DNA from: Kondoa subrosea
Lineage: Eukaryota
DNA length: 64,000 nt
Reading direction: 5' to 3'
Assembly (NCBI GenBank): GCA_039545335.1
Contig: BCIN01000002.1
Location: 3,006,678 to 3,070,677 of the forward strand
Position numbers and translations under genes: made by a program. The notes under the pieces are model-generated. The model saw nothing but the letters and a program-made list of their open reading frames with translations, was not told the origin of the DNA and ran no database searches. This document shows, piece by piece, positions 1-64,000 of the stretch (its first letter is position 1; the number at the start of each line of letters is the position of its first letter).

Positions 1-832
1 TCTTGACTGCTCTTGTTCGGCGCTCTGGGCCGCTCTGTGGCACTAGTCCTAAAGTTCGACATCGCTGCTGTGGGCAGAAAGCTCTGTTGACAAATCGAGG
101 CAAACAGACTTTGGACGCATGTACAGATCAACGCTGCCCTACTGGAACAAAGACGGGCCTTCAATCGTACACAGAACTGTCCTCAAAAACGCCTTGTTTC
201 ATCTGGGATATTCAGCTTATGCATGAACACATTACAAGATTGGTTAGCGCTCGCTTAAAGGCTCGCAGTTGATGCAAAGGCACTTGAAGAACGTATCACT
301 GATATACCTCAACCCGACACAAGAAGAAGGGAAGATGACGAAGCAGCAGCTTGAAGTAGCATCTGTGATCCTCCTACCATTGTGAGCTGCTATCACCAGG
401 ACCTGTCTGATTCATATAAGCTTGCTCTCTTTTCGCTTCAACAATACAGAAGACTAAATGGTACATCGCAAGACAAGAGCATGTGAAGCGTGCTACCTAA
501 TGGTCGTCGTCTTCATTCGCTCTTAGATGTCAGCGAAACTCTTTGCTCCTGTTCTGCTTCAGTCGACCGCCTCTCAAATGCATATCTGCTATATGGACGA
601 GAATTGGTCAAGTCGCTCTCCATGAAGAACGTATAGCTTCGTCAGCGTCAAATCAACAGAAGCAACGGATTATCCTCAACTTCATATCAATGCTGATTTT
701 GACGCTCTACCATTTATCGTCGAGTTCAAAAGTATGATTGTCCGACCAAAGAACTAAGGAAGTCTTGTCTGCAATGTCAGGTCGTGTTACGACTTTAAAG
801 AGATACTTGCTTGGTCTTTGTGGCTCAACGAA

Positions 833-866
833 TGCACTTCTGCATTGAGTGCACTTCTGCATTGAG
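833..866. repeat. 17-bp perfect tandem duplication (TGCACTTCTGCATTGAG)x2
   Basis: Read directly: copies at 833-849 and 850-866. Confidence 0.85.
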
Positions 867-1253
867 TACTAGATCAGCTATGATTTCGGACCGTCTCATG
901 AGCTCTTATGTCAAGATTTGTCTAAGCTCTCTGCCTTTGAGCGATCTTTCGTACGAGGTTTGGTCTACCCCATGGTAAGTCATTTTGTCCATTGGAAGCT
1001 CATAGCTGAGTATATTCATGTGTCGTAAGAAGGTTGAATCGCCAGAAATCAGATCTTAGACAAGCCAATTTCTGAACGATACATACAATCAAGGCGAAGC
1101 CGAAGGACGAAGGACGTACTCTCGATTGGCTTCGATGAAAACGAGATTCTCGATTGTCTTTGCCAGGTCTTACGGACCGAATAAGTGCCGAAAATGTTCT
1201 ACAACGTAATGATATAATCAATCTATTAACCATTCAAAATCGACTGTGCATTC

Positions 1254-1337
1254 GGCCGGATGGTGTAGTTGGTTATCACGTTTGCTTAACATTCATATGT
1301 TCGCAAAAGGTCAAGAGATCGAGCCTCTTTCTGGTCA
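1254..1337 (+). tRNA. tRNA-Val(AAC) with 10-nt canonical intron (1292-1301)
   Basis: Cloverleaf: acceptor GGCCGGA/TCTGGTC plus discriminator A; D-arm GTGTAGTTGGTTATCAC; anticodon stem TTTGC/GCAAA with loop TT-AAC-A[ttcatatgtt]C; T-stem AAGAG/CTCTT. Intron lies one base 3' of the anticodon and contains GTT, complementary to AAC. Confidence 0.93.
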
Positions 1338-1345
1338 TTTTTTTT
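1338..1345 (+). terminator. RNA polymerase III terminator (T8)
   Basis: Run of 8 T immediately after the tRNA discriminator base. Confidence 0.85.
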
Positions 1346-3269
1346 GCCCTTCTCGCATTCAAACAGATGACAAGAATGGTCTTCACGCTCGCAAGATGTG
1401 CCTGCCAACCCTCTTAATCGATTAAACGCCGGGTAACCGATCTAAGCCATGATTGTACAGCTTTTGACTTTCCTCTGTAATTGCAGAAAAGTAAGCTCTT
1501 GTTCCGAACCGCGAGTACTTATATACCAGACTGTGTCATACCCCTCTTGGATCACAAGGACAGCATCATGTCTGCTCCAGTCAAACGCAAGCGCAGCAGC
1601 ACACGCAAATCTGCTGTTCCACCTTCTTCGCCTGCTTTTAATGATTCTCTGGCTGAAGTGCCCCAAAGCGTCCTGCATGTGAGGTCTGTCAAGACAGAAG
1701 CGTTTGCTTTGCAAGTTAGCAAAGAAAGCCAGCAGCAATAAGCCTTGAACGAGCGCGGCCTGAAAGTCTTGCCTATTGTTGTCAAACTCTGCGAATCTCG
1801 CTCTTTTAAGTGTCCTACCTTACTGTCATCCTCTACTGAATCAAATGGTAGTCTCGTAAGCAAGTGGAGCAAGAATTCGAGCGGATCCAAAGAAGCAAAG
1901 GGAAGAGCGAATGACAAAACCTTTTAGCGTGCGCAACTACTCAGAAAATTGGGATGGATGCAGTATCTTTCTCTTGGATCATCTTCTTCAGTTTCTTCTA
2001 CTGCAACCTGCTCATCTGGTTCGTTCACTCATCTTCAGCGCAACTCGGCTACCTTGCATGGCTACTCTGACTTCATTATACAGGTGCCGTCGAACTATCA
2101 CGCGTCTTTCGTCCGCGCTCTCACTTAAGCAAGTACATCATCAGCTCGCAAGACTTTCTGCCTGAAACGCTGATTCGCGCTTTAGCTCTGTCCAAGTCCA
2201 TACCAAAGTCAAGGAATGTGTCAAGGGACGAATTCGATGCTCTATATCGTCCTACTGCAGATGTCGCCAGTGATGTGTCAGCTCTTTGCCTTGCATGTAA
2301 TTCTGCAGTATGAGTGATCAAGAGGCATGAAATGGCTTTGGACCGACAAGGCTTAGTCAAGACAGGAAGATAGGTCTACTGCGGAGCGCGATCTCGATCA
2401 CAGCTATGATTCGAGTGCAGTAAATATGGCAAAATTCGGCTCGTACAGCTAAGACTTGCTTCACTTCGGCTATGGCTCGATTGCTCTCAATACGGGCCGG
2501 CGCTAGGCTCGCGCTGCTGCTCGAAGGTCGTTATATTCTGTCTATCAGCCACCTTTCCAGCCAGCCTAGAGCTCATCAACCGCCGTATTTCCAATTTGAC
2601 CTTTTGCAAAATTATCAACACCTCCTGATTGCGCGAATGACCTCGCAAAACTGCAGTCCTCTTCTTCTCTTCCCATTACTTCGACATCGGTCATCGTCAC
2701 TACAGCTGGCGACACTTTGGCTTCTTTTGAAGACTTTTGGACGATCGGTTGGGCTCTACCTCTCAAGATCCTTTTCGCGCTCTTTCAACCTTCAAGACAA
2801 AGTGTCCCCGCCGGAAATGTCCATGCTTTGACTTTACAGGCAAGCTTCAGAGAATGACGCTCTTCTGAGCGATTACTATCTCTTTGAAGCTTTTCTGCAA
2901 AGTTGGAAATCAAGCCAAATAGTCAAAGCTTTTCATAGAATGGCTTTGGCTTTGGTCATGGGATGGTCTGAGTAGCGACATCGCTCGGCCTCAGTAGACT
3001 GGGTAACACAGCAAGCTACCAGTTACTCCAGTTCTCGAGTGCCTCCATCGACTTCAACTCACCTGTTTCGCCCAAGAAATTAAAAATCAAGAAAATGCTT
3101 TTCAGGTTAGTTCCTTCTTCTTTGCTTGTAATTAGCTTGTCGTGTGTGTGTGTTCCAAATGCTTTCGATGAAGAGTCTTTGCATTGTAGATATCAATGTA
3201 TAATCGTATTCAAAATGGTTCCAATTTCAAACTCGAGCTTATGATACAATCAATACATCTGGGAGACTT

Positions 3270-4124
3270 TTACACCCGCCCACTGACAAAAGCTGTGCTG
3301 AGCATCACACCACTCCTCCTCGCAGCTACTTTGACAGCACTCTTCCTTTCACTTTCCGCTTTATACTTCCAACCATTCTTTGCTTTCCAAGCTTTCTCCT
3401 TTTTCAATTTCTCTTCTTTTGTTTGCTTCCCTTCTGCTATCGAAGCTCGAGGTGTTGCTCGATCTGTTGAAGTTCTAGTGGAATTAGCGAAAAGCGGACG
3501 AGATTTCTTTAGTAGAGAAGAAGATTTGAAAGATGCTAGACGAGAAGAAGGTTCGGAAGGTTGTATAGGACCAGATTGAGATATAGAAGGAAGATGCTGA
3601 ATTGTCGTTTGCCTAATTACAGATTTGAGCTAATATCATTGGTAACGGAGTGGATTGTGACTGACCCTACTTGTATACTTGAGCCTTCTGTAGGACCTGT
3701 TTCTCGTGTTCGACGCTCCTCTTGCCTTTCTTCCACCTCAGCTTGAGTAGCTACTTCCGCCAACTTCAGCTTCTTGGCTTTTCGAAGCTCTTTAGATGCA
3801 GATTGGAACAAGGATACATCGAGATAATCAGAAGGTCGCTCTTCTATAGGTTGCTTAGCATCGTCTACAAAGGCTTCCGTTTCTATAGGCTGGGCATCCA
3901 CTTTGGGTCGTTTGGCCTGTCGACTTCTGTTTGCTGCTTTTCGTTTCTTGCTTTGCCTATAAGATGAAGTCAGCGTGTATACCTCACTTGTATATATAGG
4001 ACTATACGAACGCTTCAATTGCTTGCTGAGCTGCTTTTTCTTGAGCTTTCACTGAAGCTTTTACAGAACGAGTGGAAATTGCTTGAGGTTGCTCATCGTC
4101 TGAAGAATTGCTGTGATCTGACAT
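3270..4124 (-). CDS. basic, probably nucleolar protein, possibly Bud21/Utp16 (U3 snoRNA-associated) family; 2 introns
   Basis: Spliced reading MSDHSNSSDDEQPQAISTRSVKASVKAQEKAAQQAIEAF|RQSKKRKAANRSRQAK...AFVSGRV*. The SDDExPxAIS N-terminus followed by a K/R-rich coiled coil resembles that family; assignment is tentative. Divergent from SPF1 with ~105 bp between the ATGs. Confidence 0.55.
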
Positions 4125-4228
4125 TTGCTTAGCTTGTATGTTCGCAAGTGACTGTGCAGGATCAAACCTGGAATTATTATTTTCATAGAAGTGCCCTTGT
4201 TCTCGTACCTCGACTCAATTCGAGGACC

Positions 4229-7200
4229 ATGTCAGCTCTACGGATCAAGAGCGATGAGATCAAGTCACTAGAACTGCTCAATCCTCTGCCGATCTGGGCA
4301 AAAATCTACGTGTTGCCTTTCCTGTTCTTCTATCCACTTGCCACGTATGCCTACTTGGTGAAATATCAAGACTGGCTCAAGGAAGAACAGGCCAACACTT
4401 TCTTGGTCTGCTTGGCTTTGTTTGGTACTCATGCGTTGAGTTTCTTGGGCACCAAATGGTCTGCCAATTATCGAGCTCGAACAACTTGCAGCAAGGTAGC
4501 TTCTTTCCTTTGTGTTAGATTCAACAAGAAATAATGTGTGTGTTCATTGAATGTCAGGCTAGCTCAATGAAAACAGCAAGTTTGATTCGCATCATACCGC
4601 AGAAAGATAAAGGAGCAGGCGATATCGTTCCTCTACAGCGAACACGCAGAACAGCTACTTCACCCGAATCCATCTTCTGGTTCTCTTACCAAAGAGACAA
4701 GTTCACTTACTCTTCAGAAGATAAAGAATTCTCTAGATTGGCTTACCCAGTCGATTCTTTGCCAGCACCTACTTTAGGTACTTTTCAATCTTCCGAAGGT
4801 TTACATACTACTGGTGCAGTCAACGCTGCTGAAAACGCGTACGGAAAGAACACTTTCGATATTCCTATTCCTACTTTCAAGGAATTGTTTGGCGAACATG
4901 CTGTAGCTCCATTTTTCGTCTTTCAACTCTTTTGCGTTGGCTTGTGGTGCTTGGATGAATATTGGTACTACTCGATCTTCACTCTGTTCATGTTGGTCGT
5001 CTTCGAATGCACAGTAGTCTTCCAGGTCAGTCGAGGTGGCTATGTTTTAGCTTTTTGCTGATCCATACATTCTTGAATTGACAGAGACAACGCACTTTGG
5101 CTGAATTCAGAACAATGACTATCAAACCTTATCCTATCAATGTCTATCGAGCTGGCACTTGGTTTGAGATCTTGTCAGATGCTTTGTTGCCCGGGGATCT
5201 GGTTTCAATCGGTTGGTGATGAGGTTCAACTGTCAGCATCACGCTGATGTGATTCAATCTTCTCACCGACAGTCCGCTCGAAAGAAGATGGTGGATTACC
5301 TTGCGATTTGATCTTGCTCCAAGGAACTTGCATCGTCAACGAAGCTATGTTGTCAGGCGAATCTACTCCATTACTCAAAGAATCCGTCGCGCTTCGACCC
5401 TCTACCGATGTATTGGATCTAAACGGAGCAGATCGAAACTCAATCTTGTTTGGTGGAACTAAAGTCTTACAAGCTTCAGCTACTTCCGAAGCACCTATCA
5501 AGGAAGAAAAGCAAACTCCAGATAATGGTTGTGTCGCTATAGTACTTAAAACTGGGTTCGGAACATCCCAAGGTCAATTAGTTAGAACAATGATCTTCTC
5601 TACCGAACGCGTTACCGCAAACAATATCGAAAGTTTCTTGTTTATTGGGTTCTTACTTATCTTCGCTATTGCTGCTAGTGCATACGTTTGGATAAAAGGT
5701 GACTTGAAAATTATTCTGTTATGGGAATCAGCTCAGTTTGTTTAGGTGTGGAGAACAATCGACCAAGAATGAAGTTGCTTCTCGATTGCGTTATCATTAT
5801 TACATCAGTCGTACCGCCTGAACTTCCAATGGAGCTCTCATTGGCAGTGAACAACTCTTTGGTCGCTTTATCGAAATATGGTGAGAATTCGCGAATCATG
5901 CTTCAGCTTTCATTGCTGATTCATGAAAAACGGTTTCTCACAGCTATCTTCTGTACTGAGCCATTTAGGATACCTTTAGCTGGTCGAGTGGATGTCTGCT
6001 GCTTTGATAAGACTGGCACCATTACAGGCGAAGACCTCATTGTTGAGGGAATTGCAGGTGTAGAGTGCGTGATCTAGAGCTTCATCTACATGATTTAACT
6101 GAGCTTTGACTTTTGCGTACAGCCCCAAAGATTCAAGAAAACTCACGCCTGTTCACGAAACGGATCTCAACACTACTTTGACTCTCGCTTCGGCTCATGC
6201 TCTAGTACTTTTGGACGAAGCTGGTGTAGTTGGTGACCCAATGGAGAAAACAACTTTGGATGCTCTGGGTTGGTCTTTGTCGAGTGGAGACACTATTGGT
6301 CCTGCACCACCAAGCAAAGAAAAGAAACGACTTGAACTGAACTATGGTCCACCTAAAAAAGGTGCTAAACCTATCGAACCTACTCCTGCTGTAGAGCCAA
6401 CACCGAAACCTACTAGTCCTCATAAAGCTGTTGTTCAGATCAAGAGAAGGTACCAATTCTCCTCAGCTTTGAAAAGGATGTCGACTGTTTCTTCTATTCA
6501 AACACCTTCGGAACCTAAAAGGAAATTACTCGTTTCTGTCAAAGGAGCCCCAGAAACGCTAAAAGGAATGTACTTGTCTGTTCCGGCTGATTATGAGAAG
6601 ACCTACAAGTGGTATGCTCAGCAAGGAAGTCGAGTCCTGGCTCTAGGCTACAAGTGGTTGAAAGATGTCTCGCCAGAGCAGGTGAGTACTCAGAGTCTTA
6701 GTCAGTATAAGCTGATAAATCCTCTTGGGTGCTCACAGGTCAACCGTCTTGATAGAGAGAAAGTAGAATGCGATCTACACTTCGCTGGGTTCCTCGTTTT
6801 CCATTGTCCACTCAAACCGGATGCTGTCAAATCTATCAAAGCGCTGAACGATTCTTCACATCGGGTGAGTCAGATTGGTGGTCTCTTCAGCTTTGACTGA
6901 TGTAACCTTTCGATCGTGGCTTACAGTGCATCATGATCACTGGCGACAATCCTCTTACAGCTACTCATGTTGCAAGAGATGTCGAGATTGTAGACCGAGA
7001 AGTCCTTATTCTCGATTTGAAAGAAGGCGCAACATCAGAAACAGGTTCGTCTTCGCGCTCTTAACATCCTATCTGCTCACACTAGTGATAGATCTTGTTT
7101 GGAAGACCGTTGATGAATATAAAATCATCCCCGTTGATCCTTCGCAACCTATCGACCCTGAACTTCTTCTCAATTACGATATTTGCATGACCGGAGCAGC

Positions 7201-8940
7201 ACTAAAGCAATATGCAAACCTTCCAGTCTGGTCGGAACAGCTTGTGCGGCATACTTGGGTCTACGCTCGAGTCTCGCCAGCGCAAAAGGAATTCATCATT
7301 GCTACTCTGAAAGATCTGGGCTACATTACATTGATGGCAGGAGATGGGACGAACGATGTTGGAGCATTGAAGAGGGCTCACATCGGTGTTGCTCTGCTGA
7401 ACGGATCGGAAGCTGATTTGAAAGAGATTGCGGAACATCAACGATTGGAGAGGATAAAGAAGGTATATGAGACGCAGTTGAAGATGACTCGGAGATTCAA
7501 TCAACCTCCTCCACCTGTGCCTCCTGCTAGTCGGTGACGTCTCTGATTCATTCAGCTTGTGCTGATGGGCCAGGACTTCTATCGACAGTTGTACATCTCT
7601 ACCCAGAAATGGTTGCAGCGCAAAAGAAGGAAGCAGAGGAGCACGCAAAAGCAAGAAAGTCTACAAATACGCAGCAGAAGGTCAGTCAGTAGATATAAAC
7701 CGTTCGAGTTGTGCTCAATGACTTGACCAGTTCGACATGGATTCAATCATGTCAAAGATGCAGTCTATGGAAGAAGATGATCAACCACCAACGATCAAGC
7801 TTGGCGATGCTTCTGTTGCTGCCCCTTTCACCTCCAAGTTGGCGAATGTCTCAGCTAGTAAGTTCTGCTTGATGCATAAGCATTAAGATACCGACGGTTT
7901 TTCCCAGTCGTCAGCATTATCAGACAAGGCCGCTGTACTCTTGTAGCGACTATGCAGATGTACAAGATTCTCGGCCTAAATTGTCTAATATCAGCATACA
8001 GGTACGACAGGCGTAATCTTTGTCTGCTATAGTCTAAGATATCTTGCCCGTTTGCACAGTCTGTCCGTACAATATCTCGATGGCATCAAGTATGGAGACT
8101 ATCAAGTGACCATAACTGGACTATTAATGTCTGTTTGCTTCTTCTGCATATCGAGAGCGAAGGTAGCCCAAATGAACCTGCATGAGAGACATCTCTAACA
8201 TAGTAAGTGCTGCTTACAGCCTGTGGACAAATTGTCGAAAGAGCGACCGCTTGGCAATATCTTCAGTTTCTACGTTCTCTTTTCCGTCCTCCTGCAATTC
8301 TCGATACACATTATCTCTTTCCTTTACATTACAGGTCTCTCAGAATACTACGAACCGTACGTCTTTCTCTGCGTCACATATATTTGGACTTATATCATTG
8401 TTCTGTAGACGATCGGAAAAGGTCGACCTCGAAAAAGACTTCAAACCGTCTTTGCTCAACTCAGCAGTCTACCTCGTTTCCCTTACACAGCAAGTCTCTA
8501 CTTTCGCCCTCAATTACCAAGGTCGTCCATTCAGGGAAGGCTTGACTGAAAATCCAGCACTCTATTATGGATTGTTGGGAGTAGCGGGAGTTGCCATCAA
8601 TGGAGCTTTGGATCTCGTTCCTGAGTTCAATAGCTGGCTACAATTAACCAATATGCCTTGGGATGTCAGTCCTCTCTTGCCATTTCAGAAAGAATGATAG
8701 CTGAATGAGGAATGACAGTTCCGGATTCGATTGATCATAGCAATGATTTTCGATTACGGAGGAGCTTACGTTGGAGAACAAACGATGAAGTACTTCTTCA
8801 TTGACAAGAAACCAGCGGAATTGATTTCTAGGGGAAGTGCTCGAAGGGAAACACGAAGAGCGGCAGAATTGGAAGCTGAGAAAGTACAATTGGCTTTAGA
8901 GAATGGAGATGATAAAGTAGATAGCAAGAAGAAGAAGTAA
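4229..8940 (+). CDS. SPF1: P5A-type ATPase (ER transmembrane-helix dislocase, ATP13A1 ortholog), multi-exon
   Basis: Motifs [20 protein letters not shown] (phosphorylated Asp), [32 protein letters not shown] across GT-AG-separated exons; ends DSKKKK*. Confidence 0.96.
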
Positions 8941-8995
8941 AGTAGTAGTAGAGAAACGCGCATAAATCTGCATGAACTTCGCATAAATTTAAATA

Positions 8996-9001
8996 ACGCG
9001 T
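8996..9001 (+). promoter_or_regulatory. MCB (MluI cell-cycle box) ACGCGT upstream of MCM6
   Basis: ACGCGT 40 bp before the MCM6 ATG, with further CGCG cores near 8957 and 9024. MCB elements are typical of fungal G1/S replication genes. Confidence 0.6.
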
Positions 9002-9040
9002 CAAATATCTCTTTTTTGCAAACCGCGATTGATACCTTTC

Positions 9041-12273
<3,233 letters not shown>

Positions 12274-12427
12274 TGTCGTTTCTCTCAAGGGGAATCTTCT
12301 GCTGGTCAGGATGTAATTGTAGCATTTAAATGTACTGTAATGCTGTACGAACCCATTTGATTGCGCATAAACATGTTTCCCCAGATTCTGGGGTTGCGAG
12401 TCTATTTGTTGTCTTGCTCAGCCAGCA

Positions 12428-14982
12428 ATGCATCGAGCAACGAGGACAGCAGCTAGACAGGCCCGAATTTCCTGCAGAAGAGCTTCTACCCAAGCTGCAC
12501 CAGTGCTACCAGCTTCCCAAAATATAGTTCGCCCATTCTTAGCCTTTGCATCTGGCATTGCTTTATCTGCAGCTGTCTATCAATACGCTTCACTCCCAAC
12601 AGTTCATGCTGATGAAGTGAAAGAGCCACGACAGCGGCCTTTTGCTAAAGACTTCAAAGATGCGATTGCAGAACTCAAGTCGGTCTTCCCTGGAGACAAG
12701 TTTAGCGTGGATGAAGATGACTTGAAATCCCATGGAGTCTCACCTAATTCTCACCACCCGCCGGCTAATCCTGCAGTCATCATCTATCCTGCTTCAACGG
12801 AAGATGTGCAGAAAGCTGTTGGCATAGCTTACAAGTATCGAATGCCTCTCACACCTTTCAGCGGAGGCACATCTCTCGAATCACATTGTTCTGCTCCTTA
12901 CGGTGGAATGTGTAAGTACTACCTTATCGCTATGTCATTGGATACTCTAATCATGTGATGAATTAGGTCTGGACTTATCGCGAATGGACAAGATCTTAGA
13001 GATCCACGAAGCTGATGGAGATCTCGTCTGTCAATCTGGAGCAAGATGGATGGATATCAACGAAGAATTAGCAGAACGGAACATCCCTCTCTTCTTTCCG
13101 CTAGATCCAGGTCCAGGGTGAGTTGCGGGTACTGCCTGCCAGTAAATTAGCTTGACGATGTAGTATAGAGCTACTATAGGAGGTATGGTGAGCTGTCTAT
13201 CGCATTTGAAAGCGGTCTGCCACTGAATGACTTCTCATTAGGTGGGAACAGGTTGTAGTGGTACGAACGCTATGCAAGTTGTCTATCACATTCAAAAGCG
13301 GTCTGGCACTGAATAACTTCTCATTAGGCGCTACGGTACTGCGAAAGGTTAGATTACGAATGTATACCTTTGATTACTGCTAATCTGGCTGGTCAGCGGA
13401 ATGGTTCTTGAACCTTACAGCAAGCCTCGCTATATATGTACTTTGTCCTTTGGCTTATATATCTCACATTCAGGTCGTTCTAGCTAATGGTGAAGTCATC
13501 AAAACTCGATCAAGAGCACGGAAGTCAAGTGCTGGCTTTGACTTGACTAAAGTGTTCATCGGCGCTGAAGGCACTCTGGGTATGTGTTGGCTTCTGCTCC
13601 TCACCACAATTAAAGCTGATTTTGACAAGGCGTTGTCACTGAGGCAACGATCAGACTCACTCCCCTGCTACCTACTCGAGTCGCTATTTGCAATTTCCCT
13701 TCTGTTCAAGATGCGGTAGCGTGCGTTTTAGAAGTCATCAACAAAGGTGTACCTTGTCAGTGTGTTGAACTGCTTGACTCGCTAAGCGTACATGCGGTCA
13801 ATGATGCCGGGGCAAGTGGCTTCCTCTGTCCAATGGATAAGAAGCTCATGAATGAACAGCTCTGTCCTATGAAGCTGGAAGAGAAAGAATCGATATGGTT
13901 CAAACTTCAAGGCGAACCAGCAGCGACAGAATTAGCTGCCAAACAGATTGAAGAGATATTGAAGAAACATCAAGGTGGGAAAATGATCTTTTCCAAATCT
14001 CAAGAAGAAGCGAATGAGATTTGGGCCGCAAGAAAATCATTGGCTTGGAGCGTGTGAGCACAATGTATTTACGGTTGCTTGAAAACAGCTGATTGTAATG
14101 AAATACAAAACAGTCAAGGATTGAAACCTGGATGGAAGATGTACTCCACAGATGTCTGTGTGCCGCTGTCACAGCTTCCAAGTCTGGTCCAAGATACTCA
14201 AGATGATTTCAAGCGGAATAACATCTTTGGTACTGTCTTGGGTCATGCGTGAGTTTCTGTACTGTGCACACTTGCATGACACTCATTCTGATTACAGAGG
14301 TGATGGAAACTTCCATGCGTCAATTCTGTCAGCTCATGTCAAGCTTTATTAATTCACATACTGAGATGCGATGAAGGTTTGAAAAAGACAGCGAATTTCC
14401 CGAAGTAGATGCAGCTGCTCATAGGGTAAGCCAGAGATCTTCGGACACCCTTGCACATCTGACACTGAAGTTGCTCGCTTAGATGGTTGATCGAGCAATC
14501 GATTTAGGTCAGCGATGTCTTTTCCCTTAAGCTGTATTTCTGATCGTCGATTGCAGGCGGAACGTGTACTGGGGAGGTAAGCTATATCCAGCTCTATCTC
14601 TCTTCTCGCTATAATGCTTGTTTCTGATATAGCATGGTGTCGGTAAGTCAAAAGATTCTATTGTGATTTCTGCAGCTGAATAATCGAACAGGCACTTTCA
14701 AGAGAGGATATCTCAAGAAAGAATTAGGTACTGGTACAGTGGCAGTAATGCAATCGATCAAGAATCTGCTGGTGAGCAATCTCAATGTTTCCCCAGCACG
14801 CTTTATATATAATGAAGATGTACCAGGACCCAACTGGTATCATGAGTGAGTCTCAACAATTGAGTTGAATTCAAAGCTTAACAACTCTATTTTAGATCCA
14901 GGCAAAGTAAGTCTGGGAAATACAGCGAGTTTCACGCTGACAATTGTTTCAGCTGTATCCGGATATCGAGAACGAGACATGA
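12428..14982 (+). CDS. DLD1: mitochondrial D-lactate dehydrogenase (cytochrome), FAD-linked oxidase family; many short exons
   Basis: R-rich presequence, PFSGGTSLESH, FPLDPGPGATIGGMVGTGCSGTNAMRYGT, RARKSSAGFDLTKVFIGAEGTLG, GHAGDGNFH, GTCTGEHGVG, DPTGIMNPGKL; stop after YPDIENET. Confidence 0.92.
13188..13327 (+). repeat. two paralogous 54-nt spliceosomal introns (13188-13241 GT-AG; 13274-13327 GC-AG) in DLD1
   Basis: Manual ungapped alignment gives 46/54 identity; splicing both restores GGMVGTGCSGTNAMRYGT. Confidence 0.9.
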
Positions 14983-15430
14983 TATGGTTCGCATACTGTC
15001 TATTACATCAAGATGTGACGAAGGCGACTTCGACTGTATCAAATGTGAATTGGCTGGCCACTCCACTGCCTTTGACTTGTCTATCTCATCTTCTTTCCTC
15101 TGGTAGCAATTTTGCCGTCTTTTTTTGCTGCGCCCTGTCGCCATGGCCAGCACTAGCTGCGTTGCTGACCTCAGACTACGCGGAGCTGTTGAGCATGATT
15201 TGAGCCTTGACGCCAACTCTGAGTTGAAAGTGTACCTTAAGAGGCAGCGTCGAGAGCTCCAATTGAAACAATCAAGCCTACCATGCCAATCTCAAAATCG
15301 CGCGTTCCGCAAGGTCAAGTCGGCAATGCGGCAATGCCATCCCTGCCTTGGGAGCCCGGACTGTCTAAGGGGTCGTTCAATCATAGGATGCAATGCATTG
15401 ACAATACGTACAGAGTGGGGTGTTTCTCTT

Positions 15431-17486
15431 CTACAATCGACCAAATTTCTTCCGCTCTATAGACCGAAACGGCACATACAGTATTGCTGAGATCACGAAA
15501 GCCACTTCAAAACCCAGATCTCCAGTCTTGGTGCCTATCGGTCCTTCGAACCAAACTTGAGCCATACATCTGTCCTCAGGAGTCAGATCCATGTCAAACT
15601 CGGAAAGACTTCACTCACGGTACAATAATGCCCCAAGCAAGGATAAACGCTGCGATAGCTGGAATGCCAGTAGTCAATTGGGATCTCGTGTTCCATGCCG
15701 CAAGATCATAGTTCGCCATGCTATTCTTTCTGAATACGAAATGTTCTACAGCAAGTATAGCGACATAGCTAGCCGACTATCGGATGAGTGAGTTTACGAA
15801 TAAGTTTACAGAGGAGTCATACATACCCAATAGCCAATAACTCCCAGGAAAGATTCTAAGGCAGCAAAAAACCGCTTCGCGCCAACAATTGCTACTGGAA
15901 TAATGGCTGCAGAAGCTAAAATAGTGAAGAAGTATCTTGGTACTTTGCACAATGGTGGAATTGCAACTTGTACAGATAAAGACAACGAGTAGACGGTTGC
16001 TAAAGAGAAGTCAATACACTTTTGGTCTATACAGTGCTCGACATTCCTTACCTGTAAGATTTCCAAGGAGAGAGAATGCCAGAAGAAAAGTGCAGAAAGA
16101 GCCGTATCCGCCAGCAGATCGAAGCATTTCTGTAGAAATACATCAAGTCAGGTCTAAGGCCAAGGCGAAAAACGGGACAGAATATACCTCTCAAGACTCC
16201 AGGTATACCATTGATCTCATAACCTGCAGTCCAGCTTTCTGACGTTCCTATCGATGCTCCAATAGCTGCGCCCAAAGTCTAGAACAGGGCTTCAGCGACT
16301 TCCCAAGATCTTGACAGGGAAAGAACCAACAAAAAGCAAACAAGTCGGTAGCCCAAGGCCTAAGAATTGATACCAGAACAGTCTCTGCGCTGGCGCTTCT
16401 CTGATGTAATAAAGTGTGTAATCACCAGCTATCGCTGTCCAAGTAATCAAGAAGCCTGCTAATATACCACCAAACGACAAGACCGGATAAGCTGATGCTG
16501 GTTCGGTTTGTACTCGATCGGACAGATGAGATCCACCTGCCGATACGAGGGAGATGATAGCAATGAGACTAATGACGAAAGAGATTTGTTCCAAGCGATG
16601 TAGGACCTTGTTGCCAAAGAATGCGACAATCATGGAAAGCACGGTGATTATGCTGATATAGAGACGAGTGAGCTCTAAGCCGTCCATTTGATCGTCTGAG
16701 CTCACACTATACCAACACTAGGTGAACGAACGGCTCAGACTATGCGTAGACAGAATAAAAGGAGATGGACTTACGTCCAGCTCAGATTACCGGAAGATAA
16801 TGTTGCCAATGTTTGACCAGCGAGAATAGCAGACACGACTCCCCACTATCACCAAATTCATGAGCTCTGAAGTAAATATGGAACATTGATAGCGTACTCC
16901 GAATAGAGTCAAGACATTTAGAATAGCTGGAAGAGCCACTCCTATCAATCTGTAAATTCACTCGATGCCTTCAGCTGTCGGTAGCCCTCAAACACGATCG
17001 AACTAACCCGAAGCTGTATCGAGAGAAGATCTGCTGTCTCATGCCATGCTTCGGACCTAGCGCAGTCGCCCATGCCGGCTATAACGTACTGTAAGAAGGA
17101 AAATCGGGAAGAAGTGCCAAAAGTTTGCTTACAGGAATTGTACATAGAATAGTGAAGCCGATGATAGTTAATGATGCATCCCTCAGACTCAGACCGTAGA
17201 CAGCAGTCGATACTTCAAGAGGCAAATCAGTACAGGTATATATATTGATAAATGCGATTCGCATACGAGATCCAGTGACAAGCGGCAACAGATTGGTCGA
17301 TAGACTAGCCCAAAGAAGAATCAACTTCCAATAGCTTGTATCTGTTCTTCCCTCTTCAGCAATCGGTGTTAATCCATGGGTTTCGACACCCAGTTGCAGT
17401 AATCGTTTATGCCATCTTGGCGATATCGTACTGACTCCATATAGTTGCACCGTCTCCGATATCGAGTCTTGCTCTAGGTCTTTCAT
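15431..17486 (-). CDS. purine-cytosine permease-like transporter (NCS1/Fcy2 family), multi-exon
   Basis: LGVETHGLTPI..EGRTD, WASLSTNLL, YGLSLRDASLTIIGF, AGDYTLY, ALESFLGVIGYW, MAQVWFEGPIG..GDLGFEVAF; many hydrophobic segments. Confidence 0.88.
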
Positions 17487-17859
17487 GCAGTGCTAACAGA
17501 GCAGAACTAGAAAAGACAGGAAAATCTATTTCGATCAAATCGCTATAGATGGATAAGGTCTGAAGCGAGAGAAGGCGCAGCAGCAGACAACAGAACACAA
17601 CAAGGGAGCAGCGAGATGACAGTCAGGAGCAAGGAGAGATGAATAATATACTTGGAAAGTGGTGACTCGAGGAGAGAGACCCGATTCGGAGTCCGCTTTG
17701 AATGCGCATACGATATCAAACGTAGTGTATATTTCGCGTGCTACCACGACCTCGAAGGACAGCAGACGGAGTGCTTGGTAACAGAAAACAATAATTCTGC
17801 TTGGACAGCAACCGCGTCGTCCTTGCATATACCCTAGCCTGCCGGCTTGATCTAATACC

Positions 17860-20800
17860 ATGCCTAGATCGAGCTTATCTTCCTCGGGCGGTCCTCCTCC
17901 AGCAGCGAGCTCAAGTTTCGCTAGAAATCATGCAGATCTATCCAGTTCAGTATCGAAACGAGGCAACCGAGCTGCAGCTCAACCTGGGTTTTCATCTGCT
18001 TTAATGAAGAACCGGTATCGAAAAGTACAGGAAGCTCAAAGAATGGATGAGCCAAACAGTCAATATGATGTTGATCTATCAGACCAAGATTTCTCGGACG
18101 ATGATGGTTGGCAGGATGGTGGAGGGAATAGCTTAGATAGCTCTGATGAGGAATTGGATGGCCCAGGAGAGAAGACTCATCACAGGAGAGGCTCAAACTT
18201 TAGTCCACCTGCTTCGAGTCTGGTCGAATTGGCCGATTTGGATCTACGTATCTCTGATCGTACTGCTCGAGAAAAATGGAATCAGTCAATGGCGAAAGCT
18301 GCTACTCGTCCTGTAGCTCGAAGTTATGATGTATCTTATCGGGCTACTGCTCATGCAAACCAAGACAGTGCAGATGAAAGTGACGGTGAAGATCCAAGAC
18401 AACCCGCTAGCGAAGATTCTATGTCCAATAGCGAGGAAGAGGAAGAAAGCGAGAACGAGCAGCAACGTTGCGAATGGCAAAACATGTTGACCAATGTTTT
18501 GGAAGGCGATGTCTTGAAGTCAGAAAAGAATCGGTTGTCTGGTACAGCCGTACATCAAATGGATGATTCCACTGGTCAACGCAAATATCAATTCAATCAA
18601 ATTTGGATGGGTGTTCGTGCTTTCGTTAGAAACAGATCACTTGAAGCAGAACAGCGTTTCCTTCATGAAGCTCGAGCCCATATCGTTGCCATTTTCAATG
18701 AAGTAGCTTCTTTCAAGATTGTCTCTGCATCTGATGATCCCGATGCACCTGCACCTACTGCTGCTCAAGCAGCCGAGCAAGTTCAGATTCTCCTAGCGAA
18801 AACAAATTGGGCTATTTCTCTCTACCCTTCCATTGCTGCTCTTCGCGCATCTAATGAGCTGGCAAACAAGGAAGAAATTCTTGCAAGACTTGATGCTCTG
18901 CAAAGTTGGATCACTATTACAAGTCGCTTGCAGATGTATCTGGGGATATTGCAAAAATGGACTGGAAGTGAAAGCTTGGAAATCACTAAGCCTAATTTGG
19001 AAAAGCTGGGCGATGAAGGTGCTTCTCGCGATAACACTCCGCCAGCAGAAGATCAGCATCCTGAACAGCAACACCATCATCGCAAAATTCTCGATTCATC
19101 TACTTTCGTTGAACGCTTGCTGAAAGAAGAGTCTCTTACTTCCACTTTTGCCAAAGGCATTCTCAAGGACATCTATCCTCTCGTGACAGCGGCCAAAGAA
19201 ACCATCATCGCCAATAGAGCTCATTTCCTGGAAATTGGCTTACCACCCTTCAGTGAAGATCTAATTGCCATCATCAACTTCCCTATGAACCTAATGCGGG
19301 AAGCTATTTTCCTTCGACTAGATTCTGCTAGTCGAGTGAATAAAGAAGATCCTTCTATTGTCCTCATTGATCAACTTACCGATGATTTCCGAGCTGGTTT
19401 AACATTAGCAACCCAAATGAAAAAGAACTACTTGGAAACTATTCAACCTGATCCAGAAGGTGGTTGGGTTTTACCACCAGTTTCCCTCGACAGCTATAAT
19501 CATGTCTTGCAAAACGCCTTACGATTCTTCTTCAAGCTTCTACATTGGAAATTACGAAGTGGTAGTAAAGCGATCTATTTCAAAGAAACGGATATAGTTG
19601 AAAGAGAGTGGAACTTTTTGAGTAGAGCGGTTGAACAGATTGATGGTGGTGATTTGCTCATAGCTGAACATTTCTCGTAAGCTCTTTCACTTCAAGATCT
19701 AGTGCTCTGGTTGATCATCTGGGTTACAGCAATCTGACGATGAAGCTCATTCAAAGAGTCTCAACGTATGTGGATGAAACGCTAGAGATTCTTGGTCGCC
19801 GGCAGATGAGCGCTAGTAAAGTCACGAGGTGGTTCAACCAGCGTCTGGATGATGTCCGTCAAAGGCATCGAAAGCTTCTACGTTTCGGAAAGTAAGAGCT
19901 GACTCTATGGCGTAATAATATTCGCTGACCTTCGTGCCTTAGAGCTATTGTTCAACGCTTTGAAAACGCCACTGAATTCGATATGGAGACATCAAATCAC
20001 AAAATCGATCTCGGTCTCTTCATTGGTGCCTTGGCGGAAACCGATCATTTCCTCGTTTATACCGGTTTGACTGAACAGAAGGGCATTTATGTTATTGCAA
20101 GCGGAAACCTCCACGATCAACCAGAAGTCATCACTCGTATTCTTACTCGCTGCTATGTCGCTCACACTCAACCCGATTATATACCTTTCGAAGAAGAAGA
20201 TGAACCTGAACTTCCAGACGAATGTCGTTATGTCATCTTGCTTTCACCTCGTGACCCTTTCATCTGGACCGGAAGAGTGATGAGCTTGGATACTTTGCCC
20301 TCTGTTGTTCCCGAACTTGATCTCCGCGACAAGAGAATCAGGCTTGTGGCAGAAGGTCCGGATTCGCTTCTATTGGAAGCAAGAACGCATCTCTACCAAC
20401 TCTTCCCTCTTCTACCTCGCCTAATCATCAATGATAGAATCGCACACTTGGCAAGAGTCAACAGAGACGTCAAAAGAATCAAGAAGGTTACGTATCATCT
20501 TGGCGAGAATATCGTTACAGCCGCTGCACGAATTCAGCAGAATGTGCGTAGTTTAGAAGGAGGTGAAGGTCTACTCGCCACCTACTTTTCTTTCGCTGCG
20601 GATTTGGGCATGCGATCTTTACGTTCTTTCGAGCAATCTTTCAAGGCTCGCTTAAACATTCAGCTTCAGCAATTCGCTATTCAATGGGTTCATTTCATTT
20701 GCGAAGACTGTGTTCCTTCGGACGCAAGAACTTTCAAATGGGCTGTTGCTGCTTTAGAATTCGCTCGTGTCGTCACAAGAGGCAAGAACATCTTCAAGCT

Positions 20801-22681
20801 TTCAACTGAAGATTTCCTTCTTTTGCGATCTGGTGTTGCCAATTGCATGACTCTTCTTATTTCGCATTTCGATATTCTTGGCGCTCGATCAAGTGTTGAA
20901 ACAAGAAAGCAAAGAGAAAGACTGGACGCTGAAAGTCAAGAAACGCGGAAAGCAATTCAAGCTAAGTTGGCAGCTATGCAGGCTGGAAATCTAGAATACG
21001 AAGGCGACTTTGCTCTCACAGAACAACTTACCCCATCGAATGGTCTTGGTAGTTTAAGAGAAAGAAGGCAAAGATGGACCGATAAGCTCGCTGAACTCGA
21101 TGAACACCGTGCTGAAGTCGAATCTGGTATGCGTATGGTCGGCAAAGTACTCTCGCATGGTCGTCCAGAAGACCAATCTTTGCTCTCTTTGGCTTCATCA
21201 GCATCCAATATCAATATTCGTTGGCAACAGGGCAAGTTCATCGGCGCTGGTACATACGGAACAGTCTATCTTGCTGTCAACTTAGATTCAGGCGATGCTA
21301 TGGCTGTCAAAGAAATTCGATTTCAGGATTCAGCTTCAGCCCCTACACTCATCAAGCAGATTCAAGATGAGATGTCGGTCATGAGCATGATTCATCATCC
21401 GAACATCGTAGACTACTACGGTATTGAAGTACATCGAGATAAAGTTTACATCTTCGAGGAGTATTGTCAAGGAGGAAGTTTGGCTTCTTTGCTTGAACAT
21501 GGTCGAATCGAAGATGAAACCGTTCTTCAACTATATACTTATCAACTGGTAAGCTTGATTTGCTGCTTGCTCGGTTTGCGGCTGATGCTTCAGTCCAGCT
21601 CGATGGTCTTATCTATCTACATCAGCAAGGAGTTGTCCACCGTGATATAAAGCCTGACAGCAAGTACACTTCCATTTAGACACTTCAATGCAATTGACAT
21701 CTAGCATAGATATCCTCATTGACGGCAACGGTATGATGAAGCTAGCAGATTTCGGTTCGGCGAAAGTTCTGGTCAAGAAAGCTATGACTTTAGCAGGTCG
21801 AACACGGGGAGCTTTCGCACCAAATCCTATTCGAGATGATCTACCCGCAGCGGCAAATGCTGGTCCACAAAATACTCTGAGCGGAACTCCAATGTACATG
21901 AGTCCTGAAGTCATCAAGGGTGAGAAATCTGGTGACAAAGGTGCTATGGACATCTGGAGGTGTGCAACATCACGTTGTGTTTTGACGTTTCAACTCAATA
22001 GTACACAGTTTGGGATGTGTCATGCTTGAGTGTGCTACTGGCAAGCGGCCTTGGGCAGGTCTAGACAACGAATGGGCTATCATGTTCGTCTCTGTACTGT
22101 CTCAGTCCATTGTATACTGATTGATGGTGTGCGACAGGTTCCACATCGGTGTGGCCAAAGAACATCCCCCTCTGCCTGATCCATCTCAGCTTTCCGAATT
22201 GGGTATCGACTTCATCAAGTGTTGTTTGACGATTGATGTCAATAAGCGGCCGACGGCTGAAGAATTGCTCAATCATCCTTGGATTCAAGGTTTCACGTAT
22301 GTTATTACTGTTCACTAACAACATGGTTTAGGCTCATCCAATGCTATCTACAGCGAGGAATTGTACCAAGAACAAGATGAGATCGATGGATCTGACGAAA
22401 GCGCCAATCTTGGTTACATTTCCAATGCACAAATGGATGGACAAACTATTGTGCGTTCTTTCGCATTTTCAGACAAATAGGTATTGACCCGATCATAAAG
22501 ATCGATGATGTGTCTAGCTATTCTATAGCGAACAGACCAGTGAATCCTATTGGAGTTCCTCTGTAAGTGAAAGTCTGGACAGATATGTTTGAAACAGTAT
22601 TGATGAGATTTGTTGTATAGAACTGCGCTCACTGAGGAAGAAGAAGAAGAAGAACTGGCGCTCGAAAATCCTACAGACTAG
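17860..22681 (+). CDS. SSK2: stress-activated MAP kinase kinase kinase of the HOG pathway (Ssk2/Win1/Wis4 type)
   Basis: EWQNMLTNVLEGDVLKSEK N-terminal conserved block, CEDCVPSDARTFKWAV, kinase domain RWQQGKFIGAGTYG, MAVKEIRFQD, HRDIKPDN, DFG, GTPMYMSPE; manually spliced terminal exons end LENPTD*. Confidence 0.93.
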
Positions 22682-22928
22682 CGTCTTGCTTAGTCCCTAA
22701 CCTGACCGTAAGTTGACTTGTTAAGTACTACTGTTATAGAGCATTGTCCATATGTACCAATTCACTTGCATGTCACAAACAAGAATTGCATAGCTAACTC
22801 TATCGAGACTTGGTCAATACTCTTCATCTCGGGCCGCCAGCAAATCAAGGCTTTGACCATTATTGTTCATCGTCACCTTGCCTTCTAATTATTAATTGTT
22901 GTCTTGACTCCTCCATCTGGCTTTCTAT

Positions 22929-23994
22929 TTGGCTTCGCTGCTTGCTGCTGGCCAGCAATTCCTTATTGCTTCTCCCTGGGCCATCTGTGCGTGCTCTATC
23001 CCTCGTCCGACAGCAATGTTTACACAAATTCTATCATCGCATCAGATGGCATCCCAAGCTCTGGTAGTCAGTGATGTTGCTCCAATCGCTGCCTTCAGTC
23101 GCCGTTATTCCAGCCTGCTTCCTCCACTAGCTCTATTCCTCCCGAATCGCTTATCTCCTTCAGAACGAAAACAAGCAGCAAAGCATCTATCTACTGTCGC
23201 ACTAGCTGTAGACTCTCTTTCGCTACTCTCCGCTCAGCGTAATTTATCAGTAAGGAAAAGAAGCAGCGGATTCAAGAGACTCTTCGCACGGAAAGCTAAA
23301 CCATCATTATCGCAAGTTTTCTCAGGCAATGAAATCTTCTTCATCTGGATACTAGGCATGCTGTATCTTTTGTTCATCAGTTGGAGATTGGGGTCGAAGA
23401 AGAACGTACTCGTGCAAAGTATGGTTTCGGGAGCTGGTGTCCTGTTGGCGCAAAAGGATGTGCGATATATTTGGCTAGCTGAGCTGCTCAAGGTGAGTCG
23501 CTTCGATATATGTGATAGTCAATCGCTTTTACTAACTGCTAGAATTGAAGAGCAATTCACTGAAGGCTCATCTGCTGACTAATACTCAATATCGACTGCC
23601 AAAATCGATTAAGCAGTCAAAATGGAGCAGATGGAAGCAGAGCTGGAGAAGAAGCAAGCGAAAGATGGAGCTGGTCTCATCTGTGTTTCTGTGATATATA
23701 GGCTCGCGAATTGAGAAGAGAATCGCAACAATAGCGGAGCCTATGTTCAGGGCGATAAGGACTGGCTAGTATGGAAGCGGCCTGTACTTTATGTCTATGG
23801 CTTTGTCTGAAACTGAGCTGGTTCTAAGATTCCGAGACAGATGCAATTCTATGGTTCAGCTGAAACCGACGTGGACCCCTCTTGAAGCGCTGGCATTTGC
23901 GTCCTTATCTGTCTGCGCGTCGTGTCATACCATCTGCTCGACTGTTTCATGCTCTCTTCGGCAAACTTCTGCTCCTTCACCACGCTATCACATA
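22929..23994 (+). CDS. hypothetical membrane protein, exon structure uncertain
   Basis: 217-aa ORF with a hydrophobic segment (IFFIWILGMLYLLFISW) ending at a GTGAGT donor, followed by coding-like exons; no family recognised. Confidence 0.35.
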
Positions 23995-24221
23995 AGCCGG
24001 ATTCTTTTCACCTAAATTTGGCCTATCAGCTTTTCTTGCCTAGCTTGCAAAGCCTCTACTCTCGCCTCTACTATACTGACTACAAGCAGTCTCTTCAAAG
24101 TGTGACAGATCGTATTCTTGCATATTCTGCCCATCGAAGCTAAGAACTATAAATTGCTTAAATTCGTTGTCTCATGTCGAATGGAAAACTCTTTCGTGAC
24201 GTCTGCTTCTGCTTACCGGTG

Positions 24222-24230
24222 TATATAAAG
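24222..24230 (+). promoter_or_regulatory. TATA box followed by CT-rich tract
   Basis: TATATAAAG 90 bp upstream of ATG 24312, followed by a pyrimidine-rich leader. Confidence 0.6.
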
Positions 24231-24311
24231 AGTCGTTTTCCTTTTTACCTCTCTTTTCCTTCACAACATCTTCACACTCTTTCCAACACTCTCATTTACA
24301 TCAACAGCAAA

Positions 24312-25365
24312 ATGCTTTTCATCAAATCAGCTTTACTTCTCTCAACTGTCATCAGCTCAGTCTTCGCTCTCAGTCAGTCCAATGGTCATGATCAAGGCAT
24401 GGTTGTCGTAAGCTTTATCTCCCGCGCCGGATCGATCGATTGCTTAACTTGACTTTGATAGAAACGCGCTGCGGCCAAAACTGGCAAAGCAGTCACCAAT
24501 GGTGCAAAGATCGTAGCTGCCATCAAGGTAGCTGACAAAAAAATCATCAGCATCACTGCTCAGATCAAGAAGCTCAAGACTACGTGAGCTCTACTTGCCC
24601 TAGAAAGGTTTCCTTCTGATTGTTGCGTAGTGGTGGAGCTGCCAAAGTTTCCGTTGAATTGAAGCCCCTATTGGCTCAAGTTGTCCCGAGTTAGTCTTCC
24701 TACTCATCGTTTTCGATCTCGTCTAATGATCGATGACTCATAGCCATCAAAACTCTCAAGAAGGAAATCAATGCTATTGCCAAGAACAAGGGCAAAGGTG
24801 ACATTGAAGAACGCGCAGTTGTTGATAACGCCGCTGTGGCTGCTGCTGGTGAGGGAAAAAGAGAAAGGAGCAAGGAAAAGATTTAATCAATTCGATTGTA
24901 CAGTCGCTGGCCTGATCGTTTCACTCGGTGCTTTTATTGCGGCCGTCGAAGGTACGCTTTCTTTTTTCACCCATTCGTAAGTGGTTGTGCTGATTCAGCT
25001 ATTATGATACAGTCCTCGTGGCTACCATTCCCCTGCTCAACAACCTCTTGATTCCAGTCTTGCTCGCTTTGAACGTAGGCACCTACTCAATCCTCCTAAG
25101 TCATAGTCTCGACGCTTATGCATATTCTCAGCCTCTATTGGCATCTCTTCTGGCCGGTCTCGCTCCTTTGGTCTCCAACTTGCTCATTTTGGGTTAGTCT
25201 TCTCCTTCTCCATTATACTGACACTCGCTCAACTGTTCTATCACAGTCGCCAACCTCCTCAACAACTTGTTGGGCTCTACTGGACTTGTCAACCTCGTTC
25301 CTCTCTTGTCTGGCTTGGGCACAACCCTCGGCAACCTTCTTGCAGGTCTTTTGAAAGGCATCTAA
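24312..25365 (+). CDS. secreted cysteine-free amphipathic protein (~220 aa, 8 exons), Sc15/repellent-like
   Basis: Signal peptide MLFIKSALLLSTVISSVFA, propeptide ending VVKR (Kex2), Lys-rich N-half, Leu-rich C-half ending LGNLLAGLLKGI*; seven GT-AG introns give a continuous frame. Confidence 0.8.
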
Positions 25366-25674
25366 GTGCACTCTCGCAAGGGCAAATGTCGCGACTGGAT
25401 CGCACAAAACAAAAGACGTAGAACTCGACTTTCTTTTAGCTGTTTTGAAGTAATCGTAGTCGTATAGCAGAAGTAGAAAAGAAATGCTAGATTTGACTAT
25501 TGACCACTTTTTTACTGCCTCTTTCTATCCCTCAATGTAAGTTGCGACCTTCCTCTAAGTCATACTCACGATGCAATGGATTCTCTAAGTTGATGATATT
25601 CTGATGAGGTGTAAATGCATCATCGCCAAAAGCAGAAGAAGGAGGAAAAAGTGATAGAAGAGCCTTGTCAGTAG

Positions 25675-26975
25675 TTATACATTGATACTACAACAGATTC
25701 GCATAAAACCATCTTTCAGAGCTTGGAGAGCATCTTCGATCATTCCTTTGCTAATATCCGATACTCCCGGTAGCAGCATCAACGAATGAGTAGTACCGTC
25801 GTATTGCTTGAGGGTTGAAGAGACGCCAAGTCGCTGCAACTTCTGATGATATTCTCTTGCTTCGTCACGCAAGATATCGAGTTCCGCTACAGCTATCCAA
25901 GCTTTCGTAGTCCGTTTGATAAGATCGTCTGGAGCAAGCAGAGGCGAAGCTTTCCAATGTTTGGAATCTTCTGAATTCGGAAGGTAGAAATCGCGATACC
26001 TGTCAAATACTTGAGCTATTTTCACTTGCGGACTGCGTCAGAGATTAACCATTTCATCCTAGCCGGAGAAAGCCAAGCTGTCGACAACGTGAGCTGGAGT
26101 AATAGCAGAGTGACCCTTCACATACGAGCTCGTTCAGCGTTAACTTTCCAATGGCCATCTTCGTCAGTTGTATTATCCAGTACGGGCAAGCAAAGCATTT
26201 GCAAGACAAGCGGGATGTTATGTTCCGCAGCCATAAGTGCCACAGTAGCTGATAAATTTCCACCTCTGTCCTCAGTCAGCCTTATTCGGCATATTAAAAC
26301 ACTCGGGACCCACGCAGAAAGTCCAGCGACAGCAATCTTTGCTGGATTGATGCTCAATTCTTCCTTGCCTTGAGTATATACCCATTGTAGAACTTCCCAA
26401 ACGTCTTCTACAGCAGCTGGAAAAGGGTTCTCAGGTGCTTTGCGGTAATCGACTGAGACCACTAAGCATGGAGTAGCTAATTCCTGCTCAGCGGTTAATA
26501 CCACGACTGAGGAAGAAACATACTTGCACATGCGCGAGTACAGAAAGAAGCTTCATCTTCGGGTTTTGACAAGACCCACTTGAGACAGGATCAGGCTAAT
26601 GGTACAAATGGCGGTGAGAAAGAGCTCACTCCTCCTCCATGAGAGTATACTAAGACATTCCATCCTTCTTCAGGTTGCTGCCCTTTCGGTGTCCAACAGA
26701 TCGCTCGACAATGACTGAACTTGAGTTCTCGCTTCGAACCAACTTCTACAGGATCGGTATTTCCAGGTAGCAAAGGCGCGTTTCGGAAAGAAGGATCCCA
26801 AGCCAGCCGCTCAGTAGGAGTTCGGTACTGGATTGCTTCGCATTAGGGCAATGTCCTGCTTGAGTAGAAAACTTGAACTCGCCTGAATCACTTCATCATG
26901 AAAGGCAGCGTACTGCGGATCTATCATCTCGCGGATAGACGGATGAAGAGGCTGCTGAACTTCTCGTGCAGACAT
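25675..26975 (-). CDS. alpha/beta hydrolase, hormone-sensitive lipase family (Abhydrolase_3) esterase
   Basis: HGGGW, VDYRKAPENPFPAAVED, nucleophile GLSAGG (split by an intron), AELDILRDE, GTTHS. The 3' end is approximate. Confidence 0.88.
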
Positions 26976-27287
26976 ATGTTAGAGGCTGACTAGAGACGAG
27001 AGATGTTTATAAGATGGAGTAATAATTTCGATCACAGGTTGAAAGATAACGAAGACACAAGCAGAAGCAAGCAAACGCAGATCAAAGAAGCAGCAGAGCA
27101 GAGCACAATTCTAGAGGATCAGAACCACAGTCTTGGCTATTGGAGTCCAAGAGGGATTCGATCATACTGTATTTCTTTTTGGCTCTGCCTGCTGAGCCTT
27201 GCTCGCAGTCTCTATCTCGCAGCTGCTGGCCCTTGACGTCTTTCCCTTGCTCTCTGTTCTTGCCTTGCTTGTTGCAGATTCAAGTAG

Positions 27288-28702
27288 ATGAATGCAGTCG
27301 ACACTGATGCTGCAATAACGAACGATTCCAGGTCTCAACCTCCTGCTCCATCGAATGCCAGGATTAAAGGTTTCATGGCCGGAGTTGTGAGCGGCGGGAC
27401 TAAGGTGATGCAGATGCTTTCTTACAGTGAAGCAGCTAGCTCAAATATAGTTGTCTGCAGCTGATCGTCGGACATCCTTTCGATACGATAGTAAGTACCG
27501 CTAGCTCCCTCATGTTGTATGCGCTCAGATGAGCACAGAAAGTAAGGCTGCAATGCGCACCAAAAGGAACGTATCGAGGTGCTTTCGATTGTTTAAGCAA
27601 GACTATCAAACTGGAAGGCATTCGTGCACTCTATAAAGGCTGTTCTCCGCCAGCTATTGGCTGGGCTTTTGTATGTCCTCGGTGCGAACCCGCGTCGAAT
27701 GCTTGTCTCATATTATTCCTTTCAAGAGCGACTCTGCTTTGATGGGTAGTCTGAACGCCTATAGAATGGCTCTAGCGAAGAGAGAAGCAATCAAAGCTGG
27801 TCGGCCGCCGTAAGCTGTCTGCCGTAACATATTAATACTCACTCTGATAAGAGGCATTATGCCAGGCCGAGAACGACTGAAGGTCTTTCGATTCTTGGAC
27901 ATGGTATAGCAGGATGGGGAGCAGGATTGACTGTCTGCGCGATTATAACCCCATTAGGTAAACTTGCTAGTACCTTGTTCACCTCAAGCATTAGCTGAAT
28001 AGGGTATAGAGAACCTCAAAGCGAAACTTCAGATGCAGACTAGTGCTGCCAACAAGGTCTATACTGGTCCTGTACATGCTGCGAAGCGTATTATTGAAGT
28101 ACAAGGCCCGATTGGCCTGTATCGAGGTTTCGCAGGTAGATTGCAGTGCCATTTATGATTCTACATCGGCTCAAGTCCTCCATTAGCAACCCTACTCTTC
28201 CGATCTTCTTTCGGTCCTATGTTTGCTGCGAACCAAGCTCTGCTCAATGACTTCAAGAAACGGAAACCTGAAATGAACAAGAGTCTGGCCAATTTCTTGG
28301 CAGGGTAATTACAAATGTTTGAGCGTTGGATCCATTCTGATTCAGACTACAGAGGCCTCTCATCGAACGTCTTTTGGCTTACAGCATTACCTGCCGACTC
28401 GATAAAGGTCTGTCGCAATTCACTCGTCATCTGTAATTCTGTCCTGATCCTGCCAGTAGAACCGAATCATGGCGGATAGCATAACAAAACCTCAATACAC
28501 ATCTATAGCACATTGTGCTCAGGTGATCTGGCGAGAAGGTGGACCGAAAGCATTTTATAAAGGTGATTTGCCGCCTAGATTATTTGCCAGTTAGAGCTAA
28601 TAATACTCAGGCTTTGTCCCTGCTTTGCTGCGGGCGACACCAGCAAACGGTGCTGCACTCGTTATGTGGGATCTAGTGTACAGAGCAATGGATACTACTT
28701 GA
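27288..28702 (+). CDS. mitochondrial carrier protein (SLC25; YMC1/CRC1-like), multi-exon, largely missed by the ORF track
   Basis: Three carrier signatures after splicing: GHPFDTIKVRLQ, TPLENLKAKLQ, LPADSIKNRIM; EGIRALYKG, GLYRGF, AFYKGFVPALLRATPAN. Confidence 0.92.
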
Positions 28703-28730
28703 TTGCCCGAAAACGTGGCAATAAAATGCA

Positions 28731-30400
28731 CTACTCCTTCCTAGTCGGCGCGAGAGAGAGAAAAGCCACCACAGGTGCACAGTCCAGCCGCTGACTTTGT
28801 AAACCTAACATGCTTATATGTTTGCGGTCTTGTAATCGCAGGAATTGGCATAATACTTTGATGAGCATAGCATCAGTCAAGCACTCAAGTACAATGCACA
28901 ACATACTATTACCTTCACAGCATCGTCCTTGTCTTCGCTCGTCAGAATTCAGCGTTAAGCGCAGGCAAATTCGGCAACGCATCCCATCGCTCCATTGCTG
29001 TTAGCACAAGTAAAGTTGGTCTGCACATATCTGCTTGGGGAGGTCTGACTTACCATCCATCCAATCTTCCATCTCGAACGCCCCCAAAACCAATCTTATG
29101 CCCTTGAAATGACACGTCAGCTTCAACGCCTCTAGTACCTCTTCATATTCGACAGCAGGAGTGTGCAGTAGTTGTAAGTTTCTCATACTAGGCGAGTCTA
29201 ACAAGAGTGGCATTTGATTGATAGCAATTCTCGTAATGTAAAGTCGCTTGATATTACTTTCAGCGGTAGTCCAAAGAGGCATAGGCGGGTCTCTTAGACG
29301 GGCAATGACATCGTCCGCAAAATTGTATCGCAAGCTGATCAGCCCAGATCTGTACCAAGTTTAGACACCATGTGATGAAGTAACGGGACAATCTGACTAA
29401 CGGTAGGCTGTCTAATGCGACTGCAGCATCATCAATCGACAGATGTCGGAGAAGAGGATAGCGAGACCAAATATGAGTAAAATTTGATAGAGACCATGAT
29501 CCGAACCACTTCAGTGCTAAGTTGGTCATCGCTGCAGTTGGAATGATTTGCATCGGCTTGCTAGCATCCATCTCAAATTGATGCGTATAACTACAGTCCA
29601 GATACAAGTATTGGAGTTGACTGTGGATAATCGAAGTCGCAATGCTCGCAGCATCTTTGATGTTCAACCAATCCGAATAATGGCTGTAATTGTGAAAGTG
29701 CAGAACTAGACGCAGGAGCGAAGGCAAAGAAAGGATTGAAGTATAAGCAGATGTGGAAGTCGTCAGAAGAAGTCACAAAATTCTTGAGTGTGAGGTTTTT
29801 GAGTTGCGCAAGGCTTGCGCTTGCGTTCTTGAGCTGAGAGGTGATTTCAGAAAGAGGGATTTTGATGACGCCATATTTGGATGAGTGCTCAATGGAGAGA
29901 TTGGTTAGCAGAGTGATGTCCAGGATACTTGACAGCAATGAAGTACGAGACAGGCGAGTGTCGCTGAAAGCGGGATAGTTGAAATAGGTAAACTGTTTGG
30001 TAGCGAATGCAATTCTTGTGTCTTGCTCTTCAACAGATTGCAGCGCTTCTAGAAGGCTCACTCTTGCGCTGTGGCTGTTATTGCGCTCGTAATCGAAGAC
30101 AGGCGATCTGAGTAAAATAGCTCGCGCCGGTGCGACAGTGGCTTTGCAGATGAGACTAAGACGTGCTATACCTGCTTGATATACCCGATAGGCTGCGACG
30201 TCTCGCACAGAAGGCCGAGAGAGTTCTTCGAAGATGGTTAGAGTGATTTCACAAGGTAGAGGCCAAGTGGTTGGATTTGCCCGCTTGATCTTCTTCGGCC
30301 CTGTTGCGTTGCGTTTGCGCGAAGCTTTAGATGTACTTTGACCTTCTTCCGTGACTTCAGCATATTGAACAGCATTCGTGCGTTTTCGAAGTGTTGGCAT
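28731..30400 (-). CDS. F-box-like / LRR-like protein, with an apparent frameshift near 29727-29775
   Basis: LPCEITLTIFEEL F-box-like start, LSLICK, then LxxLxL repeats (LKNLTL, LQYLYL, LRHLSI). The 3' end is approximate. Confidence 0.55.
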
Positions 30401-30844
30401 CGTGCCCTTTGAGAGCAGATGACAGTAAGAAGAAGAAGCACAGACAGTTTTCTGGGATAATTCGCCAATAGATCCTGGCCAGCGCGTAGCTGAAATGGGA
30501 TTGTGAAAAAGTAAACAGAAAGATCTCCAGATTGCCAACACTGAGCTGGCAGTGGCAGTAGACGCGCTCTTAAGTACTCACCTAGCAGTCTAGATCCACA
30601 TTAAGAGTAAGGCATAATCTGGACGCATAGTCGTTGCTGCACAAAGAAGTCACGGTTTGTATCAAGGACGGACGTGCGATCTCAAACTGTGCGGACTCGG
30701 AATCGACGTAGAATTATCTTACTTGATCAGCTTTTAGGCTCCCATTTTGTCTTATTATATTCCTCGGCTATGAACATTTCCATTTCCCTGATTTCCCGGT
30801 CGCAACCCAAAGACCCATTTTCAGTGATCTGCATGAAACACTAC

Positions 30845-33800
30845 TCAAGCCAAAGCTAATAGCAGGAAAGTTCTAGTCGGCAAATAGACCTGGAAGCAAT
30901 CAATCAGTCTTCTTACACGATCTGAATCAGACATAGAGACATACATGAAGCCAATTTGGTCGGCCATTCCATTCCTATGCATATGGGTCAGCGTGTGTTA
31001 GCTCAAAGTACCAAGAGTACTGACCATTGGAGTTGTGAAGTATTCGCCATTCATATCGATTCGATCATGTCCTCCAAACCTTGCCTCATCCGAATTGAGC
31101 GCGATCTTGTACTTTCCTGCATTCCACAAACGCTATATAAGTGAACGGTCACATATAAGCACTGTGACATACCTGCTGCACCTGAACCGATTCTGTAATC
31201 TGCATAACTATTCGTCGGGTGGAAGTTGAACAAGAACAGGCAATTTGCTCTCTCGAAGACAATCACTTTGTCGGACTGTCACACATCAATCAGGCGTAGC
31301 CGAATGGTCATAAATCGGTCGAAATCGTACCTCGTTCTTGAGCGAGATGTATGCCTGTGAAGGAAGACCAATACTTAGTAGGTTCAACATACTAAGTAAT
31401 GGACCTCCTCACCTGAGGAGCACTGAGCCAATTGTAAATCCCTTCAGTGTAATTCATAGCCGCATCAAAATTGTTCAGATATCTGTATCGTAAAAGATGA
31501 TCGTCGCAGATGTTGAATTGACGTCGAGCCTATACAAATAGTATATTAGCCGATGTGATTACCGGTTGAAGAATGAGCGTACATATTGGAAGGAGTTACC
31601 ATTGCCTTCTCTTGGGAAATCGAGCCATTCTGGATGACCGAATTCGTTACCTTCGAAGTTGAGATATCCTTCTCCTCCCAGTCCATGTGTCAGCATACTG
31701 TAAACTCCACCCAGTCACAAAAGTGCCATCACTCAAAAAGAGGAGGGGCCTACCGGATCAGCTTATGGAAAGCCAAACCTCGATCAATGACTGGCGTTCG
31801 TTCCGATAAATCGCTCATGTTGGTGTACATTTCTTTATCCATCAACCAAAAGGCAATCGTCTTATCTCCCACCAAAGCTTGATCATGAGATTCAGCATAA
31901 CAGATTGACTTCTCCAAATGTCTTCGGTTAGTTAAAGTATGGCAAATAGCAGCTAAATCCCAAGCTTCATCTGTTGATTCTTTAAGCAGCTTGATCCACA
32001 TATCTGGGACAGCCATCGAGAGTCGGTAGTCGAAACCCATACCACCCTCAAATACAGGTCGGCAGAGAGCTGGCATGCCTGATACATCTTCAGCGATAGT
32101 AATGCATGTTGGGTAGATTTCGTGGAGCATTTCATTCGCCTGTCAGTAGTCAGATTTTTTCAAAGCCTGAAATGCGGCAAGAAAGAGCAGAACTGACCAG
32201 CATAAGGTATCCAACGGCTCCCAAGTCTACATTTGGACCAAAGTACTCATGATAGCCACCAGAGAAGCCTGTTCCTATTCCATGATGGGTGTAAAGCATA
32301 GAAGTAACGCCATCGAAACGGAATCCATCAAACATGAATTCTTCCATATAAAATCTTAGGTTAGATAAGAGGAATCGAAGAACTTCATGAGATTCGTAGT
32401 TGAACAAACGAGAGTCCCAAAGTTCATGTTTGCCTTTGACTCCGCCGTGGAAATATTGATGGTCTGTTCCGTCAAAGTAGTTGATGCCGTCTGCTACATT
32501 CTTGCATGCGTGAGAGTGCACAACATCGAGAAGGACTGTTAGGCCCATTCCATGAGCGGTGTCGATTAATTCCATTAGTTCCTCGGGAGTGCCTATGTCG
32601 CGGTATTGAGCATCGAGTCAAAGTTTATCGATGGAGAGACAATACCGTATCGAGAAGAAACACAGAAGAAGTTTGTAACCTGGTAACCGAAACTTGCATA
32701 GTAAGCGTGTTCCCTGTCAGATGACGATATGCTGAAATCAGCATTTGTTGATTCCAGACACGTTCCACTGACATAATGGCCATGAGCTGGATAGTGTTGT
32801 AGCCCAACTTCTTGATTCGAGGGAGGACATTGCGCGTGAATTCAGGATAGGTGCCAACTCGTAATTCAGGTGTCGAGATACCAACTGTAAATGATCGATG
32901 TTCAATCAGAACAACCTGAAAAGATCAAAGATCACTTGCCATGCGCTTCATAGACTTTTACAGCTTTGGGCGGAGCTGGTCTAGGGTTCTTGAACTGGTA
33001 CTTCTTTGGCGGATTCCAGAAGATGGCATCGTAGATAGGTGATACTGACAGATCCTGAGTCACTCGTCTGATGATTGTTCAGCTCGATATGCTGGTAGCA
33101 AAAAGAGCATACCTGATCCAAGCTGGAAGACGTTCGATTCGTTCGCCATCAGGCTTGGTCATAGAGATCTGTCAATGCAGACAAGTATGTCAGCTGAAGA
33201 ATATGCAGCGAACAAATTGTAGGTTGACCTTGACTTTGGTATTATGAGGAATAGCAGTCTGACCATTGACAGCTTTGACCAGAATCTCCCAAACTCCATA
33301 CTCGTCTCGTTTCATAGGATGAGACTCTCTATTCCATCCATCTGTCGGTGATACAGTTCAACCTCAGCTAATGTATAGCAAAGCTGAACTGTTGACCGAC
33401 TGAAATCTCCAACCAGATTAGCGGAAGTCACACCAGGCGCCCATTCGCGGTAAAGAATGTCGTTGTTCTCTTGAACGATCAGACCAAACTTGAGGTAACC
33501 TTTAGAGAAGTTGTCGTAACCTCCTTCATGCTGCTGAATTGCATCTTTCCATTGCTTGTAATGTGCGTATCTGTGCAGCTCAACAGTCTGTCTGACACAG
33601 CTCCTAGGAAGCTGTACGACAAATAGCGCACCGTTCTCGAAGACCTGGAGCTGAAGGTTCTAACCAAGGATCATGTTGAATGACGCCTGCAAGTCGCTGT
33701 GAGCCAAATTCATAAGCGTAGCATGATAGTAGACCTACCTGTACCATCTGTGATTATAAAACAGACCTGGTTATCAGCTAGTCATGCAGGCTAGCGAAAA

Positions 33801-33883
33801 TGTGAAACCGCACCTGTCGCTTTCGAGTAATCAATAGGTTTTGGAGCGGGAGGCTGCTGCTGTTGAGAAAGAGCCGTAGTCAT
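30845..33883 (-). CDS. GLC3: 1,4-alpha-glucan (glycogen) branching enzyme, GH13; multi-exon
   Basis: [98 protein letters not shown]; ends [14 protein letters not shown]. Confidence 0.95.
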
Positions 33884-34041
33884 GTTATGCTGTGCGTGTA
33901 CAGAGAGTCCTAAACCAATACGACTTGTGTTTTGAGAGCAACCCAACACGAGAAGTTGGCTTCTGGGTATGACGCGGATAAGCGAGCCGAGACTTCATGC
34001 GAGTCAGAGGAAGGGAAAGGACTATAAGACAGTTGTGTTCA

Positions 34042-34086
34042 ATGCTCTATGTGCTATATGCTAATGCTATGCTATGCTCAATGCTA
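34042..34086 (-). repeat. degenerate (TAGCA)n array immediately after a stop codon
   Basis: Seven TGCT cores in 45 bp on the + strand, reading TAGCATTGAGCATAGCATAGCATTAGCATATAGCACATAGAGCAT on the - strand. Confidence 0.7.
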
Positions 34087-35637
34087 CTACGGATGTAACG
34101 ACATCTCTTGATCTTGCAGGAAATTGTTGGACCCAGCACCAATCTTGAGTTCCCCATACTCGCTCGTCCCGTCGTACTATATCGCCGTGTATCAGCTAAC
34201 TATCACTCTCAATTTGATACATGAGGAAATCACCGTAATACGATAAATGCGCGGACTTCCCAAACTGTCGAAACCCTTCCCACTGAGCTCATAATCAGCA
34301 GACGAGAGGAGAATACTGACAATCTACGAAGAGCTTCTTGCGTCCCTCCTCCACTCTGAGTAGCTTCGACCATCATATCCGCTTCGAAACTCAAATCATG
34401 CTGATCAGGCAATTGCAGAAGAAGAGCCATATCGAGACTTGATTCAACTCCAGCGCGTCTGTAATACAACAATGACGATCAACCTAGATTACCTAGCTTA
34501 ACGACCGGGATCGGGCTTACTGAACTGGATCTTCTCGTAAAGTGAATAAAGCAGTTGAAGTTTCCACGCCCGAACCTCTGTCAGTGCACCTCGCTATCAG
34601 TGGCTACAACTAATAGATGACAGGAGATCACCGACTGAATACTCGCATGCTGTGAATATAATGATGATTCAGCGCGACTCGCAACAAACATCAAGGTAAA
34701 CTCACGCTCTTATAACTAGCTTCCATCGTGTTCGTTCCATCCAAGTGCAAACTCCCATACGGATCAAATCCTAAACTTACTCCACCAGTTCTAGTAGTAG
34801 TTCGCTTGATCTCAGTAAAATCTTTATCCCTGTTCAAAGGTGATGCAACGTGAGATGGGTAGATGCATTTGATGATCGGTGCAGGTTGATCAGATGTAGT
34901 GAGCGATGGTTGGAAGTTGAAACGGATTTCACAGTCTTTGATACGTGCTGCGGTTGTGTCAGTACTAGGGAAATCGCAGCGAGATTGACTTACTTTGAGA
35001 TAATGGATGAAAGACAACGCGAAAGCCTAAGATAGCGGATGGAAAGGGAGAAAGAGCGCTAGGTTGAGGCTGTCTCGTTGACGTATCAGCTGTACGTCAG
35101 AGTCAAGTCGAGAGTCAACTGACATAGATTGTATGAGCTGTCAAGAAAGAATGAGCAATATCGTAAGTAGACATGTTGACGCGTACTCTTGATGACAAGC
35201 AACCTCGAGCGCGGCATCTGAACGTCTGCAACCAACAAAGTGGGAGTCTGAGCGGCTTCAGGTGTCTGACCTCTTGAAGTTCTGCCAAAGAGGGACATGC
35301 TTTGAATCTTTGGCGAAGACTCCCTTCCACTTCTCTTGGGCGCTGATTTGCTTGCAGTAAGCTTGGGCGAAGCAGGTTCATCTACCGCCGACAGCCCAAT
35401 CAATTGACTTCGAGGAGAAGTCGTTGGAGATGAGCTTGGCTGTAGAAGTGGAATTCCGAATGGTGCATCATCATCTTCGAGCTCCAAAGCCTTGTTGCGA
35501 GGCGAACTAGAGGGAGAAGCTACCGGGTTGAAAGAGATTGCCAGCTCTCGACTTCGAGAATCGGACACAGCTCGTCTGCTGAGCGCTGAAGGACGAGGAG
35601 TAGATGAAATGGGCAGATCATGACCTGGCGACTGCAT
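34087..35637 (-). CDS. hypothetical protein with S/P-rich disordered N-terminus and a beta-rich C-terminal region; multi-exon
   Basis: ORFs 35086-35637, 34691-35017 and 34230-34472 can be linked by GT-AG introns; last exon YDGTSEYGELKIG...SLHP*. Confidence 0.6.
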
Positions 35638-36476
35638 TCTCTTGTCGGCAGAGGTGAATTGGACGTTTCCGAAGTCAACACTGCCGCGCGAACTCTTGTC
35701 AAGCGAGCGCTATTTCGCGTATGCGACGCGCACACAGGGCATGCGCTCAATCACGTAGTGGTTGCTGGAGAAGATGCACCTTGAAACAGAGCAAGAAGCA
35801 AGAGGCAAACTTCTGTCAAATGACATGCAAAAAGGAGGTCTCGGACAGCTCAATCTTCCTCATCTTGCTAGCTTGTAAGGACAACTGAATTCTATAACAG
35901 CATCTTGTGCTCTCTGCAGTGGCATATGACATGTCGGCTTCCAGCTTTTTGGCTTCCTGTCTCATCTCGCGTAATTGCTGTATTTCGTTGCAAGATGCTC
36001 TTTTGATGATAAGTACCAGCACTATATCTGCACAGATATCAATCATCTGTTTCCTTAGTGCCAAGAGGATCACTGAGAATTGTCTTCTCCTCTTTGCAAC
36101 CCTTCGCACCACACTTTTGGGAGCACATGGAAGCGTATCTGTGAGGTATCAGGAACCACGCCTTTCGTCTTCCTTTGATAGCTTCCATGTCTCAAAACCT
36201 ACATTAGACCGAAGTTTGATTAGTTCTATCCTTTCGGTGGTATTGCGCATTAATCAAAAGGGCTGAAAGAATTCAAACGTATTCTTTCTACGCCCGCTTC
36301 CGCAATTACCGATGCCCGATTGATCCTTTTCTTGCCCAACGCTTCGTCTCTCTCTTCCCAGCTCAAGTCACTTGCTCACCTCGATCTGCCAAAGCTGTCT
36401 ACCTCTGATCGCTTGACTTGCTTCGTATCAAGCTCTCTTCCCTCATACTCTCCCTTTCTGCATTCAAATCGACGCG

Positions 36477-38472
36477 ATGGCTGCCTTACTCAAAGCCGCT
36501 GAAGCCTTACCTTCGACCACCAATGTAAGCTTTAGATAATCGCAGTCCTGCCAATATCCGCTGATCTTTCACTTCTTGCTTTAGCCCTATACTTTCCTCA
36601 TTACCAAAATCGCAGGTTCTCGAATCCCTCCTGTCCCAGCTGCATTCTTTCCTGCCCTCAAATTCAACTTCGCTCTCGCTGGCGTCGGTCTAGTTGCTTC
36701 TGTAGGCATTATTATTGTGAAATGCTTCAAGAGCGGTTTTTGGGTGATGCGAAGATCAACAACGACTGAGCAAACGCTGCTTTGTCCAAATACCAGTCTG
36801 CTTCAAGCGATCGTGAGTAGTTCATCCCTCTGCATGTTGTATCAGACTAAATTCGACAATGCAGTGGAGCACCCTCTTCTTTACCGGTTCGATCGTCTCT
36901 ACCTATTTCTATGTCTTATCATGGGATAAGAAACACGCGTCGCCCGGAGATCATGTATGTCGATATCTCTCGTTTTGCGATTTCGTGCTCATGGCTTTCA
37001 AAGTACTTCGAAGGCGCCAAATGGATTCCTTTGATTGCACTGGTGAGTTTTCTACCTACCTCAGATGTAAATGGTGCTCACACTAGTGTCTGATTAGATG
37101 TGGACCGAGACTTGGGTAATTGCACACAATAGTGTGACCTATCAGTTCTCAATCCTATCTTAGGGAGCCGCAGTTGCGGGTTATCTGGCAAAAGAACAAG
37201 CTAAACAAAGCAATCTCGCCAATATGGCGCCTACTTGGAGTCCTGTTCCTACTTCTTTCCGCCGTTTCATTTCTCCTATGGCTCTGAACATATTCTTCCC
37301 TTTCGCTTTCGTGGCTTCAGTGGCAGTGTGAGTATTGCATTGTTCGCCATATTTTCCTGAACTCACCATATCTTGGCAGTACTCTTTCTCTCTACATTCA
37401 ATATGGCGTACTCTATTCGATTGTGTTCGCTCGTACCGACGATGTTCTCCATCAAGTACAGTCTATGGTCGGACAGTGGCAAAGCGGACAAATGGTCGAT
37501 GCAGCGGCATTGACTGTAGGTTTTGCCCGGATGGACACAGCAAGAGCAAATTTCAACAAGACTGGCTCGTGAGCGATGGATTTGCAAAAAGCAATTTGTC
37601 TTAAGCTGATGTTCGCTTAGACATATTCCTCTCGGCAATGGCTTCCTTCTACTTATTCTCACTGTCCTTATTTATCTTCCTATCACCATTCACTATCAAT
37701 TCTTCCTCCATAGGCAGATCAAAGCTCTCAAAGAAATCTCAGCTAGATCTTCCGCTGTGGCACCTCTTAAGCGTACTTAGTGAGTCTTTTTGATGATGCA
37801 CGGAGCTTGTTGCTTATGGTCCTTCAGTATGACACTACAACTTCGTGAGTTGACCCTACTGAAGCCTCGCAGGTCAACTGACCTACTGTACAGAATCGCT
37901 GGTCGTATTGACTGTAGTCTCGCTTCACATTGCTCTTTCATTATGGCTAGGACTAGCAGGCGCTACGACGTAAGCTTGCCTCATCTATACTCTCCATCTT
38001 ATGCTGATCGTGGGTCCTCAGATTCCATGACATGAAGCTCCTCTCCATCGCTATCTTGGCTTCTTACTACCTCTTTGGATCCTTCATCGCTCCTCTCAAC
38101 TGTATTCTACTATACAAAGCTATTGTTGGACCTCGTATGACAAGCAAGAAATCCATCGCCCAGAAATCAGCTGGTTCTGGCTTCGCCCACAGTGGAATCG
38201 AAATGCATGTAAGTCTGATATATTACCGGAGCGACAGAGTCAGCAATTAATCGACATGCGTTTCTTTTCTTTCCGCACAGACTTCTGTTTCTCGCCATGT
38301 TGATGCGATGTCAAAGGATGACGTGAACAGGTCGGTCTTTCTCCGTTTGGTCAATGTATTCTAGTACTGATACATGGTTAATAGATACCCTGTACCAAAC
38401 ACTATGGTCAAGCTCAGCTACCAGCCTGATGACAAGGAGGAAAAGTCAATGGATGAAAAAGCTTCGTACTAG
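36477..38472 (+). CDS. orphan polytopic (about 7 TM) membrane protein, multi-exon
   Basis: Spliced reading MAALLKAAEALPSTTN|PYTFLITK...FNFALAGVGLVASVGIIIV...LLCPNTSLL...AILASYYLFGSFIAPLNCILLY...KSMDEKASY*; several hydrophobic helices and a polar C-terminal tail. Confidence 0.65.
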
Positions 38473-39048
38473 GGACAAGAGTACATCTGCAATATACAAG
38501 GGGAAGGAGACGTTTTCTGTTGGGCTTTGAGAGGTTTCTCTTTCTTTCATTTCAGTTCATTTGGGCGTGTAAAGTTCAGTCAGTATCGAGTTCTCACTTC
38601 AAGGAAAAATGGAGATTTGTGACACGAGCTTCACATCTTCTTGCTTTCCATTTCCCTCCTATGAGCTGTCGACTTTCATCCTAATGCTTTCGAACGAAAA
38701 CAAGAAGACACATCAGAACATAGATGTGAAGATCACTAAAGCTAAGAAAGGCGTAGCCAGACAATGCACATCCGGAAGAATTGACATGAGGGTAAAGGAG
38801 CAGAAGAGTACGAAGACTGAGGATTGGAAGAAGAGCAGACAAATGTGCAGTGAAATTATGCTCAAACAAAGGCAGAACAGCTTGCAGGCATCGAATTGCA
38901 GTTGAGTGAGTTTGACAGATACGAAGGTTTACGATTCAATCTCTTGAACCCAAATGCAGAATACCCATCGATATCATCTTTTGATTTCGCAAAATGCAAC
39001 TCAATGACCAAATCATGCTGTACCACCAGTACAACCAAAGCGACACGT

Positions 39049-40052
39049 TTACGCGGCGTGCTTGGCTTTGCCTGCTCTCACTGTACGAGCATACCAGAGG
39101 TTCATCAGTACAAGGCTGAAAAAGTCAACTGTCACCACGTACATCTCCTGAGGTAGAACTCGAGTTCCTTTCCTTCGAGCACGTAACCATCACATCGTCC
39201 ACTTTGACCTGGTCGGGATGAGATAGCAGCGTAAAGACGACCGGCCTGGAATTGAGATTCTAGAAGAGGGTCGACTTTGGATTGAGCTTTGAGTGCATCT
39301 AGCTTTTTCTGTTTGCCTTCGGAAGGTGCAACGGCATCAGCTTCAGCTTCTTTAGCGGCGGCCTGTCAAAACCCAATCATGTTAGACCAGATAACAAATC
39401 TAGATGAACAATTAGGACTGACCCTGCCCTTCTTTGTGATTGCCTGGTGATAATGCGCTTCATACCATTGTCTGAAAGGTGTAGCATCGATCTGGACAAT
39501 AGCGTTCTTGACAAGAGTGTTTGTTCGTACCAACTCGTTGTTGGAAGAGTTGTAGACTACACCGATGACACGGGTTTTGCGAGTAGTGTGTTCTGAACCC
39601 CAAGCGAAATTGCCTGATTCCAGACGAAGAGCTCGGTGCTTGATGTTGCCTCCACGTACACGGACGGTGTGAATGCGTTTAGCGCCTAGCTTGGTCATGG
39701 CTGGCTGACGACCTAATTCGAACTTCCTCTTCTTGCGGTATTGAGCTCTTTGGGCCCCTGAGGCGGACCTCTTGTCCCTTGTCGTTCTTGTGATACCTGT
39801 TCGAGAAGAGATTCAAGCAATGAGCATGAAGTTCGACAGTTGCAGAAGATTTTTTCGAAGTATGACAGCAGGCTGGTATTCAAGCTCAATAGACTTTGCT
39901 GATGGGATATCTCCAGCGTTCTATGCTCCCAAGAGCTCTATGGACTGTCCTGGCTCGTTTTGCGTGGTTGAGAGCTTGTGGTTCGACCAAATTTCGCACA
40001 AACAGGGTATAGACAACGGGTCTTCGACAGCAAAGCAGGATAACTAACCCAT
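39049..40052 (-). CDS. RPS8: 40S ribosomal protein S8 (eS8); first coding exon ATGG followed by a 252-nt intron
   Basis: [66 protein letters not shown]; ends KAKHAA*. Confidence 0.97.
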
Positions 40053-40435
40053 CTTGTTTGACTAGGCGGCTTCTCTTCGCTACTAGGGAAAATCAACGGG
40101 GTTCAAGAGAAGGAAAAGAGTTAAAATTAAGTTTCGTTAACTGGACTTGACCATCACATTTCAAGTAAGCGATAGAGGGAGGAGGAGAGAAGAGGAGCAG
40201 AAGCTCAGCCTCAGACTCCTTCATAGTTTAGCTGAGATCGCACAATGTGATATATCTTCTGATGACATTGAATCAAATTTTCAGCTTCCCTATACTGCTA
40301 TTTCAAGGCGCATGGATCGCCAATCCAAAGCAAACAAAGCAATCTAGTATTGAAGCTCGTGCCACACAGACATCTAGGTTAAACCACCACATACAACACA
40401 AAGAAAGCAGAAGTTATGAAGAATGCCATGCTTGA

Positions 40436-41631
40436 CTATATACCAGTTGGGCGAGTATTCAGAAGCACTGCTACGTGTGTGCTGGAGCACTTCCCTGGAC
40501 AAAGTATGAGTAAAGCGCCCACTCTAAGCTGAAGAAAGCACAAACACATACCTATGGTATCTGAACCAGCGCCATCAGACAGATCTTTCTCTTCGTCTTG
40601 TTTGATATGAGTAGCTAAATTCTCAAGAGCATCAACTGCTCGAGCGATCTTCCAGACTACCATAGACCCGTAGACTTGAGTTGCCATCAAGATGACTATG
40701 CTCAGAACCAAGATGACCGAGAATGCCAAGTCGAGAGAATCTTTGTTTCGCGCTTCTGTAAGACCCCACCAGACCAGAACGTAAATGGCGAAGACAAATT
40801 TAGAGATACTATCGAAGCAAATATAAGAGTTTGTAGTAGATTCCAAGAACGGCGACGTACAACGATTGAATGGAGGCGAACCGCAAGGCGAATTTCACTT
40901 TACGGGTTGAGTACTTAAGTCGATCTGAGGCACTAATTCAGCGCTGTTCTGGAAAAGAGCAGATAGTTCGCTCACACATTAGAAGTGCGGCAAAGATAGA
41001 CTGTTCTGTAGTCGCCTGAAACAGCCATACCAAGCCAGTGACCATTAAGCTAGGGTGCTGCGTCTTTGTAGAACATGCGAGCACGAAGATCATAGAAAAG
41101 ATAGTCTGTTCATGGTATGAGAAGTAGCTTTAATTGGACGATTTCAGACTTACTGAAAAGTGATGGATCAGCATCGGCCATCTCATTTCCACCCTGTAAA
41201 TCAACTCGAAGAGATACAAGCCACAGACGAAGGTTGCAGCGACATATACACAGTTGATTCGTGCGAGGGAGTATTCTTCCGCCAGGAGGGAAGTTGCAGC
41301 TAGCTGAAGCGCAAGAGCAATAGTCGTGTAGAATATATTCAGCACATAGATGACCGCTGTACGTTGATTGGCAAAGGAGAGAGTTGGAAAGACAATTGAG
41401 TACCGGCGAAAGAGAGCTTCTGAGATCTTGGCAGAAAAGTATAGTATGCAAATATAGGTGAAATTGCTTATACCTGATCGAAATGTATTAGCGCACGATC
41501 ATCCCAAGAGGAGGAGAAGACATACTGAAGAAGGCGATTGTCAGAGGATCAACATGTCTTGTCAAGGCAGCTTGAAGAGCTTTAATAGAGGACGAGTGCA
41601 GGGTCGATAGATCTGCAGCAGTGATTGGCAT
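40436..41631 (-). CDS. multi-pass membrane protein, possibly TLC-domain-like
   Basis: QRTAVIYVLNIFYTT, LYLFELIYR..MRWPMLIHHF, LFQATTEQSIF..LLMYRL, LMATQVYGS across introns; HH motif within TM segments. Confidence 0.65.
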
Positions 41632-42123
41632 CTTCTACTGATATTCGTTGCTGATGAGGAGAAGAGCGAAAGACCATGGATTTCTTCAAATAGGGATAGA
41701 AGATAGGCCTCCGCGGAGCATACGCCTAGGCCCTATCGGAACGGTGTGCTCCCGTCCCAGTTCAGCATTGTACCCCTTGATCGCACATTCCACCTTGGAC
41801 ACATTGTGCGAACACATTCTCCAGAGCGAACACGATAACGAGCACGGGCAAGGAGCTCCTATGCAGAGGCCTTTCAAGTAGAACCGTATGGCGCTAGGAA
41901 GAAATGAGCAGTCCCAAATCTCGTTGTTCACTTGCAAGATACATTGAGGTCAACTCGGCGGACAAGGGACTTGTAGCAAACTGTGGTTGTGCTTGAGGAG
42001 CTTAGCTCTCCGGACACTAGCGGGCTGAGGGTCACCATCGCTATTAGGATATTTCTAACCCTCCGAGTCGGACTTGCTATTAGTAATTAGAGCCATCTCA
42101 TATTCACCTTGCCTATAATCACC

Positions 42124-42169
42124 GCTACTTCAAGCACCACTAGCGCGCTACTTCAAGCACCATTAGCGC
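42124..42169. repeat. 23-bp tandem duplication GCTACTTCAAGCACCAYTAGCGC x2 (1 mismatch)
   Basis: Read directly: copies at 42124-42146 and 42147-42169. Confidence 0.85.
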
Positions 42170-42511
42170 ATAGCATGCGTATCAATGGCAGCTTCTTGCA
42201 TTAATACTTCACTCTCCTATGCAGACTCTCGTTCTGAGCTGACTTCTTCGATTCCTTCAACACGTAATGTGCGTCCGTACTTTTAGACAGAATGGCTGAG
42301 CAGACATGAATGTCGAAGAGCGATATGACTGTATAGAAGGAAGCTGCGGAAGCGCAAGGCCAACGAGAAGAACAGGATACATGTCGAATCAGCCTGAACA
42401 GAGCATGAAAGTGACCAGAGCAGTGAGTGAGATAAAGCGAAAACGAGGAGAATGCTCAGATAAGCACAGGGAATCGAGAAGACGCGTGCGATTAGCTATT
42501 GACATTTGCTT

Positions 42512-43516
42512 TCACATTTCAAAGTTCAGACTTTCTAGGCCGACCATTTCCATTCGACTGAGCCGACCAGTCAGTCTCTGGGCAAGTCAAGAAGCACATC
42601 TACTGACCTTGACAAAATCACTGGTCCCATTCTTATCTTCTTCTGAAGCCTCAAACATCTTCAAGTCTTGCAGTTCAAGGCCGTACTGCTTGTTCTTGAT
42701 CGCCTTTTCGTGCGTTGCTTCTAAGATGACTTTAGGTACGATCGAATCGCCATACTCGACGCGGTGATCAAAGGCTTCTTTCCTATTCCGTACTCCTTTA
42801 GTGATATGTCACCGAATTTGGAGAGACCACTGACCAGCGCCTGTACGTTGCCAAAGATCTCATATTCATCTCATGTCATTGGAAAATGATATCAGAGCCA
42901 CGCACGTTATGCACAAACACCAAGTACAACCAGGAGAAAGAATCGATCGCAAATCATTCCCATTATTAGCTGAAAATTCCAGGAAGTCTATCACATGAGC
43001 GTGCTGATTAAGCTCTGCACAAGAAGGACGCTCAAGAGATCACAGCTGACCCTTGTTGACTACTGCAGCGAGAATGTGGGAACCATGATCTTGCCTGAAA
43101 GCGAGCATTAATGGATAGATCCCTGCCAAACTGAATGCAGTGCTCACGGTCCAGCTGTATAATGCGAACCTCCCATCAGCTAGCGACGAGAAGAGATCAC
43201 AGCATTACTCACTTTCGCAGTATCCGTTGCCTGTTCGTCAAAGTCAAGGAGAGTCAGCGAGGTGACTTCACTCTTGAGCTCGAACCGAACGATAGAAGCC
43301 AGTTGTAGGTTGCACGCCCTATAATCGAGGACGACATGAGTCCAATGAGAAGAAGCAGCCAGGAAAGTACACACAGGCGGAGTAGCGAAAGATAGAGGAG
43401 CGTTCAAAACTGATCGACCATTGAGACTAGAACTATAGGTGAGCAGACTGAAACGTACCTGATAGTTGTGTAGACATTCTGACGTTGCTGGCGGTTGCTA
43501 AAGCGCGTTTGATCAT
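42512..43516 (-). CDS. hypothetical protein with possible mitochondrial presequence; multi-exon
   Basis: MIKRALATASNVRMSTQL start, short GT-AG introns, exon FDHRVEYGDSIVPKVILEATHEK; family not recognised and internal exons uncertain. Confidence 0.5.
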
Positions 43517-43643
43517 AGATCGAGAAAGAAACCACAGGTTTGGAATGACGCGCTGACATAATACAACTTTCATGCTACTTTCAGGGTGAATCGCTATGCT
43601 CTGTATGTACTCATATGTAATGTCCTTGCGATGCTATATAATG

Positions 43644-46023
43644 CTACAATGCTAGACCGAGTAGTCCGATGAAGAGATTCCATGATGTTGATCCTGTGGT
43701 TGCTTGGGTATTGGTGGTCGTTAAGCCGCTGCCTTTACATCTACACGCAATCATCAGCTATTGATTGCTGAGAATTAAAGAGGATCTACTGATTGTTGTT
43801 TGCGCTTGGCCAACCTGAATCGCTCTAATCAGCTTAAGCAATCCAGCAGCTGATCGCAAGACATACATGATAAATAGCGACACCAAGAGCAGGCCTATGT
43901 ATCTTTTAGCTAATGCAGAACACCACGTGATAAGAACTTACAGCATTGGGATCGCTCGTGTAAAAGTTGCGCGTGAGCACTACAAAAAGCACTATCACGC
44001 CAGGTACAGCTATGGCTCGTAGCACATAGAAGATCATTCGATGTCTTTTGGTTTGATGGATTGCAGGGTAGAGAATCTGGACCAACTTCTGAGTTAAATG
44101 ACAGTACGTGTCAGAAAGAGCTTACGATTGAGAGCAAAAGACCCATGGCGAAACCACCTGTGATGGAAAAAAAAGACAGGGAATGAGCTGTAAGCTAATT
44201 CCCCCTCTTTTTCCTCACCTAAATGGCTGAAATTATCCTATTAAGACCACATGAGCCTATTCCTCTAACTCACGCTGAGGAAAACTCACAATACCAGGAA
44301 CATATCCTAATGCTATACCCAGAATCAATTCAATCAATAAGAAGACCATCTTTCTCTTCGGTCGATGTTCAATCTTCCAATGGGCTACCAAATCCACAAA
44401 TGCGGTCGCATGGGTACCAAAGATCGCTCCTGATGCGCCTACAGAAGGTTGACCAACTAAAGCGAAGTTACCTCCCAGTATGACTGTTGTGCGCATTTAG
44501 CTTAAAGGAAAAAGAGGGAGGGCAAGCAGACCGACAACCGAAGATTCCTGCGCAAAAGTAGAGGACTACGAATCGAGGTGTCCCCATTTCTCTTTCTACT
44601 TGAGCTGAAGTAGATAGTTGTACCCTGATCTACAATAAGAAGTCGGTTTCGATAAGCTACAATTTGCTCACACTAGATTGAGAAGGATGTGTATGATTCC
44701 AGCGTGTCTGTAAGGCAGGAAGGACTGCTCAATCACTGATTGACAGAGAGAAGTAGCCCGCCAAGCTTACAGGAAGATGGGCACAATGAAACGGAAAGAT
44801 TGATCTGGCACTCCGTTGGAGCTGAATCCACCGAACCCGCAAATTTCAGACAGGCTTTGCACTAAAGATCAAATTGAGAATTTGTTCTTGTACGGGAAAC
44901 GAAGTACAACTCGCCTGACGAAGGTGGATTGTCTTTGTTTGTCAGACTAGCAAAATTCTGATCCGATACGCCTGGTACGTTTTTAATGCATGGAGTGAAA
45001 CGAGCGCCGCTGTGAATCATGACATTCGAAGTAGGTCCAATCATTGGGTTGAAGACTGTTACACAAATTGTGAGTCTTGACATAGGACTTTCACGAGCAG
45101 AACGGACTGGGTTTGATCGCTATAGGTGTTCCTTGATACTTCCACTATACCTAATGTCAGCTTACATCCGAGCAAATCTGTCCAACACGCACATTTTGCT
45201 GCAGCTCAACGATGAAGACGACCAGCATTGCTATCGATAAAGCCCAACAGGCCCAGGGTCGAGCTTGCACACCGATCCCACGTTTGTGGTTCTCGATCCG
45301 CTGTTCTATTGGTGTAGTATCCCTCCATATCCTCTTCCAAACCGAAGGTCTTTGCTTGCCAATCAATGATTCATCAGGTAGAGCCAGGAAGGAGGACGAC
45401 CTTTTCTTCTCGTCGGAAGTAAGCAAAGAAGGAGGATATTTGTTATCTGCTACTACTAGAGGAGAAGGATCGTATAAACCACGTTGTTCTCGCTCGGATT
45501 CAGGTTGCCATTCAGACTGTTTGCCAGCAAAATGAACTAAAGGCAACTCTGCCGTACTATCTTGATAATGTCTGCCGTAATTGTAATCCCTATCATCATC
45601 TTCATAAGGATTCAGGTTGCGAGTTGGATAGTAGCTATCTGAAGACAAGTCTTGGTGATGCGTTGATTGTTGGTAAGGATCTTGATGCTGCCAATTCGAG
45701 TGAGAATAGCTGTTCACTACTGTCCTTTCGTCCCCAAAGTTGGAAACAGAGTCCAAAGGCGAGACTTCAGACTCAGCGCGTCTCAAAGCAGATGGCTGGG
45801 TTCCACTGGCGTAGTATTGATCAGCATAAGGAGGCGCTTGCTGAGGATACTGTCCAGCGTATGGATTGTACATGTCACTGCTATAGCCAGCAGCAGCAGC
45901 AGAGGCAGAAGATTTGACAGCTCGGATCGTGGAAGTTCGACCTTGAGCGGTTTCAGCATGTTGCTCATCAACAGGCGTCGGATCTGGCACGACACATAGC
46001 GGCGACTGCAGAGGCGTCGACAT
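43644..46023 (-). CDS. rhomboid intramembrane serine protease (fungal secretory-type), multi-exon
   Basis: Long Q/Y/P-rich N-terminus, NPMIGP, GARFTPCIK, FRFIVPIFLHAGIIHI, catalytic GASGAIFG and DNFSHLGGF, C-terminal CSWCRYLS-type Cys motif. Confidence 0.9.
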
Positions 46024-46748
46024 GGCTGGTCTCAGAAGAGAAGCAAGCCCGGCAAAATAGCCTCAGCAGAATACTTCAAACAGATTGTGCAACATGACAT
46101 CGTCAGCGAACAGTGTCAATCGGCCTATGGCATGGCTTTAGAGGTACTGACAATTTCTTTGCTACTCGACAAACGGAAAGCTGCCACTCAAAGACTGGAA
46201 GGAAGCTTCCAATTCGCATACAAAATACTTTGATAGCCCTTCTCGATGTTGGCTGCTCTCTATCGGTCTATTTCGCTCGCTTCAGCAGCAAGAGTGCTCA
46301 TCCTATGATCCCTGCCTTCCTTGCTCCGCTTTTACTTGTGTCCTGAGATTGCAAACATCGCATTCCTGCTGGACATGAAGACTGACAGAAGTTGGCTGAA
46401 TCATGAGCAATGTGCAAGTGCATGGGAGTGTCATACGGTCCTGCACTTGTCCTAGACGCGGCGTTACTATCACACCTGTGTCATTGTAGCTCGCGCAAAC
46501 CATATGATCTACCTCGACTATTGGATGCCTTCGCGCTGTCGTTCCTCATCTACAATATATTCTGTCCTCCTTCTAAGTGGAATGGGCGAAATCATGCCAG
46601 TTTATCTGATGACATTTCAGGTCGGCCTTGGTACGGCCACGACCAGTGCGGCATAAAATTACACAACAAAGTGATTACTATTTAGCTCGCGCTCTCTTCT
46701 CGCTTCTCTTCCTGTATTATTCACTTCCTTTCTATAAAGCAAAAAGAA

Positions 46749-47924
46749 ATGTCGCGCTTTACTCAAATCTTCTTCATCATGTGCATCGCGTCGTTCTGCT
46801 CTGCTTTCATCGACGCGTCATCTTTCGAAGCTACTCAACATCTTCTACCAGCTTTACATTCCTCAACTTGCAATGTATCTTTTCATCTACATTCCAACAC
46901 CAGCAACCCAAGCTTCTTCCACCTTGAAACTGAACCAGCATATACAGACAAGTTCAGCGCGAAAACGTTTCTGGGAGGTCGCGAGACCGCAACTTTCCAT
47001 CTCGTTTGCACTGGACCAGTTTCTTGCTTTAAGGGAACGGTGTATGGATACTTCAACTTGATAAGGGAGATACAACGAAGGGTTGGCAAGCTCGCTGCTA
47101 TCGCTGCAGAAGCCCTCTTCTGCACTATCTTTACCAGTATGTTCTATCTCTTTTGGATCTTATACCAGATAAGCTAATTTTCTTTCGCAATAGCTCTCTT
47201 GATTTGTTCTGTTCAATGGGTGTTGGACTATTCTAAACGTCAATCCCAGAAGAAGATTGTCAAATATGCAAAGTTTCATTCCAAATCACAAGCTAAATTC
47301 CAAACCATTCTCGAGGCATACAAAATGCAATTCTCTGAGAAATCTTCACCGGATCAATATCACTTTGATAGCAAAGTCGGTCAAGCTCTTAATCCAGCTA
47401 CTACTCGTTTGGCTCTAGCTCAACTTCGTTCCATCATTACCGATATCAATACTCTTTACAATCAATTTTCTGTTGATCCAGCTTTTGTCCAAGCAATCGA
47501 ATCAGATCACAAAGGGAACATTTTCAACCTCAAGAATCAACTCAAATTGTCGCATCTTCACTTCAATCTCATCGCAATTGAAGCACAATGGAAATCAGAC
47601 ATCAAACGAGAACAAGTCAAACATATTTTCACAAAATGGACTTCTCAACACGTTGCTAGATTAGCAAGAAATGATCCGGAAAGATATGCGCTATCTCTTG
47701 AATGCAAGAAAGGAATGTATGAGATGACTGGAAGAGATGAAAAAGATTGGTTTGTGCGATCTGGAATGGAAGCGCTTCTTTACCACGAAGAGTTTACGGG
47801 AAAGAAAAAAGAAGAAGGATTTTGGAAGGCTGTGCTGGTAATGCAAGAGGTTGGTCTCTATGTTCGTGGTCTGCAGGGAACAACAGAATGGAATGGGGTA
47901 ACACATTTCTCGAATTTAAAGTAG
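46749..47924 (+). CDS. hypothetical single-pass membrane protein with signal peptide; 1 intron (~47138-47193)
   Basis: ORFs 46749-47177 and 47199-47924 joined by GTATGT...GCTAAT...AATAG; hydrophobic N-terminus and a central TM segment. Confidence 0.6.
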
Positions 47925-48636
47925 TCAATTGTAGCGCTGGTCGCAACATATTAGGTTAATGAACTTTATTGTTTTGACTGCATTGTACTTTCTGTTCCTT
48001 TTTCGAATTGACTTAGTGTTGCCTATTTGCCATGATCCTGCTTCGACATTCTGCACTTTTTTGATGAATCCTTTGCTGGCGGAATAACCATGACTGGGCA
48101 CAAGCTTGCAATGGTAAGATGGATGGTCGTCGACTAGAATGTTGCACCATAGGCTTGACAAGATCTTGTAGTTACAGCACTTGATAGAGCCAGCCGGATT
48201 CTCAAAGAAGGGAGAAGCAAGATCATAGAGTGAGTTCGATGTCTTGCTATCCTCTGTTCTGTAGCCATCCATGAACACAGAGCCTGACGAAGAATACTAG
48301 CAGTTCGGATGTTTCGTTTTTCTCCACAGCACATTGGATCAGAGCGGGCCAAACATGTGTACAGCAATTCCAGCATTCTCAAAGAAGATCTCGGCTCAGT
48401 AGCACACATATGCGAGAGAACAAGATTGAGGATAATCGAATGACAGGGTCCAGTACTGGTGCACCAGATCCTGAAGTTGATTAGTCGGACACAAGCATGA
48501 ATCCTCTTCTGTTGACAGACAGCACAACTGATCCCTAAGGTATCATTTTCAGAGTATTCCAGATCATAGCTCGCGGTATCGAGATGACCTGTCTGACATT
48601 TTTTGTGTTTCGTCTCTTACACTCAAACGGCTCCAG

Positions 48637-50927
48637 ATGGATCTCTTCGCAGACGAGTCTGTCAGCAGCAAGAAGAGCAAAAAACAAGAGAAGCTGGAAC
48701 AAGCTGAACGAGCTGAGCGAGCTAAAGAACTTGCAAAATGTTCCGTCGCTCTCATTTTGATTCAGCTGGATGTACTGATTTCGGGTGTTATATACAGTAA
48801 AGGACAAGTATGCTGAGAATTCAGAAGACTCAGAAAGCTCTTCAGACTATTCTAGCGAAGATGTGAGTTCACCTGCAGTTTGACTCGAGAGTCAGGACTA
48901 ATACATTGGGGGAAACAGAGCGAAGCTGAATTAGATACACCTGCGGTTGATGTTGCGATCTTCAAGACTTTAGCGAAGATCCGATCAGGGGATCCAGCAA
49001 TTTATGAATCCAGTAGGAAAGTCTTTGACGGTACGTTCTTCAGTTTCTCTCACATTGCACTCACTTAATATGGTATGGAGAGCAGAACTGGAAGAATCTA
49101 CCTCTACTTCTCTACCATCCAAGAAATCTAAATCAAGCAAACCTGTACATCTCAAAGATCTAGAACGTATCACTCTTTTAGCTCAAGGTGCACAACCTTT
49201 TGATACTTTACCTACTATGACTCCCTATCAAGAAGAACAAGCTTTAAAAGCAGAAGTCACTGCCGCTTTTCATGCTGGAGGAAGTTCAGATGATGATGAG
49301 GAGGATTTATTAGTTAGGAGAGAAAAGACTCAAGGAGAAGTAGAAATGGAAGATGAAGCGTACAAGGAATTCTTACTTTCTTCTGTTGGTGGGAAAGCGA
49401 TGTTAGAAAGCTTGTTATCAGCCAAAGAAGCTCAATCCCAGGACGATGTTATCAAAGATGCAGATGAAGAAGGCAAACCTGCTAAGAAGAAGAAGAAGAA
49501 AAGGAAAGCAGCTGAAATGGAGCAAAACAAAGATCAAGACGATGATGCTTTCTTAAGAGATTATATCCTCAATCGAGGTTGGTTGGATAAATCTGCTAAA
49601 CATGTACCAACGCATGAAGAAGTTCTCGAAGAAGACAAACCGACAGTCGAACCAGCAGGACCTACTGGAGTCAATGCGATTCCTGCTTACAAACCTTTGG
49701 ACAAAACGATTGATGATTCGGAAGATGAAGAGTTTGAAGATAAAGCTGAAGAATTCGAAACCAAGTACAACTTTCGATTTGAGGATCAGTGAGTTCTTTC
49801 TGACTTTCGCTGAAGGCGAACATGCTAAATGTCTCGACAAGAGCTGGGGCAGATATTGTTACTCATGCAAGATCAAACGAAACTACTGTTCGAAGAACCG
49901 ATGATACTCGAAAGAAAGCTCGTGATGCTCGAGCGGAAAGGAAAGCTGCTGAAAGAGCTGAAAAGGAAGCTGCTCGAGCTCGTATAAAAGATCTGAAGAG
50001 AAGGGAAATCATGGATAAGCTGAAAGAAATTCAAAAGATTGCTGGTACTGGCAAAGATTTGCAAGACGGGTTTGATCTGGAAGGTGATTTTGATGAAGCC
50101 GAACATGAACGCCAGATGCAGAAGATGTTTGGGGATGACTACTATGCGGAAGAAGTAAGTGGATAAGCTCTCGTGCTGTATACGAGCCTAACTTTGAAGC
50201 AGGATCCGGATGGCAAACCTACTTGGGCCGAAGATATTGATATTACAGATATTGCACCAGAAGAGGCTGTCGAGGAAGAAGAAGCTTATGATCCTTCAGC
50301 TCCTGTCAAAAAGGACAAGAAAAAGAAGAAGGATAAAAAGGGCAAAGGCAAAGCTATTAGCGGAGAAGCTGAGGAGGAAGATCCTGCGGTAATCGAAGCC
50401 GTACTGGAAGAAGGATTAGATCCTGCTGCAAAAGATGCTTTGGCTGAAGATCTTGATGAGCTGTACGGGCTCGATCATGAAGATATGGTAATTCTACTCT
50501 CTGGGCATGCTTATTCTGCTCTTACCAAGCTGCATAGATTGGCGATTTGGCTACTCGTTTCAGCTACACGAAAGTACCGGTACCAGCAGATGGACTGAGT
50601 CCTGCAGAGATCCTCATGGCGACAGATGCAGAATTGAATTCGCTGGTTGGCTTGAAGAAACTTGCAGCTTATCGAAACGGACCTTCAGCTAATGCTCAAC
50701 CGAAACGAAAGAGAGTCAAGGAACTCAAGAACGCCTTAGGCAAGAGGAAATGGGGTGGTGAGCTGCCCAGAAGGGATGAGCAAGTCGATCTGGAGAAGTA
50801 TAGCAGGAAGAGACAGAAAGTCGCAGGTGAAGGCAATGCTGCTTCTGGCGAAGGCGAGAAACCGAAGAAGAGGAAGGGAAAGAAAGAAAGGCAGAAGGAG
50901 AAGGCAGCAGTTCCAGCAGCAGAATAG
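48637..50927 (+). CDS. KRI1: KRI1 ribosome (40S) biogenesis protein, multi-exon
   Basis: DVAIFKTLAKIRSGDPAIY, FLRDYILNRGW, FETKYNFRFE, TVRRTDDTRK, RFSYTKV...GLSPAEILMATDAELNSLVGLKKLAAYR. Confidence 0.93.
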
Positions 50928-51105
50928 AGTACTCGTTTCTCTTAGGCGGGCGCATTGTTTCGAACCATGATTTTCCGGGATGTCAATGAGACAGAAACGA
51001 CAAAGCGACTTCGTGGTATACACAAACATGCTGTCATGACTCTATTCAATCTCTAATTACATTAGTCTATATAACGGTGTACATGTAAAAGTCTAGATGT
51101 TCGGA

Positions 51106-53205
51106 CTACTTTGAAGCTTGTACGAACGGCACGAGGCTCAGCAACAGAGCTATCAGAGCGAATAGTACTGTCATTGTCGGCCAATTGTTCTTCGCTATTT
51201 CTGTCTTAATGTCCGGTCCGAATAAATTGTTGGACCATTTTGGCCAAGGCAATGGATCGCCTTGCTCTTCTAAGATTTGCTCCGATGTCATCTTTGCACC
51301 GGCCATTACAATGGGTACACCTGTTCCAGGATGTGCAGAAGCACCAACAAAGTAGCAATTCCTGAGCGAAGGTTTAGTACACAGTTAAGAGCATCAAGAC
51401 ATAGAGACTCACTTGATCTTGGAGTGTTTCGTTCTCGGTCTGAAAGCCAATACGTTACTATTATGCACACTGAGTCGTTTCCTAGCTTAGGTAGACTGAA
51501 GACTCACAAGAAACTATGACTCAAGCCCAAGATTGAACCTTTGTCCAAGTTGAATTTGTCTTTCCAACTTAGAGGATCATTGACCTGCTCCGCAACGATC
51601 CACTTCCTGAAGTCTTTGCATCCTAATCTGTGCTCGATCCCACTCAACACTTGTTCTCTTGCGTTGTTGACCATAGCTTGGAAATCTTGTTTCGTTTCGC
51701 CTTTGGTTATATGACCAACCGGAACCAGCTATGTTCTCCGTCAGACAGGCGATCAACTGAATATCTGAAAAACGATACTCACAACTACCACAGCATCACA
51801 ACCTCTTGGAGCAGCAGATGGATCTATTCTTGAAGGCACATTGACATAATAACTCGCTTCTTCAGGCATGCTATGATCTTTGAAGATAGAATCAAATGAC
51901 TCGGCATAATGATCCGCTAGGAAGATGTTATGAATTCCTAATTCTGGCACTATTCGATCAAGAGACCAGTAAAACGATATTGAGGAACATGAAGATTCGC
52001 GCTTGGTCAGTGATTGCGAGTAGGAGGGAGAAGATTCGGGAAAGAGATTTGCGTAGGCATATACTAGATCAGCATTCACGCAGACCAAATCGGCTGAGGC
52101 AGTAGTTCCATCTTCTAATTCGATACCAGTTGCAATGTTGTTTGATGTAATGATTCGCCTGACTGGACTATTGTAGTGGAATTTAGCTCCATTACGTTTG
52201 GCGATCGTTTCTAAAGCTTGAGGGACCTATATCAAAATGAGACTTCGCTTTGAGCTAAGATGGACAATGGCTACCTTGTGAAAACCGCCTATAGGATAAA
52301 AGATGCCCCTGTACCACTGTTAGACCAAGTCCGAAAGGCTTTGGCTAGACTTACTCTGTCAGTTCCGTCTGTACCAAATCAGTGAAGTGAACCAAATTTC
52401 CAAATGCGGAGAAACTCACATATTGTAGGAGACTGTATGTGCCAGGAGCATCCATAGGTGACACTTGAAGCGATATCAGATACTTTCTACCGTATGGCAA
52501 AGCTACTCACTGCCCATATACTGCAAAATCGTCAGCATAGGATCGTGTATTACAAGTTAAGAGCTCACCATCGCTGCAAATGTAAATGCTCTCCTCAATC
52601 GTTCTGTTCGGAAGTATTTGGACGCTCGAGAATACTAGAAAAATGATCAGCATTAAGCGTACCCAAGTGTAATAACTCACAATCGAAACAAAAGGATGCA
52701 AGACCAACACACTCTTCAAGAAGCCCCAGCGAAGAAGAGATAGCAGACTATAGAAGTTGCGATGTAGTACATGATCCACACTGAGGTTGTAGTGTCTTCC
52801 AGCCTCTTGCAAGAAAGCGAGGTAATTATCAAAACCTTGCAACCCTTCGATTCGCTCAATCTCGGCTTTCATTCTTGTCAGATCCGTCGATAGTTCCAAG
52901 TTACTTCCATCCTTATAATGTATTACATAATTCGGTTCGCATTTCTTGATATCGACTCCTTCGCTTTCAAGGGTTGTGCCCAAATCGTTAAAAGTCTCTT
53001 CGAACAGTTTCGGTAATAGTAGCAATGATGGACCTTGATCGAACCGATATCCATCCTTCTCGATCAAAGAACAGCGACCACCTGAGTGCGACTCTTTTTC
53101 ATAGACTGTGACGTTGTAGCCAGCATGAGAGAGACGAGCAGCGACTGAGACTCCACCAATGCCACAACCGACCACTATTGCACTCTTCTTTTGCTTTTCT
53201 GCCAT
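51106..53205 (-). CDS. crtI: phytoene desaturase (CrtI / CarB / Al-1)
   Basis: FAD-binding IVVGCGIGG...YEK...GGRCSLI..DGYRFDQGPSLLL, YMGMSP.DAPGTYSLLQYTE, FYPIGGF, SCSSISFYW, HNIFLA, YVNVPSRIDPSAAP, HPGTGVP, C-terminal TM anchor. Confidence 0.96.
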
Positions 53206-53263
53206 CGTGGTTTCGGAGTAAGATCGACTGGACAAATCAAAGAGAGCAAGTTTGTTTTCCTCA

Positions 53264-53273
53264 ATTACGTAAT
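53264..53273. promoter_or_regulatory. 10-bp palindrome ATTACGTAAT (bZIP-type site) in the crtI promoter
   Basis: Perfect palindrome ~60 bp upstream of the crtI ATG; TTACGTAA is a known Yap/Pap1/PAR-ATF bZIP core. Confidence 0.45.
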
Positions 53274-53364
53274 CTGACGAGGTTATTCACTATCAATATT
53301 TCTACACATGTCTATATTGCCCTATATTAAAGCACATAATAATAATAATCTAAACAGAAAAACT

Positions 53365-55256
53365 TTAACGTCCAGTCCGTATTACTCTCCAAAGTACACC
53401 AATTCTTTCCCATTTACTTACTTTCGCTCTTCCTTCCAATTCTCCTCTACTCAATTTCTCCTTTACCTTCACACCAACTTCCAAATAAACAGCACAAGCA
53501 GCTCTTAATCCCACCCTAGCTTCTTCAGGCATAGAATCAATAGCACACATACATCTCCTTCCAATCTCTTCAGCAGAATCACATAACTTCCTTCGATCTT
53601 CACTGAGTTCTTCCAAACTTTCTTTCCCAGATCGACCAGGTAAATAACATCTTCCCATTTCAGAATCAGCAGGTACATCTCTTGCAATATTAACATATTG
53701 TAACGCTTGACCCATTTCTCTAGCTGCTTCTAAAGTATTCGGATCAAGTGTTTGGTTGTAAGCTGAACAAGCCAAAATAACAGAAAGTTCAGCAACGCTT
53801 GAAGCTACTCTTTGTGCGTAAAGTTCTAAATCTGCTTGAGTATGGATTTGTAGTGTTGGGAATTGAAGATCTGTTGCGAATCCGGCTAAGAGATCAGCAA
53901 AAGGTTGATAGGGTAGATTTAAAGAGGGTAGGAGTGATAAGGCCGGTTGATGTGATTCTTGACACCGGGCTAGAGCGAGAGATAGTTCTTTAGGGTTCGT
54001 GTGAGGAGAGGTTGCTAGTTGGAAGTAGGTTTGAAGGTCAGAGAGATTCTGTGTTGCTTCTGAGGGTGAAGAGGCTTCGTCTATTGCATCATCTGCAACT
54101 CGACATATTGCGTAGCTACGATTCAGATAAGCTCTACTTCGAGGCATATTGAGATGCGCATACAGTGATAATAGCTCTACTCTTAGACGACCTTCGAAGA
54201 GCATCGAGGCAGTCGAAAAGCTTTTGCTCTTCTCCTGCAATATCCCGAGTGAGGTTTGCAAAGCTGATAATTTCTGAGAAGGATAGGCTGAAGAAGGTAG
54301 AGTGATAGCTTGAAGTGTTGTAAGAAGAGGTGGAACGCTTGCTATACGTTCATTGAAGAGTTCAGGGAATGTATCGCATACAGCAAAAGCGAGATCTCTG
54401 TTCTTCTGTGTGAGCACTTGTTGTTTCAGGCAGACGGTCAACTCACGATGCTACATGTCCGAAGACAATCATGAGATTGGTGACAAGGAAGAAGATGGCC
54501 TCCCTGCCGCAGGAAAAGTCAGGATGGATAATGGGCATACCATAGGAGACTGACTCTATCTCTAGATGAGGCCAAAGATGTATTCCAAGCTTTGTTCCAC
54601 TTTCAATCACCCATGTTCCCCTTCTCAACGCAAATGTATCTACCAGCCAAAGATACAAAGTGGGCACAGCGACAGGCAAGATTGTAGCTGTCCAAGGTAA
54701 TGCGATGATATGCGAGTAGGCCAAAGTCCAAAGTAGAAGTAAGAAAGGCAAGCACCAGAGTAGGATAAGCGAAATGTAGGTTCCTTTGCCTTCATCCATA
54801 AACAGCTTGCATGAGAAGATCCATAGTGCTACGATCACAGCTCCGACACCAAGTTGGATCCGTCTCCGAGATTTACGTTGTAGATAGACCGAATGAACAA
54901 GGGGCCGAGAAGTGAGTGCATATAGACTTGAGGTGATGTAGGTTTGCACGAAAAAGAAGAAGTATTCTTCTATCGGTATAGAAAAGAGAGTGGGACCAAT
55001 GACGGCCGATGAAGGGTAAGTCCAGATCTTGCTACGAACGAGATAGCTGTCCCAAGGTGTCGTTGCGATAACCGCAATCTTTCAAAAGACAAACATCAGT
55101 CCCTCGGTACTTCGGTCTAAGTTGCTATAGGCTTACAAGGATCAGCAAGTTGGTCCTGTATCTTTCCCGCCTTGTCCGAAACGGTTTCCCTAGCAGGTAG
55201 AGCGCCAAAGCTGGCGGAATTGTGTATATGAGATGAACGACAGCATAATCGAACAT
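53365..55256 (-). CDS. crtYB: bifunctional lycopene cyclase / phytoene synthase (CrtYB / CarRA / Al-2)
   Basis: Cyclase domain MFDYAVVHLIYTIPP, IAVIATTPWDSYL, IPIEEYFFF, LWLVDTFALRRGTW, EEAIFFLVTN; synthase domain KSKSFSTAS, CRVADDAIDE, GQALQYVNIARDV..D...GRCYLP. Confidence 0.96.
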
Positions 55257-55490
55257 TGGCCGAGGGCATCCAAAGCTGTGATCGAGGGGTATATGTGTGC
55301 TCCTGTGCTATGCGAGTGTGGTATTCCGGGTGGTAGTCTACAAAAAACGAGGGCCAAATTTAGAGATTTTTGGCCAAACAAAGCAAGATTTTTGCAGAGT
55401 TATGTCATCGGTCATCACTCGGTTTGCTCAGAACAGCGACTAACTACCTGTGGCTCGGACTAGGACCAGGACTAGATAAGAGGCCTAGCA

Positions 55491-57597
55491 ATGTTCGAAG
55501 CTGGTGCTTTGGAGTCAGCCGTTCCTCTGTCCAAAGCCAAACATCCTTACAGAACTGGAAACTATGCCCCGGTCAAGCGAGAATGTCGACAAGAGGCCGA
55601 CTGTTTCTTTGGATCCCTACCTACTGAACTAGCTGATTCAATGTACTGTCGTAATGGAAGCAATCCTTCACAAAATGATGACGAAGGCGATTTTCACTGG
55701 TCAGTCTCAAGCAATCTGCACACTAGAAATAAGCTGAATGGAAATAATTTCAGGTTCGATGGCGATGGAATGATTTCTGGAGTAGTCTTCTCAACAAACG
55801 ACAAGGGTCTTATCAAACCAGTCTTCGTTAACCGATTCATGCTCACCGACATCTATCTCGCATCAGTCGCATCAAAAGGTAGAAAAGCTATCACTCCTTC
55901 CATTGCTACACTTTTGTCTCCCATCACATCTTTACACCGAATCATGTTCTCCATTTTGCGTACAGTCACCTTGTGCTTACTTTCCTTCTTCACCCAATTC
56001 CCAATCAAAAGAATATCAGTAGCCAATACCGCTGTTCTCTTTCATGATGGTCGAGCATTAGCGACTTGTGAATCTGGTCCACCTCTTTGGATCGAATTGC
56101 CTACTTTAGAGACTGTCGGTTGGTGGAGCTTGGATGAACAGGAAGATGAGGTATCCTTGAGAGGTGGAGGAGGGATCACGGGTATGATCAATGAGTTCAC
56201 AACAGCTCATGTGAGTGACTCTTTCCCCATCTTTTTCACTGAAAAGGCTTCAACTAAACTGTCGCACAGCCCAAAAGTGATCGACTGACCGGAGAATTGA
56301 TTCTCTATCACGCTTCTTTTGCACCACCGTACCTCAAATACTCAGTCATTCCTGCTAGACAACATAAAGCAGAGAAGTCTGGTCAAAAGATTTTAGCACA
56401 TCCGGTGCCAATTCGTGAGTCTGTCTTCATTGTTTCAATTAATCGAATCTGAGTATATCCTACTAGCTTCACCTCGAATGATGCACGATTTCGGCGTCAG
56501 TCGAGATCACACAGTCATAGTCGACTGTCCACTTTCTCTCGATCCACTCAATCTGGCTCGTGGACGACCAGTAGTCAACTATTCCCCCAACACACCGACC
56601 CGATTTGGCATCTTCCCACGTCATTCACCTTCTTCAGTCAAATGGTATGAAGGTGAAAGTTGCTGTATTTTCCACACTGCCAATACTTGGACCAACACTT
56701 CAACCCAAGAAATCAATCTTCTTTGTTGCAGAATGAACTCTTCTTCCCTCGTCTACGCAGCTGGTAATTTGCCTTTACCTCGAAATCAAATCTTTATCGA
56801 ATCAGCAGAAGAAACTTGTCAATTACATTATTACTCTTTCCCACTTCAATCGCAAACCATTGGTCATTCTTTTCCATTATCAGTTATACCTTTTGAATTC
56901 CCTGAAGTTTCACCTTTGAAAACAATGGAAGAAGCGAAATACGTTTTTGGTTGTTCTATGAAATCTGGATCTTTTACTGTTGCTTTAGGTCAAGCTTCGA
57001 AAATTGACGTTTTGGTTAAAGTCAACGTCCTTTCACTCATTAACAAAGGTCGTTCTACTACTACCACAACAACGAAAAAGAAAGCAGTGGATACAAGACC
57101 GGTTGTACAAATCTTAGCTGAACAAACATCTCGTTGTTCATCAAAAGAAGAAGAAGATGTGGATATCAGAATATTCTCATTCCCTGAAAATCATTATGCT
57201 CAAGAACCTTCTTTCGTACCTCGTTCTAACAATCCAAGAGGGGAAGATGATGGTTTTTTATTGGTTTATGTTTTTGATGAATCCCAATTAGATGAGCAAG
57301 GGAATGCAAAGTCGGATAGCAAGAGTGAATTATGGGTCATCGATGCTTGGGATATGGAGACTGTGATTGCGAAAATTAAACTACCACAACGAGGTGAGCT
57401 CTTTCCTTTGAGTGAGGAAGACGGACAACTTACCAGGAGTCATAGTGCCGTATGGACTTCATGGAGAATGGTTCACTAAAGATCAGATTGCTTCACAAAG
57501 ACCTATTACAACTCGAAGAGAAAGACCAAGCAGAAAGCTGGAGAAGGAGACTTTTGGAGAGAAGATCGTTGGACAATTGCAACTTTGGTTAGATTAA
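55491..57597 (+). CDS. carX: carotenoid cleavage oxygenase (CarX/Cco1/CCD family, RPE65 superfamily)
   Basis: HPYRTGNYAPV, YCRNGSNP, HWFDGDGM, SVANT, ATCESGPP, four Fe-ligating His (TAHPK, MMHDF, IFHTAN, YGLHGEW), FEFP, EDDGFLLVYVFDE. Divergent from crtYB. Confidence 0.94.
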
Positions 57598-58029
57598 TGC
57601 TTTTTTTTCGTTCTGCTGAATTGTTGTACAGTCATGTTTTAATTTCGTTTTCGCATATAGATAATTCGTTTAGCACAGCATTATTATTACTCGTTCTAAT
57701 ATTGTACAAATATGCATACATAGATAAATATGTGAATAGTAAATGTACTTTGCATACGCTTGACTTCGTTTCCATTCTACTTGTGCCCTGCAAGCAGCAT
57801 CATTCTCGGGCAGACCATCTTGAGGATGATCGTACTGAAATTCAACAGTACATTATCTGCCATTGGACCAACATCGAGAGGGAGATGATTGTAGTAGTAG
57901 CTCGAGAGGTATACAGCGCCTTGAGGCAATGGATCATATGAATGGTGCTTTACACAATTAAACGACAGCACACGTCAGTACAATGTCTAGACTGTAGTAA
58001 ATTTCACCGACTATCGACGCTGAGAGTCC

Positions 58030-58612
58030 TCAGTCCTCTTTCCAAAGATGTATATCTTCATCGGGCGCTTTCGATTGTCCTTTCCAATGACTTTTTCTAC
58101 AGCTGTAGATCTGACCCTTCCAAGTAACTTTGTCGTTCTTGGTATATCGCTCTTCCTTCTTCCATCCCACACCTTCTACTTTCTCTTCTTCATCATCATG
58201 ACTTTCACCATCGGAATCCGTTGTTCCATCTAAAGTAGGCTCAGGGTTGATGACTTGATTACTCCATTCTTTAATCGGAACAGCATTTGGAGCTTTCTTC
58301 TTCTTCTTCTTCCCACTTGTAGCTTCATGTTTGCTATGACACAAGTATGAGCTATCGAACCACAAATATACTTGGCCTAACCCAAATGAAGACTGACTTC
58401 TTCCAAATTCCTCCATATTGATAATCAGGATGTGACTTATCTCCATCAATCTCACCACCCGAGACCTCTTTCCAACATTTACCAGGACAAACGAAATGCC
58501 AAGTTCCAGTAGAATCGATTCGACAACGGATCAAGACATCTCTAGCTTTACTACACAAGGTACATGGTTTGCTGTAGGACTTGATAGGTGGAGGATCTGC
58601 AGATTCGGTCAT
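58030..58612 (-). CDS. small protein: N-terminal CxxC...CxxxC / YGGxWK domain fused to a C-terminal CBM5/12-like module; 1 intron
   Basis: Spliced KPCTLCSKARDVLIRCRIDSTGTWHFVCPGKCW...YQYGGIWKNKH...KKKKK...acidic linker...WKKEERYTKNDKVTWKGQIYSCRKSH...APDEDIHLWKED*. Confidence 0.75.
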
Positions 58613-58704
58613 TGGATGTATGAGGTCAAGTTTCCAATTGAGCGATTCTATGTTGAACATGAACTATCATTCGTTACTTATACCCGGCATTTGGATAGGC
58701 AGAG

Positions 58705-60235
58705 ATGAGCAATGAGAAGACTAGCGAGGAGAGGAAAGCGGAGCAGGAAGCCAAGAGAGCGGAGCAAAGAGCAGCAATGAAAGCTAGAATGAAAGAGATG
58801 CGCAAGGCCTCATCGAAAGCTCCCAACATGGATGATCATCAAGCTGCTGATGAGGTTATACCAGAGATAGTAGAGCAGGCCGTTCTTTCAGAATTGGTTG
58901 CTGTACCAGACTTGGCGTTGAAAGATGGGGACAATGTCAACGGAAGGTCTTCGCAAGCTGTTGAGAAGCCGCAAGAGGAGCAGACAGCGAGACCAGAAGA
59001 TGACTCTCAAGTGTTAGAAGCGTTTGCAGAAATCAATGCAGAATCCAAACCAACAGAACCTGCTGCTCAATTGGAAACGTTGTTGGATAATGGGGAATCT
59101 CTCGAGGCGCCTCCTGCAGCGTCTTTACAGCCTTCTGAAGGTCTCGCAACTATCTTCGCTTCGAACGGGAGCCCAGAAGAGCCCATCCCCTCTTTGAAAG
59201 CTTCAAGCAGTAACGAATCTCTCGCTGATCTCTCAACATGGGCTACGGATCTCAAGCAATCTTTGTCTAAGAGTATAAATAGGAAGGGCAAGCAGAAAAG
59301 CTATGAAAGTGAATCGGATTCTGGTTTAGACATGGATGAATCTCTTGAAATGGCAGCCAATAAATCTGGCTTGATCGGGAGCGACAGTGAAGATGATATC
59401 GGACCTATTCTTGGACAGCCAACGTTACAGCCGATACCTGTCTTCACTGCTCATGTGGGTTCTCCCTGGATTGGATGCCATAGCAGGCTGAATCCTCGTA
59501 CAGCGAAAAGCATCATTGCCGTACTCTCAGCCACTGTCACCTACCACAGTGTATTCTTCTTCAGATGAAGAATCTTTCGATCTTACCTTAGATGGCAGCC
59601 ACTCTCCTTCCATTCGACCAAGTTCTTTTAGTTCGCGCTTATCGATGTCATCGACTACTTCCTCTAATTTATCTTCCCGTCGCGCCTCTATTCTACCACA
59701 ATCGCCTGGAAGATCACAATTTAAATCGATATCGAAGGACGTCTTCAACACCACTCCCAGACCTGCCAGGAAATCGATTATCAGACCACCATCATCAGCT
59801 TCATCAATTAGACCTCCATCAGCTATCAAACCTTCATCAATTAAACCCTCTTCAGCCATCAAACCTCCGACACCAGGCAGTTTGCCCAGACCTATTTCAT
59901 TAATCAAACCACCTTCTTCATCCCGCTTATCTGCCTCCTCCTCATCAAGATTATCAAATCTACCAACACCACGAAGGAGCGCTTTACCTCCTATCCGAAC
60001 GAAACATTCTTCCATTTCTTCAACAGGAAGCAATACTTCTATAGGATCACCTACTCGAGCACATAATCGATCAGAGAGTATAGCTAGTACTGCGAGTGTG
60101 AAGAGTGTGAAGAGTGTTGAGGAGAATAGTAGTAAGATTGGGAAAAGTGCGAACGCGACTGGTGGTAGGAAAATGAGTTTGGCCGGAAGTGGGATTGGAG
60201 GAGTACCTGTAAGAGGCAGAAAAATCGGGTCGTGA
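58705..60235 (+). CDS. hypothetical low-complexity protein (acidic N-half, S/P/R-rich basic C-half); 1 intron near 59455-59502
   Basis: ORFs 58705-59568 and 59516-60235 joined by GTGGGT...CTGAA...ACAG; N-terminal coiled coil; IRPPS/IKPSS repeats. Confidence 0.65.
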
Positions 60236-60575
60236 TTTCTGGAGTTGTATGGATGAAGTCAAGCGTTTGGAGGAAGAAGAGATGTATGTATTTTGGAAGG
60301 AATGTGCACATTGAGATACCTTGCATTGTTTTGGAAGTGATAGATCACAACTCGTGACTGTTTGCGACATGGGCAAAGACTCGATAAAAGGTGAACGGGA
60401 CCGCCATCTAAGCCCTTCGCCTGCAATTTCGCGGCCACTCCATCAGTGCAACCTTTCCTCGAAGCGTCTTCCTTCTGCAAGCAAGAACCACTAGCTGTGA
60501 AATTGTATTACTGTAGTGTAACCCTTGAAGCGTCAAATCCATCCCTTCTCGAGCCCAAAAGAAGGAAATCAAAGG

Positions 60576-61028
60576 ATGCCTCGCGCGCAAGCATTAAGTC
60601 GAAGAAATGTCAAAGGTTGTAAATGGCACGGGAAAGGCTATAGGGAGAATGGAGATCTTTATGTTCAACTCAAACGTGCATACTGTGAACGAGCGCAAGT
60701 CTGGCTGTATCTCCATTGCTTACGTAATCAATTAGCTGAAAGGTTTGCTACTCTGGGCAGATTTTCTCGTGGACACCCAGTCAATGAGAACTCTACAATG
60801 AAGGAATTTCATGCTGCGCTGTTGAATGACGCGTCATCAGAGGATGGATTCCCTTTACCCGCAAATCTGCACCTGGAACTACAAGCTTTTAGAGGCAAAC
60901 CGTTAGATGAGAGTGATGGTATGGTCAAGAAGCATTTCAATGGAGGAGAGATGGTTTACGCGAAAGTCTTTGACCAGCAGGGAAATCAGTGGCTACATTT
61001 TTACCCAGGTGGATGGCAAATGAAATAG
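60576..61028 (+). CDS. intronless hypothetical protein (~150 aa)
   Basis: Uninterrupted ORF from MPRAQALSRR with globular-looking composition; no family recognised. Confidence 0.5.
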   Translation: MPRAQALSRRNVKGCKWHGKGYRENGDLYVQLKRAYCERAQVWLYLHCLRNQLAERFATLGRFSRGHPVNENSTMKEFHAALLNDASSEDGFPLPANLHLELQAFRGKPLDESDGMVKKHFNGGEMVYAKVFDQQGNQWLHFYPGGWQMK

Positions 61029-61037
61029 ACAATTGCT

Positions 61038-62475
61038 TCATGCTTTGCCCGTAGCTTTCTTCGATTGTATATACGTCTCTTCCAGCCGCTGCTTGACGTA
61101 TTCTCCTGCCAGTATTGGTTCATACTTATTTGGACGTTCTGAGGTGATACAAGTTGGCATTGTTTCTGCTCAAGGCATCAGTAGTATACAAAAAGACAGC
61201 GGGGAACCTACCGATCAAGCAGTCATAGTTGAGAGATGCAAAATAAGGTCTGGGACCTTTTCATCAGTCGGCAATAACGTAGATTGTCTTGAGCGCTTAC
61301 AAGCTATATCGTGCTTTGCCCGTTCGGTTGATCGCGCGATGAAATGTGGACACGAACAGATCATTCGACCAGCGAGCAAGTTGATCGCCTGTGATATATT
61401 AGAAGAGTCATGCAGGTTCAAGTAAGTGATGCCTACCGAGATTGCACACAAATCTGCAGATTTCTTGAGTCATTGAATATGCAAGATCCACAAGAGCTTA
61501 CGCGTTAGGAACTGGAGGCGCAGAAATCCATTGTCCATTTGCGTTTTTCACTTGAAGCGCTTCGATGCCTTGTTGTTGAGCGAGGACTGCGCTGTCTTGA
61601 TGAGCTTCAAGTCACTTCCTTTGTAGCAGAGACTTACTAGTGACTAGGGATTACCAAATTTCAATAATCGACAGAGCTGTCTCATAGCTAGAACTCACAA
61701 ATCTCGTCTGAAGCAATTCAATTAGCACAGCTAGCATGTTCCGAGATGAATGCTCACAATCAGTATGCGCTCCGATTCCCATTTGACGATCGTCCACAAC
61801 ACCAGTTTGGGACGGGTAGTGGAGTACTTTCAAAGCAATTGAGATCAGTCCTACATCAGCCAAAGCAATAATCAAGCTGACAGCGCATGATAGAGCTGGC
61901 TTGCGAAGTCTTGTCGTCGAAGAATCGTTCGTCCAAATCAAGCGCGAGTGCGAAAAGAGGAAACAGCTTTTTGGTTAGGCCTGTAATGGCTTCATAGATA
62001 TTCAGTACATCTTGCTTAAACGATGTTGCATTCAGCGTTGCAGGCCATACGTTGGGATCTTGCTTAGAACCCTGCACAAAGGAGGCTCCAGGAGGTCCAA
62101 TGTCAAAGCCCTGCAATGTGATCAACCAGATTCAGACCATTCAGTCACTCGATTCACCTCATGCATGTCTCCCCTATTCTCAGGATCCACATTCTCACCG
62201 CACAGAGCTGTATATCCCCTGAAAGCTTCACTGTCATGTATATCCAGCTTCCTCTTCTCTTCCTCCGGTAAGTCAAAGAAGATCTTGGCTTGCTCGAATG
62301 CGCGGTCGACCAAGGCAAAGTCTACGCCAGAATTGACAATGTAGAAGAAACCAACTTCCATGCAGAATTGCTTTAATTCCATAGCCAAAGCCCGACGCTT
62401 CTCAAAGTCTGGAGATGTAGCATTGGCCAGATCTAAGAAAGGAAGAGAACTAAAGGTCTTTTGTGTGATAGCCAT
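61038..62475 (-). CDS. 2-oxoglutarate/Fe(II)-dependent dioxygenase (isopenicillin N synthase / DIOX_N family), multi-exon
   Basis: LPFLDL, C.EVGFFYIVNSGV, FFDLPEEEK, FRGY, GDMHEGFD, NVWP, LHYP, GAHTDYEIFTIL, NIGRHHLLEP then STLHRAIN-type distal His and RYSIP. Confidence 0.88.
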
Positions 62476-62643
62476 TGTTGTTTCAAAGAAGAAAATTACA
62501 GGTAAACATTTGCCAAGCGGGAAAGATAAGCGGATAAGATGATTAGCAGCGATATTAGCAGTAAAATTTGTATAGGCATAGAGGAGGTGTCTGAAGCGAT
62601 GGCATGACAATTGCAAGGCTTGCTACATAAAGAGAAGAGATGC

Positions 62644-64000
62644 TTAGTCCCCGAGGCGATTTCCGGTTGCACCAAAGGCAGCTGAAAGCCTTTCGAACTC
62701 AGTAACCAAATCTGTAGACTGCGCGGAAGGGAACGCAGCGGTACGATTGTAAGCCATCATAGAACCGAAGGATAGAGTGAAAGCAGCAGTATTGGCTTGA
62801 TCTGAACAAAATTGGTCAGCAGAGTCTAAGATGTAGGATCTGACTGAATTACAAGCTTTGATACAAGGGTCTTGACTTGCCCATTGCTTGATTTGCTTCT
62901 TGACTTCTGCTCGACGATCAACCAAAACAAGCTGAATGACATCCGACCAAATACTGGTTTTCTTTGCAGGTATTAGCCAATCGTTCTGTTCTGCACGTGA
63001 GCAATGATTCATTGTAAGGTAAAACGTCATTTACGATAGCCCATCTGACAACTTGCAAAGATAAGCTCATGTTGTATCGAGCATGATCGGCTGCCGTTCC
63101 TCTTTGACCAGGTTCATTCGAGTATGGCTCATCATTGAGGATCATGCTCTACACGAAGACTAAACTCCACACTGGCGGCAATAGCGATAGACTTACTTGG
63201 ATGGAGATCAATACTTGAAGCAGAGTGGACTTCATGGGTTCTAGATAGCATTCGTTATGCTATGTGTCTCAAGAGATAAGAGAATAGCTCACGCCACATC
63301 TCTTCAGGACTGCCGGGCCATGTGCCAAGTACTGTGACCCGGCATGAGCATAGGCTCACAGAGTAGAAAGCGAAATTTTACGAGACAAGCAAACTTTGCC
63401 GCAATTGTAAAGATTTGGGTTGAATCGCACTGAACCATTACCGGTCGTCTTGAGCTTCACTACAGGAGCAACAGCAGGATAAGTAGTGGGAAGAAAGATG
63501 TCGAACTCGAACAAGCCAAAAGCATAGGGAGTGTTCTCAGGTCCAACAATCAAGGCTTTAAGCACATCCGAACGAGATTCATCAGCTCGAACAAAGATAC
63601 CAGGAGGAAGGCCTGTAAAAAAACATGAGCGACACTTAAGCAATCTTACGCGATAAACTTACCTGTAGCCAAGGTGGAAATCTCCTTTGCAATCTTGAGT
63701 GCGTGCTGCTTTTGCGTCTCGTTGCCTAAAGGATGTGCATAATCTTTTGCAACGAAACGTCCGCCTTTCAAAGTACCAAGCGAAATCTGATCGAAAGCAA
63801 GAGCGAGGCATCTAGCTGGGTAATCGAGAATCGAAGAAGACGGCTTTGAAGCGGTAACATTGGACAGAACATCCCTCCATCCAGGTTGCAAACGATCCAG
63901 AGCTTTAGTAACTTGTTCGTGTTGACTCACAAAGCCTTCAGTAAGCGATAGAAGTGTGATAGCATCTCTAATTAAGTAATCAGTCAAAGAGCTTATGCAA
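62644..64000 (-). CDS. ubiquitin-conjugating enzyme with UBE2Z/BIRC6-type UBC domain (3' part; gene continues beyond the window)
   Basis: [57 protein letters not shown] (active-site Cys), [19 protein letters not shown]. Confidence 0.88.

Follow-up and report, generated by a model that had tools for sequence, protein, structure and literature searches.

Multi-copy introns of fungi were surveyed by Collemare et al. (2013; PMC3609843), who reported 1610 such introns in 24 fungi and sorted them into three classes: SGD introns (82 introns in 11 species), low-copy introns (302) and ILEs (1226). In that survey, the SGD introns are of normal length and normal free energy, and half of the SGDs come without exon duplication, which was read as possible transposition inside the same transcript. 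For the ILEs it gives roughly double the normal length, a stable fold and hundreds of copies spread over unrelated genes.

Transposition of an intron into its own mRNA was set out as a model in a 2012 review (PMC3443670). That review counts 14 intron transposition events and states that reverse splicing at an ectopic site has never been demonstrated in vivo. It also places most of the suspected reverse-splicing events of Mycosphaerella at previously intronic positions, a pattern that matches the replacement variant of the model. For Cryptococcus and Fusarium, Croll and McDonald (2012; PMC3514964) report no intron-intron similarity at variable positions.

The locus described here lies in a window of 64 kb, by which we mean the whole stretch of DNA that was analysed. 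Two adjacent introns of a D-lactate-dehydrogenase-like FAD-linked oxidase gene (CDS with stop, 12428..14982, + strand, 539 aa, 18 introns) were found to be closely alike. Twin intron A (13188..13241, + strand) and twin intron B (13274..13327, + strand) are each 54 nt long, and pairwise alignment matched them without gaps at 46 of 54 bases, the 8 mismatches being 7 transitions and 1 transversion. The initial annotation had claimed this ungapped identity and this share of transitions, and the alignment reproduced both, with the same coordinates and letters.

A repeat search of 12500-14000 returned the A/B pair, with a spacing of 86 nt, as the sole repeat found. BLASTN self-comparison of the whole 64-kb window returned it as the only non-self match at E<=1e-3 (E=1.4e-11). 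Because of this E value and the uniqueness of the match in the self-comparison, chance can be ruled out as the source of the likeness. The binomial probability of at least 46 matches in 54 at p=0.27 is 6e-19, and a degenerate 33-nt core pattern with 3 mismatches allowed was matched 2 times, against 0 in 100 shuffles. Among the 153 intron pairs of the gene, A/B stands at 85% identity with an alignment score of 38. The other 152 pairs have a mean identity of 57.8% (sd 4.7%, maximum 68.4%) and scores of at most 8. A third, diverged copy was not found among the 16 other introns of the gene: the best candidate, 14426-14482, aligned with A at 68% and a score of 5, which is background.

The likeness ends at the splice sites, as was first noted from the letters. 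Compared in register, the flanks of A and B agree at 5/32 positions upstream and at 7/32 positions downstream, no more than expected by chance. The 86-nt period is confined to the introns, and the exon sequence between them is unrepeated; the earlier statement that the 32-nt exon had not been duplicated is borne out by the unrelated flanks. For the same reason a segmental 86-nt tandem duplication was rejected. When the flanks are compared at a 1-nt offset, the exons upstream of A and B both end in TAT(G) and the downstream exons both begin with G, a sharing that we treat as near chance. One twin is an exact copy of the other as a whole unit, and the duplication is non-segmental, since no exon sequence was copied. 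Which twin is the parent and which the daughter would have to be set with an outgroup.

The open 539-aa frame of the host gene was obtained by a splice-aware dynamic-programming alignment of a relative's transcript, L001, to the window. A protein of Amanita thiersii (P0003), which carries the UniRef name D-lactate dehydrogenase, aligns along the gene in tblastn, and Pfam assigns exon 1 to FAD_binding_4 and the long exon to FAD-oxidase_C. The 18 introns are 46-60 nt long and separate micro-exons as short as 10-11 nt. The coding sequence, 1.6 kb in all, is interrupted 18 times, about 5 times the intron density of the neighbouring MCM6 gene. Around the twins, 5 introns fall within 356 nt, with exons of 19, 32, 20 and 23 nt between them.

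As for the organism, a conserved MCM6 exon near the gene has its best named matches, at 88-91% identity, in Pucciniomycotina and other basidiomycetes. The window also contains a phytoene-synthase-type gene and a carotenoid-oxygenase-type gene. Logan contigs that may come from the same source add up to about 18.8 Mb. The host looks like a small-genome basidiomycete, possibly a pigmented yeast, although this placement is loose.

Several observations indicate that A and B are genuine spliceosomal introns of one gene. The exons around them were delimited by tblastn and by the L001 alignment: exon 3 (13169..13187, + strand, 19 nt) encodes (G)ATIGGM, exon 4 (13242..13273, + strand, 32 nt, unduplicated) encodes VGTGCSGTNA(M), and exon 5 (13328..13347, + strand, 20 nt) encodes (M)RYGTAK. 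In tblastn with two distant homologues (P0003 and P0004), A and B each interrupt the conserved stretch ATIGGM / VGTGCSGTNA(M) / RYGTAKG. Retention of A would bring an in-frame stop at codon 13, and retention of B one at codon 15. The conserved reading ...NAMRYGTAKA, as in the L001 cDNA, is recovered only if the GC at 13274 serves as the donor.

L001 came from a metagenome scan with protein P0002, in which 83 pattern matches resolved to 2 loci (L001 and L002). It is a 1709-nt cDNA-like metatranscriptome contig of a relative, fully spliced except for one retained intron, and its mature sequence runs unbroken over both the A and the B junctions, exactly as predicted. Because it is a spliced transcript, L001 confirms the junctions but cannot reveal whether the relative carries introns at these two sites. 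The second locus, L002, gave an unbroken match at 36% identity. Taken together, the intron borders, the restored motif, the in-frame stops and the relative's cDNA allow us to infer that A and B are also spliced in the host organism.

The twins differ in their splice signals and in phase. A is a GT-AG intron in phase 0 with the donor GTGAGC, and B is a GC-AG intron in phase 2 with the donor GCAAGT; both end in TTAG. The phases 0 and 2 and the GT and GC donors had been read from the window beforehand, and the spliced alignment of L001 confirmed them. A putative branch motif, TGAC, likely lies 11 nt from the 3′ end of A, and TAAC is its likely counterpart at the same place in B. Three of the 8 differences fall in the donor hexamer (GTGAGC vs GCAAGT) and 1 in the likely branch motif (TGAC vs TAAC), so that splice signals hold 4 of the 8, each variant still being a usable signal. 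GC-AG introns usually need a strong donor consensus elsewhere (AAGT at +3 to +6). All 3 GC donors of the gene read GCAAG, which fits this rule. A regular-expression census of donors in the window gave 5 GC, 29 GT, 6 GA and 2 GG with an over-strict pattern that missed the twins as well, and its GC count is not above the GA/GG background.

It should also be considered whether the pair could be a product of assembly, an outcome that the initial annotation had named as a possible refutation. Each of two Logan assemblies covers 13100-13420 with one contig (28,016 and 3,198 nt) that shows 0 differences and is free of joints and loose ends, which contradicts a misassembly. The assemblies, of 18.8 and 18.9 million letters in contigs, derive from two public DNA runs of one sample, possibly the source of this DNA. 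Their agreement does not count as independent evidence, since the same reads may have been assembled a second time. A and B share no exact word that comes near 31 nt in length, so k-mer assembly cannot have made or collapsed the copies. A collapsed or stuttered repeat would, in addition, have to accommodate copies that differ at 8 sites and an exon between them that the conserved protein motif needs. We regard this artefact as all but refuted and give it hardly any credence. No other Logan contigs covered 13100-13420 at 80% likeness, but the alignment used also missed the 85% cross-match between A and B, which makes it uninformative on diverged extra copies.

Neither twin has the marks of a structured or mobile element. 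The predicted folding energies, -10.8 kcal/mol for A (z -0.49) and -4.4 kcal/mol for B (z +0.68), do not improve on those of shuffles or of four neighbouring introns, and the one 5-bp stem of A is broken in B without compensation. No Rfam match at E<=1 was found in 12900-13700, and on that ground an intron-borne small RNA was dropped as a candidate. By these sequence comparisons a functional RNA held by selection seems unlikely. No inverted repeats were found in 12500-14000, and the repeat between the intron start and the start of the next exon is only 2-3 nt, the chance level. Introners of the DNA-transposon type, reportedly the subject of Huff et al. 2016, are said to end in inverted repeats and to create a target-site duplication that provides a splice site. 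Gain of this type finds no support here, given the lack of inverted repeats in that region and of any target-site duplication beyond 2-3 nt. Nor is there support for a gain in which an AGGT-containing exon segment was duplicated in tandem: BLASTN self-comparison of the 64-kb window (E<=1e-3) gave no likeness of A or B to any exon sequence in it.

Copies elsewhere were also sought. The 64-kb window holds 0 further copies of A or B, a count that excludes only very large families. A 30-nt degenerate intron core had 0 matches in prokaryote genome contigs and 0 in viral contigs, as expected there. The introner-like character proposed in the initial annotation is not supported: the length is ordinary (54 nt vs 46-60 nt for the gene's 16 other introns), the fold is ordinary and the 64 kb contain no additional copy. 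In general, the earlier interpretation is partly supported: the observation itself is confirmed and local copying is supported, while the introner-like label is not.

The closest described parallel is the non-segmental SGD of fungi (van der Burgt et al. 2012; Collemare et al. 2013), which likewise consists of homologous introns in one gene, without exon duplication and of normal length and stability. The twins differ from those cases in being 85% identical, as against near-100%, in lying only 32 nt apart and in including one GC-AG intron. Their host is, moreover, basidiomycete-like, whereas Cryptococcus neoformans has 0 SGDs in the table of PMC3609843. The twins show all the SGD features tested (homology, undoubled exons, length and stability) and neither of the two ILE features tested (length and stability). 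Judged by its species names, Cryptococcus neoformans is presumably the only basidiomycete in Table 1 of PMC3609843. Among the SGDs listed by van der Burgt 2012 there may be closer precedents.

The ILEs of Dothideomycetes and the introners of Micromonas share with the twins homologous introns at non-homologous positions and seamless integration, but the twins are ordinary in length and fold, with two copies seen within the 64-kb window. Oikopleura dioica (Denoeud et al. 2010, as reported in PMC3609843, PMC4122922 and 10.1101/051292) is a further parallel: short introns were copied nearby, which was read as propagation of the reverse-splicing type. That host, however, is an animal with many non-canonical introns. 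The similar introns of Mycosphaerella/Zymoseptoria (Torriani et al. 2011, as reported in PMC3443670 and PMC3514964) were likewise ascribed to reverse splicing. Unlike the twins, they are spread over unrelated genes; they have since been identified as ILEs, and presence/absence polymorphism is known there.

The relative's transcript also allows us to place the copying in time. The proteins of the window and of L001 are identical at 466/533 amino acids and the aligned codons at 1220/1599. Fourfold-degenerate sites differ at 145/220 (66%, JC 1.58), which is near saturation. The intron retained in L001 (722-769) is orthologous to window positions 13420-13473, and the two match at 27/54, the background for unrelated introns. 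The twins differ at 8/54 positions (15%, JC 0.165), and outside the donor hexamer at 5/48. Because the twins differ by 15% against 66% at fourfold-degenerate sites, and the orthologous intron is unalignable, their copying, or last homogenisation, would be later than the split from the organism of L001 and hence lineage-specific. If introns are near-neutral, the age of the copying would be about a tenth of the distance between the host and L001, a crude figure given saturated sites, unequal rates and possible later conversion. The word "recently" in the initial annotation therefore stands in a restricted sense: the copying is young when set against the split from the closest relative sampled, and 15% divergence is young in that sense only.

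We consider it probable, with some reserve, that the pair arose by non-segmental duplication of an intron within its own gene, probably through RNA-mediated intron transposition in cis, after the split from the nearest sampled relative. An RNA-mediated mechanism seems the most likely one. The excised intron lariat would have been kept in the spliceosome together with its own just-ligated transcript and would have been reverse-spliced into this transcript 32 nt away. The target would have been either an intron-free site (gain) or the junction of an intron already present (replacement). Reverse transcription of the RNA would have followed, and then recombination between cDNA and gene along a short tract. 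The copies would since have diverged by 8 substitutions, with B turning to a GC donor accompanied by the consensus AAGT at +3 to +6.

Excised intron RNA is suggested as the intermediate because the copied unit runs from the first to the last intron base, without gaps and without exon. The exact borders are nevertheless weaker evidence than they appear, because selection in a conserved motif removes inserts that are not spliced exactly; such borders would also be expected to survive copying at the DNA level. The initial annotation had proposed that one intron was copied as a precise unit into a nearby site or overwrote an existing one by ectopic conversion. The exact intron-to-intron homology, the absence of exon duplication and the relatively young age fit either course, copying to a site 32 nt away or overwriting of an intron already there, while the variant of ectopic DNA conversion is unlikely. 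Two unrelated 54-nt introns have no starting homology, and conversion between them at the DNA level is for that reason unlikely unless it is mediated by RNA.

Other explanations have to be weighed against transposition in cis. A and B might be members of a dispersed multi-copy family, either low-copy introns or degenerating introner-like elements, that came to be adjacent by chance or by local hopping. Such families are indeed recognised by near-identical introns at unrelated positions, and ILEs come to look like ordinary introns as they decay (PMC3609843). Yet no other copy was seen in the 64 kb, the length of 54 nt is that of the gene's other introns, and both a stable fold and terminal inverted repeats are lacking. 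That two members should land 32 nt apart in one gene is also improbable unless the copying was local, and we hold membership in such a family to be unlikely. An old duplication is less probable still, to the point of being quite implausible to us: repeated conversion between the twins, or selection for a functional element in the intron, would have preserved their likeness. The 86-nt spacing would permit conversion once homology exists, and 4 of the 8 differences lie in splice signals, all leaving the signals usable. A selected element is hard to reconcile with the lack of an Rfam match in 12900-13700, with folds no better than shuffles and with the stem of A that is uncompensated in B. As for conversion, 54 nt is short for its tracts and 5 of 48 positions outside the donor already differ. 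Even then, an original copying event would still be needed.

The main mechanistic rival of the RNA route is templated repair at the DNA level. A break or a stalled fork would have been repaired by a template switch, with the nearby intron as filler, and only an insert that happened to be spliced exactly would have survived selection. The 86 nt between source and target are a usual span for templated repair insertions, and TAT(G) precedes both introns at a 1-nt offset, with G after both. Repair of double-strand breaks is, additionally, an accepted route of intron gain (PMC3443670). A TATG microhomology, however, predicts a border shifted by 1 base and 1-2 extra indels, of which the intron-exact ungapped alignment needs 0. 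A match of 3-4 nt with free offset is also near chance, and no longer direct repeats flank either intron. We regard copying at the DNA level as doubtful, about as much so as membership in a dispersed family, and prefer transposition in cis through RNA.

The crowding of introns around the twins leaves room for a bolder version of transposition in cis, to which we attach little probability. The gene may be a hot spot at which introns multiply in cis, and the twins may be the youngest recognisable product of repeated reverse splicing, the older ones having drifted. If this were true, spliceosomal intron transposition might be caught in the act at this locus, as presence/absence polymorphism or as reverse-spliced RNA, in a basidiomycete yeast that has a small genome and can probably be cultured.

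The kind of event described here is already known, and no new mechanism is revealed by it. The origin of new spliceosomal introns is still debated, and unambiguous traces of intron transposition are few. The twins are a clean specimen of such a trace, a whole intron alone, copied at a distance of 86 nt inside a motif that ranks among the enzyme's most conserved. They add a basidiomycete example to a class known mainly from ascomycetes and a tunicate, and they give a concrete locus for deciding between gain and replacement.

The D-lactate-dehydrogenase-like FAD-linked oxidase (DLD-like) gene (12428-14982, + strand) is interrupted by 18 introns. With 1617 nt of coding sequence, this amounts to roughly one intron every 90 nt. 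The gene's micro-exons are 10, 11, 19, 19, 20, 20, 23, 25, 30 and 32 nt long, and the stretch at 13118-13473 holds five of its introns. In the neighbouring MCM6 gene, only about four breaks separate the five tblastn segments, which span approximately 2.7 kb. Neighbouring genes are therefore very uneven in intron density. Unlike the DLD-like gene, a MAP-kinase-kinase-kinase-like gene at 17851-21650 (+) has few introns; MEKK4_N and a protein kinase domain are matched by its two open exons, which are very long at 609 and 573 aa.

Two further long open exons lie about 2 kb apart in divergent orientation. In Pfam, the one at 53365-54450 (-) matches the squalene/phytoene synthase family SQS_PSY (E=1e-38), and the other, at 56397-57479 (+), matches RPE65 of the carotenoid oxygenase family (E=3e-56). 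Together they look like a fungal carotenoid gene pair.

The DLD-like gene was also compared with a cDNA-like metatranscriptome contig from a relative, which retains a single 48-nt GT-AG intron (contig positions 722-769). This intron occupies the same position as the one at 13420-13473 in the window, but the two sequences cannot be aligned and their donors differ (GT versus GC).

Further downstream, a 48-nt segment at 13812-13859 (+) starts with GCAAGT, ends with ACAG and is in frame without a stop codon. It has no counterpart in the relative's cDNA, which reads ...NDAG|LCPM... across the junction. The segment also contains an 11/12 match to the first 12 nt of the next exon (LCPMDKK... versus LCPMKLEE...). 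It is either a third GC-AG intron that arose by a small tandem duplication or a coding insertion of 16 aa.

GC donors occur at 3 of the 18 introns of the DLD-like gene (13274, 13420 and the candidate intron at 13812, all +), each time as GCAAG. The usual share of such donors in eukaryotes is about 1%, and the share observed here is far above that figure. Across the window, a crude regex census did not find GC donors above background. The high share of GC donors may therefore be a peculiarity of the DLD-like gene.
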